NCBI GenBank assembly: GCA_963764715.1
Contig: CAVXTP010000022.1
Span: 192,001-256,000 of the forward strand
Reading direction: 5' to 3'
DNA length: 64,000 bases
DNA from: an uncultured Acidobacteriota bacterium
Lineage (GTDB): Bacteria; Acidobacteriota; Thermoanaerobaculia; UBA5066; Gp7-AA6
Shown: in pieces, positions 1-64,000 of the stretch
How positions within the stretch are numbered: position 1 is the stretch's first letter
Layout: each line of letters opens with the position of its first letter
Translations under genes and position numbers: made by a program
The notes under the pieces: generated by a model
What the model was told of the DNA's origin: nothing
Databases searched by the model: none
The model's input: the letters and a program-made list of their open reading frames with translations, nothing else

Positions 1-1
1 C

Positions 2-409
2 GTCTGGAAGCGGGGGAGCGAGGAGCGTTCCCTGACGCTTTCGGCCGTGCGGCCCCATGGGCAGCGCCTCCTGCTGTCGTTCGAGGGGATCGACGGCCCG
101 GAGTCGGCGCGGACGCTGTCGGGCGGGGACCTCTGCGTGCCGGCGGCGGATGCCGCGCCCGCCCCGCCCGGCTTCTTCTACGACCACGAGGTCCGCGGCT
201 GGGCCTGCGAAGACGCCGGGGGACGCCGGCTCGGCGAGGCGGCCGGCCTGGAGAATACGCCGGCCGGTCCGCTGCTGTCGGTCGAGACACGGCCGGGCAA
301 GATCGCGCTCGTGCCTTTCGTGGAGGGCATCGTGCTCGAGGTGGACCGGGCCGGGCGCCGCATCGTTCTCGACCCGCCGGAAGGGCTGCTCGAGCTCGCC
401 GAAAGCTGA
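2..409 (+). CDS. rimM: 16S rRNA processing protein RimM (5' partial)
   Basis: Frame open from window start; C-terminal PRC-barrel-like motif (LVPFVEGIVLEVD...IVLDPPEGLL); directly upstream of trmD-rplS. Confidence 0.92.
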   Translation, partial: VWKRGSEERSLTLSAVRPHGQRLLLSFEGIDGPESARTLSGGDLCVPAADAAPAPPGFFYDHEVRGWACEDAGGRRLGEAAGLENTPAGPLLSVETRPGKIALVPFVEGIVLEVDRAGRRIVLDPPEGLLELAES

Positions 410-467
410 TCGCTGCCGGCCCTCGCCGCCGTCCGCGTGAGACTATGACGTCCGCGCGGAGCCTCCG

Positions 468-1184
468 ATGCAGATCGAGATCCTGACCATCTTCCCGGGC
501 TACTTCGCCTCGCCGCTCCGGGAGAGCCTCCTCGGCAAGGCGATCGCGGCGGGCCTGGTGGAAGTGACCGCCACCGACCTGAGGACGTTCGCGCTCGACC
601 GGCACCGCAAGGTCGACGACGAGCCTTACGGCGGCGGCGCGGGCATGGTGATGATCGCGCCGGTCGTCGCCGCCGCGATCGAGGCCCGCCGGGAGCCCCC
701 GGACACGCCCCGCGCCTGGACCGTGCTGATGGCGCCGGAGGGCGACCGGCTCGACCACGCGCGGGCTGCCGGCCTGGCGCGGCGGGACCGGCTGCTGCTC
801 GTCTGCGGGCGCTACGAGGGCATCGACGAGCGGGTCCGCGACCTCGGGTTGTACGACGAGGAAATCTCGCTGGGGGACTTCGTCCTGCCGGGCGGAGAGG
901 TGGCCGCCCTCGCCCTGATCGAGGCGGTGTCGCGGCTCGTGCCGGGCGTCGTCGGAGCGGCCGAATCCCTCGAGAACGAGTCGTTCCTGCGGGAGCGCCT
1001 GGACTATCCCCACTACACGCGGCCCCGCGAGTTTCGGGGCCTCGAGGTGCCGGAAGTCCTCCTCTCGGGGGACCACAGGCGAATCGAAGCCTTCCGGCGG
1101 TCGCGGGCGCTGGAGCGGACGCGCCGGAAGCGCCCGGACCTGCTCCTGAGGCGCCCGGAGGAGCCCGGGGAGCGGGGGGACTGA
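468..1184 (+). CDS. trmD: tRNA (guanine37-N1)-methyltransferase
   Basis: VDDEPYGGGAGMVM, CGRYEGIDER, SLGDFVLPGGE, YPHYTRP motifs. Confidence 0.97.
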   Translation: MQIEILTIFPGYFASPLRESLLGKAIAAGLVEVTATDLRTFALDRHRKVDDEPYGGGAGMVMIAPVVAAAIEARREPPDTPRAWTVLMAPEGDRLDHARAAGLARRDRLLLVCGRYEGIDERVRDLGLYDEEISLGDFVLPGGEVAALALIEAVSRLVPGVVGAAESLENESFLRERLDYPHYTRPREFRGLEVPEVLLSGDHRRIEAFRRSRALERTRRKRPDLLLRRPEEPGERGD

Positions 1185-1190
1185 GGCGGG

Positions 1191-1220
1191 TTGCCCGCGA
1201 GGGGCCCCTTCGATTAGAAT
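1191..1220 (+). promoter_or_regulatory. sigma70-like promoter upstream of rplS
   Basis: TTGCCC (1191-1196), 18-nt spacer, TAGAAT (1215-1220). Confidence 0.55.
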
Positions 1221-1267
1221 TCGCCGTTTCCTGACCGCTTTCGCGCTTGTTTTGGGAGAGCCTTGTC

Positions 1268-1624
1268 ATGACCGACCTACTGCTCGATATCGAAAAGCCG
1301 ACGCTCAAGAGCGGCGTGCCCGCGTTTTCCCCCGGCGACAGCGTCCGCGTGCACGTCAAGGTGCGCGAGGGCGAGAAGGAGCGCATCCAGCTCTTCGCCG
1401 GCGTCGTGATCGCCCGCCGCGGCGGCGGGGCCCGCGAGACCTTCACCGTCCGCAAGATGTCGGGCGGGATCGGTGTGGAGCGCGTCTTCCCGCTCCATTC
1501 GCCCATCATCGACAAGATCGACGTAGAGCGCCACGGGGCCGTGCGCCGGGCCAAGCTGTATTACCTCCGGGAGCGCAAGGGCAAGGCCGCGCGCATCGAC
1601 GAGAGGCAGACGGACCGCTCCTAG
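1268..1624 (+). CDS. rplS: 50S ribosomal protein L19
   Basis: [43 protein letters not shown]; ATG 1268 after GGAGAG. Confidence 0.97.
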
Positions 1625-1636
1625 GCCCGTCCGGAC

Positions 1637-2329
1637 GTGAACTCCGACCCGCTCGCCGCATTCTTCGCGGAGCTGGGTCGCCTGCGCGAGCTGACGCGGG
1701 TCGAGTCCGAGCTCGTGCGGCGCGGATTCGCGCGGATCGCCGGGGTCGACGAGGCCGGCCGGGGCTCGCTCGCCGGGCCGGTGGTCGCCGCCGCCGTCGT
1801 GTTGCCGCCGGGTTGCCTCCTGCCCGGCATCGACGACTCCAAGAAGCTCGACGCGGAAGCGCGGGAGAAGCTCGCTCCCGAGATCCGCCGCCGCGCGGTC
1901 TCGGTGGCCGTCGGCGTCGTCTCGGCCCGGGACATCGACGCGGGCGACATCCTCCGGGCGAGCCTGCAGGCGATGCGGCTCGCCGTCGAGGCGCTTTCGC
2001 CCGCGCCGCAGGTCCTCCTCGTCGACGCGGTTTCGGTGCCCGGCGTCCGCATTCCTCAGATCCCCATCATTCACGGCGACGCGCTTTCGGCCTCGATCGC
2101 CGCGGCCTCGATCGTCGCCAAGGTGCACCGCGACGCCCTGCTCGACGACCTGGGGCGGCGGCATCCGGCCTACGGCTTCGAGCAGCACAAGGGCTACGGG
2201 ACGCCCGAGCACTGGGACGCCCTGCGGCGCTGCGGGCCGTGCGCGGAGCACCGTCTGACCTACCGGGGCGTCGTTCCGGAGCCCTCGGATGCGGCGATCC
2301 TCGGGCGTGCGGCGCGCGGTCGCGGTTAG
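1637..2329 (+). CDS. rnhB: ribonuclease HII
   Basis: GVDEAGRG.LAGPV, DSKKL, SIAAASIVAKV.RD, HKGYGT motifs; usual position after rplS. Confidence 0.95.
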   Translation: MNSDPLAAFFAELGRLRELTRVESELVRRGFARIAGVDEAGRGSLAGPVVAAAVVLPPGCLLPGIDDSKKLDAEAREKLAPEIRRRAVSVAVGVVSARDIDAGDILRASLQAMRLAVEALSPAPQVLLVDAVSVPGVRIPQIPIIHGDALSASIAAASIVAKVHRDALLDDLGRRHPAYGFEQHKGYGTPEHWDALRRCGPCAEHRLTYRGVVPEPSDAAILGRAARGRG

Positions 2330-2344
2330 AATCGACAGTTAGAA

Positions 2345-4936
2345 ATGGCGGTCAACCGCGAACAGGTCCTCCAGTCCGCCGAAAAGCTGCTCGCCAAAGG
2401 CAAGCTCGACCAGGCGCTCAAGGAATACCTCCGCGTCCTGGAGGACAACGCCAAGGACATCTCGACGCTCAACAAGGTGGGGGACCTCTACGTCCGGATG
2501 AACCGTCCGGCCGATTCGATCCCCTTCTTCACCCGGATCGCGGATTTCTACTCCCGGGACGGGTTCTTCCTGAAGGCCATCGCGATCTTCAAGAAGATCA
2601 ACAAGATCGACCCGGCGCAGCTCGAGGTCTACGACAAGCTCGCGGACCTGTACCACAAGCAGGGCCTCGTCCAGGACGCGCGCAGCCAGTACCAGGTCCT
2701 GGCCGACCACTACCAGAAGAACAACCGGGTCGCGGACGCCATCGCCGTCTACAAGAAGATGGCGGCGATCGACCCGGCCGACATGCGCATCCAGGTCCGG
2801 CTCGCGGACCTCTATCGCTCCGCCAACCAGAAGGACGAGGCCGTGATGCAGTACGGCCTCATCGGCTCGATGCTCCTGAAGCGGGGAGCGCACGACGAAG
2901 CCGCGCAGGTCTTCCAGAAGGCCCTCGAGCTCTCGCCCCACGACGTCGAGTCGCAGAAGAACCTGGTCCGGTCCCTCCTCGCTCAGAACAACACGGATGC
3001 GGCGATGGCCGTCCTCAAGGCCGCGCCGCGCACGGCCGAGAGCCTGGCCCTCTTCGCCGAGGCTCAGCTCGAGATGGGGCAGCGGGCCGAGGCGGTGCGG
3101 ACCGCCGAGCAGGCCCTCCAGCTCGACGCCGATGCCGAGGCGCCCCGCGTCTTTCTCTGCAAGCTGCGGATGCAGGAACAGGCCCCGGACCGCGCGGCCG
3201 CCGTGATCGGCCCGGCGGTCGACGCGGCCGTGGCGCGGCGGGAGTTCGCGCGGGCGGCCGACCTTCTCGAGCCGATCCTCTCGGCGGATCCGCACAACGT
3301 CGCCGCGCTCGAGAAGCTCGCCCACGTGCACGAGGCGGAGGGCAATCGGCCGGCGCTCGCCCGGGCGCACGTCCTGCTCGGCGAGGCGGCCGAGAAGCGG
3401 CAGGACCCGGGGGCCGCGCTCGACCACTACCGCCGGGCGCAGGAGGCCAACCCCGCCAACGTCCGGGCCGCCGAGAGAATCAAGGAGATCGGCGTTCCGA
3501 CGGAGGCCGCGCCGCCTTCGCCCCCGCCGGCGGAGACGCGGGCCGGCGGGACGGCGGAGGCGGCCCCCTCCGAGCCGGCCCCCGAGTCGGGCCCCGAGTC
3601 GGCCCCCGAATACCAGGAATTCGTGATCGACCTCGAGGACTCCGCCTCGATCCACGCGCCGCAGCCCAAGGTGCCCTCGATCGAATTCGAGCCGGGGCCC
3701 GCGGAAGCGGAGACGGCCGAGGCGGCGCCCGAGAGGCCGGTGAGGGAAGCCGCCGCCTCGTCGGCGGGCGAGGCCGTTCCCGTCGAGGACCAGCAGATCG
3801 AAACCCTGATCGTCGAGGCCGAGGTTTTCGCGAAGTACGGGCTCGTCGACAAGGCCATCGAGCGCCTTTTCTCCCTCGTCCGGCGGCGGCCCGACCTGCT
3901 CAAGGCGCGCGAGCGGCTCGTCGAGCTTCTGGCGGAGCAGAAGAACCCCGCGCTCCTGCGCGAAGCCGAATCGCTCGCCGCGGCCTACCGCGAGGCCGAT
4001 CAGCCCGGCGCGGCGCAGCGCATCCTGTCGATCGCCGGCCTGCCGCCCGGGGGGGCCGCGCCCGCGGTCGCGAAGACGATGCCGCCGGCGCCCGCGCCGG
4101 ACGAGGTCGAGTTCGAGGAGTTCGACATCGGGCAGGCCGTCTCTCCGCCCGGAGCGGCGGCCCCGGTGCCCCCGCCGGCCGAGGCGATCGACTTCGCCGA
4201 GACCCCGGGGGCGGGCGCGCCGATACCGTCCTTCGAGCGAATGGCGCCGCCGCCGCCGGAGGCGTCCGCGGACACGGAGTTCGTTTCCTACGAACAGCTC
4301 GGAAACCTCCTCGAGGACGAGATGCAGCGCGCGGGCGACAGTCCCGCCGCGGAGTCCGCCGAGTTGCCGCTGGTCGACGAAGCGAACCTCTTCGCCGACG
4401 AGCAGAAGTTCTTCAACCTCGCCGAGGAGCTCGAAAAGGAGCTCGGCGACGAGGCCGTGCCGGAGGAGTCCGGGGAGATCTCGACCCCGCAGGGCGAGGT
4501 CTCGCTCGAGGAGATCTTCCGCGAGTTCAAGAAGGGGGTCGAGCAGCAGCTCTCGGCCGAGGACTACGAGACGCACTACAACCTCGGCATCGCGTACAAG
4601 GAGATGGGGCTGGTCGACGAGGCGATCGGCGAGTTCCAGCTCGCGAGCAAGGACCCCGCGCGGGCCCTCGAGTGTTGCAGCATGCTCGGCCACTGCTTCC
4701 TCGAGAAGGGCATGCCGCAGCTGGCGATCAAGTGGTTCCGCAAGGGCCTCGAGACCCCCTCGATCCAGGAGGCCCAGACGACCGGGATGCTCTACGACCT
4801 CGCGGCCGTGTACCAGGACACCGGGGACACCGACATGGCCTACAAGACCTTCCAGGAGGTCTACGGCCTGAACGCGAACTACCGCGACGTCGTCCAGCGC
4901 GTCCGCGACCTCGAGGCCGTGCGGAAGAACGTCTGA
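2345..4936 (+). CDS. large tetratricopeptide-repeat protein (N-terminal TPRs, acidic Pro/Ala linker, C-terminal TPRs; possibly SgmX-like)
   Basis: Repeated TPR helices; C-terminal ETHYNLGIAYKEMGL..EAIGEFQ block; tandem PAPE-SGPE-SAPE 12-bp repeats at about 3575-3610. Confidence 0.8.
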   Translation: MAVNREQVLQSAEKLLAKGKLDQALKEYLRVLEDNAKDISTLNKVGDLYVRMNRPADSIPFFTRIADFYSRDGFFLKAIAIFKKINKIDPAQLEVYDKLADLYHKQGLVQDARSQYQVLADHYQKNNRVADAIAVYKKMAAIDPADMRIQVRLADLYRSANQKDEAVMQYGLIGSMLLKRGAHDEAAQVFQKALELSPHDVESQKNLVRSLLAQNNTDAAMAVLKAAPRTAESLALFAEAQLEMGQRAEAVRTAEQALQLDADAEAPRVFLCKLRMQEQAPDRAAAVIGPAVDAAVARREFARAADLLEPILSADPHNVAALEKLAHVHEAEGNRPALARAHVLLGEAAEKRQDPGAALDHYRRAQEANPANVRAAERIKEIGVPTEAAPPSPPPAETRAGGTAEAAPSEPAPESGPESAPEYQEFVIDLEDSASIHAPQPKVPSIEFEPGPAEAETAEAAPERPVREAAASSAGEAVPVEDQQIETLIVEAEVFAKYGLVDKAIERLFSLVRRRPDLLKARERLVELLAEQKNPALLREAESLAAAYREADQPGAAQRILSIAGLPPGGAAPAVAKTMPPAPAPDEVEFEEFDIGQAVSPPGAAAPVPPPAEAIDFAETPGAGAPIPSFERMAPPPPEASADTEFVSYEQLGNLLEDEMQRAGDSPAAESAELPLVDEANLFADEQKFFNLAEELEKELGDEAVPEESGEISTPQGEVSLEEIFREFKKGVEQQLSAEDYETHYNLGIAYKEMGLVDEAIGEFQLASKDPARALECCSMLGHCFLEKGMPQLAIKWFRKGLETPSIQEAQTTGMLYDLAAVYQDTGDTDMAYKTFQEVYGLNANYRDVVQRVRDLEAVRKNV

Positions 4937-4943
4937 GCGACCC

Positions 4944-5981
4944 GTGGCGGGTGAAGTCCTGAGCCCGCGGCCCGCCGCCGCCCCCGGAGACGCCCTCCTT
5001 CGCGTCGAAGACCTCCGCGTGGAGCTGCCGGTGGGCGGCCGGATGCTTCCCGCCGTCGACGGCGTCACCTTCGCGCTCTCCGAGGGCGAGAGCGTCGCGG
5101 TCGTGGGCGAGAGCGGGAGCGGCAAGACCCAGCTCGCCCGCGCGATCCTCGGCCTCTCGCCTCCGGGGGCCCGCGTCCGCGGCCGCCTGACGTTTCGCGG
5201 GGAAGAGCTCCTGGCACTGCCGGAGCGCCGGTGGCAGGCGCTGCGCGGGGCCGGGATCGGCATGGTGTTCCAGGAGCCCGCGGCGGCGCTCGACCCGGTG
5301 CGGACGATCGGCGCCGAGATCGGGGAGTCGGTTCGACTTCACTCGCGTGTCTCGCGCTCGCGCGCCCGCGAGCTCGCCCGGGCGGCCCTGGCGGAGGTCG
5401 CGTTTCCCGATCCGGAGGGCGGGCTGGACGAATACCCCCACCGGCTTTCGGGCGGGCTCCGACAACGCGCACACCTGGCCTCGGTTCTCGCCGCGGGACC
5501 CCGGCTGCTGCTCGCCGACGAACCGACGGCGTCGCTCGACGCGACCGTCGCGCGCGACATCCTGGAGCTTCTCGACCGGCTTCGCCGCGAGCGCGGGCTC
5601 ACGGTTCTCCTCATCACGCACGACCTCGGGGTGGTCGCGCGGCACTGCGACCGCGTCCTCGTCGTGTACGCCGGGCGGATCGTGGAGGAAGCGCCGACCG
5701 TGGCGCTCTTCCGGGCGCCCGGACATCCTTACACGCGCGGACTGCTGCGCTCGGTTCCCCGCCTCGCCGCCGTGGCGCGCCGGGCGGGCGAGCGCTACGA
5801 CGCCATCCCGGGAGCGCTCCCGGACCTGGGGGAGCGGCCCGGCGTGGGCTGCGCCTTCGCGCCGCGCTGCGGCGACCGCTTCGAGCCCTGCGACGTCCGC
5901 GAGCCCGAGCTCTACCCGACCGAGTCCGGCCGCGCCCGCTGCTTTCTTCACGACAGCCGGCCGCGCGCGCTCCGCGGATGA
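4944..5981 (+). CDS. oligopeptide/dipeptide ABC transporter ATPase (OppD/DppD-like)
   Basis: GESGSGKT, YPHRLSGG, ADEPT, HPYT and C-terminal GCAFAPRC. Confidence 0.9.
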   Translation: MAGEVLSPRPAAAPGDALLRVEDLRVELPVGGRMLPAVDGVTFALSEGESVAVVGESGSGKTQLARAILGLSPPGARVRGRLTFRGEELLALPERRWQALRGAGIGMVFQEPAAALDPVRTIGAEIGESVRLHSRVSRSRARELARAALAEVAFPDPEGGLDEYPHRLSGGLRQRAHLASVLAAGPRLLLADEPTASLDATVARDILELLDRLRRERGLTVLLITHDLGVVARHCDRVLVVYAGRIVEEAPTVALFRAPGHPYTRGLLRSVPRLAAVARRAGERYDAIPGALPDLGERPGVGCAFAPRCGDRFEPCDVREPELYPTESGRARCFLHDSRPRALRG

Positions 5982-6955
5982 GCGAGCCGCTGCTCTCGGT
6001 CGAGGCCCTCGAGAAGCGATTCGCCGTGCGCCGCGGCCTCTTCGGCACCGCGCGCGGAACGCTTCCGGCGCTTCGCGGCGTGGACTTCGAGATCGCGAGC
6101 CGCGAATCGTTCGCCCTCGTGGGCGAGTCGGGCAGCGGCAAGACGACGGCCGGACGCATCGTGGCCCGGCTGCTCGAGCCCGACGCCGGGACGATCCGCT
6201 TCGGGGGAACCGACTGGCTGGCTCTCGAAGGCCGGGAGCTCCGTCGACGGCGCCGGGAGCTGCAGGTCGTCTTCCAGGATCCCCAGTCGTCGCTCAACCC
6301 GCGGATGCGGGCCGGCGATCAGGTCGCCGAGCCGCTCCGCGTGCAGGGGCTCGCCCGCGGGCGCGCGCTGTCGGAGCGCGTCGACGCGCTGCTCGCGAGC
6401 GTCGGCCTCTCGGCGGGCGTTGGGTCGCGATTCCCGGCGGAGCTCTCCGGCGGGCAGCGCCAGCGGGTCGCGATCGCGCGCGCCCTCGCGACCGAACCCC
6501 GGCTGATCGTCTGCGACGAGCCCGTTTCGGCGCTCGACGTCTCCGTCGCCGCGCAGATCGTCAATCTCCTCATCGACCTGCGCGAGCGCTCCGGCCTCTC
6601 GTACCTCTTCATCTCCCACGACCTCGCCGTCGTCGCGCGGATCGCGGACCGCATCGGCGTGCTCTACCTCGGACGGATCGTCGAGGAGGGGTCCGTCGGC
6701 GAGGTGACGTCCCGCCCTCTCCATCCGTACACGGCCGCGTTGGTTGCGGCCGCCCCGGATCCGGACCCCGGTGCGACGCGCTCGCGTCCGGCCGTCGCGG
6801 GCGAGCCCCCGTCGGCGGGGCAGCCCCCGCCCGGCTGTCCCTTCCACCCCCGGTGCCCCATCGCCCGGGAGCGCTGCCGCGAGGAACGTCCGGAGCTCGC
6901 GCAAGTCGCGTCGGGACGCCGCGTTGCGTGCTTTTTTCCCGGCGAAATGCCGTGA
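5978..6955 (+). CDS. oligopeptide/dipeptide ABC transporter ATPase (OppF/DppF-like)
   Basis: ATG 5978 overlaps upstream stop; GESGSGKT, LSGGQRQR, CDEPVSALDVS, GCPFHPRC. Confidence 0.9.
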   Translation: MSEPLLSVEALEKRFAVRRGLFGTARGTLPALRGVDFEIASRESFALVGESGSGKTTAGRIVARLLEPDAGTIRFGGTDWLALEGRELRRRRRELQVVFQDPQSSLNPRMRAGDQVAEPLRVQGLARGRALSERVDALLASVGLSAGVGSRFPAELSGGQRQRVAIARALATEPRLIVCDEPVSALDVSVAAQIVNLLIDLRERSGLSYLFISHDLAVVARIADRIGVLYLGRIVEEGSVGEVTSRPLHPYTAALVAAAPDPDPGATRSRPAVAGEPPSAGQPPPGCPFHPRCPIARERCREERPELAQVASGRRVACFFPGEMP

Positions 6956-7021
6956 TATGAGGAGTTACCGAAACATTCGCCGGCCCGCTGCGTAAATTGG
7001 GGTGACATAAGGAGTCATGGC

Positions 7022-8725
7022 ATGAAGAGCTCGTTGAGGTTCCGGGGAGCGTGTGCGGCCGCGGCCGCCGGTCTCCTCATCGCGACGACCGCGGCGCTTC
7101 CGGCGCAGACGGCCGGCGCCGTCGTAAACGCCCAGCCTGGCCAGCGCACCGCGATGGCCGTTCCTGCGCCCGGGGCCGAAGGCGTTTCGCTGTCGCTCGA
7201 ACAGGCGATCCAGATCGCCATCGCCAACAACCAGGACCTGAACGTTTCGGTCAACTCTTCGGAAGCGTCGCAGTTCTTCCTCTTTCAGAACATGGGGATC
7301 TACGATCCGCTGCTGACGACCAACGTGCTGCGATCGCACACGGACCAGCCGACTTCGTCGAATCTCGCCGGCGCCGAGGTCCTGAAGAACGACAACTGGG
7401 ATGCGGACATCGGCCTGAACCAGCTGACGCCCTGGGGCGGCAGCGTCCGTTTCGGCCTGAGCGGTTCGCGCCTGCTGACGAACAACTCGTTCGCGAACGT
7501 GAACCCGGCCCTGCCCTCGGCCCTGTCGCTCAGCCTCTCCCAGCCCCTCCTGCGGAACTTTGGCCGCCTCCCGACCGAGATCAACATCTACATCGCGCGC
7601 AACAGCCGCGACGCGTCGTACCAGACACTCGTGCGCAGCGTCCAGACCGTCATCAACTCGGTCGAGCAATCCTACTGGGACCTCGTGTACGCGCGCGCGA
7701 ACCTCAAGGTGAAGGTCGAGGCCCGCGACATCGCCCGCGAGCTCAACCGCATCACGAAGATCAAGATCGACGTGGGCTCGCTCGCTCCGATCGACATCGT
7801 GCAGACCGAGGTCGGCATCGCGACGGCCGAGCAGGACATCATCAACGCCGATGCCGTCGTCGGCCTCGCCGAGGACCAGCTGCGCCGCGACCTGAACTAC
7901 GAGGCCGACACGCCGACGACCAATCACATCGTTCCGACCGACGAGTTGAAAGTCGAGCGGCGGCCCTACGATCTCGCGGAAGGCGTCCGGACCGCGCTGT
8001 CCCGCCGCCCCGAGATCGTGGCCCAGAATTACAACGTCGCGACGAACACGCTGCGCTACGACTACTGGAAGAACCAGACCATGCCGCAGCTCGACCTCGT
8101 GGCCGGCTACGGAAAGAACGGCCTGTCGGGCACCTTCTTCGACACCACCGTCAACCCGCCGGCCGTGACCGGCCGCGGTAACTGGTGGGACTCGGCCGAC
8201 CAGCTCTTCTCGGAGAACTTCAAGAACTGGCGGGTCGGGCTCGTCTTCTCGTACCCGATCCTCAATCGCGCCGCCAAGGGGGCGCGGGGCGTGGCGCAGT
8301 ACGACCTCGAGACGTCCAAAGCCGCGCTCACCGTCCTCGAGCAGGACATCGTGCTCAACGTGCGAAACGCCCATCGCGCGATCGTGACGGGAAGCCGCCA
8401 GATCGACGCGGCCGCCAAGGGGCAGGAGCTGGCCGAGCGCAACCTGGACGCCGCGCGCAAGAAGTACGACAACGGGATGACGACCTCGTTCGAGGTCTCC
8501 CAGATCCAGGTCCAGCTCTCGGACGCGCAGTCCAAGTACCTCAACGCCCTCGCCCTGTACCGCAAGGCGGTGTCGGCCTACCACCAGGCGATCGCCGACA
8601 TCCTCGACTGGAAGAACGTCAAGATCGAGGGGCTGCCCGAGATGACGCCCCCGCCGACCGTCGAGGCGCGCGCGGCCCTGATCGAGCGGGCCCTCGATCT
8701 CGGGACGCCCGCGGGCACCAAGTAA
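7022..8725 (+). CDS. TolC-family outer membrane channel
   Basis: Signal peptide, LSLEQAIQIAIANN, two OEP-like halves (VEQSYWDL; KKYDNGMTTSFEV). Confidence 0.88.
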   Translation: MKSSLRFRGACAAAAAGLLIATTAALPAQTAGAVVNAQPGQRTAMAVPAPGAEGVSLSLEQAIQIAIANNQDLNVSVNSSEASQFFLFQNMGIYDPLLTTNVLRSHTDQPTSSNLAGAEVLKNDNWDADIGLNQLTPWGGSVRFGLSGSRLLTNNSFANVNPALPSALSLSLSQPLLRNFGRLPTEINIYIARNSRDASYQTLVRSVQTVINSVEQSYWDLVYARANLKVKVEARDIARELNRITKIKIDVGSLAPIDIVQTEVGIATAEQDIINADAVVGLAEDQLRRDLNYEADTPTTNHIVPTDELKVERRPYDLAEGVRTALSRRPEIVAQNYNVATNTLRYDYWKNQTMPQLDLVAGYGKNGLSGTFFDTTVNPPAVTGRGNWWDSADQLFSENFKNWRVGLVFSYPILNRAAKGARGVAQYDLETSKAALTVLEQDIVLNVRNAHRAIVTGSRQIDAAAKGQELAERNLDAARKKYDNGMTTSFEVSQIQVQLSDAQSKYLNALALYRKAVSAYHQAIADILDWKNVKIEGLPEMTPPPTVEARAALIERALDLGTPAGTK

Positions 8726-8729
8726 CCGC

Positions 8730-9461
8730 ATGAGCGAGGCCGCGGGGGCGGCTCCTTCGCGAGGCGGGGACTCCGGCTCCGCCGTCGGGCGGCTGGTCGG
8801 AGTCTTCGTCTCGCCGGTCCGCACGTTCGCAGCGATCGCGGCGCGCCCGACCTGGCTGCTTCCCGTCGCGGTCGGGGCGGGCCTTTCGCTTCCCGTCTCC
8901 GAGCTGATCCTGTCGAAGACCGACTGGACCGCCGTTGTGTCGGCCCAGATCGCGAAGTCCGGCCGCCACCTTCCCGAAGCCCAGATCGAGCAGGCCGCGG
9001 AGCGCGCACAGCGTCTTTCCTGGCTGTGGGACATCATCGCGATCGCCGGGCCCGTCCTCGTGCTGTTCATCGTGGCCGCCGTGCTCTGGGGCGCGTGCAA
9101 CGCGTTCGCATGGGAAGTGAAATACCGGCAGTCCCTGGGCATCGCGTCGCATGCGTTCTTTCCCGGTATCCTGACGGCGCTCGGCCTGATGGTCGCTCTC
9201 TGGAACCGCCCGACCATCGATCCCCGGAGGGTCGGAGACGTCCTGCCGACCAACCTCGGGCACTTTGCCCCGGGCACCGACGAGGTGACCCATGGCCTGC
9301 TCTCGTCGATCGACCTCTTCTCCTTCTGGACCATGGCGCTGATCGTCCTCGGGCTGTCGGCCGCCGCGAAGGCGCCGCGGGGCCGGGTGGCGGCCCTGGT
9401 GGTCAGCCTCTGGGCCCTCTACGTCCTCGGGAAGGCCGGCGCCACGGCCCTGATGGGCTGA
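8730..9461 (+). CDS. Yip1-family (YknW-like) membrane protein
   Basis: GVFVSPVRTF..I..RP N-terminus, about 5 TM helices, SIDLFSFW motif. Confidence 0.75.
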   Translation: MSEAAGAAPSRGGDSGSAVGRLVGVFVSPVRTFAAIAARPTWLLPVAVGAGLSLPVSELILSKTDWTAVVSAQIAKSGRHLPEAQIEQAAERAQRLSWLWDIIAIAGPVLVLFIVAAVLWGACNAFAWEVKYRQSLGIASHAFFPGILTALGLMVALWNRPTIDPRRVGDVLPTNLGHFAPGTDEVTHGLLSSIDLFSFWTMALIVLGLSAAAKAPRGRVAALVVSLWALYVLGKAGATALMG

Positions 9462-9524
9462 TCGGGCGTCCCCGAAACAGGACGCCCGGAAATCCGTATA
9501 GACAGACAGAGAGGGCTCCGCCTG

Positions 9525-10247
9525 ATGCTGATCGACATTCGGGACATCACGAAGGTGTACGAGATGGGGGAGGAGAAGGTCCATGCCCTCTCGGGGGTCT
9601 CGCTCGGCGTCGAGCGGGGCGAGTACGTCGCGATCATGGGCCCCTCCGGCTCGGGAAAGTCGACGCTGATGAACCTCGTCGGCTGCCTCGACACGCCGAC
9701 GTCCGGCTCCTACGTCCTCAACGGCAAGGAAGTCGCGCGGATGACCGACGACGAGCTCGCCGCGATCCGGAACCAGGAAATCGGGTTCGTGTTCCAGACC
9801 TTCAACCTGCTGCCGCGCACGTCCGCGATCCAGCAGGTCGAGCTGCCGCTCGTCTACGCGGGCCTTCCGCGCAAGGAGCGCCGCGAGCGCGCCGTCAAGG
9901 CGCTGAAGGCCGTGGGCCTCGGCGACCGCATGAACCACACGCCCAACGAAATGTCGGGCGGCCAGCGTCAGCGTGTGGCCGTCGCTCGCGCGCTCATCAA
10001 CGATCCGTCGATCCTGCTGGCCGACGAGCCGACGGGGAACCTCGACTCGCAGACCGGCGCCGAGATCATGGCCCTCTTCGACGAGCTCAACGCGCGCGGC
10101 AACACGATCGTCGTCGTGACGCACGAGGAAGACATCGCCGCCCACGCGCGTCGCATCGTGCGCCTGAAGGACGGCAAGATCCGCGACGACCAGGTCAACG
10201 ACCGCAAGCGTTCGGCGCTCCGGTCCGGAGCCCCGGCGGCCGTCTAG
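9525..10247 (+). CDS. MacB/LolD-like ABC ATPase
   Basis: [37 protein letters not shown]. Confidence 0.92.
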
Positions 10248-10261
10248 CCGGGCGCGCGGTA

Positions 10262-12166
10262 CTACCGAAGTTGGAGGGCCCGGGCCCAGGTCGGCCGGCC
10301 CCGGGCGGCGAGGAGGGCCGCGGCACGCTTCCGCCACTCGGGCGACCCGGGGTCGAGGCCGGCCAGGGTCGGGTCGCCGGCGATCCTGGCGAGGACGCCG
10401 TCCCGCTCGAGGATCTCGGACTCGACCTCCCGGGCCCGGTCGGCGGCCCGCGGCCGCGACACGCTCGCGATCTCGCGGGGATTGATTTCGTCCGAGCGCC
10501 GGAACGCCGCCAGGGCCTCCTCCAGGAAGCCGTTGCGCCGGTAGATCAGCCCCAGGTTGTAGAAGAGCACGTCGTTGTCGGGCGCCGACCCGGCCGCCTC
10601 GGAGAGCTCGCGCCGGGCCCGGGCCCAGTCGCGGCCCTCCCAGGTCATGCCGAGCATCTGGTGGAAGTTTCCGATCAGGTTCTGCGTCAGGTAGTCCTTC
10701 GGAACGCGCGGGTCGAGCTCCCCGTCGAGCCGGTCCTTGACGGGGGTGGGGGGAGGCCACGGCCGGCCGGCCCGCCACGCGCGGAAGGCCATGCCGACGG
10801 GTACGGGATCGAGCTCGGCGATCCGCCAGTTGGGATAGTGAGTCGTGTAGACGGGGTCCACGTCGGGGTTGAAAGCCAGGGGCGGAAGATTCGCCCCGCC
10901 CACGCCTTCGAGAATGAGGTCCACGTCCGGGCGGAGCCCCTCGCCGAGATTCAGGTACATGAGGATGAAGAGCACGTTGTCGTCCGACGCGATCAGGTGC
11001 GCGCCGGGAGGTAGCGTCGAGAGGAGCGTCCTTGAATAGTCCTCGCCGATCCGGTAGCGGCTGCGGTCGTTCTCGCGCCATCCCGTCGCGGCGAGCGCCA
11101 GCGGCGGCAGGAGCGCGAGGGCCGCGAGCGGCGGCCGCGTGCGTTCCGCGAGCGCCTGCCAGCCCCACCCGGCCATGAGCGAAAGCGCGAGGTACGAGGG
11201 AATGTAGTAGCGGTGCCAGAGGAAGAGGTCGCTGCGCGAGCCGTGAAGCGCCATCGTCGCGACGTTGGCGAACATGACGAGGAGCGGCAACAAGACCGGC
11301 CAGCCGCGCCTCCTCGAGGCGAGGATCGCGAGAAGGGCCAGTCCGGCGCCGGCCCACGCCGATTCGCGCAAGAGGCTCCACCCGTAGTCTCGAAGGATCG
11401 GAACGAGATCCTCCGGCCCCCGGATCCACGCGCGACCCCAGAAGTCCGACCGCAGCACGACGGACACGAAGCTCGAGGGCGTGACCGGATGTCCCCAGTC
11501 GAGCAGGGGATGCGCGCGCGCGCGAAGCGGCAGGTAGACGTAGGGGAGGAGTCCCGCGGCGCCGGCGAGAAGGCAGCTCCCGATCAGGCGCCAGCGTCTG
11601 ACGATCGCCGGGTCGGTGGCGACGACGAAGAGGCCGATGGCGAGCCCGGTGACTCCCATCTCGAGGTGGTTCGTCGCCCCCAGGCCGCAGACGAACGCCC
11701 CGGCGACGAGGTCGCGGTCGCGGCGCTCCCGGTGCCAGCGGAGGGCGAGCCGCAGCGCGAGCGCCAGGAAGAGAGCGTTTAGTGCGTAGACCCGCTGGAT
11801 GTTGGCCTCCGCCCAGAAGCTCGGCGAGAACGCGAGCAGCCATGCGGCGCCGGCCGACGCGACGACGCCGACACCGGACTCGCGCGCCGCGCGATGGAGC
11901 AAGGCGCAGGCTCCCGCCGCGCAGGCCGCCGAGAAGAGGCTCACGCTCCACGGCAGCGGCAGGAAGAAGAAGACGAGGGACCAGGCCTTCGCGAGAAGGA
12001 CGTAGAGCGGGTAGCCGGACGGATGCGGAATGCCGAGCACGGCGATCGCGGTCAGGAGGTCGCCGCTGTCGCCGACGTAGGCCGTCCGGCACGCGCCCGC
12101 GGCGTACACGGCGAGAGGAACGGCCGCGACCGCGAGGGTTCCCGCGACTTCGCGGCGAGGCTGCAT
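10262..12166 (-). CDS. DUF2723/TMEM260-like GT-C membrane glycosyltransferase with C-terminal TPR
   Basis: GDSGDL...LGIPHPSGYPLY motif, FWAEA...VYALN, many TMs, C-terminal YNLGLIY TPR; start at MQPRREV inside the longer ORF. Confidence 0.8.
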   Translation of the reverse strand: MQPRREVAGTLAVAAVPLAVYAAGACRTAYVGDSGDLLTAIAVLGIPHPSGYPLYVLLAKAWSLVFFFLPLPWSVSLFSAACAAGACALLHRAARESGVGVVASAGAAWLLAFSPSFWAEANIQRVYALNALFLALALRLALRWHRERRDRDLVAGAFVCGLGATNHLEMGVTGLAIGLFVVATDPAIVRRWRLIGSCLLAGAAGLLPYVYLPLRARAHPLLDWGHPVTPSSFVSVVLRSDFWGRAWIRGPEDLVPILRDYGWSLLRESAWAGAGLALLAILASRRRGWPVLLPLLVMFANVATMALHGSRSDLFLWHRYYIPSYLALSLMAGWGWQALAERTRPPLAALALLPPLALAATGWRENDRSRYRIGEDYSRTLLSTLPPGAHLIASDDNVLFILMYLNLGEGLRPDVDLILEGVGGANLPPLAFNPDVDPVYTTHYPNWRIAELDPVPVGMAFRAWRAGRPWPPPTPVKDRLDGELDPRVPKDYLTQNLIGNFHQMLGMTWEGRDWARARRELSEAAGSAPDNDVLFYNLGLIYRRNGFLEEALAAFRRSDEINPREIASVSRPRAADRAREVESEILERDGVLARIAGDPTLAGLDPGSPEWRKRAAALLAARGRPTWARALQLR

Positions 12167-12183
12167 CGGTTGACCCGGCGGCC

Positions 12184-14151
12184 TCAGCGCGCGGTCGGCG
12201 CGGCCTGGCGCAGGCGCTTCAGGTTCTCGGCGAAGAGGGCGTTGCCGGGGTCGATCCGGAGGCCCTGCTCGAGCGCCGCGATCGCCCCCGCCGTGTCGCC
12301 GCGAAGGTAGGCCACGTTGGCCCGGTACTGGTAGAGGAGGGGCAGCTTCGGCGCAATGCGCGTCGCCTCGTCGAGCTTCCGGTCGGCCGACGCGTAGTCG
12401 CCGCGGCGCGCGGCGCCGGCCGCCTCCTCGGCGAGGGCCGCCGCGCGCCTCTCGGCGTCCGAACGAGGCTCCTGGGGCAGCGGAGCTCCGAGCCGCTGGA
12501 GCGCGCGCCGCGAGGGCTCGTACTGGGGGTTGTACTTGACGGCCGTCTGGTAGTCGGCGACCGCGGCGTCCCGTTCGCCGCGCCGTTCGTGGACGACCGC
12601 CCGATTGTGGTACGCCTCGACGTTGAGAGGCTCGAGCGCGATCGCCTTCGTCAACTGTTCGAGGGCCCCGGCATAATCGCCCAGCGCGCCGAGCGCTCCC
12701 GCGTAGCTCGCCCGCAGCGCCCCGTCGTCGGGCTTCTCCGCGACGAGCTTTTCGTACGCGCGGGCGGCCTCGTCGAATCGCCCGGCTTCGAAGGCCACGG
12801 CGGCGAGGTTCCGGTCGCCGGTCGCCGACTTCGCGCCGATGTACCCGAGGCTCTGGAGCTTCTTGACGATCTCCGGGTCGACCTGCGAGTCCTGCGGGGC
12901 CGCACCGGAGGATGCCTGCGCCGTGGCGGTCTCGTAGGTCGCGACGGGCGCCGGGATCGTCAGGTCGAGGCCTTCCGCGAGAACGCGGCCCGGCATGTCG
13001 GCAGCGCGGCCGAGGCCGTTCAAGGCGAGCACGGTCGGCGCGATGTCGAGGATGGTGGGGCGGTTCAGCCGCGTCCGCGGCTTCACGCGGTGGCCGTAGA
13101 GATAGAGGATGCCCTCCGGCCGGTGAAAGACCTCGCTGACGCGCCGCATGTCCCGGGTCTTCGACGGATCGTCCTGCAGCTTCCCGAGCTCGAAGCCGTG
13201 GTCCGACAGGACGACGAGCGTCGTGCGACGGTCCATCGCGGCGAGGACGCGGCCGAGCAGCCGGTCGGCATAGGCATACATCTCCTCGACCGCCCGACCG
13301 AACTTGACCTGCTGCAGGGCGAGCTCGCCCGAAAGGTCCTGCGCCCGGAAGAGGTGGCCGAAGAGGTGCGAGGTCGAGTCGACGCCTTCGATGTAGAGCA
13401 GCAGATTGTCGGGCCTGTCTTCCTTCCAGAGCTGGAGCCCGATCGCCGTGTAGGTCTCGGCCGTGGCATAGGCCCACTTGAAGTGGGAGAGGTCGTCCTC
13501 GAAGTCGAAGGGCCGGGCGGCCTCCTCGGCCGTGACGGACACGAACGGAGCGAGCTCCGCGGGCGTGACGTCCTGCGGCCTCTTCAACGCCCCGGCGATG
13601 CGGGCCTCGACCTGCGGCGGCGAGACCTTTCCGGCGCCGCCCGCGGCGCCCGCGGCGCCTTCCTCCATCAGAAAGTGGTAGGCGAAGTGGTCCGAGACGA
13701 CGGCGCCCTTGACGGTTTCGGCCGGCCAGGTGGCCCACCAGCCGACGACGTCGACCGACCGGTTGGCCGCGGAGAGGATGTTCCAAACCGCCTGCACGCG
13801 GCGCATCTGGCTCGTGACCGGAAGCTGCTCGCCCGTCGCCGGGTTGACGGCGACGAAGTGGCCGATGCGGTGAACGTCGGGCGTCTTGCCGGTCGCCACC
13901 GTCGTCCAGATGACCGGGGAAAGCAGCGGCTTCTGGGACAGGAGCGGGGCATAGGCGCCCTCGCGGCGGAGCTTCGCGAAGTTCGGGAGCTTGCCCTCCG
14001 ACATCAGCAGGTCGATGGTCGCCGGATCGGCCCCGTCGAGCCCGAGGACGATCACGCGGCCGGGCTTCGCGCCCCGGCCGCAGGCGAGGAGGCCGAGGGC
14101 CAGAGCGGCGGCGGCCGCGAGAACCCGCGCCGCCCGGGAGGGGTGCCTCAC
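12184..14151 (-). CDS. alkaline phosphatase/phosphodiesterase-superfamily lipoprotein with C-terminal TPRs
   Basis: Lipobox LLAC, VIVLGLDGAD, LSPVIWTTVATG, VLSDHGF, KLQSLGYI, then TPRs; GTG 14151. Confidence 0.82.
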   Translation of the reverse strand: MRHPSRAARVLAAAAALALGLLACGRGAKPGRVIVLGLDGADPATIDLLMSEGKLPNFAKLRREGAYAPLLSQKPLLSPVIWTTVATGKTPDVHRIGHFVAVNPATGEQLPVTSQMRRVQAVWNILSAANRSVDVVGWWATWPAETVKGAVVSDHFAYHFLMEEGAAGAAGGAGKVSPPQVEARIAGALKRPQDVTPAELAPFVSVTAEEAARPFDFEDDLSHFKWAYATAETYTAIGLQLWKEDRPDNLLLYIEGVDSTSHLFGHLFRAQDLSGELALQQVKFGRAVEEMYAYADRLLGRVLAAMDRRTTLVVLSDHGFELGKLQDDPSKTRDMRRVSEVFHRPEGILYLYGHRVKPRTRLNRPTILDIAPTVLALNGLGRAADMPGRVLAEGLDLTIPAPVATYETATAQASSGAAPQDSQVDPEIVKKLQSLGYIGAKSATGDRNLAAVAFEAGRFDEAARAYEKLVAEKPDDGALRASYAGALGALGDYAGALEQLTKAIALEPLNVEAYHNRAVVHERRGERDAAVADYQTAVKYNPQYEPSRRALQRLGAPLPQEPRSDAERRAAALAEEAAGAARRGDYASADRKLDEATRIAPKLPLLYQYRANVAYLRGDTAGAIAALEQGLRIDPGNALFAENLKRLRQAAPTAR

Positions 14152-14184
14152 GCCGGCCGATTCTATGCTGGTACTCTCGGCGGC

Positions 14185-14814
14185 GTGGCGACCGGCAACG
14201 TCGAAAGGCTGGTGGCTGGCGTTCTGCGCGAGCTGGAGCGGCGCGGTTTCCTGCTCGAGACCGACCCGAAGCTGCCGAGCCTCGTCGCCCTCGTCGCGGG
14301 CGGGCCCGTCCGGGGCTCGTGGTGGGGGCATCCCCTGGGGCACACGATCTTCGCCACGGGCGAGACGCTGTTCCGGCACCGAGACGTCCTCCTCGTCAAG
14401 CTCGTCTCCGGGAAGGCGACCTGGGTCCATCGCCGTCTCTGGCCGGCGCTGCTCGCCGTCGCGCGTTCGCGCGAGCCGTGGCAAACCGATGGCCTGTCGG
14501 AGCCGGCGCGAGCGCTTCTCGCGATGATCGAGCGCGAGGGAGAGGCCCGCGGCGAGGGCCCGGTCGCGCTGGAGCTCGAGACGCGGCTTCTCGCGCGCGG
14601 CGAGCAGGCGCACACGCGGAGCGGACGCCATGCCAAGATCCTCGAGTCCTGGGAGCGCTGGGCCGCCCGCGTCCGGCCCGCCGTCGCGACGGTGTCGCCG
14701 GAGCAGGGCCGGCGCGAGCTGGAAGGCGTCCTCGAGGGCCTCAACGCGAGCCACGAAGGTCGGGGACGGCTTCCCTGGCAGCGCCCGGCGCGCCGCCGCG
14801 CGTCTCCGGGTTAG
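14185..14814 (+). CDS. hypothetical protein, possibly AlkZ-related winged-helix
   Basis: GC-typical codon usage; GSWWGHP and KLVSGKATWVHRRLWPAL motifs; GTG 7 nt after TACTCT. Confidence 0.55.
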   Translation: MATGNVERLVAGVLRELERRGFLLETDPKLPSLVALVAGGPVRGSWWGHPLGHTIFATGETLFRHRDVLLVKLVSGKATWVHRRLWPALLAVARSREPWQTDGLSEPARALLAMIEREGEARGEGPVALELETRLLARGEQAHTRSGRHAKILESWERWAARVRPAVATVSPEQGRRELEGVLEGLNASHEGRGRLPWQRPARRRASPG

Positions 14815-14831
14815 AATCCGCGCCGCGAACC

Positions 14832-16097
14832 ATGGCCGAAACCGGAAAGTTTCTCTTTCGCAAAGTCGAGAAGGCGATCCAGGCGATCGAGCGGACGGCG
14901 GACGCCTCGGCCACGATCATGCAGACGGCCTCGACCGTGATCGAGCAGTTCTCCGAGGTGCTCGGCGTGCGCGGCGGCCGTCTCTACGTGCGCCGCGACG
15001 GCGGCTACGAGCTCGTCCGCACCTTCGGCAACGTGCCGGCCATTCCGCCCGGCCTCTTCATCCCGGAGGACTACGTTCCGATCGAGCGCGTGGTCGACGA
15101 GGGCGTGCTGGTCATGGACCTGTCGGCGCCGGGCGTCGACGCCGAGCTCGAACGGCGCCTGGGCGCCGAGCGCTTCGCGGCGATCGCCGTGGGCGACGAC
15201 GAATACATCCTGTCCTTCACGGTCGATCCGGCGGCGCCGGAGGACGACCTCCTCTCCTCGCTCGGCATCCTGCGCCTCGCCGTCGACCAGAAGCTGCGGC
15301 AGGACCGGTACGTCTCCGCGCTCCAGGAGGCCCGCCGGATCCAGATGTCGATCCTGCCCAAGCGCGCCCTCCGCCGGGGATCGATCGAGGTCGCGGGATT
15401 CACGACTCCGGCCGAGCTCGTCGGCGGCGACTACTTCGACTTCATTTCCGTGTCGGATCGCATTCTCGGGATCGCGATCGCCGACGCCTCGGGACACGGC
15501 CTGCCGGCGGCCCTCCAGGTGCGGGACGTGTACACGGGCCTGCGCATGGCGGTCGAGCGCGACTTCAAGATCGTCCGCACGGTCGAGCGCCTCAACCGGA
15601 TCATCCACGAGTCGCGTCTCACGACCCGCTTCGTGTCGCTCTTCTACGGGGAGATCGAGGACGACGGGAACCTGATGTACGTCAACGCCGGCCATCCGCA
15701 CCCGCTCCACTTCCACGGCATGAGCGTCACGCCGCTGGTGCAGACCGGGCTCGTGCTCGGCCCGACTTCCAACGCCACGTACAGCCGCGGGTTCCGCCGG
15801 ATCGAGCCGGGCGACGCGCTCCTCTTCTACACCGACGGGATGGTCGAGGCGCACGACGACAACGGCGAGGAGTACGGCCCCGGGAGGCTCACGCGGGCGT
15901 TCCTGGAGCTCCGCGAGCGGCCCTGCGACGAGATCGCGCGGGAGCTCATCAAGCGGGTCACCGAATGGTGCGGCGGCGGCGAGCCCGAGGACGACCGCAC
16001 GGTCGTCGTCCTGAAGCGCCACTTCGGTCCGGCGCCGGCCGGCAGCGAGGGGCGGACGAGCTCGGGAACCTACCCGGTGCCGAAGGTCCCGGCGTAG
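14832..16097 (+). CDS. SpoIIE/RsbU-type PP2C phosphatase with N-terminal GAF-like region
   Basis: VGGDYFD, IADASGHG, NAGHP, YTDG, EDDRT motifs. Confidence 0.9.
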   Translation: MAETGKFLFRKVEKAIQAIERTADASATIMQTASTVIEQFSEVLGVRGGRLYVRRDGGYELVRTFGNVPAIPPGLFIPEDYVPIERVVDEGVLVMDLSAPGVDAELERRLGAERFAAIAVGDDEYILSFTVDPAAPEDDLLSSLGILRLAVDQKLRQDRYVSALQEARRIQMSILPKRALRRGSIEVAGFTTPAELVGGDYFDFISVSDRILGIAIADASGHGLPAALQVRDVYTGLRMAVERDFKIVRTVERLNRIIHESRLTTRFVSLFYGEIEDDGNLMYVNAGHPHPLHFHGMSVTPLVQTGLVLGPTSNATYSRGFRRIEPGDALLFYTDGMVEAHDDNGEEYGPGRLTRAFLELRERPCDEIARELIKRVTEWCGGGEPEDDRTVVVLKRHFGPAPAGSEGRTSSGTYPVPKVPA

Positions 16098-16118
16098 GGC
16101 GCCGCGGCGTTCGGGGCG

Positions 16119-17048
16119 TCAGGCTTTGTGCCGGCTCCGAAAGAACTCCGCCGTCTTCTTCAGGCCCTCTTCGAGGCGCGTCCAGGCCGGCAGGCCGAAG
16201 TCCTTCCGCACGAGAGAGCCGTCGAGGACGCTGCGCATCTGTTCGCCGGCCGGGGCCGGGACGTGCGGCGGAGTCGCCGTGTAGCCGTACTCCTTCGCCA
16301 GTTGCGCAAACAGGCGATTGACCGACGTCTCCACGCCCGTGCCGAGGTTCCAGACGCCGCTCTTGTCGTTTCCCGCCGCGGCCGCCGCCGCCCGGACCAG
16401 GTCGCCGACGAAGACGTAATCGCGCGTCTGCTCGCCGTCGCCGTTGATCTTCAGGGGCCGGCTCCCGAGCATGGCCTCCGAGAAGATCGCCACGACGCCG
16501 GCCTCGCCGGTGCCGTCCTGCCAGGGCCCGTAGACATTGGCATAGCGGAAGACCTGGGTCTGGAATCCGTGGACCACGCGGTAGTAGTGCATGTATTTCT
16601 CGATCGAGAGCTTGGCGCAGCCATAGGGGGAGACGGGGTTGGTGGGGTGGGACTCGGGCGCCGGGCGTCCGCCCTCCGGCTCCCCGTAGATCGCGCCGCC
16701 GGTCGAGGAGAACAGCACGTGACGCAGACCGGCGCGGCGCATGGCCTCGAAGAGCATCAGGCTTCCGATGATGTTGGCGCGCGCGTCGCCGATCGGATCG
16801 GCCACGCTGTGCCGCAGGTCGATCTGCGCGGCGTGGTGGGAGACGAACTCGATCTTCTCTTCGCGCAGGAGGGGCTCGAGGTCGACCGACGCGATGTCGG
16901 CCTGCACGAAGCGCGCGGCCTGGGGCAGGCGCTCGCGCCGCCCCGAGGAGAGGTCGTCGACGATGACGACCCGGTGGCCGTCCTGGAGGTGCCGCTTCGC
17001 CATGTGCGAGCCGATGAAGCCCGCGCCGCCGGTCACGAGGATGTTCAT
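16119..17048 (-). CDS. NAD-dependent epimerase/dehydratase (UDP-glucose 4-epimerase-like)
   Basis: ILVTGGAGFIGSH, SSTGGAIYG, YGCAK (YxxxK), RYANVYGP. Confidence 0.92.
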   Translation of the reverse strand: MNILVTGGAGFIGSHMAKRHLQDGHRVVIVDDLSSGRRERLPQAARFVQADIASVDLEPLLREEKIEFVSHHAAQIDLRHSVADPIGDARANIIGSLMLFEAMRRAGLRHVLFSSTGGAIYGEPEGGRPAPESHPTNPVSPYGCAKLSIEKYMHYYRVVHGFQTQVFRYANVYGPWQDGTGEAGVVAIFSEAMLGSRPLKINGDGEQTRDYVFVGDLVRAAAAAAGNDKSGVWNLGTGVETSVNRLFAQLAKEYGYTATPPHVPAPAGEQMRSVLDGSLVRKDFGLPAWTRLEEGLKKTAEFFRSRHKA

Positions 17049-17077
17049 AGAATGGGCCGGTCCTTTCGAATCCCGGC

Positions 17078-17695
17078 ATGATAGCGGACGAACCGAAGCG
17101 CCCCGATTCCCGCCTCGCGATCGACCCGCGCGCCCTCGGGCTGCGCGAGGCGCCCCGCGCGTTCTTCCGCCGCGACACCTCACGCGTCGCCCGCGACCTC
17201 GTCGGCGCGTGGATCGCCCGGCGCTGGAGGGGCCGCTGGTACGGCGCGCGGCTCGTCGAGACCGAGGCATACCTGGGGCCGACCGACCGCGCGGCCCATT
17301 CCTGGGGCGGTCGGCGGACGGCGCGCATCGAGCCGATGTACGCCGACGGAGGGCACCTCTACGTTTTCCTCGTCTACGGCATGCACCACTGCGCCAACGT
17401 CGTCACGCGCCGCGAAGGCGTGGCGGAGGCGGTGCTGCTGCGGGCGGCGGAAGGCCCGGACGGCGCGCCCCCGCGTCTGCTCGCCGGCCCGGGCAAGCTC
17501 TGCGCGGGCCTCGGGATCACCGTGCGAGACAGCGGTCGGGATCTCCTCGGCGGCGCCGTGCGGATCCTCGTTCCCGCCCGCCGCCCCCGCCGCCGCCTCG
17601 CGGCCTCGGCTCGGATCGGCATCGACTACGCCGGCGCCGCGAAGCACTGGCCGCTGCGCTTCTACGACAAGGATTCGGACGCGGTCTCGCGTTAG
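17078..17695 (+). CDS. mpg: DNA-3-methyladenine glycosylase (MPG/AAG family)
   Basis: VETEAYLG.D.AAHS, YVFLVYGMHHC.NVV, AVLLRA, GPGKLC, RIGI. Confidence 0.92.
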   Translation: MIADEPKRPDSRLAIDPRALGLREAPRAFFRRDTSRVARDLVGAWIARRWRGRWYGARLVETEAYLGPTDRAAHSWGGRRTARIEPMYADGGHLYVFLVYGMHHCANVVTRREGVAEAVLLRAAEGPDGAPPRLLAGPGKLCAGLGITVRDSGRDLLGGAVRILVPARRPRRRLAASARIGIDYAGAAKHWPLRFYDKDSDAVSR

Positions 17696-17719
17696 GGCGG
17701 CCGCAAGGGCCGCCCCTAC
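17695..17719 (-). repeat. GTAG-family REP-like palindrome
   Basis: Minus strand reads GTAG-GGGCGGCC-CTTGC-GGCCGCCC. Confidence 0.65.
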
Positions 17720-17764
17720 GACCGGAGCCCGTGGACACCCTCATACGGCACTCTCCCTGCAGTT

Positions 17765-17914
17765 CGCGGCGCGGATAGTCTCCCGAGCGAAGCGAGGGAG
17801 GAGGTCCGCGCCGCGGGAGCGAAGCGCGGCGAGGAGGTCAGGCTCGCGGTCGAGCCCACAGGCGAGCCGCGAGCCGGTGCGCCCGCAGGGCGCAGACCTC
17901 CTCGCAAGCGGAGC
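17765..17914. repeat. multi-branched palindromic element with GNA-triloop mini-hairpins
   Basis: Stems 17765-75/17805-15, 17829-39/17895-905, 17841-49/17867-75, 17878-84/17888-94; GCGAAGC twice, GCGGAGC once. Confidence 0.7.
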
Positions 17915-17919
17915 GACGG

Positions 17920-20220
17920 TTAGTGGGGTAAGAGCGGCAGCTGCCCCGGCCCGGGCTCCGACGTCGCGACGACGGCGTTCTTTCCGCCGTGCTTCGCGCG
18001 GTAGAGGGCGGCGTCGGCCTTCTCGACGAGCGCCTTCTTTTCGGTCGAGTCGTCCGGGTAGGTCGCCAGTCCGATCGAGACCGTGGCCCGGAGGATCTCG
18101 CGGGAGTCGGGCATCCGGAAGAGACGCTCGTCGATGCGCCGGCGCACGCGCTCGGCGACCAGCACCGCTTCGCTGACGGGCGTCTCCGGCAGGACCAGCG
18201 CGAACTCGTCTCCTCCGTAGCGGGCGAGCAGGTCCATGTCGCCGCGGACCTCGGCCCGGACCTCGGCCACGATGCCCTGCAGGACCGCGTCGCCCACGGG
18301 ATGCCCGAAGCGGTCGTTGATCGCCTTGAAGTCGTCGATGTCGAGCATCACGACGGTCAGGGGGCGGCCGAGCCGCTCGGCGCGGCCGAGCTCGCGCTGC
18401 AGCACCTCCTGGAAGTGCCGGTGGTTGTAGGCGCCGGTCAGCGAGTCGCGGATGGACTGCTCGCGCGCCTCGGTGTAGGACCGCGCGTTCTCGATCGCCG
18501 CGACGGCCTGGTTGGCGAAGATCTCGAGCGAGCGGATCGTCTCGACCCTCGGGGTCTCGCCGTTCCTGGGGTCGTCGACCGAAAGGCACCCGAGCAGGCG
18601 GTCCCCGGCGTAGAGGGGGATCCAGAGCAGCTCGCCCGGGTGCCAGGCGTCGTCGCCGGCCGTGACGACCCGCCGGGCCGCGGCGACGGCGGGAGCGGCC
18701 TCCCGCGCCGGCCGGTCGCGGACGTAGAACGACTTGGAGACGCGGTTCTTCTCGGTCCAGTGGCGGGTGATCTCCTCGGCGGGCACGTCGCGCTCCCGCA
18801 GCTCCGGCCAGCGGTCGTCGACGCCGAAGTGGGCCCGCGGCGAAAAGACGTTGCGCTCGCGGTCGTAGAGCGAGAGGACGACCTGCTGGAACCCGAGGCC
18901 CTTGGCGACCGCCGAGGCGATCGAGGGGAGGAGGTCGTCGAGGGTCCGGTTCTTCTTGAGGTCGTTCGAGATCTCGAGGATCTGGTTCAGCGTCTCGGCG
19001 CGCTCGCGGTTGCGCTCCGAGAGCTCCTCGATCTGGGCCCGGATGCTCCGGTCCTGGAGGACGAGCGCGATGTGGTCGGCGATCGTCCGGAGGGAGGCGA
19101 CGGTGGCCGGCGCGTGGAGCGCCGCGTCGGAGCCCTCGAGCACGAGCAGGCCGGAGTGAAGCTCGAAGGTCGAGAGCCGGACGCGGACCTGGTAGTGCGT
19201 GCCCGGCGCCAGGCGGATCTCGCGCGCGTCGCCGACGGCGAGCTCCTCGGGGGCGCTCCCGCGTTCGACGCGGCGCTCGTCGAGGCGGCTGCGGCGCGCC
19301 CAGGCCAGAATGTCGCGGCGGGTCGCGGCGGCCTTCTCCGAGACGTGCACCACGAGGTCCTCGTCCTCGCCGCCCGGCCACTCGATGACGGCCATGGCCT
19401 CGACCGGCAGCAGCCGGGCGACGGCGGCGAAGACCCGCTCGTAGCGGTCGACCCGCGCGCTGCCGCCGAACGTCGTCGAGATTTCGCGCATGACGTCGAG
19501 CTCGCGGTTCTGCCGCGAGACCTCGGCCACCCGCCGCTCCATCGAGGAGAGGTTCCGCACGACGAACGAGGCGAGGACGACCGGGAAGAAGGCGAGCAGC
19601 GTTCCGGCCGCCCCGTACGGCGCGTAGACCAGGACCTCGAGGATGACGATCGGCGCGAGCAGCAGTAGGGCCGCGAGCTGGAAGAAGGCGATCTCGAGGA
19701 GGCGCTCGCGGGATGCCATGCCGCCGAGCTCGAGGTACGCGAAGACGAGCGCCGTGTTGACGAAGAAGAAGACGAGGAGGACCCCGGTGGCGAGGGCCGC
19801 GACGGTCACCCAGCCGGCTCCGGCGGCATGCAGGGCCCGGCAAAAGAGGGCCGCCGCGCCGTAGGCGAGCGAGAGCTGGGCGACGTCGAAGGCGTTGGCG
19901 AGGTTCAGGCGCCGGGGCCGGGCGAGGAGCTTCGAGACGCCGTCCGCCACGGCGCACACGAGCATCGCGGCGCCGGGGGAGTCGAGGATGAGGATGGCGG
20001 GAACGAGGGCCGCGGCTTCGAGGCCGACGTAGTTGCCGGCGTACCGCACGCGGAGCCGGAAGGCCACGACCGAGAGGCCCGCGAAGAAGAGCAGCTCGGG
20101 CCAGCGTTCCCACGGGATGCCCGGCAGAAGGAGCGCGAGCGCCACGCCCGCGCCCGCGCAGGCGGCGACCTGGAGACTCCGGAAGGCGCCTCCCTTCGGG
20201 CGCGGGGCCTCGCCGGTCAC
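17920..20220 (-). CDS. membrane-anchored GAF-domain diguanylate cyclase
   Basis: N-terminal TM bundle, GAF-like regions, DSLTGAYN, DIDDFKAIND.FGH..GD, RYGGDEF; GTG overlaps upstream stop (GTGA). Confidence 0.9.
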   Translation of the reverse strand: MTGEAPRPKGGAFRSLQVAACAGAGVALALLLPGIPWERWPELLFFAGLSVVAFRLRVRYAGNYVGLEAAALVPAILILDSPGAAMLVCAVADGVSKLLARPRRLNLANAFDVAQLSLAYGAAALFCRALHAAGAGWVTVAALATGVLLVFFFVNTALVFAYLELGGMASRERLLEIAFFQLAALLLLAPIVILEVLVYAPYGAAGTLLAFFPVVLASFVVRNLSSMERRVAEVSRQNRELDVMREISTTFGGSARVDRYERVFAAVARLLPVEAMAVIEWPGGEDEDLVVHVSEKAAATRRDILAWARRSRLDERRVERGSAPEELAVGDAREIRLAPGTHYQVRVRLSTFELHSGLLVLEGSDAALHAPATVASLRTIADHIALVLQDRSIRAQIEELSERNRERAETLNQILEISNDLKKNRTLDDLLPSIASAVAKGLGFQQVVLSLYDRERNVFSPRAHFGVDDRWPELRERDVPAEEITRHWTEKNRVSKSFYVRDRPAREAAPAVAAARRVVTAGDDAWHPGELLWIPLYAGDRLLGCLSVDDPRNGETPRVETIRSLEIFANQAVAAIENARSYTEAREQSIRDSLTGAYNHRHFQEVLQRELGRAERLGRPLTVVMLDIDDFKAINDRFGHPVGDAVLQGIVAEVRAEVRGDMDLLARYGGDEFALVLPETPVSEAVLVAERVRRRIDERLFRMPDSREILRATVSIGLATYPDDSTEKKALVEKADAALYRAKHGGKNAVVATSEPGPGQLPLLPH

Positions 20221-21344
20221 GCGGCCTTCCCCTTCCAGCGGATGACGCCGTCCTTCAGGAGCTTCTGGAAGATCACGAGGACGTCGAGCTCCTTCATCGG
20301 CGAGATCTTCATGATCGACTTGACGTCCCACTGTCCGTTGATCCGCGACAGCACGAACCCTTCGTGGGGCGAGAAGGAGAGCTTCGTCAGCGAGGCGAGC
20401 GGGACGGCGAGCTCCGGGACTTTGTCGCCCGAGACGCCGTCCCGGTCGAGGGCGGCCTTGATCGCCCGCTCGGCCTCGCGGAGTGCCTCGGTCGTGCGGC
20501 CGTCGCCCTGGTCGAGCTCGTGGGCCGCCTTGAACAGGCGATAGGCGGCGTGGGGATCGTCCTTGAGCTGGGAGCGGCCGCGCTGGAGGAAATGGTCGAT
20601 CTCGCTCGCTCCGGCCGGCAGGTCCGGGGTGGCCGGCCGCCGGGGCCGCTTCTCGGCCAGGCGCATCGTCCCCGTGCGCAGGCCTTCCGAGATCAGCTTG
20701 GAGACGATGAACTCGGCGTTGTGGGTCTGGAGGGCGATCTCCTCGATCGAGCGCTGGCCGTCGATGTACGGGATGATGAGCTTCTCGCGGTCGCCGACCG
20801 AGTCCATGTCGAGGGAGCGGATGATGTCGGGGACGACGCTCGAGTCGGGGACCCGCTGGCGGATGAGCTGCCACTCGTCGTAGCGGCGCATCCCTTCCAT
20901 GATGATCCCGGTGACGTCGAGGGAGAGGGGCACCATCTTCTGGTCCGGCATCTGGCCGTCGACGAACTCGAAGCTGCCCTCAGTCCAGAGGAAGACGTCG
21001 TAGATCGACTCCTCGGCCTTCTTGCGCATCAGGCGGAGAAGGTCGGTTTCGGCGATGGCGTTGATCATGACGAGGATCTTGCCCAGGAGGATCTGCGACT
21101 CCTCCTGGACCTCCATCGCCATCTTGAGCTCCTCCTCGGTGATGAAACCGTTGGAGACGAGGAAGTGCCCGAGGTACTCGCGTTGATCGGAGGAGGAGGT
21201 GGACGCGATGCGGCCGTCCTGGAAGTAGATGCGCTTCTCGACGCCGTGCCCGTCGATGAGCAGCGTGCCGGTCTTCGAGCCGAGGGAGAGCCATTGAAAC
21301 AGCTCTCCCAGCTGCATCGTCTTGAGATTGCCGGTGATTCCCAA
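20217..21344 (-). CDS. DUF4388 (PatA_N-like) domain protein
   Basis: GNLKTMQLGELFQWLSLGSKTGTLLI N-terminus, LGHFLV/LGKILV repeats, W.EGSFEF, IDGQRSI and INGQWDV winged-helix-like repeats. Confidence 0.8.
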   Translation of the reverse strand: MGITGNLKTMQLGELFQWLSLGSKTGTLLIDGHGVEKRIYFQDGRIASTSSSDQREYLGHFLVSNGFITEEELKMAMEVQEESQILLGKILVMINAIAETDLLRLMRKKAEESIYDVFLWTEGSFEFVDGQMPDQKMVPLSLDVTGIIMEGMRRYDEWQLIRQRVPDSSVVPDIIRSLDMDSVGDREKLIIPYIDGQRSIEEIALQTHNAEFIVSKLISEGLRTGTMRLAEKRPRRPATPDLPAGASEIDHFLQRGRSQLKDDPHAAYRLFKAAHELDQGDGRTTEALREAERAIKAALDRDGVSGDKVPELAVPLASLTKLSFSPHEGFVLSRINGQWDVKSIMKISPMKELDVLVIFQKLLKDGVIRWKGKAA

Positions 21345-21422
21345 CGGTGATGTCTCGAGCCCGGTATTTTAGCGCAAGAGACTGAGGGCCCTGGATTTCG
21401 GGGGTTCGGCGATACGGAGAGG

Positions 21423-21494
21423 AGGCAGGAGGCGGGAGGCAGGACGCAGGACCGACTGCTCCCTGCCGCCTGCCTCCTGCTGCCTGCTTCCTGC
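21423..21494. repeat. inverted heptamer tandem-repeat element (AGGCAGG-like x4 / CCTGCCT-like x5)
   Basis: aggcagg aggcggg aggcagg acgcagg ... gccgcct gcctcct gctgcct gcttcct, at the stop of the acyl-CoA dehydrogenase gene. Confidence 0.8.
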
Positions 21495-22669
21495 TACTCC
21501 ATCGGCGGGTTGTACGACGCCACCCCGGTGACCGCCTCGCCGATGATCAGCGTGTGGATGTCGTGCGTGCCCTCGTAGGTGTAGACGCTCTCGATGTTGG
21601 CGAGGTGACGGAAGACGGGGTACTCGTTGACGACGCCGTTCGCCCCGAGGGTCTCGCGGGAGAGCTTCGCGCACTCCCGGGCGACCCACACGTTGTTGCG
21701 CTTGGCCATCGAGACGTGGTGGGGCTTCATCGTCTTGTCGTCCTTCATCCGGCCGAGGCGCCAGGCGAGGAGCTGGCCCTTCGTGATCTCCGTGATCATC
21801 CAGGCCAGGCGCTCCTGGACGAGCTGGTGCGCCGCGATCGGACGGTCCTTCCACTGCTTCCGGCTCTTCGAGTACTCGAGCGCGCAGCCGTAAGTCGCCA
21901 TGGCGCTGCCGAGCGCGCCCCACGCGATGCCGTAGCGCGCCTGGGTCAGGCAGGAGAGGGGGCCCTTGAGGCCCTCGACGCCCGGCAGGACGTTCTCGGC
22001 CGGGATGCGGCAGTCCTCGAAGGCGAGCTGCGACGTGACCGAGGCGCGCAGCGACATCTTCCCCTTGTGCTCGAACGTCGAGAACCCCTTGGTCCCCTTC
22101 TCGACGAGGAACCCCCGGACGACCCCGTCGAGCTTGGCCCAGACCACCGCCACGTCGGCGATCGAGCCGCTCGTGATCCAGGCCTTGGCGCCGTTCAGCA
22201 CGTAGGAGTTGCCGTCCTTCTTCGCCGTCGTCCGCATTCCGCCGGGGTTCGATCCGAAGTCGGGCTCCGTCAGGCCGAAGCAGCCGAGGGCCTCGGCCTT
22301 CGCGAGCTTCGGGATCCACTTGTCCTTCTGCTCCTTCGAGCCGTAGGCGTAGATCGGAAACATGACGAGCCCCGACTGGACGGACACGAAGGAGCGCAGG
22401 CCCGAGTCGCCGCGCTCGAGCTCCTGCATGATCAGGCCGTAGGAGACGTTGTCGAGGCCCGGCAGGCCGTATTCGGCGATGGTCGAGCCGAAGAGGCTCA
22501 TCGCGGCCATTTCGGGAACGAGCTCCTTCGGGAAGCGCCCCTCCCAGGCCGCGTCCTCGATGATGGGGAGGACCTTGTCGTCGACCCAGGAGCCCACGGT
22601 GTCCCGGACCAGGCGCTGGTCCTCGGTCAGGAGACCGTCGATGTCGAGATAGTCGGCGTGCGAAGCCAA
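21494..22669 (-). CDS. gcdH: acyl-CoA dehydrogenase, glutaryl-CoA dehydrogenase-like
   Basis: YGLIMQELERGDSGLRS, CFGLTEPDFGS, YTYEGTHDIH. Confidence 0.75.
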   Translation of the reverse strand: MASHADYLDIDGLLTEDQRLVRDTVGSWVDDKVLPIIEDAAWEGRFPKELVPEMAAMSLFGSTIAEYGLPGLDNVSYGLIMQELERGDSGLRSFVSVQSGLVMFPIYAYGSKEQKDKWIPKLAKAEALGCFGLTEPDFGSNPGGMRTTAKKDGNSYVLNGAKAWITSGSIADVAVVWAKLDGVVRGFLVEKGTKGFSTFEHKGKMSLRASVTSQLAFEDCRIPAENVLPGVEGLKGPLSCLTQARYGIAWGALGSAMATYGCALEYSKSRKQWKDRPIAAHQLVQERLAWMITEITKGQLLAWRLGRMKDDKTMKPHHVSMAKRNNVWVARECAKLSRETLGANGVVNEYPVFRHLANIESVYTYEGTHDIHTLIIGEAVTGVASYNPPME

Positions 22670-22770
22670 GATGTGCCCTCCCGCAAAGGGCGGAATCCTA
22701 TCCCGGCGGGGCCCTTCCGGGGAAGCGACGTCCGGATCGGCGGCCGGGGCCGGGTTACACTTTTCCTCGC

Positions 22771-23037
22771 ATGAGCGCGTTTCTCGGGGGTTCCGCGTAT
22801 GCCATGGTCCGCGACGTGGCCGACGGCTACGTCATCGCCTCCGAGCTGACGTTCCGGAAGTTCCAGCTCGGGGACTTCCAGGCCTTCGGCGTCGAGGCGG
22901 ACAAGCTCATGCGCGAGATCCGGGGCAACGTGCCCCCGACCGGAGACGTCGAGGCGACGCAGAAGCGGCACCGGCGCATGCAGCGGCTCCAGCAGGCCAT
23001 CACGCTCGCCAACAACGTCCGCACGCGGCTGCGTTGA
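22771..23037 (+). CDS. small hypothetical protein (88 aa)
   Basis: Clean codon usage, TACACT 9 nt upstream, stop overlaps next gene's TTG. Confidence 0.75.
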   Translation: MSAFLGGSAYAMVRDVADGYVIASELTFRKFQLGDFQAFGVEADKLMREIRGNVPPTGDVEATQKRHRRMQRLQQAITLANNVRTRLR

Positions 23038-25400
23038 GGGGAGCCGAAGAGGCACCGCGTCCGCTCCGGGAGACCCTGCTCGCCGGGACCTTCTTTCTCG
23101 CCTACACGATCCTCGCGACCTGGCCCCAGGCGATCCACCTCTCCGACGGGCTCGTCGACCTCCTCGACGCGAAGCTCTCGGCCTGGATCTTCCACTGGGA
23201 CTGGGTGCAGACCCTCCGCGATCCCGCGAACCTCTTCCAGGCCCCGATCCTCCACCCGGCCAGGTACGTGCTGGCGTTCTCCGAGAACCTCTACGGGGCG
23301 GCCGCGTTCGGCTTTCCGCTGCTCGCCGCCGGGGCGTCGGCGGTCACCAACTACAACGTGCTCCTGCTCGGCGGGATGTTCCTGTCCGCCCTGTCGGCGT
23401 GGGCGCTCGCCCGGTACGTGACGGGGGACGCGCTCGCCGCGCTCGCCGCGGGCGTCGTCTACGGGTTCCTGCCGTACAAGCTCGCCCAGCTTCCCCACGT
23501 GCACATGGAATGGGGTCCGTTCCTCTGCCTCGTCTTCCTCTTCCTCCTGCGCTACCTCGATCTCGGTCGCCGCCGGGACGCGGTGCTCCTCGCCGTGGCC
23601 TTCGCGTGGAACGCGATTGCCTGCATCCAGTACGCGTTCTTCACCGGGTTTCTCGTGGTCATCGTGCTCGCCCTCGAGCTCGTCCAGGGCGGTCCGCAGC
23701 GGGGACGCCGCGTCGTCGGGGCGGTCCTCGCCATGGGGATCGGAGCGCTGGCGTTCGTGCCCTTCGCGATGCCGTACCAGAAGGCCTCCGACCTCTACGG
23801 GATGCGGCGAACCGTCGGGGAGATGACGTTTTTCTCGGCCAGGCCCGGCTACTTCCTCTCGGCGGGGGAGCGGAATCGTCTCTGGGGGCCCCTGACCGAA
23901 CGGTTCCGCGGGCCCGAAGGCGACTTTTTTCCGGGGGTCCTGGCGCTCGGGCTCGCCGTCGTCGCGGTCGCGCGCGGCCGGCGGAGGGAGCCGACGGCGG
24001 ACCGTCCGGAGGGCGCCGCATCCACGGCCCGCCGGCGCGCGGCGCGGGGGATGGACGGGGTCATCCTCCTGCTCGTCGCCGTCTGGTTCGCGGCCCGTTC
24101 GATTCCGCACCTGCGCATTGGGCCGCTGTCGCTCGGGGACGCCGGTCGGGTGCAGGTCTTCCTGACGCTGGCCGTCGTCCTGCGCCTCGCGCTCGCGTTT
24201 CCGCAGAGGAGCCGGTACGCGAATCTCGGCGACTTTCTCCGCCGACAAAGCCTCGACCGCCGCGTTCTCCTCCTGCTCGCCGTCGCGACCGCAGGCGTCC
24301 TCGTCGCGCTCGGCGGCAACACGCCGTACTACCGCTTCCTCTTCCTGACCTTCGGCGCGCTGTTCCGGGCGATCCGGGTTGCGGCCCGCGGCGTCGTCCT
24401 GTTCCAGGCGGCGCTCGCCGTCCTCGCGGCCTGGGGACTGTCGATCCTGACGCGCCGGCGGTCGCCCGGCGAAAGGGCGTCCGGCGTGGCCGTGGCGCTC
24501 GCGCTCCTGACCCTCGAGTACCGGGCGTTTCCGATCACGATCTACCCCTACGACTCGAGCCCGGTCCCTGTGTACGAGTGGCTGCGCGCGAGCAACCTCG
24601 ACGGAGGACTCCTCGAGATGCCGCTCGGTTTCCCTCACGACTGCGAGTACACGCTGCGCCAGGCCGAACACGAGAAGCCCCTCGTCAACGGGCACTCGAG
24701 CTTCGCGCCGAAGCCGTACGAGGAGCTGTATCCGCTGGCGCACCAGCGACCCATCCCCGACGCTCTCTGGGAGAAGCTCGAACCCCTGGATGCTCGCCTG
24801 ATCGTCCTGCACATGGACGCGCGCGGCGGGAACGGGCTCGAGCTGCTCGAGTACGTCCGTTTCGCTCGGCGGGGCGTCGAGAAGGGCCGCGTGGAGGCGG
24901 TCGGCACTTTCCCCCACGGCGGCGAGACCGACGTCGTCCTGCGCCCGGTGGGCGCGCCCGCCGTCCTTCCCGCTCCTCCCGGATCCGCCCTCCAGGCGAT
25001 GGACGCGCTCCGCGTCGCCGATGCCCGCATCGCCCCGCCCTTCGGCGACGTGACGTTCCCGGAACCGGTCTGGCCCGGGCAATGGCACGGCGCCTGGGCG
25101 CTGGACGACTCGGGGATCGCCGAGGTCCGGATCGCGTCGGAGCGGGGCACGGAAGGCTCGGCCCTTCTCCACATGCGGATGCCCGGCCTCTTCGAGCATT
25201 TTCCGGACTATCCCGAAGCGAAGGACGACCGGGGGGGATTCGGGTTCGGAATCCCCGACCTCACTCCGGGAACGCACGTGCTGACGTTCACCCTCATCGC
25301 CAACGACGGCGGCCGGACGATCCTGAAGCGGACCGTCGAGGTCCGGCCGCCCCCGACGCCGTCGCCCGCGCGCGTCGGGACTCGCATTCCGGGACGCTGA
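23034..25400 (+). CDS. polytopic membrane protein, YfhO/GT-C-like, with C-terminal Ig-like domain
   Basis: LAFSENLYG motif, many TMs, FFPG, VNGHSSF.P, C-terminal WALDDSGIAEV...PGTHVLTFTL beta domain. Confidence 0.65.
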   Translation: MRGAEEAPRPLRETLLAGTFFLAYTILATWPQAIHLSDGLVDLLDAKLSAWIFHWDWVQTLRDPANLFQAPILHPARYVLAFSENLYGAAAFGFPLLAAGASAVTNYNVLLLGGMFLSALSAWALARYVTGDALAALAAGVVYGFLPYKLAQLPHVHMEWGPFLCLVFLFLLRYLDLGRRRDAVLLAVAFAWNAIACIQYAFFTGFLVVIVLALELVQGGPQRGRRVVGAVLAMGIGALAFVPFAMPYQKASDLYGMRRTVGEMTFFSARPGYFLSAGERNRLWGPLTERFRGPEGDFFPGVLALGLAVVAVARGRRREPTADRPEGAASTARRRAARGMDGVILLLVAVWFAARSIPHLRIGPLSLGDAGRVQVFLTLAVVLRLALAFPQRSRYANLGDFLRRQSLDRRVLLLLAVATAGVLVALGGNTPYYRFLFLTFGALFRAIRVAARGVVLFQAALAVLAAWGLSILTRRRSPGERASGVAVALALLTLEYRAFPITIYPYDSSPVPVYEWLRASNLDGGLLEMPLGFPHDCEYTLRQAEHEKPLVNGHSSFAPKPYEELYPLAHQRPIPDALWEKLEPLDARLIVLHMDARGGNGLELLEYVRFARRGVEKGRVEAVGTFPHGGETDVVLRPVGAPAVLPAPPGSALQAMDALRVADARIAPPFGDVTFPEPVWPGQWHGAWALDDSGIAEVRIASERGTEGSALLHMRMPGLFEHFPDYPEAKDDRGGFGFGIPDLTPGTHVLTFTLIANDGGRTILKRTVEVRPPPTPSPARVGTRIPGR

Positions 25401-25410
25401 GGCCGGCGAC

Positions 25411-26799
25411 TCAGGGGCCGTCGGGCGAGGCTTTCGCGCGGAGCGAGGCGTAGAGCCCGGGGTCCTCGATCCAGGCTCCGTCCCGCCGCCGCCAGATCGT
25501 CGCGTGCCGCCGGAGAATCTCTCGGGCGTGGGCGATCTCCGGGTCGAAGCGGCCGATCGAGTGCGGCGTTGCGACGCCGTAGAGCTTGTCGAGGCCGGGA
25601 AGGAACCAGTAGGCGGGCTCTTCGCTGTAGACGAGCCGGTCCGGGTATGCGAGGTAGAACCGGCCTTCCGCTTCGCTGTCCGCCAGTCGGTCGAGCCAGT
25701 ACCGCCGCGTCGTCACCGTGCCGGGAATGACGACCGCCAGGACAAGCGCGAAAGCCACGGCCCGCGTGGCGCGGCTCGCGAAGCGGCCCAGCAGATACGC
25801 TCCGGCGAGGAGCACGGTGGTCTGGAGGGCGAAGACGGCGCGGTACCAGGTTCCCGGCGTCTCGTGGGTCAGCAGCACCGCCGGGGCCGTCGGGTAGGTC
25901 GCGGCGAGACCCGCGGCCAGGACTCCGAGAAAGAGAACGACGGGTCTCCACCCGGAAGGCTTTCGCAGGGCCGCCACCGCGAGCGCGGCGAGGCCGGCGG
26001 CGAGGATCCATCCCCGGGGGCTGACGGCGAGCGTGTCGGGCAGGACGCGCAGATAGCGGAGGTATTCCTGGAGCGACCAGGGCGGATGAGGGTAGTCCGC
26101 GCCGGAGCCGAGGATCGCGATCCGGTACCCGCCGTAGCCCGCGGCGAGCGCGATCGCCGCCGCGCTCCAGCCGAATCGTCGATGCGCCAGCGCGTAGAGA
26201 AACACGAACGCGGGGATCGCGGCGGCGTACGTCTCCTTGGAGAGCATCGCGGCGGCGGCGCAGCCGAGAAAGAGCGCGGCCGTCGACGCCCGGGGCCGCG
26301 CCTCACGGCAGAGGAGCCGGAGCTGGTCGGCGGCGAGGAGGCTCCAGCCCAGGCCCTCCAGGTACTGCCGCGTCCCCAGGTAGTAGTGCACGGCGAGCGT
26401 CGAGGGCAGACAGAGCCAGACGAGGGCGGCGGCCGCGGCGACGAGGGGCTCGACGTCGAAGCGCCGGAGGACGACGGCGATCAGGAACGCGACGAGGACC
26501 GTGGAGACGAGCTGGTGGATCCGCGCGGCCCGCGGCGAGACGCCGAAAGCATGCGTGTCGATCCAGAAGGACAGGACGTGCATTGGGACGAGGGACGCTC
26601 CGGTGCCCCAGCGGTGGAGGACGTTCGGGTCGAGGAAGATGTCGATTGGATTGTCGACCGCGGCGGCCGCGGCGTAGTGGTGGGGATCGTCTTCAAACCA
26701 CCACTTCGAGGTCGACTGGAGGTAGAGGCCGCAGAACGCGAGGGCCACGAGCGCGACCGAGAGCCCCAGGACCCGGCGGCGTTCGGTCGGACGGAGCAC
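25411..26799 (-). CDS. polytopic membrane protein, GT-C-like
   Basis: WWFEDD acidic loop after TM1, AMLSKET motif, about 10 TMs; GTG 26799 lies 8 nt after TAGAAT (alternative GTG start 26820). Confidence 0.6.
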   Translation of the reverse strand: MLRPTERRRVLGLSVALVALAFCGLYLQSTSKWWFEDDPHHYAAAAAVDNPIDIFLDPNVLHRWGTGASLVPMHVLSFWIDTHAFGVSPRAARIHQLVSTVLVAFLIAVVLRRFDVEPLVAAAAALVWLCLPSTLAVHYYLGTRQYLEGLGWSLLAADQLRLLCREARPRASTAALFLGCAAAAMLSKETYAAAIPAFVFLYALAHRRFGWSAAAIALAAGYGGYRIAILGSGADYPHPPWSLQEYLRYLRVLPDTLAVSPRGWILAAGLAALAVAALRKPSGWRPVVLFLGVLAAGLAATYPTAPAVLLTHETPGTWYRAVFALQTTVLLAGAYLLGRFASRATRAVAFALVLAVVIPGTVTTRRYWLDRLADSEAEGRFYLAYPDRLVYSEEPAYWFLPGLDKLYGVATPHSIGRFDPEIAHAREILRRHATIWRRRDGAWIEDPGLYASLRAKASPDGP

Positions 26800-26852
26800 G
26801 CCCGGGCATTCTATCGGCACGATTCGCGAAAGCCCTTATAATCCGCGCCCTC

Positions 26853-28145
<1,293 letters not shown>

Positions 28146-28166
28146 GCCGGGCTTCGGCCCTCCCCG

Positions 28167-29573
28167 ATGAGCTCCAAGACCCTGCCCTCCGTCGGCGTCG
28201 TCTCGCTCGGCTGCCCGAAGAACCTCGTCGACACCGAGGTGATGCTCGGGCACCTGCAGCGGGCCGGGCACGCCATCGTCCCCGACGCCGAGGCCCGCAT
28301 CGTCCTCGTGAACACCTGCGGCTTCATCGACCGGGCGAAGGAAGAGTCGGTCGAGACGATCCTCGAGCAGGTCGAGCGCAAGAGGAAGGGCCAGATCGAC
28401 CGGGTCATCGTGGCCGGCTGCATGGTCCAGAAGTACGGCCGCGAGCTTTCGGCCGAGATCCCCGAGGTAGACGCGTTCGTCGGCCTCGACGAGCTCGAGA
28501 ACGCCCCCGCGGCGGCTGCCGGCCTGCCGACGCTGCCGCGCTTCACCGACAAGCCGCTCGCGACCCGCCTCTACGACGAGCTCGCGCCGCGCGTCCTGTC
28601 GCGCCGGCGGGGCTACGCGTATCTCAAGGTCGGCGAGGGCTGCGACAATCCCTGCACCTTCTGCACGATCCCGCAGATGCGCGGCTTCCAGAGGAGCCGC
28701 ACGGTCGCCTCGCTCGTCGCCGAGGCCAGGGCGCTCGAGGCCCAGGGAGTCTCGGAGCTCGTGCTGATCTCGCAGGACACCACCCGCTACGGCGAGGACC
28801 TCGGGATGGGCCGCGCGGGCCTCGCCCGCCTCGTCGAGGCGCTCGCCGCCGGAACGGGCTTTCCCTGGATCCGCTTTCTCTACGCCTACCCGAAGACGCT
28901 CGACGACTCGGTCCTCGACCTGATGGCCGCCGAGCCGCGCTTCCTGCCGTACGTCGACATCCCGCTCCAGCACGTGGCGCGGCCGGTGCTCGCCGCGATG
29001 CGCCGGGGGGGCGACGCGGAGGCCTATCGCCGGATGCTCGACCGCATGCGGGAGAGGGCGCCGGGCATCGCGATCCGAACGACCTTCATCCTCGGGTTCC
29101 CGACCGAAGGGGAGGCGGAGTTCGCCGAGCTCTGCCGGTTCGTGCGCGAGGCCGGGTTCGACAACCTGGGGGCCTTCACGTATTCGCCGGAACCGGGCTC
29201 TGGCTCCGAGGCTCTGGGCGACCCGGTCCCCGACGAGGAGAAGGAGCGCCGCAAGGACTTTCTTCTCTCCCTCCAGCAGCCGATCGCCCGCTCCCGGCTC
29301 CGGGCCCTCCGGGGACGCGAGGTCGAGGCCATCGTCGAAGGCCCGTCGGAGGAGCACGAGTACCTGCTCGACGGCCGCCTGCGCTCGCAGGCCCCCGAGA
29401 TCGACGGCCGGCTCCTCATCACCGACGCCGGCGGCCGGACGCTCTTCCCCGGCGACATCGTGCGGGTCCGGATCGAGAAGAGCTTCGATTACGACGTCAC
29501 GGGAACCGTGGTGGCGTCGGCCCGAGACCGGGCCGCGGACGGCGGACCGCAGACGGCAGACACCGCCCGCTGA
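28167..29573 (+). CDS. rimO: ribosomal protein S12 methylthiotransferase
   Basis: SLGCPKNLVD, NTCGFI, CDNPCTFC radical SAM motif, QAPEIDG TRAM domain. Confidence 0.96.
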   Translation: MSSKTLPSVGVVSLGCPKNLVDTEVMLGHLQRAGHAIVPDAEARIVLVNTCGFIDRAKEESVETILEQVERKRKGQIDRVIVAGCMVQKYGRELSAEIPEVDAFVGLDELENAPAAAAGLPTLPRFTDKPLATRLYDELAPRVLSRRRGYAYLKVGEGCDNPCTFCTIPQMRGFQRSRTVASLVAEARALEAQGVSELVLISQDTTRYGEDLGMGRAGLARLVEALAAGTGFPWIRFLYAYPKTLDDSVLDLMAAEPRFLPYVDIPLQHVARPVLAAMRRGGDAEAYRRMLDRMRERAPGIAIRTTFILGFPTEGEAEFAELCRFVREAGFDNLGAFTYSPEPGSGSEALGDPVPDEEKERRKDFLLSLQQPIARSRLRALRGREVEAIVEGPSEEHEYLLDGRLRSQAPEIDGRLLITDAGGRTLFPGDIVRVRIEKSFDYDVTGTVVASARDRAADGGPQTADTAR

Positions 29574-29596
29574 GAGCCGGCGGGAAGAGCGATTCC

Positions 29597-30559
29597 ATGC
29601 AGGTGATCCGCGATCCGCTCCGCCAGACGGACCTTCCACGCGGCGGCGTGGGCACCATCGGCAACTTCGACGGCGTCCACCTGGGCCACCGCCGGATCCT
29701 CGCGACCGTGGTCGCGCGCGCCCGCGAGGTCGGCCGGACCTCCTTCGCGATCACCTTCGAGCCCCACCCGATGGCCGTCCTCCGCCCCGACCGCGCGCCG
29801 CGGCGCATCCAGACGCTCCGCCAGAAGGAGGAGACGATCGAGGCGATCGGGATCGACGCCCTGCTCGTGATCCCGTTCACCCGCGATTTCTCGCTGACCG
29901 AGCCCGAGGACTTCGTCCGGGGCCTGCTCGCCGAGCGACTCGGCGCCTCGGAGCTCTACATCGGCGCGCACTTCGCGTTCGGCCGGGGCAAGCGCGGCGA
30001 CCTGGCCCTCCTTTCGCGGCTCGGCGCCGAATGCGGGTTCGTCGCCTCGGCGGTGGGGGAGGTCCTCCATGGCGGCGAGCCCGTCTCCTCGAGCCGCATC
30101 CGCCGGGCCCTCGAGCGCGGGGAGATCCCGGAGGCGAACGCGATGCTCGGCCGCGAGTACGAGCTCGACGGCCTCGTGTCCCGCGGCGACCGGGTCGGCC
30201 ACCAGATCGGCGTGCCGACGATCAACCTCGAGCCCGAGAACGAGCTCTCGCCGGCCGACGGGGTGTACGTCACCGAGATCGAGATCCGCTCCTTCGGCCG
30301 CCGGTTCACGAGCGTGACGAACATCGGGCGCCGCCCGACGCTGTACGAGGAGTACCGCACGACGATCGAGACGTTCGTCCTCGACTTCTCGTCCGACGTC
30401 TACGGCGAGCGCGTGCGGCTGTTCTTCCTCGACCGCCTGCGCGAGGAGCGAAAGTTCCCCTCGGTGATGGAGCTCCGCGCCCAGATCCAGCGGGACGTCG
30501 CGTCGACGCGCGACTACTTCGCGGCCCGCCGCGGGACGGACGCTCCGCCGCGCCGGTGA
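29597..30559 (+). CDS. ribF: bifunctional riboflavin kinase/FAD synthetase
   Basis: IGNFDGVHLGH, VSSSRIR, GVPTINL, NIGRRPT. Confidence 0.96.
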   Translation: MQVIRDPLRQTDLPRGGVGTIGNFDGVHLGHRRILATVVARAREVGRTSFAITFEPHPMAVLRPDRAPRRIQTLRQKEETIEAIGIDALLVIPFTRDFSLTEPEDFVRGLLAERLGASELYIGAHFAFGRGKRGDLALLSRLGAECGFVASAVGEVLHGGEPVSSSRIRRALERGEIPEANAMLGREYELDGLVSRGDRVGHQIGVPTINLEPENELSPADGVYVTEIEIRSFGRRFTSVTNIGRRPTLYEEYRTTIETFVLDFSSDVYGERVRLFFLDRLREERKFPSVMELRAQIQRDVASTRDYFAARRGTDAPPRR

Positions 30560-30832
30560 GCCAGACCCCGGGGGCCGACGCGGGCAGGACGCCCCGGGGG
30601 GTGGGGCGGTTCTTCCGGGCGCTCGGGCCCGGAGTCGTCTCGGGCGCGGCCGACGACGACCCGTCCGGGATCGCGACCTACTCGGTCGCGGGCGCGCGTT
30701 TCGGGACGGCGTTGCTCTGGACGGCCTGGCTGACGTGGCCCCTGATGGCGGCCGTGCAGATGGCGGCTGACCCTGTCTGCCGCGACGCTCCTGATGTTCG
30801 CGGCCGCGATCGGGATGTTCGTCTTCCCCTAG
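30556..30832 (+). pseudogene. internally deleted NRAMP-family divalent metal transporter
   Basis: N-terminus LGPGVVSGAADDDPSGIATYS.AGA.FG..LLW...PLMAAVQM joined out of frame (about 30762-30766) to a hydrophobic tail LTLSAATLLMFAAAIGMFVFP*. Confidence 0.8.
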
Positions 30833-31662
30833 GCCGGGACCCGCCCCCGCCCCATGGCCCAGCGCACGCACGCCAGCAGCACGAGGCCGGCCCCGAGCGT
30901 CGTGACGATCGTGGCGCCGGTCGGCAGGTCCCAGAGGTAGGAGAGGTATACGCCGACGGCCGAGCTGAGGGCGCCCATGCCCCAGCCGATCGCGAGGCGG
31001 ACACCGAGCCGCGTCGAGAAGAGCATCGCCGAAACGGCCGGGACGATCAGGTACGAAAAGACCAGGAGGACCCCGGCAATCGGCACGGCCGAGGTCACGA
31101 CGAGTCCGAAGGAGCTGTAGAAGAGGAAATCCCAGAAGCGAATTGAGAGTCCCTGCCGCTCGGCCTCGGGCTCGTTCATCGAGATCAGGAGGAACTTCCG
31201 GCGGAGCGCGAAGTGGAAGGCCCCGACGAGCACGAAGAGGCCGGCCGTCTTCGCGAGCTCCGTCCAGGAGACCGAGAGGATGTTGCCGACCAGCATCTCC
31301 TTCAGGTGCTCGGTCTCGCCCGTGGCCTTGGACATCGCCAGGATCGAAGCGGCCGCCGCGACGGCGTAGGCGATCCCGATGATCGCCTCCTGGGGAATGC
31401 GGGTGCTGCGGTGCACCCGGGACAGCGCGAACACGGCGGCGCCGATCAGCGCGAAGCCGAGCGAGAACACGTGTCCCATGTCCGTGTGCATGTCGTAGCC
31501 GGCGAGGATGCCGACGGTCGTGCCGAGCGCGGCGATCTGGGCGAGCGAGAGGTCCACGAAGATCACGCCGCGCTCGACGACGTGCACGCCGAGGTACGCG
31601 AGCATCCCGGTGACGATGAGCCCGGCGACGAACGCCGGCAGGAGGACCTCGAAAACGCTCAT
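30829..31662 (-). CDS. Zn/Mn ABC-type transporter permease (ZnuB/MntB-like)
   Basis: LGVHVVERGVIFVDLSLAQ, EAIIG, GVLLVFSYLIVPA, DLPTGA. Confidence 0.9.
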   Translation of the reverse strand: MSVFEVLLPAFVAGLIVTGMLAYLGVHVVERGVIFVDLSLAQIAALGTTVGILAGYDMHTDMGHVFSLGFALIGAAVFALSRVHRSTRIPQEAIIGIAYAVAAAASILAMSKATGETEHLKEMLVGNILSVSWTELAKTAGLFVLVGAFHFALRRKFLLISMNEPEAERQGLSIRFWDFLFYSSFGLVVTSAVPIAGVLLVFSYLIVPAVSAMLFSTRLGVRLAIGWGMGALSSAVGVYLSYLWDLPTGATIVTTLGAGLVLLACVRWAMGRGRVPA

Positions 31663-32588
31663 GGCCTGGCTCCCTTCTTCGCGGCGAGGGCGCCGGCGAG
31701 AAGCTTCACGTCGTAGTCGAAGAGGGCTACGTAGTCCTTCGCCTCCGGGACGCCTCCGACCGAGGGGATGAAGGTCACGAGCGTCGCGCCCGTCTTCTCG
31801 GCCACGGCCTTCGGCGTCTTCTGGTCGAAGTAGGGCTCCATGAGGATGACCGGGATCTTCTTCTCGATCATCATGTTGATGAGGTCCACGGTGTGCGCGG
31901 GGGACGGCGGCACGCCGGGCTTGGGCTCGATGTAGCCGGCCGCGACGAGCTTGTAGTGCTTGAGAAAGTTCGGCCAGGAGTTGTGGTACGTGACGAGCTC
32001 GGTCCCGGCGTAGGGTCCGAGCTCAGCCTGCCAGCGCTTTTCGCCCTCGTTCAGCTTCGCCTCGAACGCGGCGAGGTTCGCGGCGTACTCGGCGGCGCCC
32101 GGGGGATCGAGCTTCGTCAGGCGGTCGGCGATCGAGTGCGCGATGACCCGGCCGTTGTCGGGGTCCAGCCAGTAGTGGGGATTGCCGAACGGGTGGACGT
32201 CGCCCATGGCGCGGGTCACCGTTCCGGTCGGCCGTTCGAGGATGTCGCAGCCCGACGAGACGTCGAGGTACCCCGACGCCCCCGGCCGGATCTTGTCGTT
32301 CCGGCTCTGGTCGATCAAGGGCGGCAGGTAGCCGATCTCGAGCTCGAGGCCCGCCACGATCAGGAGGTCCGCGCGCGAGAGCTTGAGGACGAAGGACGGC
32401 TTGGGCTCCACGAAGTGCGGGTCCTGGTACCCCTTCGCCAGCGCGAAGGTCTCGACGCGCTTGCCGCCGACGGCGTCGGCGATCGAGGCGAAGTCCTGGA
32501 GGCTGGTGACGATTCGGACGGCAGCGGAAGCCGACGACGCGGACAGGACGAAGAGCGTGGCGGCGAGGAGAGTCATGATGCGTTTCAT
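31659..32588 (-). CDS. Zn/Mn ABC-type substrate-binding protein (cluster A-I)
   Basis: Signal peptide, QDPHFVEPKP, GLELE, GNPHYWLDP, TYHNSW. Confidence 0.92.
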   Translation of the reverse strand: MKRIMTLLAATLFVLSASSASAAVRIVTSLQDFASIADAVGGKRVETFALAKGYQDPHFVEPKPSFVLKLSRADLLIVAGLELEIGYLPPLIDQSRNDKIRPGASGYLDVSSGCDILERPTGTVTRAMGDVHPFGNPHYWLDPDNGRVIAHSIADRLTKLDPPGAAEYAANLAAFEAKLNEGEKRWQAELGPYAGTELVTYHNSWPNFLKHYKLVAAGYIEPKPGVPPSPAHTVDLINMMIEKKIPVILMEPYFDQKTPKAVAEKTGATLVTFIPSVGGVPEAKDYVALFDYDVKLLAGALAAKKGARP

Positions 32589-32595
32589 GCGTACC

Positions 32596-33744
32596 TCAAA
32601 AAGGATGGGCGCCGTGGGCGCCGATGGCGAACTGGATCTGCAGGAAGCCTTCGTTGGCCCGGATGCCGGGAGCGTACTCCCGGTACCGGTACTCGGCGCG
32701 GAGCATCGAGAACTCGCTCGGCATGAACGTGAACGTCGCGGCGACCCCCTTGTCCCGCTGCGTCGCGTCGGTGGCGTGGTCCGAGAACTCGTACCGCGCT
32801 CCCGTGTACCAGCGGCGGCCGAGCTGGTAGTCGCCGCCGACGAAGAAGCCCTGCGCGTTCTGCTTGCCGTCGGGCTGCTCGCGCTGGCTCCAGAAGTACT
32901 CGCTGCGCAGGATGAACGAGCGGTACGGCTTTCCCTGGAGCGGCTTCCACCGGTAGACGAGATGGACGTTCTGGAGGCTCGTCGTGTTCGTCAGCGACGT
33001 GCCGTTGTGGCCGTACGCGTACGAGAAGCCCATCTCGAGGTTGTGGTCGTCGCCGAAGTCACGGTAGGCGCGGTACTGGCCGTTGTACGAGAGGTCGCCC
33101 TTGGAGGGCGCCGCGAAGAGAGGCTCGGAGCTGCCGTCGACGACCTGGAAGTAGGCCTCCGAGTAGGTGTCCCCTGGAAGCTCGATGACCTTGGAGAGCG
33201 AGATGCCCTCGCCCTCCCAGGTGTCCGGGGAGAGCAGGAGATCGTCGAACGGCAGGGGCTCGTCCACCCACGGCAGGACGTGAAGGTGCATCGTGTTGAC
33301 CTTGCCGAACTGCATCTTGAACTTCCCGGCCTTCGCCTGCATCTGCCAGGGCAGCGACAGGAACGTGACGTAGCCCTCCTCGATGTCGACGCCGTCGTTG
33401 TTGAACGAGAGGAACAGGTCGGCGCGGGCGTACGGATCGACGACCGCCTGGAAAGAGATCTCCGACTCCTCGACCTGGAACGCGGGGGAGGGCTGGACGG
33501 GGTTGTGGCCGACGGACGCGAGGAAGTTTCCGATGACGGCGATCGCCGGATTGAAGAACGTCGGGTTGACGGCGGGGGCCGCCGCCGGAGCGGGCGGGGG
33601 AGGCGGGGGCTCGGGCGCCGGCGTCGGTTCGGGGGCGGGCGCGGCGGGAACGGGCGTCGGTGTCGGCGACGGCGTGTCCTGCGCCCGGGCGCTCAGCGCG
33701 GCGCAGAGCGCCGCGGCGAAAACCAGAGTTGTTCGGACTTTCAA
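32596..33744 (-). CDS. outer-membrane beta-barrel protein associated with metal uptake
   Basis: Signal peptide, Pro-rich linker, amphipathic beta pattern, NTMHLH motif, C-terminal QFAIGAHGAHPF; TTG start with GGAGG SD. Confidence 0.78.
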   Translation of the reverse strand: MKVRTTLVFAAALCAALSARAQDTPSPTPTPVPAAPAPEPTPAPEPPPPPPAPAAAPAVNPTFFNPAIAVIGNFLASVGHNPVQPSPAFQVEESEISFQAVVDPYARADLFLSFNNDGVDIEEGYVTFLSLPWQMQAKAGKFKMQFGKVNTMHLHVLPWVDEPLPFDDLLLSPDTWEGEGISLSKVIELPGDTYSEAYFQVVDGSSEPLFAAPSKGDLSYNGQYRAYRDFGDDHNLEMGFSYAYGHNGTSLTNTTSLQNVHLVYRWKPLQGKPYRSFILRSEYFWSQREQPDGKQNAQGFFVGGDYQLGRRWYTGARYEFSDHATDATQRDKGVAATFTFMPSEFSMLRAEYRYREYAPGIRANEGFLQIQFAIGAHGAHPF

Positions 33745-33746
33745 AA

Positions 33747-33820
33747 TCTCCTCCCGGCTTCGACTCGGAGCGGGCCGCGGAATGCGGCCGCGCGTCTTAC
33801 GAGCGGCCGGAAGGAGGAGA
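33747..33820 (-). promoter_or_regulatory. SD-sequestering stem formed by the leader's S-P-P-S-G codons
   Basis: mRNA UCUCCUCCUUCCGGC (33820-33806) is complementary to GCCGGGAGGAGA (33758-33747), which contains the SD of the barrel gene. Confidence 0.7.
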
Positions 33821-34120
33821 GCGGCCCGGGAGGTCGAGGGCCGCGCGGCGGGAGAGGGCGCCGGTTTCGAGAGCGAAAGCGACGCGGGCGTCGGACGAAT
33901 CCACGGCGAGCGGATCGGGGGCCGGCGTCAGCAGCGCGGCCGCGTGCGTCAGGCAGGCGGGGCAGGCGTGGGGAGCGTCCTCCGGGTGGGCGCTCGAGAG
34001 GCCGCGGTGGGAGGCGAACCCGTCGGCGCCGATCGGCTCCGGGTGCAGGCCGAAGGCGGCGAGCAGCGCCAGCGCCGCGGCCGCCACCAGGACGGCCCGA
34101 ACCCCGGGCGCGGCTCTCAT
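33797..34120 (-). CDS. DUF2946/CruR/CutF-like leader (putative arrest) peptide
   Basis: 107 aa; hydrophobic signal-like N-terminus, His-rich HPEDAPHACPACLTH (CxxC), C-terminal GRSPP. Confidence 0.75.
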   Translation of the reverse strand: MRAAPGVRAVLVAAAALALLAAFGLHPEPIGADGFASHRGLSSAHPEDAPHACPACLTHAAALLTPAPDPLAVDSSDARVAFALETGALSRRAALDLPGRSPPSGRS

Positions 34121-34204
34121 CCGACGCAGCATTTCAGGCTCCCCAAGCAGGCGCCCGCGCATTCTATTCCGCGGAGGCCTCCGGGCGCTGCGTAGAATGC
34201 CGTC

Positions 34205-34867
34205 GTGACCACCGGTCCCCACGCCCTCGCGGCCCCCGGGCACGCGGCCCCGGCGGCCTCCGAGGCCCTGCGCCGGCGCATGCACTGGCTGCTCGGCCTG
34301 ACCTTCGTGCACGTCTTCGGCGAGGGCGGCCTCGCCCTCTTCGAGGCGGCCCGGACGGGCAGCCTCGCCCTGCTCGCTTTCGGCCTCGAGAGCGTCATCG
34401 AGGGGGGCGCGGCGCTCCTGGCCGTGAGGCACCTGCGCCACCTCGCCGACGAGGAGGAGGACCACGCGAGGCGCGACCAGATGCTCGCCCGCTGGATCGG
34501 CGTGTCGTTCCTCCTGCTCGCGACCTACACGCTGGGGCGGGGGACCTACGAGCTCATCGCGGGCAATCGCGTCGAACCGAGCGTGCTCGGCCTTCTGCTC
34601 ACGATCTTCGCCACGTTCGGCATGCCCGTCGTCGGGTACTTCAAGTGGAAGACGAGCCGGAGCCTTGGCAGCAAGGGACTGGCGGCCGAGGCCAAGGAGT
34701 CGATCGCCTGCTCGATCGACTCGGGGCTCACGATGCTGGCGATGGTCGCCGGTCTGCTGGCGTTGCCGCACTGGATCGACCCCGCCCTCTCGCTCCTGAT
34801 GGTGCCGTGGTTCCTGCGGGAAGGCCTCGCCCACGTGCGCGGCCGCGTCCACGCGCACGTCCACTGA
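34205..34867 (+). CDS. CDF-like cation transporter (TM domain only)
   Basis: GSLALLAFGLES.IE, LGSKGLAAEAKES, WIDPA motifs; His-rich tail HVRGRVHAHVH. Confidence 0.78.
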   Translation: MTTGPHALAAPGHAAPAASEALRRRMHWLLGLTFVHVFGEGGLALFEAARTGSLALLAFGLESVIEGGAALLAVRHLRHLADEEEDHARRDQMLARWIGVSFLLLATYTLGRGTYELIAGNRVEPSVLGLLLTIFATFGMPVVGYFKWKTSRSLGSKGLAAEAKESIACSIDSGLTMLAMVAGLLALPHWIDPALSLLMVPWFLREGLAHVRGRVHAHVH

Positions 34868-34975
34868 GACGAGGCTCCGCCGCGGGAGGGCGGGCGGGGC
34901 TCCGTTGTAGAATGGGCGCCGCCTGAATCCCCGGACAGGGTCAGCGCATATATCGTGTCGAAGGAGCATTTGCCG

Positions 34976-35305
34976 ATGTCGAATCCCAACGTTTCCCAGG
35001 TCTCCGACGCGAGCTTCGACGGGGACATTCTCAAGAGCCAGGTGCCCGTGCTGGTCGATTTCTGGGCGCCCTGGTGCGGACCCTGTCGCTCCGTCGCACC
35101 GATCGTGGACGACCTGGCGACGCAGTACGCGGGCAAGATCAAGGTCGCGAAGATCAACGTCGACGAGTCGACCGAGGTCGCCATGCGCTACCAGATCACC
35201 TCCATCCCCACCTTCATCCTCTTCAAGAACGGCCAGGTGGCGGACCGGGCCCTCGGCGCGCTGCCGAGGAGCGAGTTCGTCAAGCTCATCGACCGCAACC
35301 TCTGA
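34976..35305 (+). CDS. trxA: thioredoxin
   Basis: VLVDFWAPWCGPC, SIPT; GAAGGAG upstream. Confidence 0.96.
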   Translation: MSNPNVSQVSDASFDGDILKSQVPVLVDFWAPWCGPCRSVAPIVDDLATQYAGKIKVAKINVDESTEVAMRYQITSIPTFILFKNGQVADRALGALPRSEFVKLIDRNL

Positions 35306-35329
35306 GGCCGGGGCCGTCCCGGCGTTTCG

Positions 35330-35358
35330 AAAAGGGCCCCCGCGGGCCCTTTTTCTTT
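35330..35358 (+). terminator. intrinsic terminator after trxA
   Basis: AAAAGGGCCC-ccgc-GGGCCCTTTT followed by TCTTT. Confidence 0.85.
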
Positions 35359-35443
35359 GGCCCGATGTAAATTCGCGGCGCGCCGGCCTCGGAGGAGGAC
35401 GGTCGGGGAAGAAGGCTCCGGCGGGACCGGTTGGAAGGGGCGC

Positions 35444-36688
35444 ATGAAGAAACCACTGTGGGTGGCCGGCGTCGTGCTCGTGGTCGGCGCGGGCGCCTTT
35501 CTGCTGCTCGGAAGTCGGAAGAAGGCCGAGCCCAAGTACCGCACGGCCAGGGTCGAGCGTGGCAACGTCACGCAGACGGTCGCGGCGACGGGCACCCTGT
35601 CCGCGGTGACGACGGTCAAGGTGGGGAGCGTCGTCTCGGGCAACGTCGCGGCCCTCCACGCCGACTTCAACAAGAAGGTCAAGAAGGGCGACCTCCTCGC
35701 GGAGCTCGACCCGGCGCCGTTCATGGACAGGCTGGCTCAGGTGCGCGCGGCCCTGGAGAAGGCGCAGGTCGACCTCCGCAACTCCGAGATCTCCCTGCGG
35801 CGGCAGAAGGCCCTCTGGGACGAGAAGCTCGCGGCGCAGGCGGACCTCGACCAGGCGCAGGCCAACTTCGACTCGGCCGCCGCCGCCGTCAACCAGGCGA
35901 AGGCGTCGCTCGCCCAGGCCGAGACGGACCTGCGCAACAGCCGGATCACGGCCCCGATCGACGGCGTCGTCGTCGACCGCCAGTACGACGTGGGCCAGCC
36001 GGTGGCGGCGTCCTTCACCGCCCCCACGATCTTCACGATCGCGCAGGACCTCACGAAGATGCAGGTCTCGGCCGACGTCTCGGAGTCCGACATCGGTATG
36101 TGCAAGGTCGGCCAGCCGGTCCGGTTCACCGTCGACGCCTACCCCGACGAGACCTTTCGCGGGAAGATCGCGCAGATCCGGTTGAACGCGACCGTGAACC
36201 AGAACGTCGTGACTTATCCCGTGATCATCGAGGTCGACAATCCCGATCTCGCCCTCCGGCCGAGCATGACGGCGAACGTGTCGATCGACGTCGCCACGGT
36301 ACGCGACGTGCTGCGCGTTCCGAACGCCGCCCTGCGCTTCAAGCCGGAAGAGTCGGCGGCCTCTCCGGCCGCGGCGGCGGGCGGCGCCTCGGTCGAGGAG
36401 CGCGCGGCGCGCGGGACCGGAAGCGGGCCGGCCGGTGCGGCGCGCCAGTTCGACCGGTCCGGGGCCGGCGGCAAGCCGAAGCGGCCGGGGCAGACGGTCT
36501 ACACGCAGGGGCCCGGGGACAACGGCGCCCTGAAGCCGGTCGAGATTCGCGGGGGAATCACCGACGGGCGCTACACGCAGGTGGTCTCGGGAGATCTGAA
36601 GGAGGGGGACACCGTCGTCGTCGGTCTCGTGACGGCGAAGGTCGATTCCGCGGCGGGACGCAGCCCCGTGGGCGGCCGGAGATTCTGA
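35444..36688 (+). CDS. MacA-like periplasmic adaptor (membrane fusion protein)
   Basis: N-terminal TM, ATGTL...[24 protein letters not shown]. Confidence 0.9.
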
Positions 36689-36690
36689 CG

Positions 36691-37416
<726 letters not shown>

Positions 37417-37423
37417 GGGGGCC

Positions 37424-38641
37424 ATGCTGAAGTTCCTGACGATCCTGAAGGTCGGGCTCAAGGCGATCGCCCGCAACAAGATGCGCTCGATCCTGACGGC
37501 GCTCGGGATCATCATCGGCGTCGCCTGCGTGATCGCGATGATCGCCGTCGGCCAGGGCTCGCAGGAGGCGATCCAGGCCCAGATCTCTTCGCTCGGGACG
37601 AACTTCCTCATGATTTTTCCCGGAGTCGCCACGCAGTCGGGAGCGCGGATCTTCACCGGCCAGTCGACGATCACCGAGGAGGACGTCGAGGCCGTGCGGG
37701 CCGAGTGTCCCGCGGTCGCCTACGTGACGCCGATGTCGCGGTCGGCCGCCCAGATCGTGTCGGGCAGCATGAACTGGGGCACGAGCGTCCAGGGCGTGGG
37801 CGTCGAGTGGCCCTTCGTGCGTTCCTGGAACGTCGAGCGCGGCGTCTTCTTCGGCGAATCCGACGTGCGGGCCGCGGCCAAGGTCTGCGTCCTCGGATCG
37901 ACCGTCGCCAACGCCCTCTTCGAGGGCCAGGACCCGGTCGGACAGACCGTGCGGATCAAGAACTTTCCGTTCCGCGTGATCGGCGTGCTCGAGACCAAGG
38001 GCGGCAACTCCATGGGCCAGGACCAGGACGACGTGGCGATCGCCCCGTACACGACCGTGATGCGCCTGCTCAAGAAGACGCAGAAGATCGACATGTTCAT
38101 GGCGTCGGCCGTGTCCCGGTCGGCGGTCGAGGAGGCGCAGAAGCAGATCGAGGCGCTCCTGCGCCAGCGCCACCGGCTGGGGCCGGGCCAGGACTCCGAC
38201 TTCATGATCCGCTCGCAGCAGGAGATCGCCCAGACGGCGGACCAGACGTCCAAGACCCTTTCGGTGCTGCTCGCGTCGGCGGCTTCGATCTCGCTTCTCG
38301 TCGGCGGGATCGGGATCATGAACATCATGCTGGTCTCGGTCACGGAGCGGACGCGCGAGATCGGGATCCGCATGGCGATCGGGGCCAAGGGCCGGGACGT
38401 CCTCACCCAGTTTCTGATCGAGGCCCTGACCCTTTCGATCGCGGGCGGCGCCATCGGCGTCACCCTCGGCATCGCCGCCTCCCGGATCCTCGCCTGGAAG
38501 GCCGGCTGGCCGATCCACCTCGACGGCCGCGCCATCGCGCTCGCTTTCGGCTTCTCCGCCGCGATCGGGGTTTTTTTCGGTTTCTATCCAGCCCGAAAGG
38601 CATCGAGGCTGGATCCGATCGAGGCGTTGAGGTACGAGTAA
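37424..38641 (+). CDS. MacB-like ABC permease
   Basis: [55 protein letters not shown]. Confidence 0.93.
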
Positions 38642-38646
38642 GCAGC

Positions 38647-38722
38647 AGGCGGGAGGCAGTCGGCAGGAGGCAGGGATCGCCGTCTCCTCGACCTGCCTCC
38701 TGCATCCCGCCGCCTGCCTCCT
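38647..38722. repeat. second inverted heptamer tandem-repeat element
   Basis: aggcggg aggcagt cggcagg aggcagg ... cctgcct cctgcat cccgccg cctgcct, directly after permease stop. Confidence 0.8.
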
Positions 38723-38748
38723 GATCCGACCGGCGCTACAATTCCTCA

Positions 38749-41406
38749 GTGAAACCGCTTCCCTTCGAGCGCCTCTGGCGGCGCTTCGATCCGCGAACGA
38801 GCCTCGCGGCCCGGCTCCTGCTGGGCTCCTTCGTCGCCTTCCTCCTGCCGGCCGTCGTGTACGTCTTTCTGGTTCAGCGGCGGCTCTCGGCGCTCCAGAC
38901 GGCGTCGGCCGAGCAGGTGGCGGCCGTGCGGGTCACGGAGGCCTCGATCCGGATGGCGCAGGATGCGATCTTCCGGGCCGAGTGGATCGAGCGGCGGACC
39001 GAGGTGGCCGAGGAGGCGGCCTGGGCGATCGCGGCGGCGGCCGGCGAGGCCCTGCAGGCGACGGAGGCCCCGGGCGCGGGGAGCACGGCGCCCGACGCGC
39101 ACGGGCACGTCTGGACCGCCGTCCCGGAAGAAGGTTCGGTGGCCATCATCTCCTCGCGCCGTCCGGACGAGGCCGCGGCCCGCGGGGACCTCGCCCGGAC
39201 CCGCACCCTCGCTCCGCTGATGGCTCAGCTCCGGCGACGCCGCCCGTCGTTTCGCTCCGTGGGCCTCTGGACCGCCTCCGGCGTGGCTCGCCTCTCTCCG
39301 TGGATCGACTTCCACAAGGCCAACCAGGAGTCCGGGGGCGAGCTCGAGCGGTTTCTCTTCAACCGCGTGGCCCGGTTTCCGGAGGCGCCGCCGGCGGGCG
39401 GCGAGAAGGCGGTCTGGACGGAGGCGCACGCGGGGCCGTCGACGGGCCCGGCCGATCCGAGGTTCCCGACCCTCTTCGTGCCCGTCCGGGACGGGGCCGG
39501 CAAGCTGCTGGCGGGGGTCGCGATCGAGGTCGACGCGCGCCGGTACGTGAGCGAGGCGATGGAGACCTGGCAGGCGCCGGGGGACTTCTGGTTCTCGACC
39601 GATTCCGACGGGCACGTCGTCTCCATGACGCCGCGCGCCGCAGCCGTTCTCGGCTGGAACGGCGCGAGCGGCGCCCCGCTCGCCTCGGCGCCGGCGCCCG
39701 AGTTGAAGGACCTCGCGGCCCGGGGCCGGTCGGCGACGCGCTCGAGCGAGGAGTACCTGATCGACGGCAAGCGGGTCCGGATCGCCTCGGCGAGGCTCGG
39801 CTCGACCGGCTGGATCTTCTACGAGGGCCTGTCGCGCGAGGCCCTCGACACCATCCGGGGCGAAGCGGCGGCCGCGTTCTCGCCCTCCTCGCTCTCGACC
39901 CTTCGCCGCGACGTGCTGATGCTCTTCGTCCTCCTTCTGCCGGCGGCCCTCGTCGTCATCGGCATCGTGTCGCGCCGGGTTTCCGCTCCCGTCTCGCAGC
40001 TCGTCGGCGCGGCCGAGGAGATCGGCCGCGGGCGGACGGTGGAGGTCGGCGGCGGGGACCAGTCGGACGAGCTCGGCCGGCTCGCCGCCGCGATCGACAC
40101 GATGGGCCGCCGCGTCGCGCGTCGGGTCGAGACGCTGCGCCGGCTCCACCAGTTCTCGCGGTCGGCGTACCGCATGACCGACGTTCAAGAGGTCCTGGCC
40201 CGCTCGGCGCAGGCGATCGCGGCCTTCACCAACGCCGAGCGGGTCTGGTTCTACCTCTACGACCGGAACACCCATCGGCTCGAGGCGGCCGTGCCGGCCT
40301 TCAACCTCACCGAGGAAATCGCCTCCCGGCTCAAGGTCTCCGTCGACGCCCGCTCGATCGAGGGAATGGTCTTTCGGACCGGCGAGCCGTACTGCAGCCA
40401 CGACGTGGCGCGGGACCCGTACGCGAGCCAGGAGCTGGGCCGGCTCGTCGGAGCGTCCAACGGCGTCTACGCGCCGCTCAAGACGGAGGAGGAGACGCTC
40501 GGGGTCGCCGTCGCGATCAATCGCTCCGAGGGTTTCGGACAGGAGGAGATCGACGCGGTGACCTCGTTCGCGGACCTCGCGTCGCTGCTCCTGCGCAACG
40601 CCCGGCTCTACACGACGCTGGCCGGCACGGTCGACGAGCTCCGGCGGGCGAGCCGGCTCAAGGACCACTTCCTCCAGAACGTGAACCACGAGCTGCGCAC
40701 GCCCCTGACCGCGATCGTCGGGTGGACGGACCTCTTCGAGGAGCAGGAGGTCGACGACGCGACCCGCCGGCGGGGGATGCGGCAGATCCGCCAGTCGTCG
40801 CGCGTGCTCCTCGCCCTGATCGACGACCTGCTCGACCTCGCCCGCCTCGACCGCGGCGCGCTGACGCTCGACCTGAAGCCCGTCTTCCTCTCGGAGGTCG
40901 TGCAGCGCTCGATCGAGACCGTGCGGCTCATGGCCGAGGCGCGCGGCGTCGTGCTGATGGCCGCGCCGATGCCGGAGCCCATGGCCCCGGTGCGCGCCGA
41001 CGCCCTCCGGCTCCAGCAGGTCCTCTGGAACCTGCTCGCCAACGCCATCCACTTCACGCCGGAGCACGGCCGGGTCGTCGTCCGGGTGGAACGGGAGCCC
41101 GAGCGTTTTCTCGTCAGCGTCGAGGACGACGGCATCGGCATCCCCGACAGCGAGCTGCCGCACGTCTTCGAGCGGTTCCGGCAGGTCGACGGCTCGGCGA
41201 CGCGCGGCCACGCGGGGATGGGCATCGGGCTGGCGCTCGCGCGGTCGCTCGTCGAGCTGCACGGGGGGACGATCTGGGCCTCGAGCGTGGTCGGCCAGGG
41301 CAGCCGGTTCACCTTCGCGATCCCGATCCGGGGAGCGGAGCGGCGGGCGACGGACTCGGGTGGGGTGGCCTCGGCGGCGGGGATGCCCCGGGCCGCGGGC
41401 GACTGA
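38749..41406 (+). CDS. sensor histidine kinase (Cache-like, HAMP, GAF, HisKA, HATPase)
   Basis: Two TMs, DELGRLA HAMP, GAF, NHELRTPL, NLLANA, DDGIGI, GMGIGL. Confidence 0.92.
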   Translation: MKPLPFERLWRRFDPRTSLAARLLLGSFVAFLLPAVVYVFLVQRRLSALQTASAEQVAAVRVTEASIRMAQDAIFRAEWIERRTEVAEEAAWAIAAAAGEALQATEAPGAGSTAPDAHGHVWTAVPEEGSVAIISSRRPDEAAARGDLARTRTLAPLMAQLRRRRPSFRSVGLWTASGVARLSPWIDFHKANQESGGELERFLFNRVARFPEAPPAGGEKAVWTEAHAGPSTGPADPRFPTLFVPVRDGAGKLLAGVAIEVDARRYVSEAMETWQAPGDFWFSTDSDGHVVSMTPRAAAVLGWNGASGAPLASAPAPELKDLAARGRSATRSSEEYLIDGKRVRIASARLGSTGWIFYEGLSREALDTIRGEAAAAFSPSSLSTLRRDVLMLFVLLLPAALVVIGIVSRRVSAPVSQLVGAAEEIGRGRTVEVGGGDQSDELGRLAAAIDTMGRRVARRVETLRRLHQFSRSAYRMTDVQEVLARSAQAIAAFTNAERVWFYLYDRNTHRLEAAVPAFNLTEEIASRLKVSVDARSIEGMVFRTGEPYCSHDVARDPYASQELGRLVGASNGVYAPLKTEEETLGVAVAINRSEGFGQEEIDAVTSFADLASLLLRNARLYTTLAGTVDELRRASRLKDHFLQNVNHELRTPLTAIVGWTDLFEEQEVDDATRRRGMRQIRQSSRVLLALIDDLLDLARLDRGALTLDLKPVFLSEVVQRSIETVRLMAEARGVVLMAAPMPEPMAPVRADALRLQQVLWNLLANAIHFTPEHGRVVVRVEREPERFLVSVEDDGIGIPDSELPHVFERFRQVDGSATRGHAGMGIGLALARSLVELHGGTIWASSVVGQGSRFTFAIPIRGAERRATDSGGVASAAGMPRAAGD

Positions 41407-41407
41407 C

Positions 41408-42085
41408 TCAGCCCGAGGCCGCCGGCAGCCCGGTGCCCTTGAGAAGGTCCTTGACGATGCGCGCGGTCTCTTCCTTGCCGGGCACGCAGAGGTTGGGGTC
41501 CTTCTCCTTGCCGTTGGCGAGGGCCACCGCGTAGCCCTCGCAGTCGTAGCCGCAGGCGGTGCAGTCCGTCTGGGCCATGGCCGCGTAGAGCTTCAGCGCG
41601 AGGTTGCCGTCCTTCGCCATCTCCATGCGCTTCCCCAGCGGAATCGTCTCGTCGTGGAAGGCCGGCGCCTCCTTCTTGGGCTTGGCCGCCACGACTTCTT
41701 CTTCCTCGCGGCCCGTCTCCATCCACTGGCCGTAGGAGAGGCAGTTGGGGCAGACGAAGCTGTAGTCCCAGCCCTGGGGCAGGAACACGGCCGGCGTCCG
41801 GTAGACGTGGAGGGCCGTGAAGTCCTGGGGGCACGTGGGCGACTCGCGCTCCTGCGCGTCCCGGACCATCGTCTTCAGGTGGGGCCGCGAGAACTCGATC
41901 TGCTTGGGCTTCTGCGCGAACCGGTGCATCTCCTTGCCGCGCGGGCAGACCATGACGACCTGCGGCTTGTAGACGCGGTCCACGAAGAAGGTCCGCATCG
42001 GCACGTCGTGCGTGGGGCAGACCGAGGGGGCGTCCTTCCAGAACGAGGCGACGAGGGCGGATTTCTCCGGAATCGAAAGTCCCAT
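41408..42085 (-). CDS. Fe-S-binding protein with N-terminal CP-knuckle repeats
   Basis: CPTH/CPRG and CPQD/CPNC pairs, then AAMAQTDCTACGYDC-x17-CVPG. Confidence 0.75.
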   Translation of the reverse strand: MGLSIPEKSALVASFWKDAPSVCPTHDVPMRTFFVDRVYKPQVVMVCPRGKEMHRFAQKPKQIEFSRPHLKTMVRDAQERESPTCPQDFTALHVYRTPAVFLPQGWDYSFVCPNCLSYGQWMETGREEEEVVAAKPKKEAPAFHDETIPLGKRMEMAKDGNLALKLYAAMAQTDCTACGYDCEGYAVALANGKEKDPNLCVPGKEETARIVKDLLKGTGLPAASG

Positions 42086-42106
42086 CGGGCGAGGATTATA
42101 AACGGG

Positions 42107-42751
42107 TCAGAGCGCGGCGAAAGGGTTCAGGCGCTTCTCCTCGGCGATCGTCGTGCCCTCCCCGTGGCCGCAGACGACGGGCGTCGAGCCCTCGAGCGGG
42201 AAGAGCCGGCCGCGGATCGAAGCGAGGATCGCGTCGGTGTCCCCGCCCCAGAGGTCCGTCCTTCCGATCGAGCGCCGGAAGAGCGTGTCGCCCGAGAAGA
42301 GAACGGGGGAGTCGCCTTCGAGCAGGAAGCACGTCGAGCCGGGAGTGTGGCCCGGGGTGTGGATCGTCCGCAGCCGGTAGGGGCCGAATCGCACGACGTC
42401 TCCGTCGGCGAGCGGCGTGTCGGGCGGAAGCGGTGCCTCGGCGCGCAGGCCGAAGAACGCCGCCTGCTCCGGCAGGGCGTCGTAGAGCGGGCGGTCGGCG
42501 GGATGAAGCCGGATCGGCGCGCCGGTCGCCTCCTTCATCGCCCGCGAGGCCGTGATGTGGTCGAGGTGCGCGTGGGTGTGGAGCAGCGCGACCGGCTTCA
42601 GCTTCGCTTCTTCGAGAAGCCGGAGGATCCGCTCGGGCTCGTCGCCCGGGTCGATCACGACGGCCTCGCGCGAAACCGGATCGGCGAGAACGCTGCAGTT
42701 GCACTGGAGCGGGCCGACCGGGAAGGTCTCGACGATCGGGGCCGCCGTCAC
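42107..42751 (-). CDS. MBL-fold metallo-hydrolase (glyoxalase II-like)
   Basis: VGPLQCNC, THAHLDH, TPGHTPGS, FSGDTLF, CGHG. Confidence 0.92.
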   Translation of the reverse strand: MTAAPIVETFPVGPLQCNCSVLADPVSREAVVIDPGDEPERILRLLEEAKLKPVALLHTHAHLDHITASRAMKEATGAPIRLHPADRPLYDALPEQAAFFGLRAEAPLPPDTPLADGDVVRFGPYRLRTIHTPGHTPGSTCFLLEGDSPVLFSGDTLFRRSIGRTDLWGGDTDAILASIRGRLFPLEGSTPVVCGHGEGTTIAEEKRLNPFAAL

Positions 42752-43152
42752 GGGTGCACCGCCACGACGGTGTCGACGTCGTGCCGCTCGCGGGCCGAGG
42801 CGTCGGCCCACACCGTCTTCGGAGAGGAGAGGTTGAGCTGGACGGCCCACTCCTGGTTGTCGGGCCGCCGGTACTCCGAGGCGAAGAGCTGGCGGCGGCT
42901 CTTCGGCGTGAAGATCTCCCACCGGATGTAGCCGAAGTCGGCGGTGTCGCCGTGCAGGTAGAACGCCGGGATCCTCTCGCCGGGCTCGATCCGCGCGTCC
43001 CGCACGGTCGTCGGCGAAAATCCGTTGGCGGCGAGCCGCTCCTCGAACTCGGGGGCCACGAGCCGGCCCTTCCAGCGCAGGCTGTGCCGTCCGCGCGCGA
43101 CGCCGCGGCCGAGGATGAGGTCGTCGAGCGCGGAGGAAAGCTCCGGATCCAT
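42748..43152 (-). CDS. hypothetical protein (134 aa)
   Basis: MDPELSSALDDL... with typical codon usage; stop overlaps MBL GTG. Confidence 0.65.
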   Translation of the reverse strand: MDPELSSALDDLILGRGVARGRHSLRWKGRLVAPEFEERLAANGFSPTTVRDARIEPGERIPAFYLHGDTADFGYIRWEIFTPKSRRQLFASEYRRPDNQEWAVQLNLSSPKTVWADASARERHDVDTVVAVHP

Positions 43153-43165
43153 CGGAACCCCGATC

Positions 43166-44632
43166 TTAGCGCCCCGGAACTCCGGCCGGGTCGATCCGGC
43201 GCACCGTCGCGCCCGCGGCCGTGGGGAAGCTCTCGGACGGAAGGCCGGCGGCCCACCGGCGCAGCCACGGGTCCTCGGGGCCCGCCGCGAGCACGAGCCA
43301 GCCGCGGCTGCCCGGGCGCCAGGCGCGGGCCATGGACCCGCGATCCCCTCCCACGTCCACGATCGAACGGCCGGGGTCGCGGCCTTCCGTCGCGTCGAAG
43401 AGCCAGCGCGGGCCCACGATGTAGTAGGCGACGCAGAGCTGCGTGTGCTGGTTCTCGGCGAAGATGCGCTCGGCCGGCGCCGCTTCGCGCCGCAGGTACG
43501 CGGCCACGGGACGCCAGTCCGGCCGGCCCTGCCGGAAGTAGACCCGCAGCGCGCGCGCATCGAGGACGAGGACCGCGGCGAGAAGCGCCACGCCGGGCAG
43601 CCGCCCGACGGGCCGCGCGAGCAGCGCCGAGACGGCCACCGCGGCGAGCGCCGTGACGGCGAGCCCCGCCGGAAGGAATATCCGCGACGCGTCGACGTGG
43701 GGATGGATCCGGGAGAGGGCCTCGATCGTGGCCGCGCCGCCGAGTCCCCAGACGGCGAGGAAGCGAAGACCCGGCCGCGCCACGGCGATCCAGGCTCCGC
43801 ACGCGGCGAGCAGGAGAAACACCGCTCCGCCCGCGGAGAGAGCGGCCCCGTCGCCCGGCGCGAACGCGAAGAAGGCGGCGATCCTCCCCGCCCGCTCGAG
43901 CGTCGGCGGCGGGGGAGCCGCCGTCGGCGGCCGGCGCATGGCGTCGAGCACGACGGGCGTCCACGGCAGGTAGGCGAGGGCGAGAGCCAGCGCGAAGAGC
44001 GGGCTCCAGGCGAGGAAGCGCCGTGCCGTGCGTCGGCGAGCAGGGTCCGCCGCGAATGCGTCCTCGAGCAGGAGCGCGCCGGCGGCGATCGCGAGGACCA
44101 GGCCCGCGGTGTAGAGGGTGTAAGCCGTCCCGAGGCAGAGCAGGTAGAGCGCCGCCAGCCTCGCCGCGCCCGGGCGCTCGAGGAATCGGTCGAGCGCCAC
44201 GAGGGCGAGGACGAGCAGGAAGAGCGCCAGGGAGTACGGGCGGAGCTCCTGGGAGAAGCGCACGTGGTACGGGGCGAAGGCGAGGAGGGCCGCGCCGGCG
44301 AGGCCGAGGACGGGCCCTCCCCGCCGGGCGAGAAGGAGCCCGAAGGCGCCGACGCCGCCGGCGCCCCAGAGCGCGGGCAGGAGCTTTCGCCCGGCGTCGC
44401 CGGGATGGAGCGCGTCGAAGAGCTTGCCGGCGACGTAGTCGAGGGGAGGGTGGACGGCGTCGAAACGCAGGGACTTCCAGAGGTACGCCCAGTCCCCGCT
44501 GATCCAGTACGACTGCCGGATCTCGTCGAGCCAGTAGGAGAAGTGGCCGAGGCGGAGGAGGGTCGCCGCGAAGCCGGCGGCGACGATTCCGGCGAGGGCG
44601 GCGCGGAAGGGACGCGGCACGCGGAGCAGCAT
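43166..44632 (-). CDS. glycosyltransferase family 39/PMT-like membrane protein
   Basis: SYWLDE, VHPPL.Y, FSQELRPYSL motifs, multiple TMs, RPDWR. Confidence 0.82.
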   Translation of the reverse strand: MLLRVPRPFRAALAGIVAAGFAATLLRLGHFSYWLDEIRQSYWISGDWAYLWKSLRFDAVHPPLDYVAGKLFDALHPGDAGRKLLPALWGAGGVGAFGLLLARRGGPVLGLAGAALLAFAPYHVRFSQELRPYSLALFLLVLALVALDRFLERPGAARLAALYLLCLGTAYTLYTAGLVLAIAAGALLLEDAFAADPARRRTARRFLAWSPLFALALALAYLPWTPVVLDAMRRPPTAAPPPPTLERAGRIAAFFAFAPGDGAALSAGGAVFLLLAACGAWIAVARPGLRFLAVWGLGGAATIEALSRIHPHVDASRIFLPAGLAVTALAAVAVSALLARPVGRLPGVALLAAVLVLDARALRVYFRQGRPDWRPVAAYLRREAAPAERIFAENQHTQLCVAYYIVGPRWLFDATEGRDPGRSIVDVGGDRGSMARAWRPGSRGWLVLAAGPEDPWLRRWAAGLPSESFPTAAGATVRRIDPAGVPGR

Positions 44633-44647
44633 ATAGACTCCCGCGCC

Positions 44648-45109
44648 TTGGACGTTCCATCGCTCGCCGTGCGGTTCGCGCTCGCCCTCTGGGTGGGCGG
44701 GACTCTCCTCGTCGTGATCGCCGCCCCGGTCGTCTTCGGAAAGATCCCGTCGCGGGACGCGGCCGGCGGGGTCTTCGGCGAGATCCTGCGGCGGTTCGAG
44801 ATCGTCAAGCAGGTCCTCTCGCTCGTTCTGGTGATCGGGGTCTTCGTCGCCCTCGAGCGGGGCCTCGTGCTGCGGGGCCGGACCGCGGCCGGCGCGATCG
44901 GGATCTTCGTCGCGATCGCGACCAACGTCTACCTCGCGATGGTCCTCCGGCCGAGGATGGACTACTTCCGGATGAAGGTCGGCTCCTTCGACGCCGCGCC
45001 GCCGGACGATCCGTTCCGCGTACGGTTCGACTCGCTGCACCGCCGCGCGACGCGCGTGCTCTCCCTCGGCTGGCTCGCGGCGGCGCTCGGCCTCGCGCTC
45101 TGGGCCTAG
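44648..45109 (+). CDS. DUF4149-like membrane protein
   Basis: LWVGG...APVVF...AGGVF, FDSLHRRA motifs; about 4 TMs. Confidence 0.72.
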   Translation: MDVPSLAVRFALALWVGGTLLVVIAAPVVFGKIPSRDAAGGVFGEILRRFEIVKQVLSLVLVIGVFVALERGLVLRGRTAAGAIGIFVAIATNVYLAMVLRPRMDYFRMKVGSFDAAPPDDPFRVRFDSLHRRATRVLSLGWLAAALGLALWA

Positions 45110-45113
45110 GGCC

Positions 45114-45494
45114 TCAGCGCTTCAGGCGGGCGACGACGTCGATCTCGACGGACGCGCCTTTGGGGAGCTCCGCGACGGCCACCGTCGAGCGCGCCGGACG
45201 GTGGTTGCCGAACCGCCGCGCGTAAATCCCGTTCATCGCGGCGAAGTCGGACATCCGGAGGAGGTAGACGGTCGACTTGACGACGTCCTGGAGGCTCGCC
45301 CCGGCCTCGCGGAGGACGGCCTCGAGATTGTCGAACACCCTCTCGACGCCGGCCTCGAAGCCCCCCGGAACGAGCTCGCCCGTCGCCGGATCCAGCGGAA
45401 CCTGTCCCGACGCGAACAGGAGGTCGCCGTCGACGATCGCCTGGCTGTACGGTCCGATGGCCTTCGGGGCGCCTTCCGCGGCGATGATTTTCAT
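45114..45494 (-). CDS. RidA/YjgF family reactive-intermediate deaminase
   Basis: APKAIGPYSQA, SGQVP, PARSTVAVAELPKG..VEID. Confidence 0.93.
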   Translation of the reverse strand: MKIIAAEGAPKAIGPYSQAIVDGDLLFASGQVPLDPATGELVPGGFEAGVERVFDNLEAVLREAGASLQDVVKSTVYLLRMSDFAAMNGIYARRFGNHRPARSTVAVAELPKGASVEIDVVARLKR

Positions 45495-45578
45495 CGTTTT
45501 CGCACCTCGGCGGCCCCGGTTCCCGGCCGGCGCCGCGGTCTTTCCGCGCTAAGATACCGGGAACCGCGGAACAACACG

Positions 45579-47093
45579 ATGTCCGTCGAGCGAATCCAGC
45601 TTCTTCACGAAGACTACATTCGCCTGACCGAGAGGTTCAAGGCGTTGTGGACGTTCCACCAGTTTCTGCGTGGCGTCCAGAAGACGTTCTTCGCCGCCGA
45701 GCCCTCGTACGCCCTCGACTTCTCGAAGCTCTACGACGACGTGCGCTCGGTCGCCGGGGCGATCGACACGACGTCGCCGGAGAAGGTCGCGCCGCGCATC
45801 CGGGAGCTCTCGGAACGCCTCGACGCCTTCGCGCACAAGCTCCGCGAAGCCGACCGGCACGTGTCGCCGTCCTACGTGCGGCGCTTCTTCGAGAAGGTGC
45901 AGCCCCAGGACGAGAAGATCGCGTTTCACCTCCTGCGCTTTTACTTCTCGCAGCCCGACGTCGACGAGGACGTCGTCGACAAGGTCGACTTCCTGGCGAC
46001 GGTGCTCGCGGCCGGGCAGGGAGGCGACGCCTCCGCGGCGCGGCCCCGCCCCGAGGTCCGCAAGTACTTCGAGTCCGCGACCGCGACCTCCGTCTGGCCC
46101 CGGATCGATGCCGAGACGGCGCCGACGATCGCGCGGGCCTTCGACGACGTCGCGGCCGAGATGGCGCGCGCGCAGGAGTTCGAGGACCTCGTGACGGAGA
46201 AGCTCCTCCAGAACGTGCGCATCCTGAAGCGCCGGGTCGCGGGCGGGCTCGCCCATCCGGACGTCCTCGCGGCGGCGGCGACGTGCAACCTGCGCACGCG
46301 GTCGGTCTTCCACCGCCTCTACGAGCGCGAGGAGCGGCGGCTCGACGAGGCCACCGAGCGGATCGGCGACCTCGAGAAGGAGCTGACGCGCGGCGGCCTC
46401 GAGGTGCCCACGGCCGACGAGTTCCGGAAGTTCCACGAGTCCCGGCAGCGCTTCGAGCGCCAGTCGCGCGACTCGAACCTCAAGGCGCGGCAGGTCGTCG
46501 AGCTCAAGGAGGCCATCGGCCACGTCCTCGGACGGTTCGAGCTCGCGGGGCTCGCCGCCGAGGACATCGACGAGGCCCTGAGCCTCGTCGAGGAGGTCGA
46601 GTCGGACGCCGACGACGACGCGTTCTGGAAGCCGGCCGTCGAGCGGGTGCTCGCCGCGGTCGAGCACTACGACGACGGCGCGGGCCCTCTGCGCACGGAC
46701 CTCGCCGGGCTCGAGAACCTGCGCCTCGAGCCGTGGGAGCTGAAGGCCGCGCGGCATGCCGTGGCGGCGGGCGGGCGGCCGCCGAACGAGCGGGACCGCA
46801 TCCTCCTCCGTGCGGCCGCGCTGCGGCTAAAGGCCGAGGAGGAGACGGACGCGCTCGCCCGCTCCGGCGGCGAGCCGCGGGCCGAGACGCTCCGCGCGGC
46901 CCGCTCGACGCTCGGCCGGGTGCCGGCGCTCGACGGCGCGCTCTCGAGCGTGGTCGACGAGGCCGAGGCGGTCAGCTCGTCGGAGGAGATCCGTTCCTGG
47001 ACCCGCACGCGGTTCCGGCTCCTGCGCGCCACGGCCGACCTCTGGCTGATGCAGGACGCCCCCCGCAGCGAGCGCCGCGACTCGCGTCCGTAA
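45579..47093 (+). CDS. hypothetical all-helical protein (504 aa)
   Basis: Strong GC3 codon bias, helical/coiled-coil pattern, no motif recognised. Confidence 0.75.
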   Translation: MSVERIQLLHEDYIRLTERFKALWTFHQFLRGVQKTFFAAEPSYALDFSKLYDDVRSVAGAIDTTSPEKVAPRIRELSERLDAFAHKLREADRHVSPSYVRRFFEKVQPQDEKIAFHLLRFYFSQPDVDEDVVDKVDFLATVLAAGQGGDASAARPRPEVRKYFESATATSVWPRIDAETAPTIARAFDDVAAEMARAQEFEDLVTEKLLQNVRILKRRVAGGLAHPDVLAAAATCNLRTRSVFHRLYEREERRLDEATERIGDLEKELTRGGLEVPTADEFRKFHESRQRFERQSRDSNLKARQVVELKEAIGHVLGRFELAGLAAEDIDEALSLVEEVESDADDDAFWKPAVERVLAAVEHYDDGAGPLRTDLAGLENLRLEPWELKAARHAVAAGGRPPNERDRILLRAAALRLKAEEETDALARSGGEPRAETLRAARSTLGRVPALDGALSSVVDEAEAVSSSEEIRSWTRTRFRLLRATADLWLMQDAPRSERRDSRP

Positions 47094-47132
47094 GCCGGCG
47101 GACCGCCGGGACCGACCGTATACTCCGCTCCG

Positions 47133-48668
<1,536 letters not shown>

Positions 48669-48672
<4 letters not shown>

Positions 48673-49851
48673 CCGTGCGGTTCGAGACCTCCGTCGCGCT
48701 CCGCTACCTGGCCGCGTCCCGGCGCCGGGCCCACGTCGCGCTGATCGCGACGATCTCGATCGTGGGCCTCGCGGTCGGGGTCGCCGCGCTGATCGTCTCG
48801 CTCGCGCTGCTCTCGGGCTTCCAGGACCGCATCCGCCGCCAGATGATGGAGCGGACCGCGCACCTCACGGTTTTCCCGGCGCGCGGCGCGCTCCTGCCCG
48901 ACGCCGACGCCGCGCGGCGGGCGCTCGAGAAGGCGCCGGGGGCCTCGGGCGTCGAAGCCGCGATCGAAGGCCGCGGCTGGGCCTCGGACATCGACGGCTC
49001 CGCCATCCAGCCGGTCCGCTTCCGCAACGGCGACGCCGCCGGGACGGAGTCGGGCGACGGTGCCCGGCGCCGTCATCACGCGGCCGCTCGCCGCGCGGCT
49101 CCACCTCGCGGTGGGCGACCCGATGCGGCTGACGTCGTCGCGTACGCGGCTCTCGCCGGTCGGACCGATCCCGGTCTCGGTCGTGCTCGAGGTCTCCGAC
49201 GTCCGGGGCGCGGGCCTCCTCGAGAAGGCCGCCGAGGTCGAGGTCTCGGAGTCGACCGCGCGGCTGCTCTCGGGAGTGGCCTCGGGCGCGTTCGCCTACG
49301 AGGCGCGCCTCGCCGACCCGACACGGGCCGACGACGCGGCGGCCGCGGTGCGGGCGGCGCTCCCGGCGGGATACAAGGTCGAGACGTGGCGGGACCGCAA
49401 CGCGCCGCTCGCCTTCGCGCTGCGGCTGGAGAAGGCGGTCATCTTCGTGACGGTTGGCCTCGTGATCGTGGTCGCGGCGCTCAACATCGTGGCCTCGATC
49501 GCCCTGACCGTGGTCGAGAAGAAGCGCGACCTCGGGGTCCTGACGTCGATGGGCGCAGCGCCCGGAGCGCTCCTCCGGATCTACCTGACGCTCGGCGCGG
49601 TGATCGGCGTCGTCGGAACGGCCGCCGGGGTCGTGATCGGCGTCGGCCTCTCGGTCGCCGCCGACCGGCTGAAGCTGGTGCCCCTGCCGCCGGAGGTCTA
49701 CTCGATCTCGCACGTTCCCTTCGCCATTCACCCGGCCGAGGTCGCCGCGTGCGCCGCGTTCGCCATCGGCACGGCGATCGCGGCCGCGGTCCTGCCGGCG
49801 CGCGCGGCGGCGCGGCTGGCGCCGGGCGAGGCGATCCGGCTGTCGCGATGA
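48669..49851 (+). CDS. LolC/E-family lipoprotein-releasing permease; +1 frameshift at about 49053
   Basis: ALRYL...[13 protein letters not shown], then VAALNIV...[32 protein letters not shown]. Confidence 0.85.
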
Positions 49852-50549
49852 CGGCGCTGGCGATCCGGGCCGAGGGGCTCTCGAAGACCTACACGGGGGA
49901 GGGCGCGCCCGTGACGGTGTTCTCGGGCCTGTCCTTCGACCTTCGCGAGGGCACGTTCGCCGCGGTCATGGGACCCTCGGGCGTGGGCAAGTCGACCCTG
50001 CTCCACCTGATCGGCGGCATCGACCGGCCGGACACCGGCCGCGTCGAGGTGTTCGGCACGGCGATCGAGGAGCTGACGCCGCGCGCGCGGGCCCGGTTCC
50101 GCAACGAGAAAGTCGGGTTCGTGTTCCAGTTCCATCACCTTTTGCCCGAGTTCACGGCTGAAGAGAACGTCGCGATGCCTCACCGCATCGCCGGGGTGCC
50201 GGAAGCCGAGGCGCGCCGGAAGGCCGCGGCGCTGCTCGAGCGCGTGGGACTCGGGGACCGGCGCCACCACGGAGCACGGGCCCTCTCGGGCGGCGAGCAG
50301 CAGCGCGTCGCGATCGCGCGCGCCCTCGCGCGGGGCCCGGGGCTGCTCCTGGCCGACGAGCCGACCGGGAATCTCGACTCGGCCTCGGCCGGGGCGGTCT
50401 TCGGCCTCCTGCGGGAGCTCCACGCGGAGCGGGGAATGACGACCGTTCTCGTCACGCACAACCCGGATCTGGCGAATCGCTGTGATAGACTTTTCACGAT
50501 GTCCCGGGAAGGAATTACTCCGTCGCCCGGTTTGCCAGAGCGAGGCTAG
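49848..50549 (+). CDS. lolD: lipoprotein-releasing ABC ATPase
   Basis: GPSGVGKSTLLH, FQFHHLLPEFTA.ENV, LSGGEQQR. Confidence 0.88.
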   Translation: MTALAIRAEGLSKTYTGEGAPVTVFSGLSFDLREGTFAAVMGPSGVGKSTLLHLIGGIDRPDTGRVEVFGTAIEELTPRARARFRNEKVGFVFQFHHLLPEFTAEENVAMPHRIAGVPEAEARRKAAALLERVGLGDRRHHGARALSGGEQQRVAIARALARGPGLLLADEPTGNLDSASAGAVFGLLRELHAERGMTTVLVTHNPDLANRCDRLFTMSREGITPSPGLPERG

Positions 50550-50609
50550 TCCGGAGACTTCGCTCGATGGCTTTCCACCACAGATCTCCAACGGCGACAG
50601 GTTCCTTCC

Positions 50610-53042
50610 ATGTTTGAGAAGTACAACGAAAAAGCGCGCCGCGCGCTGTTTTTCGCCCGCTACGAGGCGTCCAAGCTCGGCTCTAAGGTGATCGAGTCCG
50701 AGCATCTCCTGCTCGGCATCCTCCGGGAGGGCGAAGACGTCATCAAGGAGATCTTCGCCCGGTTCAACGTCAAGCCCGAGGACGTCCGGCGGGAGATCGA
50801 GGGCGACCGGATCTTCGTCGAGCGGATCTCCTCGACGGCCGAGCTGCCCCTGTCCGAGGAGTCCAAGAAGATCCTGGCCTACGCCTCCCACGAGGCCGAG
50901 TCCATGATGCACCCCTACGTCGGCACGGAGCACCTCCTGATCGGGCTCCTGCGGGTCGACGGCTGCGTCGCCGGGCGCCTGCTCGCGGCCCGGGGCTTCA
51001 ACCTCTACGGCGTGCGCGAGGAGACGATCTCGCTCATCAAGGAGCGGGAGGTCTCGAAGCAGAAGAAGGAGCTGCCGTTCCTGGCCGAGTACAGCCGGGA
51101 CCTGACGCAGCTCGCCGGGACCGGGACCTTCGACCCGCTGATCGGCCGCGACAAGGAAGTCGAGCGCATCATCCAGATCCTCTCGCGGCGCACCAAGAAC
51201 AACCCGATCCTCCTGGGGGAGCCGGGCGTCGGCAAGACCGCGATCGTCGAGGGGCTCGCGACCCGCATCGTCGAAGGCGCCGTCCCGATGTTCCTCTCGT
51301 CCAAGAAGATCCTGGCGCTCGACCTCTCGCTGATCGTCGCGGGGACCAAGTACCGCGGCCAGTTCGAGGAGCGGCTGAAGGGGATCATCCGGGAGCTCCG
51401 GGAGAACCCGGACCTGATCATCTTCATCGACGAGATCCACTCGCTGATCGGGGCGGGCTCGGCGGAGGGCTCGCTCGACGCCGCCAACATCCTCAAGCCG
51501 GCGCTCTCCCGCGGCGAGGTCTCGTGCATCGGCGCGACGACCCTGAAGGAGTACCGGAAGTACATCGAGAAGGACCGGAGCCTCCTGCGGCGGTTCCAGG
51601 CGATCCACGTCACGGCGCCCTCGGAGAACGAGACTTTCGAGATCCTCGAGGGCGTGAAGGACCGGTACGAGCAGTTCCACAAGGTCCGGTACTCGGCCGA
51701 GGCGATCAAGACCGCGGTCTACCAGTCCAACCGCTACATCACCGACCGCTTCTTCCCGGACAAGGCGATCGACATCCTCGACGAGGCCGGGGCGAAGGTC
51801 AAGCTCAAGCGGGTCGCCGACACCCAGAACCTGCGCAAGCTCGAGCTCGAGATCCGCCAGATCGTCAAGGAGATGAAGAAGGCGATCTCGGACAAGGATT
51901 TCGAGAAGGCGGTTTTCCTCCGCGAGCGCGAGATCGAGCTCAAGGAGGAAATCGAGCGGGCCAAGGCGCAGTCGGCCGAGAAGAGCGACGCGACCCAGGA
52001 GGTCACGCGCCGCGACATCGAGGAGATCATCTCCTCCTGGACCGGCATCCCGGTCGCCTCGCTCGAGATGGAAGAGGCCGAGAAGCTCCTCCACATGGAG
52101 GACGCCCTCCGCCGCCGGATCGTCGGCCAGGAGGCCGCGATCATCGGCGTCTCCAAGGCGATCCGCCGCTCGCGGCTCGGGGTCAACAACCCCAACCGGC
52201 CGATGGGCTCCTTCATCTTCCTCGGGCCCTCGGGCGTCGGGAAGACGGAGGTCGCGCGGCGGCTGGCGGAGTTCATGTTCGAGAACCAGAAGTCGCTCGT
52301 GCGCTTCGACATGTCGGAGTACATGGAGAAGCACGCGGTCTCGAAGCTGATCGGCTCGCCTCCGGGCTACGTCGGCCACGAGGAAGGCGGCCAGCTCACC
52401 GAGCGGATCCGCCGCAATCCCTACAGCGTCATCCTCTTCGACGAGATCGAGAAGGCGCACCCGGACATCGCGAATCTCCTGCTCCAGATCCTCGAGGACG
52501 GGATCCTGACGGACGCCTACGGCAACGTGGTCGACTTCAAGAACACCCTGATCATCATGACGTCGAACATCGGCACGAAGCACCTCGTCAACCGGACGCG
52601 CGTGGGCTTCGGAGGCAACCGCGAGCACCAGAGCAACAAGGAGATCGAGGACCTCGTCCTCAAGGAGCTGCGGCGCGACTTCTCGCCCGAGTTCATCAAC
52701 CGCATCGACGACATCATCGTCTTCCATCCGCTCGCGCGGCCGGACCTGGCGAAGATCTGCCGGCTGTTGATCGACGACGTGAACGCCACGATCGCCCCCA
52801 AGGGCGCCGTGATCGACGTCGACGACGCCTCGATCGAGTGGCTTCTGGCGCAGAGCGGGGAAGACCCCAACATGGGCGCCCGGCCGCTGCGCCGCGCCAT
52901 CCAGAAGCACGTCGAGGACCCGGTGTCGGAGCTGTTGATCGCGGCGCGCGCGGAGCGCATCGAGGCGATCGAGGTTCGTGTCGGGCCCGAGGGGCTGCGC
53001 GTGACGGTTCGCGAAGACGAGCCGATCACTCAGGGGCGCTGA
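50610..53042 (+). CDS. clpC: ATP-dependent Clp protease ATPase subunit (ClpC type)
   Basis: Double Clp-N repeat, GEPGVGKT and GPSGVGKT Walker A motifs, UVR-like coiled coil, VGF loop. Confidence 0.92.
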   Translation: MFEKYNEKARRALFFARYEASKLGSKVIESEHLLLGILREGEDVIKEIFARFNVKPEDVRREIEGDRIFVERISSTAELPLSEESKKILAYASHEAESMMHPYVGTEHLLIGLLRVDGCVAGRLLAARGFNLYGVREETISLIKEREVSKQKKELPFLAEYSRDLTQLAGTGTFDPLIGRDKEVERIIQILSRRTKNNPILLGEPGVGKTAIVEGLATRIVEGAVPMFLSSKKILALDLSLIVAGTKYRGQFEERLKGIIRELRENPDLIIFIDEIHSLIGAGSAEGSLDAANILKPALSRGEVSCIGATTLKEYRKYIEKDRSLLRRFQAIHVTAPSENETFEILEGVKDRYEQFHKVRYSAEAIKTAVYQSNRYITDRFFPDKAIDILDEAGAKVKLKRVADTQNLRKLELEIRQIVKEMKKAISDKDFEKAVFLREREIELKEEIERAKAQSAEKSDATQEVTRRDIEEIISSWTGIPVASLEMEEAEKLLHMEDALRRRIVGQEAAIIGVSKAIRRSRLGVNNPNRPMGSFIFLGPSGVGKTEVARRLAEFMFENQKSLVRFDMSEYMEKHAVSKLIGSPPGYVGHEEGGQLTERIRRNPYSVILFDEIEKAHPDIANLLLQILEDGILTDAYGNVVDFKNTLIIMTSNIGTKHLVNRTRVGFGGNREHQSNKEIEDLVLKELRRDFSPEFINRIDDIIVFHPLARPDLAKICRLLIDDVNATIAPKGAVIDVDDASIEWLLAQSGEDPNMGARPLRRAIQKHVEDPVSELLIAARAERIEAIEVRVGPEGLRVTVREDEPITQGR

Positions 53043-53046
53043 GCGT

Positions 53047-55581
53047 TTGCGTCGGGGCCTTTGCACGGCCGCGGTCCTCGCCGCGGCGGCGGTGAGTTTT
53101 GGGGCCGCGGCCCAGGAGCCCGCCCCGCCACCGCTTCCGGTCCCGACTCCCCAGGCGACGACCCCTCCCGCTCCCGAGGCGCCCGCCGCTCAGGCCGCGC
53201 CCCCGGCCTCCGCCGCGGTCGCCGGCGAGCCGATCCTCGGAATCCGGGTCGTCGGGTTCCAGACGGTGTCCCCCGACACGATCGCGCACTACCTCGGCAT
53301 CAAGGTCGGCGATCCCTACGACCCGGAGAAGATCCGGTCGAACTTTCACGCGCTCTGGGAGGTCGGGCTCCTCGAGAACGTCCAGATCGAGGCCGAGCGC
53401 GAGCCCGCGGGCGTGACGCTCGTCGTCACGATCGAGGAGCGGCCGATCATCAAGGAGGTCGACTTCACCGGGAACAAGAAGCTGACCACGACCCAGATCC
53501 GGGACGTCCTGAAGGAGGCCAAGGTCGAGGTCAAGGCCGGGGCGCCGCTCTCGCTCCGCGACATCGCCCGGGCCCGCGCCGCGATCGCCGACGCCTATCT
53601 CGCGCAGGGCTTCCGCAGCGCCACGGTCGACTACCGGATCGAGGACCTGTCGAAGACCGAGAAGAAGGTCCTCTTCGTCATCGACGAGGGCGACAAGGTC
53701 AAGATCGAGTCGATCACGTTCACGGGCAACGAGCACGTCTCGGCGCAGACCCTGCGCAATGCCATGTCGAAGACCAAGGTGGCGGTGTTCTGGCGGATTC
53801 TTTCCGACAATACCGTCTACAGCCAGGCCAACTACGAGGCCGACGTCGAGAGCCTCAAGGGCGTGTACCAGGCCCGGGGCTACAAGGACGTCGTCATCAA
53901 GGACCCGATCCTCGACGTCTACGTCGTGAACCCCGACGCCAAGCCCGAGAAGCTCAAGCGGCGCGTTCGGATCACGATCCCGGTCGTCGAGGGCGACCTC
54001 TTCTACACCAACGAGGTCCACATCGTCGCGGTGCAGCAGAACGGCCAGCCGACCGAGTCCGGGCAGCCCCAGGTCTTCTCCGCGAGGGAGCTCCTGAAGC
54101 CCTTCTGGGAGCTCAAGCCCGGCACGATCCTCAACCGCGACCGCATCGTCGAGGGCCTGATGCAGGTCGAGACGATGTACAAGTCGCGCGGGTACATCTA
54201 CTCGTACCCGAACCCGGTCTTCAAGGAAGTCGGCGACCACAAGGTCGATGTCGACATCTCGATCTTCGAGGGCGAGAAGTTCTACCTCGGCCGCCTCGAG
54301 GTCCAGGGCAACACCCAGACCCGCGACAAGGTCATCCGGCGCGAGTTCGCCCTCGACGAGGGCGACGTCATGGACATGGACGCGATCAAGAAGAGCGTGA
54401 CCAAGATCCAGCAGCTCGGCTACTTCAAGATGACCGAGGACCCGCAGTTCGCCGTCCGCGGGGAGGAGAAGAAGGTCGACATCACGATCAAGGGCCAGGA
54501 GACCTCCCGCAACGAGATCCAGTTCGGCGCGGGGTACTCCGGGTTCGACGGGTTCTTCGGGCAGTTCTCCTTCCAGACCCGCAACTTCCTCGGACGCGGC
54601 GAGATCATCGGGGCGTCGGCCCAGCTCGGGAAGGTCTCCAACTTCTTCGACCTCTCCTACACGATCCCGTGGTTCATGGACAAGAACCAGTCGGTCGGCG
54701 CGGCGCTCTTCCGGCGCAACGTGAACTACCTGTCGCAGGAAGAGCGCCGGACGGGCGGCTCGATCTTCTACGGCAAGGGGCTGTCGCTCTTCGACTCGGT
54801 CTCCCTGCTCTACGCGTACGAGGACATCACGGCCAACTTCCCGGTCCGCAGCGCGCCGACGCCGCCCGGCCAGCCCCCGCCGCCGCAGAAGTTCACCGAG
54901 ACGACCGGAACGACCTCGTCGTTCACGCCGGGCTACCGCTACGACAGCCGGAACGACCCCTTCGACCCGACGCGCGGGCTGCGCCTGTCGGCGTCGGTCC
55001 AGATCGCGCCCGACCTGCTCGGCGGGACGAGCTCGTTCATCAAGGCCATCGGCGGCGGCACGATCTACGTTCCGGTGCGCATTCCCCGGAACGCGTTGCT
55101 GGCGCTCAATCTCGAGATCGGGTACGTCGCATCGCTCAACTCCGTCGAGATCCCGATCTTCGAGCGGTTCCAGCTCGGCGGCGAACAGAGCCTGCGCGGG
55201 TTCCAGCAGGGCGCGGTCGTGCCGGTGAACCCGACGACCTACGAGGTCTTCACCGACCCGCTCGGCCGCATCCTCGGCGGCAACAAGTTTTTCGTCTTCA
55301 ATGTGGAGTACCAGTTCATTTCGATCGGTCCGGCGAAGCTGCTCGCGTTCTTCGACGTCGGCCAGAACTACTACGACACGCAGAGCTTCGGGATCGGCAA
55401 CGTCCGCTCCTCGGCCGGGGCGGAGCTGCGCATCTTCCTGCCGATCTTCCAGGCGCCGCTGCGGTTCATCTACGCCTTCAACCTCAACCCCATCCAGCCG
55501 GTCGACCAGTTCGGCTTCCCGATCAGCTACCTCGCCGAGAAGCCGTCGGGCTTCACGTTCTCCATCGGCCGGACGTTTTAG
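53047..55581 (+). CDS. bamA: outer membrane protein assembly factor
   Basis: Signal peptide, POTRA repeats (GNTQTRDKVIRRE), SLRGF, C-terminal FTFSIGRTF. Confidence 0.93.
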   Translation: MRRGLCTAAVLAAAAVSFGAAAQEPAPPPLPVPTPQATTPPAPEAPAAQAAPPASAAVAGEPILGIRVVGFQTVSPDTIAHYLGIKVGDPYDPEKIRSNFHALWEVGLLENVQIEAEREPAGVTLVVTIEERPIIKEVDFTGNKKLTTTQIRDVLKEAKVEVKAGAPLSLRDIARARAAIADAYLAQGFRSATVDYRIEDLSKTEKKVLFVIDEGDKVKIESITFTGNEHVSAQTLRNAMSKTKVAVFWRILSDNTVYSQANYEADVESLKGVYQARGYKDVVIKDPILDVYVVNPDAKPEKLKRRVRITIPVVEGDLFYTNEVHIVAVQQNGQPTESGQPQVFSARELLKPFWELKPGTILNRDRIVEGLMQVETMYKSRGYIYSYPNPVFKEVGDHKVDVDISIFEGEKFYLGRLEVQGNTQTRDKVIRREFALDEGDVMDMDAIKKSVTKIQQLGYFKMTEDPQFAVRGEEKKVDITIKGQETSRNEIQFGAGYSGFDGFFGQFSFQTRNFLGRGEIIGASAQLGKVSNFFDLSYTIPWFMDKNQSVGAALFRRNVNYLSQEERRTGGSIFYGKGLSLFDSVSLLYAYEDITANFPVRSAPTPPGQPPPPQKFTETTGTTSSFTPGYRYDSRNDPFDPTRGLRLSASVQIAPDLLGGTSSFIKAIGGGTIYVPVRIPRNALLALNLEIGYVASLNSVEIPIFERFQLGGEQSLRGFQQGAVVPVNPTTYEVFTDPLGRILGGNKFFVFNVEYQFISIGPAKLLAFFDVGQNYYDTQSFGIGNVRSSAGAELRIFLPIFQAPLRFIYAFNLNPIQPVDQFGFPISYLAEKPSGFTFSIGRTF

Positions 55582-55704
55582 GCGGGCCTCGACGGCCCGC
55601 ATGGGGGAGAGGCGGTCGGCGGGGGCGCAAACGAAGCGTTTGCGTAACGGGGTAATCCCGGTCCCGGCGGCGGTTTAGGCGGAATGGCGGTCGGACGGGG
55701 CCTG

Positions 55705-55732
55705 TTGCCTAAGCGGTGATTTTTGCTACACT
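55705..55732 (+). promoter_or_regulatory. sigma70-like promoter upstream of skp
   Basis: TTGCCT, 16-nt spacer, TACACT preceded by TGC (extended -10). Confidence 0.55.
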
Positions 55733-55770
55733 TCCGCGCTTTCTCGAGTCCGAGTGAAGAAGGAGAGGGA

Positions 55771-56394
55771 ATGAAACGCTTTGTCTTGACGGTGGCGGCT
55801 GCGTTCGTGGCGGCTGTTGCCGGTGCTCAAGGGTCCACGGGGGCGACGGCGCCGGCAGGGGGTGCGCTGAAGATCGGCACCATCAACGTCGAGCGCCTGG
55901 TGCAGGAATCGGCGCTCGGCAAGGAGGCCTTCAACCGCGTCAAGAAGCTCAACGACCAGAAGAAGGAAGAGGGCGAAAAGCTCCAGAAGGAGCTCCGCGA
56001 CATGGAGCAGAAGCTCGCCGACCAGGGCTCGGCCCTGGCCGACGACAAGCGCGACGCGCTCCAGAAGTCGTACCAGGAGAAGGCGATCGCCTTCAAACGC
56101 TTCCAGGACGACGCGAACCGGGAGCTCGAGGCGTCGCAGAAGAAGGAGCTCTCCGAGCTCGAGCGGCGCGTCTTCCCGGTGATCAACCAGGTCGGCAAGG
56201 AGAAGGGCTATACGCTCATCTTCAACAAATTCCAGTCGGGCCTGGTGTACGCCGAGGATGCCGTCGACATCACCGACGACGTCCTGAAGGTCTTCAACAC
56301 CACCGTCGCGGTGCCCGCGGCAAAGCCCGCCGCGGCGGCGCCCGCCGCCGGCGCGAAGCCGGCCCCCGCGCCGGCGCCGACCAAGAAGCCGTAG
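55771..56394 (+). CDS. skp: OmpH/Skp periplasmic chaperone
   Basis: Signal peptide, KIGTINVE, coiled coil, YAEDAVDITDDV; GAAGGAGA SD. Confidence 0.9.
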   Translation: MKRFVLTVAAAFVAAVAGAQGSTGATAPAGGALKIGTINVERLVQESALGKEAFNRVKKLNDQKKEEGEKLQKELRDMEQKLADQGSALADDKRDALQKSYQEKAIAFKRFQDDANRELEASQKKELSELERRVFPVINQVGKEKGYTLIFNKFQSGLVYAEDAVDITDDVLKVFNTTVAVPAAKPAAAAPAAGAKPAPAPAPTKKP

Positions 56395-56422
56395 CGCAGC
56401 CGCAGGCCGGAACCGAGGCGCC

Positions 56423-57497
56423 GTGGCCCGCTCGAAGCACCCGATCCGGGGTAAGGGCAGGCCGCGGCGTCCCGCCGCGCCGCGCGGCTCCTTCTCCCTG
56501 GAAGACGTGGCCGCCGCCGTCGGCGGCCGCGCGCATGGATCGGCCCGCGCTCTGACCGGCGTCGCGGGCCTCGAGTCGGCCGGTCCGACCGACCTCTCCT
56601 GGGTCGCCGACGAACGCCGGGCGGCCGGGGCGGCAGAAAGCCGCGCCGGCGCCCTGCTCGTTTCCGACGCGTCGTTGGCCGGCGGCAAGCCCTGCGTGGT
56701 CGTCGAGCGGCCGCAGCTCGCCCTCGGCCGGTGGCTCGCGGTCTTCCGGCCGGCGCCGCGGCCGAAGGCCGGAGTGGCCCGCGGGGCCTTCGTCGCGAAA
56801 TCGGCGAGGCTCGGCCGGGGCGTTTCCGTGGCGGCCGGTGCGACCGTTTCCGCGGGCGCCCGCGTCGGCGCGCGGACGACGATCGCGGCCGGGGCCTTCG
56901 TCGGCGAGGGGGCCGTGCTCGGCGAGGATTGCGTGCTCCACCCCAACGCGGCCGTCCTCGACGGCTGCCGGCTCGGGGCGCGCTGCGTGCTCCAGGCCGG
57001 AGCGGTCGTCGGCTCCGACGGGTTCGGCTACGTCTGGGACGGATTGGCGCACCGACAAGATCCCGCAGGTCGGCATCGTCCGCGTCGAGGACGACGTCGA
57101 GATCGGCGCCAACGCGGCGATCGACCGGGCGACCCTCGGCGAGACGGTCGTCGGCCGGGGGACGAAGATCGACAATCTGGTGCAGATCGGGCACAACGTG
57201 ACGATCGGCGAAGACTCGATCCTCTGCGGCCAGGCGGGAGTGGGCGGCTCCTCGACCCTGGGCCGGGGAGTGACCCTGGCGGGCCAGGTCGGGATCTCGG
57301 ACCACGTCCGCATCGGCGACGGCGCCACCCTCACCGGGCAGGCCGGAATCGCCCGGCAGGGGCGCGTGGAGGCGGGCGCGGTACTCTCCGGCATGCCGGC
57401 GCTGCCGCACCGCGAGTTTCTCCGGCGCGCGGCGCTGCTCGGCCGGCTCGAGCGGGCCCTCGAGCGTCTGGCCGAGCTCGAGAAGAAGCTCGGCTGA
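56423..57497 (+). CDS. lpxD: UDP-3-O-acylglucosamine N-acyltransferase; +1 frameshift at about 57051
   Basis: Hexapeptide repeats, GSDGFGY | [30 protein letters not shown]. Confidence 0.92.
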
Positions 57498-57520
57498 TCG
57501 GCGAACCGACAGGAGGAATC

Positions 57521-57957
57521 GTGGAGATTCGAATCGACGAGATCCTGAAGATCCTGCCGCACCGCTATCCCTTCCTCCTCGTGGACCGGATCCTCGAGCT
57601 CGAGCGGGCAAGCGGGTCGTCGGCATCAAGAACGTCACGTTCAACGAGGAGTTCTTCCAGGGGCACTTTCCGGGCAACCCGGTGATGCCGGGCGTGCTCG
57701 TCCTCGAGGCGATGGCCCAGGTCGCCGCGATCGCGCTGCTCGGCGTCGTGCCGGACAAGGAGCGCAAGTTGCTCTACCTCTCGGGAGTCGACCGCTGCAA
57801 GTTCCGCCGTCCGGTCGTTCCGGGCGACCAGCTGCGGATCGAGGCCGAGATCGTGTCCCTGAAGACGCGCGTCTGCAAGTGCCGGGCGACCGCGACGGTC
57901 GACGGCGCGCTGTGCACCGAGGCCGAGCTGCTGTCGGTCCTGGTGGACCGCCCGTGA
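57521..57957 (+). CDS. fabZ: 3-hydroxyacyl-ACP dehydratase; one-base deletion at about 57605
   Basis: [14 protein letters not shown] | [24 protein letters not shown]. Confidence 0.92.
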
Positions 57958-58735
57958 CGACCGCCATCCATCCCACGGCGGTCGTGGCCGACGGAGCGGT
58001 GCTCGGCGAGGGTGTCGAGGTCGGGCCCTACGCGGTCATCGGGGATGACGTCACGCTCGGCGCGCGGACGACCGTGGGCGCGCACGCTTCGATCCAGGGG
58101 CCCGGCGGTCTTCGGCGAGGACAACCGCATCTTCTCGCACGCCGCCCTCGGGTTCGAGCCGCAGGACCTGAAGTACCGGGGCGAGCGGACGCGGCTGGTC
58201 GTCGGTTCGCGCAACGTCTTCCGGGAGTTCACGACCGTGCATCGCGGCACCGCCAGCGGGCAGGCCGAGACGGTGATCGGCGACGACAACTACTTCATGA
58301 ACTACACCCACGTCGGGCACGACAACCGCATCGGCTCGAGGGTCGTCATGGCGAACTCGGCCGTCGCTCGCCGGCCACGTGGAGGTCGGCAACCACGCGA
58401 TCATCGGCGCGTTCAACGCGATCCACCAGTTCTGCCGCGTCGGCGCCTACGCGTTCCTCGGGGCGTACACGGGCTGCCGGCAGGACGTCCTGCCGTTCTG
58501 CCGCACCGACGGCCTCGACGCGCGCACGTACGGCCTCAACACGATCGGCTTGAAGCGCAACGGCTTCTCCGACGAGCGGATCGACGCCCTGCAGAAGGCG
58601 TACCGGTTCCTCGTCAAGTCGAAGCTCAACACGAGCCAGGCGCTCGAGCGGATCGCGGCGGAGCTCGCGGGGCAGCCCGACGTCGAGGAGCTCGTGCGCT
58701 TCATCAAGACGAGCGAGCGGGGCTTCATCAAGTGA
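57954..58735 (+). CDS. lpxA: UDP-GlcNAc acyltransferase; +1 frameshifts at about 58100 and 58363
   Basis: [54 protein letters not shown]. Confidence 0.92.
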
Positions 58736-59699
58736 ACGGCGCCGAGCCGGTGCGCCTCGCCGTCGTCGGCGTCGGCCACCTCGGGCGCCACCACGCCCGC
58801 GTGGCGGCGAGCCTGCCCGGGGTGGCGCTCGTGGGCGTCCACGATCACCACGAGGGCCGCGCGGCAGAGGTCGCCCGCGAGAGCGGCCTGCGGGTGCTGT
58901 CGGGGCCCGAGGCGGTGGCCGATGCCGCGGAGGCGGTGGTCGTCGCCACGCCGACGAGCTCGCACGGGCGAGCTCGGACGGTTCTTCCTCGAGCGCGGCC
59001 TCGACGTCCTGATGGAGAAGCCCCTCGCCCCGGGTGTCGCCGAGGCGACCGAGCTCGTCGAGCTCGCCCGGCGCAACGCCCGGGTGCTCGCGGTCGGGCA
59101 CGTCGAGCGCTACAACCCGGCCGTCGAGGCGCTGCTCGCGACGGGCCGGGCGCCGGCCTACATCGAGGGCCACCGGCTCGGTATCTTCACCACCCGGAGC
59201 CTCGACGTCGACGTCGTCCTCGACCTCATGATCCACGACCTGCAGATCGTCGTCCGACCTCGTGCGCCGCCCGGTGCGGGAGATTCGCGCCGTCGGTATG
59301 CCGGTCGTGACGCCGCGGATCGACATCGCCAACGCCCGGATCGAGTTCGAGGGCGGCTGCGTGGCGACCCTGACGGCCTCGCGCGTCTCCTCCGAGCGCC
59401 TCCGCAAGCTCCGGGTCTTCGCCCCGCCCCTCTACTGCTCGGTCGACATGCACGCCCGGACGCTGCGGGCCCTGGGGCTGGAGGCCGGCGCGGAGGGCCC
59501 CGAGATCGTGTCCGTCGACGTCCCCGTCGTCGACGGCGACCCGCTCGCGCGGGAGCTCTCCGATTTCGCGGGCGCCGTGCGCGAGCGGCGGGACCCGATC
59601 GTGTCGGGCGAGGTCGGCCGGGACGCCCTCGTCCTCGCCCATCGGGTGCTCGCGGCGATCGAGACGCACCGAGCCGCATTCGAGGGGATCCGCGTTTGA
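58732..59699 (+). CDS. Gfo/Idh/MocA oxidoreductase (GnnA-like); +1 frameshifts at about 58967 and 59254
   Basis: AVVGVGHLG.HHAR, EKP, VGHVERYNP, DVVLDLMIHD, TASRVS. Confidence 0.82.
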
Positions 59700-60559
59700 C
59701 CGAACGCGGCCGGGTCGGCCTCATCGGGGGCAGCGGGGTCTACGATCTCTCGGCGATCGAGGACCTCCGCGAGGAGCGCCTCGACACGCCCTTCGGGAAG
59801 CCCTCGGACGCTTACATGACCGGAACGCTCTCCGGCGTCCCGGTGGCGTTCCTTTCCCGGCACGGGCGCGGCCATCGCCTCGCGCCGACCGAGATCAACT
59901 ACCGAGCCAACGTCTGCGGCTTCAAGATGCTCGGCTGCGATGCGCTGCTCTCGGCGTCGGCCTGCGGAAGCCTCCGGGCCGAGCTCGCGCCGCGCCAGGC
60001 CGTCATCCCCGACCAGTTCATCGACCGGACGCGCCATCGCGAGGACACGTTCTTCGGCGACGGCATCGTCGCCCACGCGGGCCTCGCCGATCCGGTCTGC
60101 CCGTCGCTCTCGGCGGCGCTCGAGGACGGCGCCCGCCGCGGCGGCCTGCGTGTCCGGCGGGGCGGGACCTACGTCTGCATGGAGGGGCCGCAGTTCTCGA
60201 CCCGGGCCGAGTCGCACCTGTACCGGTCCTGGGGCGCCGACGTCATCGGGATGACCAACCTGACCGAGGCGCGCCTCGCCCGCGAGGCCGAGCTCTGCTA
60301 CGCGAGCCTGGCGCTCGTGACCGACTACGACTGCTGGCACGAGGCGGAAGAGGACGTGACGGTGGAGGCGATCCTGTCGATCCTGGCGGAGAACGCGGCG
60401 GCCGCGCGGCGGTCGCTCGCCGAGACCGTGGCGCGCGTCGATCCCACGCGCGCCTGCGGCTGCCGCGACGCGATGCGCTTCGCCATCATCACCGACCGGA
60501 GCGCGATCCCCGGGGCGGCGAGGGAGCGGCTCCGGGCGATCGTGGGGAGATACCTTTGA
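59696..60559 (+). CDS. mtnP: S-methyl-5'-thioadenosine phosphorylase
   Basis: IGGSG, RHGRGH, MEGPQFSTRAES, GMT, VTDYDCW. Confidence 0.93.
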   Translation: MTERGRVGLIGGSGVYDLSAIEDLREERLDTPFGKPSDAYMTGTLSGVPVAFLSRHGRGHRLAPTEINYRANVCGFKMLGCDALLSASACGSLRAELAPRQAVIPDQFIDRTRHREDTFFGDGIVAHAGLADPVCPSLSAALEDGARRGGLRVRRGGTYVCMEGPQFSTRAESHLYRSWGADVIGMTNLTEARLAREAELCYASLALVTDYDCWHEAEEDVTVEAILSILAENAAAARRSLAETVARVDPTRACGCRDAMRFAIITDRSAIPGAARERLRAIVGRYL

Positions 60560-61546
60560 AGAAACAGGGCCGCATCGTCGTGACGGGCTCGGTCGCCTTC
60601 GACTACCTGATGACCTTTCCGGGACGGTTCACGGAGCACCTGATCCCCGACCGGATGTCGCGGCTGTCGGTCTCGTTTCTCGTCGACGAGATGCGCCGCG
60701 TGCCGGGAGGCTGCGGGCCGAACATCGCCTACGGCCTGGCGCTCCTGGGCGAGCGCCCGGTCCTGCTCGCGACGGCCGGCGCCGACGCGGCCGAGTACCG
60801 GGACCGGCTCGGCCCAGGAGGGCGTGGACGTCTCGGGCCTGCGCCTGGAGAGCGACGTCTTCACGGCGTCCTTCTTCGTCTCGACCGACCAGGACCAGAA
60901 CCAGCTCGCGTCCTTCTACACCGGCGCGATGGCCCGGGCGCGCGACCTGCCCCTCGAGTCGGTCGACCCGGCGACGATCGCCTTCGTCGTGATCTCGCCC
61001 AACGATCCGCCGGCCATGGCGGCGCACGCCGAGGCCTGCCGGCGGCACGGGATCCCGTTCCTCTACGATCCGAGCCAGCAGGTCACGCGGCTCTCGGGCG
61101 AGGAGATGGCCGAGGGTTTCCTCGGCGCCGCGATCCTGATCGTGAACGAGTACGAGTTCGGGATCCTGACCCACAAGACGGGACTGACGCGCGAGCAGAT
61201 GCTGGAGCGGGTGCCGGCCGTCATCGTCACGAGCGGGGCCGACGGCTCCACGATCCACGTCGCCGACGGGAGCGGCGCCGTCGCGACCCACGCGATCCCG
61301 CCGGCCCGGGTCGAAGGGGAGGCGGTCGACCCGACGGGAGTCGGGGACATGTATCGGGCCGGCCTCCTCCGGGGCCTGCGGATCGGCGCGCCCTGGCCCG
61401 TCGCCGGCCGGATCGGCAGCGTCAACGCGGTCTTCGGGCTCGAGGCCCTCGGTCCGCAGCCGCCCCGCTACACCCCGTCCGAATTCGTCGCGCGCTACCG
61501 GCGCAACTTCGGCGACACTCCCGAGCTCGCGCGCCTGTTCGCCTGA
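60556..61546 (+). CDS. PfkB-family kinase (adenosine kinase-like); +1 frameshift at about 60812
   Basis: GSVAFDYLM, GG.GPNIAY, NEYE, DPTGVGD.YRAG. Confidence 0.85.
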
Positions 61547-61597
61547 CCGGCCCGGCCGGGTTACAATTCGATTTTCAACGAGGACGGTCCTTTGAGC

Positions 61598-62089
61598 ATG
61601 CGCGTGCCGCGCCGCGTGGCGGTGTCTTTTTCGCCGAAGCAGTACGAGGGAAGCCTCGACGCCTCGGGGTTGCAGCTCGCCGTCGTGTGCGCCCGGTGGA
61701 ACCCCACCGTGACCGACGCCATGCTCGCCGCCGCGCTCGACACGCTCCGCCGGCGGGGCGCCCGCCCCGAGGACGTGTCGGTCGCCCGCGTGCCCGGAGC
61801 CTTCGAGGTCGCCTCCGGCGTGCGCGCGCTGATCGACGCGGGCAAGCCCCACGCCGTGATCGCGCTCGCGGCCATCGTCCGCGGCGAGACCAGCCACCAC
61901 GAGGTGCTCGGCCATGCGGTCGCCACGGCGCTCGCCGCGCTCTCGGTCGAGACCGGCGTGCCGGTCGGGTTCGGGATCCTCACCTGCGACACGATGGAGC
62001 AGGCCCGCCGCCGGACCGACAAGGGCATCGAGGCGGCCGAGGCCGCGATCGAGATGGCGAACCTCCGCCGCCACCTGAAGGCCCGGTAG
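61598..62089 (+). CDS. ribH: 6,7-dimethyl-8-ribityllumazine synthase
   Basis: ARWN, VPGAFE, IVRGET.H, PVGFGILT; start uncertain (61592, 61598 or 61622). Confidence 0.92.
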   Translation: MRVPRRVAVSFSPKQYEGSLDASGLQLAVVCARWNPTVTDAMLAAALDTLRRRGARPEDVSVARVPGAFEVASGVRALIDAGKPHAVIALAAIVRGETSHHEVLGHAVATALAALSVETGVPVGFGILTCDTMEQARRRTDKGIEAAEAAIEMANLRRHLKAR

Positions 62090-62514
62090 ATGGGGGCGCG
62101 GCGCAAGGCCCGGGAGCTCGCGCTCCAGATGCTCTACGAGCACGACGTCTCCGGCACGGAGCCGCAGGAGATGTTCCGCCGCTCGGACGACCTGAAGAAG
62201 GCCTCCGAGGGCGTCCAGGACTTCACCCGGCGGCTCGTCTCGGGGACCCTCGACCACCGCGAGGACCTCGACGCGCTCATCTCCCGACAGGCGGACCACT
62301 GGAGGCTGGCGCGGATGCCGGTCGTCGACCGCAACATCCTGCGCCTGGCCCTCTTCGAGCTTCTCCACGAGCCGGAGACGCCCGCGGCCGGTCGTCATCG
62401 ACGAGGCGCTCGAGATCGCCAAGCGCTTCTCGACGCCCAAGTCCTCGCAGTTCATCAACGGCATTCTCGACGGCGTGCTGAAGGCGCGCCGCGGCGGAGG
62501 TCCCGTCGGCGTGA
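62090..62514 (+). CDS. nusB: transcription antitermination factor NusB; two +1 frameshifts (about 62382 and 62503)
   Basis: RRKARELALQMLY, VDRNILRL, VVIDEALEIAKRFS...FINGILD; stop inferred at the GTGA overlap 62511-62514. Confidence 0.88.
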
Positions 62515-63287
62515 GCCGGGCGCTCCGGGCCCTCCTCTTCGCCGCGCTCCTCGCCGCCCCCCGGGGCGCCGGCGCCGACGAGCTCGCCGTCTACCGCGCG
62601 ACCGGGCCGGACGCGAAGCTCTTCGACCAGTACGACAACGACGGCTATTCGCTGGCGGTCTCGCCCCGCCGCGACGGGGGCCTCGACCTGACGGTCCGGG
62701 TTTCGGGCGGGCCGCTCGCGAGCCGCGCGCCGTTCCCGACGGCCGCCCCCCGCGACGCCGACATCCTGGCCTCGCCCGAGCGCGACGCGTTCGCGCGGAC
62801 GCTCGCGGGCGACGCGCGCTCGCAGGCCGACGCGGTCGAGCGCGTCCTCGCGGGCATGGCCTCGTACCTGCGCTACGACCCCGACCGCAGCCGGCTCCAG
62901 GACCCGGCCTCGGTCTTCGCCTCGCGGCGCGCCCACTGCGTCGGCTTCGCCGAGCTCGCGGTCGACCTGCTGCGGCGGATCGGCATCGCCGCGCGCACGG
63001 TCCAGGGCATCCTTCGGACGAAGCCGGAAACCGACGGCTACGACGCCTCGATCGGCGGCGTCTATCACCGGTGGATCGAGGTCTACTACCCGGACCGCGG
63101 GTTCGTCTTCTCCGATCCGTTCTCCTCGATCAACGCCGTCGACGCGCGGTACGTCCCGTTCGGGCGGCGGGCGTTCGAGCGGCCCCGGGACCTGACGGTC
63201 ACGGCCGTCGAGGCGTCCGGCACGCTCGATTTTCCGGTCCGCCGCCTTCCCGACGCGACGCTGCGCGTGCGTCCGGCCACCCGCTAG
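62511..63287 (+). CDS. secreted transglutaminase-like protein
   Basis: Signal peptide, AHCVGFA (Cys), HRWIEVY (His), SDP (Asp) triad pattern. Confidence 0.8.
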   Translation: MSRALRALLFAALLAAPRGAGADELAVYRATGPDAKLFDQYDNDGYSLAVSPRRDGGLDLTVRVSGGPLASRAPFPTAAPRDADILASPERDAFARTLAGDARSQADAVERVLAGMASYLRYDPDRSRLQDPASVFASRRAHCVGFAELAVDLLRRIGIAARTVQGILRTKPETDGYDASIGGVYHRWIEVYYPDRGFVFSDPFSSINAVDARYVPFGRRAFERPRDLTVTAVEASGTLDFPVRRLPDATLRVRPATR

Positions 63288-63334
63288 CCGGGTCCGCGGG
63301 ACGGCGGAGGGCTTCGGGTATATTGCCCGCTCCG

Positions 63335-64000
63335 ATGGCGGAGAAATACGCACCCGGGGAGATCGAAGGCAAGTGGCAGCGCCGCTGGGCCGAGGCGCGC
63401 GTCGCCTACGTCGACACGGCCGTCGCGGGCGACGAGTTCTACATGCTCAACATGTACCCGTACCCGTCCGGCAGCCGCCTCCACGTGGGCCACGGGCGCA
63501 ACTACATCCTGGGCGACGCCCTCTACCGCCGTCAGCGGATGGCGGGCCGGAAGGCCCTGAACCCGATGGGCTGGGACGCCTTCGGCCTGCCGGCCGAGAA
63601 CGCGGCGATCCAGAGCGGCGTCCACCCGCGCGAGTACACGCTGGCGAACATCGGCCGCATGAAGGAGCAGCTCTTCAGCCCTGGGCTGCCTCTACGACTG
63701 GTCCAAGGAGCTCGCGTCGTGCGATCCCGCGTACTACCGCTGGAACCAGTGGCTCTTCCTCCGGATGTGGGAGCGCGGGCTCGCGTACCGCAAGACGGCT
63801 CCGGTCAACTGGTGCCCGGGCTGCCGCACCGTCCTCGCCAACGAGCAGGTCGTCGACGGACGCTGCGAGCGCTCCGACGACCTCGTCGAGATCCGCGACC
63901 TGACGCAGTGGTTCTTCCGGGTGACCGACTACGCCGAGCGCCTGCTCGAGGGCCTCGACCGGCTGCCGCACTGGTCCGAGCGGGTCAAGACGATGCAGCG
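63335..64000 (+). CDS. leuS: leucine--tRNA ligase (3' partial); +1 frameshift at about 63679
   Basis: IEGKWQ, YPYPSG..LHVGH (HIGH motif), [33 protein letters not shown]. Confidence 0.95.

Follow-up and report, generated by a model that had tools for sequence, protein, structure and literature searches.

A candidate nascent-chain metal sensor and a predicted ribosome-binding-site switch ahead of a ZnuA-type importer operon in an acidobacterium

The leader gene and its neighbours

The 64-kb window, by which we mean the whole stretch of DNA that was analysed, carries on its minus strand a small open reading frame, P0002 (33797..34132; 111 residues plus stop by translation), which we describe as a leader encoding a putative regulatory arrest peptide. 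Its frame closes with a TAA stop at 33799..33797, and the translation reads MLRRMRAAPGVRAVLVAAAALALLAAFGLHPEP...HPEDAPHACPACLTH...LPGRSPPSGRS. The preliminary description had placed the start at the ATG at 34120, giving 107 residues; the export-like N-terminus, the HACPACLTH motif and the GRSPP motif that it reported are all present, while that ATG is internal. The upstream in-frame ATG at 34132 is the likelier start, since GGGGAG lies 6 nt 5′ of it and the MLRRM beginning that it yields is common to 7/7 orthologous loci and to most relatives of the leader. A 620-residue open reading frame in the leader frame was rejected as an open-frame artefact of 70.6% GC DNA. No second copy of the leader occurs in the 64-kb window.

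The N-terminal segment of the leader (residues 1–27; 34052..34132, minus strand) looks like a Sec-type export signal, in which a basic n-region bearing R3, R4, R6 and R12 leads into a hydrophobic core of 14 residues; hydropathy reaches its maximum of 2.6–2.8 at residues 13–21, and residues 9–28 are predicted as a helix by AF2 (pLDDT 79–90). Immediately C-terminal to the hydrophobic core lies LHPEP (residues 29–33; 34034..34048, minus strand), which may act as a metal ligand or as a contact to the translocon. Further along are the putative metal-binding motif HACPACLTH (residues 55–63; 33944..33970, minus strand), a spacer of kept length and free sequence (residues 64–103; 33824..33943, minus strand), and the RAPP-like putative arrest motif GRSPP (residues 103–107; 33812..33826, minus strand), which ends four codons before the stop. 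The AF2 model of the whole leader has a pLDDT of 65 and a pTM of 0.32, with pLDDT below 50 over residues 42–56, and its fold is not confident.

Behind the leader come, in order, the genes of a porin-like barrel, of a binding protein of the ZnuA family and of a metal permease of the ABC-3 family; the preliminary description had spoken of an outer-membrane barrel gene and a Zn/Mn-type uptake operon. The barrel, P0001, is a TTG-started protein of 382 residues (32596..33744, minus strand) whose assignment as an outer-membrane barrel draws on Pfam, AF2 and Foldseek. Its sequence shows a signal peptide and a linker rich in Pro, and its last residue is Phe; its Pfam BBP2 match (E 1.1e-4) is under the cutoff, its AF2 model has 16 strands (pTM 0.68), and its best Foldseek matches are OprP, MOMP, OmpT and OprO (lowest E 2.5e-10, TM about 0.5). 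None of its 3682 homologues has a protein name, and NCBIfam holds no match for either the leader or the barrel. Starting 7 nt past the barrel stop is the gene of a cluster A-I substrate-binding protein of the ZnuA family (31659..32588, minus strand; Pfam ZnuA 3.6e-51). Its closest solved relatives are the Synechocystis ZnuA structures 2ov1 and 1pq4 (E 2.6e-22), with which its His residues in DPH, NPH and YH align; these we take to be zinc ligands. The ATG of the permease gene (30829..31662, minus strand; Pfam ABC-3 1.1e-36) overlaps the binding-protein stop in an ATGA. The leader operon contains no ABC ATPase gene. ZnuA and ABC-3 genes stand downstream of the leader in the window and in 7/7 syntenic loci, and a short CDF-type cation efflux gene, divergent from the leader (34205..34867, plus strand; Pfam Cation_efflux 4.9e-9), is likewise syntenic in 7/7. 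A thioredoxin gene is also found nearby, at 34955..35305.

The divergent promoter gap between the leader and the CDF gene holds two conserved −10-like hexamers (34161..34198) in an alignment of 8 loci: a minus-strand TAGAAT at 34166..34161, on the leader-operon side, and a plus-strand TAGAAT at 34193..34198, 6 nt 5′ of the CDF gene GTG. In that alignment GCATTCTACGCA and GGAATA[G/C]AAT are conserved, unlike the GC-rich spacer that separates them. The hexamers may serve as promoters for the leader operon and the CDF gene; a strict sigma-70 consensus scan of 33600–34400 returned 0 sites. We considered the inverted repeat GCATTCTA...TAGAATGC as a Zur/Fur-type operator and rejected it: the repeat is asymmetric in 4/7 orthologues (TACAAT versus ATTCTA) and its spacer is unconserved, so the arms are read as back-to-back −10-like hexamers. 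The earlier remark that no AT-rich Zur/Fur-type palindrome was seen in the gap agrees with the alignment of 8 loci, in which no operator-like palindrome is conserved.

A leader family with fixed motif spacing

Searches with the leader gave 13 homologues including the query (59–83% identity), 38 representatives at E ≤ 1e-3 and 65 profile matches, all of them unannotated; none of the 65 profile matches carries a precomputed Pfam domain. Across 92 leader relatives, conservation is almost confined to LHPEP, HxCxxC, GR(S/A/G)PP and the fixed gap between CxxC and RxPP. CxxC is present in 92/92, HxCxxC in 89/92, HPExP in 89/92 and R[SAG]PP in 90/92, which bears out the expectation that the Cys and Pro motifs would be conserved in orthologues. 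Residue by residue, the shares are 0.99 (H30), 1.00 (P31), 1.00 (E32) and 0.97 (P33) in LHPEP; 0.97 (H55), 1.00 (C57), 1.00 (C60), 0.92 (L61) and 0.72 (H63) in HACPACLTH; and 0.97 (G103), 0.98 (R104), 0.85 (S105) and 1.00 for both P106 and P107 in GRSPP. Segment conservation scores are 0.99 for GLHPEP and 0.84 for LxGRSPP, with 0.32–0.36 for the spacers. The putative arrest motif is RSPP in 76 relatives, RAPP in 13, RGPP in 1 and LSPP in 2; Gly directly precedes the Arg in 87/90 relatives with R[SAG]PP, and the number of residues after PP is 3 (56 relatives), 4 (18), 5 (14) or 2 (2).

The distance between the Cys and Pro motifs behaves as a ruler. Exactly 43 residues (61–103) intervene between CxxC and RxPP in 82/92 relatives and 42 in the other 10/92, and the commonest residue at positions 64–100 accounts for a mean share of only 0.36; unlike this ruler, the distance from PE to the Cys varies from 24 to 31 residues. 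Across the syntenic loci the leader is 51–81% identical and its neighbours 66–100%, indicating that the leader evolves faster.

The precedent cited for the locus is accurate: CruR and CutF are leaders of the DUF2946 type, and each unites an export signal with a Cys motif and, towards the C-terminus, a Pro motif. An HMM match to DUF2946, proposed as a check, was not obtained for the leader itself, for which Pfam gives no PF11162 match at E ≤ 1, let alone at the gathering score; 4/92 relatives match weakly (E ≤ 0.1, best E 7.9e-4). The neighbours of the leader in protein-language-model space include clusters carrying DUF2946, and in a search restricted to named entries 19/30 matches fell in the DUF2946 set, with DUF2946 on 13% of the members of the best such cluster. 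Atlas taxonomy hints for the distant relatives are Gemmatimonadota, Nitrospirota and Acidobacteriota.

CruR is Bp2923 of Bordetella pertussis, a DUF2946 (PF11162) protein described by Roy et al. in 2022 (PMC9426467). The DUF2946/CruR signature given there consists of CXXC, 45 intervening residues (within 1–2) and RAPP three from the end; copper relieves the arrest and turns the uptake receptor off, and the domain is mostly found in Proteobacteria (PMC9426467). The leader resembles this type in being a small exported-type leader that stands first in a metal-uptake operon, in its invariant CXXC and an R-x-P-P 3–4 residues from the C-terminus, in the near-constant spacing of the two (45 in DUF2946, 43 in the leader family), in its predicted poor structure and in the expected polarity, whereby metal would relieve arrest and switch uptake off. 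It differs in lacking a Pfam DUF2946 match, its few weakly matching relatives notwithstanding; in the preference of its family for RSPP over RAPP, at an agreeing position near the end; in the additional invariant LHPEP; and in its phylum, Acidobacteriota. At the level of the operon, a 52-nt intergenic region folded over the Shine–Dalgarno sequence (SD) stands here in place of the 162 nt with a Rho terminator in cruR, and a porin-like barrel with a ZnuA-type ABC importer in place of a TonB-dependent copper transporter. We regard the leader as probably related, if divergently, to the copper-sensing CruR and CutF leaders.

A broader comparison is provided by the RAPP-like arrest peptides, for which ApdA, ApdP, ApcA, SecM and the RQH family have been described (PMC7897499, PMC10951233, PMC10987492, PMC12992588). 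With these the leader shares the format of a small secretory protein whose N-terminal part varies and which carries R-x-P-P close to its C-terminus, and the association with an RNA structure that would regulate the downstream gene; it has an N-terminal localisation-type signal, and the downstream SD is predicted to be occluded in 8/8 loci. RSPP is reported to be partially permissive for arrest in the tested contexts of ApdA and ApdP, and to be about 5-fold under-represented in Acidobacteriota proteomes (bias 0.197) (PMC12992588). The concept of such leaders at metal genes is partly known: the same 2025 survey places RAPP/RGPP leaders upstream of metal-homeostasis genes, and in one of these, by an eye count from the printed row, a CxxC lies 47 residues before the last Pro (PMC12992588). 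In its available text the survey searched RAPP and RGPP only, and an RSPP-dominated family would have been missed for that reason. Its main text nowhere uses the word 'zinc'; the searched portion of its supplements yielded no LHPEP, and the available portion of the survey no ZnuA-type ABC importer context (PMC12992588). A DUF2946-type small protein is also tied to zinc-family metal homeostasis in the CzcI group, comprising Cupriavidus CzcI and Caulobacter CC2720, a CzcI-type DUF2946 protein upstream of czrCBA (PMC4176598). CzcI-type proteins head Zn/Cd/Co RND efflux systems, in contrast to the import context here, and CzcI is without the C-terminal Pro motif that is invariant in the leader family.

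Predicted pairing of the putative arrest codons with the Shine–Dalgarno sequence

The leader ends 52 nt upstream of the barrel TTG at 33744, in agreement with the earlier description. Its putative arrest codons are CGC TCT CCT CCT TCC GGC, and the T-ending codons that had been singled out as unusual are indeed rare: across 7 genes of the window that were assigned with confidence, TCT accounts for 3/128 Ser codons and CCT for 4/136 Pro codons. The first arrest Pro codon is CCT in 7/8 loci and CCA in 1/8, where CCT makes up 4/75 of the other Pro codons of the 8 leaders; the wobble positions flanking it drift across loci. This retention and the fixed ruler, neither of which figures in the preliminary description, strengthen its reading of the locus.

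The codons for S105–G109, UCU CCU CCU UCC GGC (33806..33820, minus strand), form an anti-SD arm that is predicted, in both the minimum free energy (MFE) and the centroid structure, to pair with the SD arm GCCGGGAGGAGA (33747..33758, minus strand), whose GGAGG core lies 5 nt 5′ of the TTG. The stem had been described as 8 perfect pairs plus 5 more across a bulge; the MFE structure instead has 11 contiguous pairs, joining CUCCUUCCGGC (33816..33806) to GCCGGGAGGAG (33758..33748), and the SD is buried in either register. Folding of 33830–33735 (minus strand) with RNAfold, which had been suggested as a check, gave −49 kcal/mol, where shuffles averaged −37.95 (z −3.26) and 0/200 of them were as stable, and the slightly longer 33832–33733 gave z −3.83. 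The probability that GGAGG is unpaired is 0.00 in the free RNA of the window and 0–0.21 over the 8 loci. Within the long stem sits an apical hairpin of six pairs, GGCCGC-AUUCC-GCGGCC (33773..33789, minus strand). No U-tract lies 3′ of it, and it was rejected as an intrinsic terminator because a consensus terminator scan of 33600–34400 found zero. Rfam returned no family for 33000–35000.

The comparison at the DNA level covers the window and 7 syntenic loci from closely related Acidobacteriota metagenome-assembled genomes. Across these loci the anti-SD/SD stem is kept in 8/8, with z-scores of −3.83, −2.85, −0.96, −3.95, −3.01, −4.29, −3.50 and −2.02; the fold of one locus, L002, is no better than 34/200 shuffles. 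Stem cells are paired in 91.4% of cases, against 41–57% with the partners slid, and those of the apical hairpin in 97.9%, including one compensatory pair (GC in 6, AU in 1, CG in 1). As for the covariation that had been suggested as a check, the stem is there in every orthologous locus, but a compensatory change is seen in only 2/16 stem pairs; most core pairs are invariant, and the codons and the SD sequence impose constraints of their own on these. RNAalifold on a MAFFT alignment recovered no more than the core of the stem and its apical hairpin, with a slightly unfavourable covariation term (+0.53). The variable middle of the stem is poorly aligned in the MAFFT alignment.

When the S-P-P codons of the 8 leaders were recoded synonymously, the native MFE ranked 6, 1, 4, 29, 17, 26, 16 and 66 of 96; the native codons are therefore not always near the top. 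A modelled stalled ribosome lowered the cost of opening the SD-to-start region from 18 to 5.5–7.9 kcal/mol in the window, and lowered it in 24/24 locus-by-length combinations. The modelled probability that the SD is unpaired rose to just 0.19–0.51 in 6 loci and fell in L003 and L007, because the SD can find a partner in the coding sequence downstream.

An SD-shielding stem-loop is also present in the cutFOG operon of Rhodobacter capsulatus, where copper prolongs the stall (Ozturk et al. 2023, PMC9973294; bioRxiv 10.1101/2025.02.05.636593). CutF has a CxxxC motif about 45 residues from a PPP motif, placing the metal motif at the periplasmic mouth of SecY; it depends on EF-P, and copper turns a detoxifying oxidase on (PMC9973294; 10.1101/2025.02.05.636593). 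Common to CutF and the leader are an exported peptide, a C-terminal Pro motif proposed to stall the ribosome and the stem-loop that shields the SD, predicted here at the leader/barrel junction. The leader differs in having CxxC and RSPP, with two prolines, in place of CxxxC and PPP; in its anti-SD, which is formed by the putative arrest codons and not by an intergenic stem-loop as in CutF; and in the opposite polarity, the importer being expected to be off with metal.

A model for translational control, and its alternatives

Taken together, a model for the locus emerges, which we regard as somewhat better than an even proposition: the leader would be a divergent CruR-type nascent-chain metal sensor joined to a CutF-type SD-occluding stem, gating a porin and a ZnuA-type importer. 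As read from the sequences and their comparison, the 111-residue leader would be a cis-acting regulator rather than a working protein. The ribosome may stall at RSPP in the manner of the RAPP peptides, its P site occupied by the first Pro codon and its A site by the second; it would then occupy the anti-SD arm and free the ribosome-binding site of the barrel, and translation of the binding protein and the permease would follow by coupling, through the 7-nt gap and the ATGA overlap. In the arrested state the CxxC would lie 47 residues from the peptidyl-transferase centre, having just cleared the tunnel and reached the translocon exit. Plentiful metal, most likely zinc in view of the ZnuA-type binding protein and the adjoining divergent CDF efflux gene, would be bound by C57, C60 and H55, perhaps with H30 and E32; folding of, or pull on, the metal-bound leader would free the arrest, the stem would re-form and uptake would be switched off. 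Under scarce metal the stall would hold and the porin and importer would be made. Both the polarity, in which metal relieves the stall, and the metal are assigned by analogy with CruR. The C-rich leader RNA may in addition be subject to Rho-dependent termination.

A bolder version, which we put forward tentatively and think rather doubtful, has zinc operating a natural force switch. With the ribosome halted at RSPP, the CxxC would sit exactly at the periplasmic mouth of the translocon, and zinc would link it to LHPEP and H55, which by then are exported and tethered to the membrane; closure of this loop would tug on the nascent chain and end the arrest. Since the arrest codons double as the anti-SD, release of the arrest would re-bury the ribosome-binding site. 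The porin and ZnuA-type zinc importer of these Acidobacteria would in this way be controlled at translation, free of a dedicated regulator and of a Zur box.

To our knowledge, nascent-chain metal sensing has been demonstrated for copper only, in CruR and CutF. If the CruR/CutF-type model holds, such sensing would extend to a zinc-type ABC importer, to another phylum and to the RSPP motif, and confirmation would make zinc uptake here a process controlled post-transcriptionally with no recognisable Zur operator. The combination of a CruR-like peptide bearing a 43-residue ruler with a CutF-like SD switch is compact and readily testable; a single stretch of nine to fifteen nucleotides would specify the arrest residues and serve as the anti-SD, and the fixed ruler over an unconserved spacer would provide a natural measure of the sensor position relative to ribosome and translocon.

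Two alternatives retain the arrest device and alter its output or its sign. In one, which we consider unlikely, Rho-dependent termination is the main output, as in CruR, the nearest system in peptide architecture: by stalling, the ribosome would cover a rut site in the C-rich leader RNA, leaving the SD stem secondary. The leader mRNA is C-rich and G-poor over about 34065 to 33766 (C/G 1.35–2.3 in 60-nt windows), as this would lead one to expect, but the C-richness may only reflect Ala, Pro and Leu codons at 70.6% GC. Moreover, the intergenic region is short (47–62 nt, against 162 nt in cruR) and strongly folded in 8/8 loci, and each locus has its SD buried, with retention of the rare CCT codon for pairing with it. 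Rho termination and an SD-stem output can coexist. In the other, also improbable, the same device works with CutF polarity: metal at the CxxC, at the translocon exit, would prolong the stall, and the operon would be on with metal or upon failure of the CxxC to form its disulfide. In CutF, too, the output module is a stem-loop over the SD and the geometry, at 45 residues, is similar; copper prolongs the CutF stall, and the leader bears the export signal that CutF requires. Against this polarity, the downstream genes are of importer type, for which induction by metal excess would be physiologically odd; the leader has a CruR-like CxxC and an R-x-P-P 3–4 residues from the end, not CxxxC and PPP; and it has two Cys residues where the CutF disulfide model needs four.

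The remaining alternatives dispense with metal sensing by the nascent chain. An arrest or slow-translation leader could monitor Sec export or the periplasmic thiol state, or merely tie translation of the barrel to that of the leader at a constant level, which seems to us decidedly improbable. Most characterised RAPP-like peptides do monitor Sec or YidC through an N-terminal localisation signal, and the leader CxxC could be a DsbA substrate, with the thioredoxin gene at 34955..35305 in mind; no Sec or YidC component is encoded among the downstream genes, however, the operon is a metal importer adjoining a CDF exporter, and the invariant H55, C57 and C60 with the 43-residue ruler fit the metal-sensing DUF2946 signature. 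We give very little weight to the view that the leader is a stable periplasmic or membrane-anchored metal-binding protein acting in trans, for example a metallochaperone, with the stem providing ordinary coupling. Such a protein would account for the export signal, the His and Cys residues and the first position in a metal-uptake operon, but the AF2 model has no confident fold (pLDDT 65, pTM 0.32; below 50 at residues 42–56), and about 36% conservation outside the motifs together with a strict spacer length is unlike the evolution of a folded domain. R-S/A-P-P, a motif that impedes translation and is avoided in proteomes, is nevertheless invariant 2–5 residues from the leader end.

Leader ORF and its family

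The leader ORF runs on the minus strand from the ATG at 34132 to the TAA at 33799..33797, a length of 111 residues by translation. The 107-residue ORF of the preliminary description is real, with its start at 34120 being an internal ATG; we took 34132 instead because GGGGAG lies 6 nt before it and because the MLRRM start is kept in 7/7 orthologous loci and in most relatives. A 620-residue ORF listed in the same frame was rejected as an open-frame artefact of the 70.6% GC DNA. The peptide opens with a basic n-region and a 14-residue hydrophobic core, followed by GLHPEP, a loosely conserved stretch and HACPACLTH (residues 55–63); its C-terminal part consists of a 40-residue unconserved stretch, LPGRSPP (101–107) and four residues before the stop. 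AF2 prediction with a 92-sequence alignment found no confident fold for the leader (pLDDT 65, pTM 0.32), only the N-terminal helix being confident.

A word-indexed search with the leader returned 13 proteins including the query (59–83% identity); HMMER, run exhaustively against 1.84 billion representatives, gave 38 at E≤1e-3, and a profile search gave 65; no relative from any of these searches carries a name or a Pfam domain. Four HMMER matches (215–435 residues) were left out because they aligned with no more than the query's N-terminal portion (within residues 3–65). Removal of these four and of the barrel from 97 proteins left a pool of 92 relatives, which includes near-identical entries, so that counts over it are not independent events. 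CxxC is present in 92/92, HxCxxC in 89, HPExP likewise in 89, and R[S/A/G]PP in 90 (RSPP 76, RAPP 13, RGPP 1), with LSPP in the other two; G directly precedes the R in 87 of the 90. The R[S/A/G]PP motif ends 3 (56 proteins), 4 (18), 5 (14) or 2 (2) residues from the C-terminal end. Between CxxC and R-x-P-P lie 43 residues in 82 relatives and 42 in the remaining 10, while the PE of LHPEP stands at a variable distance, 24 to 31 residues, from the first Cys. Conservation is confined to the motifs: the commonest-residue share is 0.99 for GLHPEP, 0.97–1.00 for H55, C57 and C60, and 0.84 for LxGRSPP, versus 0.32 for residues 34–54 and 0.36 for residues 64–100. As judged from these sequences, a ligand motif separated from a translation-impeding motif by a spacer of fixed length and free sequence is consistent with a nascent-chain device and not with a folded domain.

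The search against DUF2946 proposed earlier was negative with Pfam: the window leader gave no match to DUF2946 at E≤1, and the matches among its relatives, 4 of 92, are weak (best E 7.9e-4). Language-model neighbours of the leader include clusters with PF11162 on a minority (13%) of their members, which is a lead and not a test. The family nevertheless shows the published features of DUF2946/CruR leaders, except for Ser in place of Ala in most members; we therefore treat it, despite the negative Pfam search, as a divergent unannotated CruR-type branch or an analogue, and the leader is not a certified DUF2946 member. Fujiwara et al. 2025 (PMC12992588) report that arrest is seeded robustly by RAPP and RGPP; the Ala-to-Ser change to RSPP is ‘partially permissive’ in ApdA/ApdP, and RSPP ranks among the most under-represented tetrapeptides (bias 0.197 in Acidobacteriota). 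They also place RAPP/RGPP small secretory proteins in front of TonB receptor genes and of genes for copper and other metals. The word ‘zinc’ is absent from the main text of that paper as available, and LHPEP was not found in the searched part of its supplements.

A predicted stem over the barrel ribosome-binding site

The downstream barrel gene begins with a TTG 52 nt after the leader stop, preceded by GGGAGGAG. Folding of 33830-33735 (minus strand), a check proposed in the preliminary description, yielded a stem over this SD with an energy of -49 kcal/mol, compared to -37.95 ± 3.39 kcal/mol for 200 dinucleotide shuffles (z -3.26; 0/200 shuffles as stable); the slightly longer 33832-33733 gave z -3.83. 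In both the MFE and centroid structures, the P106-P107-S108-G109 codons (CUCCUUCCGGC) form 11 contiguous pairs with GCCGGGAGGAG, and the register described previously (UCUCCUCC with GGAGGAGA, plus CCGGC with GCCGG) would bury the SD just as well. The stem runs on through the final leader codons, with a GGCCGC/GCGGCC hairpin at its tip. The putative arrest motif is indeed written in rare codons (TCT CCT CCT), TCT making up 3/128 Ser codons and CCT 4/136 Pro codons in seven confident window genes. No Rfam family was found at the leader region, nor did a scan find an intrinsic terminator or consensus promoter there. The leader mRNA at 33770..34065 (minus strand) contains C at 0.43–0.55 and G at 0.23–0.33 in 60-nt windows; this strongly C-rich, G-poor composition is like that of the rut region with a ‘C>G bubble’ reported in cruR.

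A genome scan identified seven orthologous loci, all from uncultured Acidobacteriota MAGs, and the named barrel homologues are Thermoanaerobaculia; all DNA-level evidence comes from eight closely related loci, the window included. All seven are syntenic with the window: HlyD, thioredoxin and CDF genes lie on one side, and the other side, divergently oriented, carries the leader, then the genes for the barrel, the binding protein and the permease, with convergent ribF and rimO after them; leader identity is 51–81%, versus 66–100% for the neighbours. At 8/8 loci the leader stop is followed by 47–62 nt, an GGGAGGAG- or AGGAGGA-type SD and a TTG start, and the pairing of the S-P-P region with the SD region recurs in every MFE structure. 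The stem z values are -3.83, -2.85, -0.96, -3.95, -3.01, -4.29, -3.50 and -2.02, with 34/200 shuffles equally stable at the locus with z -0.96 (L002), and P(GGAGG unpaired) is 0–0.21 over the eight loci.

On a MAFFT alignment, a 16-pair structure had 91.4% of cells paired, compared to only 41–57% with the 3′ partners slid by 1–3 columns. The expected covariation was found in part: compensatory changes occur at 23-88 (CG in four, UA in three) and 49-64, and most core pairs are invariant. The alignment provides modest support, because the core pairs are mostly invariant and constrained by codons and SD, and because the structure was derived from the same sequences on which it was scored. The codons are more telling. 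The first arrest Pro codon is CCT in 7/8 loci and CCA in one, while CCT accounts for 4 of the 75 Pro codons elsewhere in these eight leaders; the U that pairs with the middle A of GGAGG is thus retained despite strong codon bias. The wobble base is variable for Ser (T, T, T, G, G, C, C, T) and likewise for the second Pro (T, C, G, T, C, C, C, C).

A stalled ribosome was modelled by deleting the RNA as far as 16 nt beyond the first base of the first Pro codon, the codon taken to occupy the P site. For the window, the predicted cost of opening the SD through the start fell from 17.9–18.7 to 5.5–7.9 kcal/mol, and the cost was lower in 24/24 locus-by-length combinations, by 1.0–13.9 kcal/mol. P(SD unpaired), a simpler measure, gives a less clean picture in these models, rising to 0.19–0.51 in six loci and falling in L003 and L007 because the SD can pair there with downstream coding sequence. 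Among 96 synonymous versions of the S-P-P codons, the native ones rank 6, 1, 4, 29, 17, 26, 16 and 66 by whole-segment MFE at the eight loci. A small alternative hairpin can form around the barrel start (33733..33754, minus strand; GAUUU with AAGUC); its counterpart in L003–L006 pairs GACUU with GAGUC and is adopted by RNAfold in L003. With this hairpin, opening of the main stem might still leave the start region partly closed.

Downstream operon and proposed mechanism

The barrel protein (382 residues) carries a signal peptide and a Pro-rich linker, and its AF2 model has 16 beta strands (pTM 0.68). Its best structural matches are 16-stranded porins such as OprP, MOMP, OmpT and OprO (E down to 2.5e-10, TM ~0.5), and its only Pfam match, BBP2, is sub-threshold. 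Next comes a ZnuA-family binding protein (Pfam 3.6e-51) whose closest relatives of solved structure are Synechocystis ZnuA; the two align with His in DPH, NPH and YH, the putative zinc ligands. An ABC-3 permease (Pfam 1.1e-36) follows, the junctions being a 7-nt gap (barrel/binding protein) and an ATGA overlap (binding protein/permease). Divergent upstream genes encode a short CDF efflux protein and a thioredoxin. No ABC ATPase gene is present in the operon, either in the window (30829..33744, minus strand) or in the 7/7 syntenic loci (L001–L007, about 5390–8300), and the ATPase must be encoded elsewhere.

Taken together, we consider it likely that the leader ORF acts in cis as an arrest-type leader: a ribosome pausing at RSPP would occupy the anti-SD arm and expose the barrel ribosome-binding site, and translation of the binding protein and permease would follow via coupling. 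The fuller statement, that a metal relieves the arrest, is also probable on our analysis, if less firmly so. The metal would most likely be zinc, given the ZnuA-type importer and CDF neighbour, sensed by C57, C60 and H55, perhaps also by H30 and E32; its binding would relieve arrest as in CruR, so that uptake would be made only at metal scarcity. By residue count, C60 at arrest lies 47 residues from the peptidyl-transferase centre, matching the 30 tunnel plus 17 membrane-spanning residues with which Ozturk et al. place the CutF motif at the SecY mouth. The interpretation of the preliminary description is supported as the best reading, its underlying observation being confirmed.

In the model of Roy et al. 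for CruR (PMC9426467), copper relieves RAPP arrest and Rho then terminates before the TonB-dependent uptake gene; signal peptide and EF-P are both dispensable, and 162 bp separate the leader from that gene. It is unlikely that Rho termination is the main output here, though the C/G ratio of 1.35–2.3 along the leader RNA speaks for it; it is compatible with the arrest-leader reading and both could hold. In CutF, as described by Ozturk et al. (PMC9973294; bioRxiv 10.1101/2025.02.05.636593), a Sec signal is combined with CxxxC and, 45 residues from that motif, a C-terminal PPP; cutO, whose SD is shielded by a stem-loop, is switched on by the copper-prolonged stall. A CutF polarity, with metal switching the operon on, is rather unlikely for the present leader. 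A non-metal signal or plain coupling is quite improbable, and a stable protein acting in trans is very improbable.

The leader device is no new principle. New here are the union of a CruR-like peptide with a CutF-like SD switch, the anti-SD being written in the arrest codons, the RSPP motif, and the zinc-type importer, in Acidobacteriota. The literature searched on DUF2946 with zinc, and on CruR or translation arrest with znuA, yielded no leader before a ZnuA-type importer; the sole zinc link found for DUF2946, in the text available, was genes before the czr efflux genes of Caulobacter.

Neighbouring sequences

The Pro-rich linker of the barrel protein (TPSPTPTPVPAAPAPEPTPAPEPPPPPPAPAAAPA, residues 24–58, about 33570..33675, minus strand) follows the signal peptide and contains a six-proline run; many barrel homologues align over ~85% of the query only and may, from these alignments, lack it. 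The permease is directly followed by convergent ribF. The ~270-nt gap between them, tens of nt in loci checked (e.g. L001), is occupied by an 86-residue stretch (30571..30828, plus strand) matching the first 32 positions only of the Nramp Pfam model (E 1.3e-4, sub-cutoff), which may be an N-terminal remnant of a manganese-transporter gene. In L003 (5567-6537) and L004 (5573-8314), tblastn aligns the barrel, binding-protein, permease and neighbouring genes in pieces spread over several frames, which probably reflects frameshift errors in MAG assembly and not real pseudogenes. TAGAAT lies 6 nt before the GTG start of the CDF gene (34193..34207, plus strand) and is conserved in 8/8 loci, which suggests a leaderless mRNA; the putative -10 elements of the CDF gene and the leader operon stand back to back, ~26 nt apart. 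Just past the thioredoxin gene lies a MacAB-like efflux set (35357..38641, plus strand), in which genes for an HlyD-family adaptor and for a MacB_PCD/FtsX permease flank a Walker A sequence like that of an ABC ATPase.
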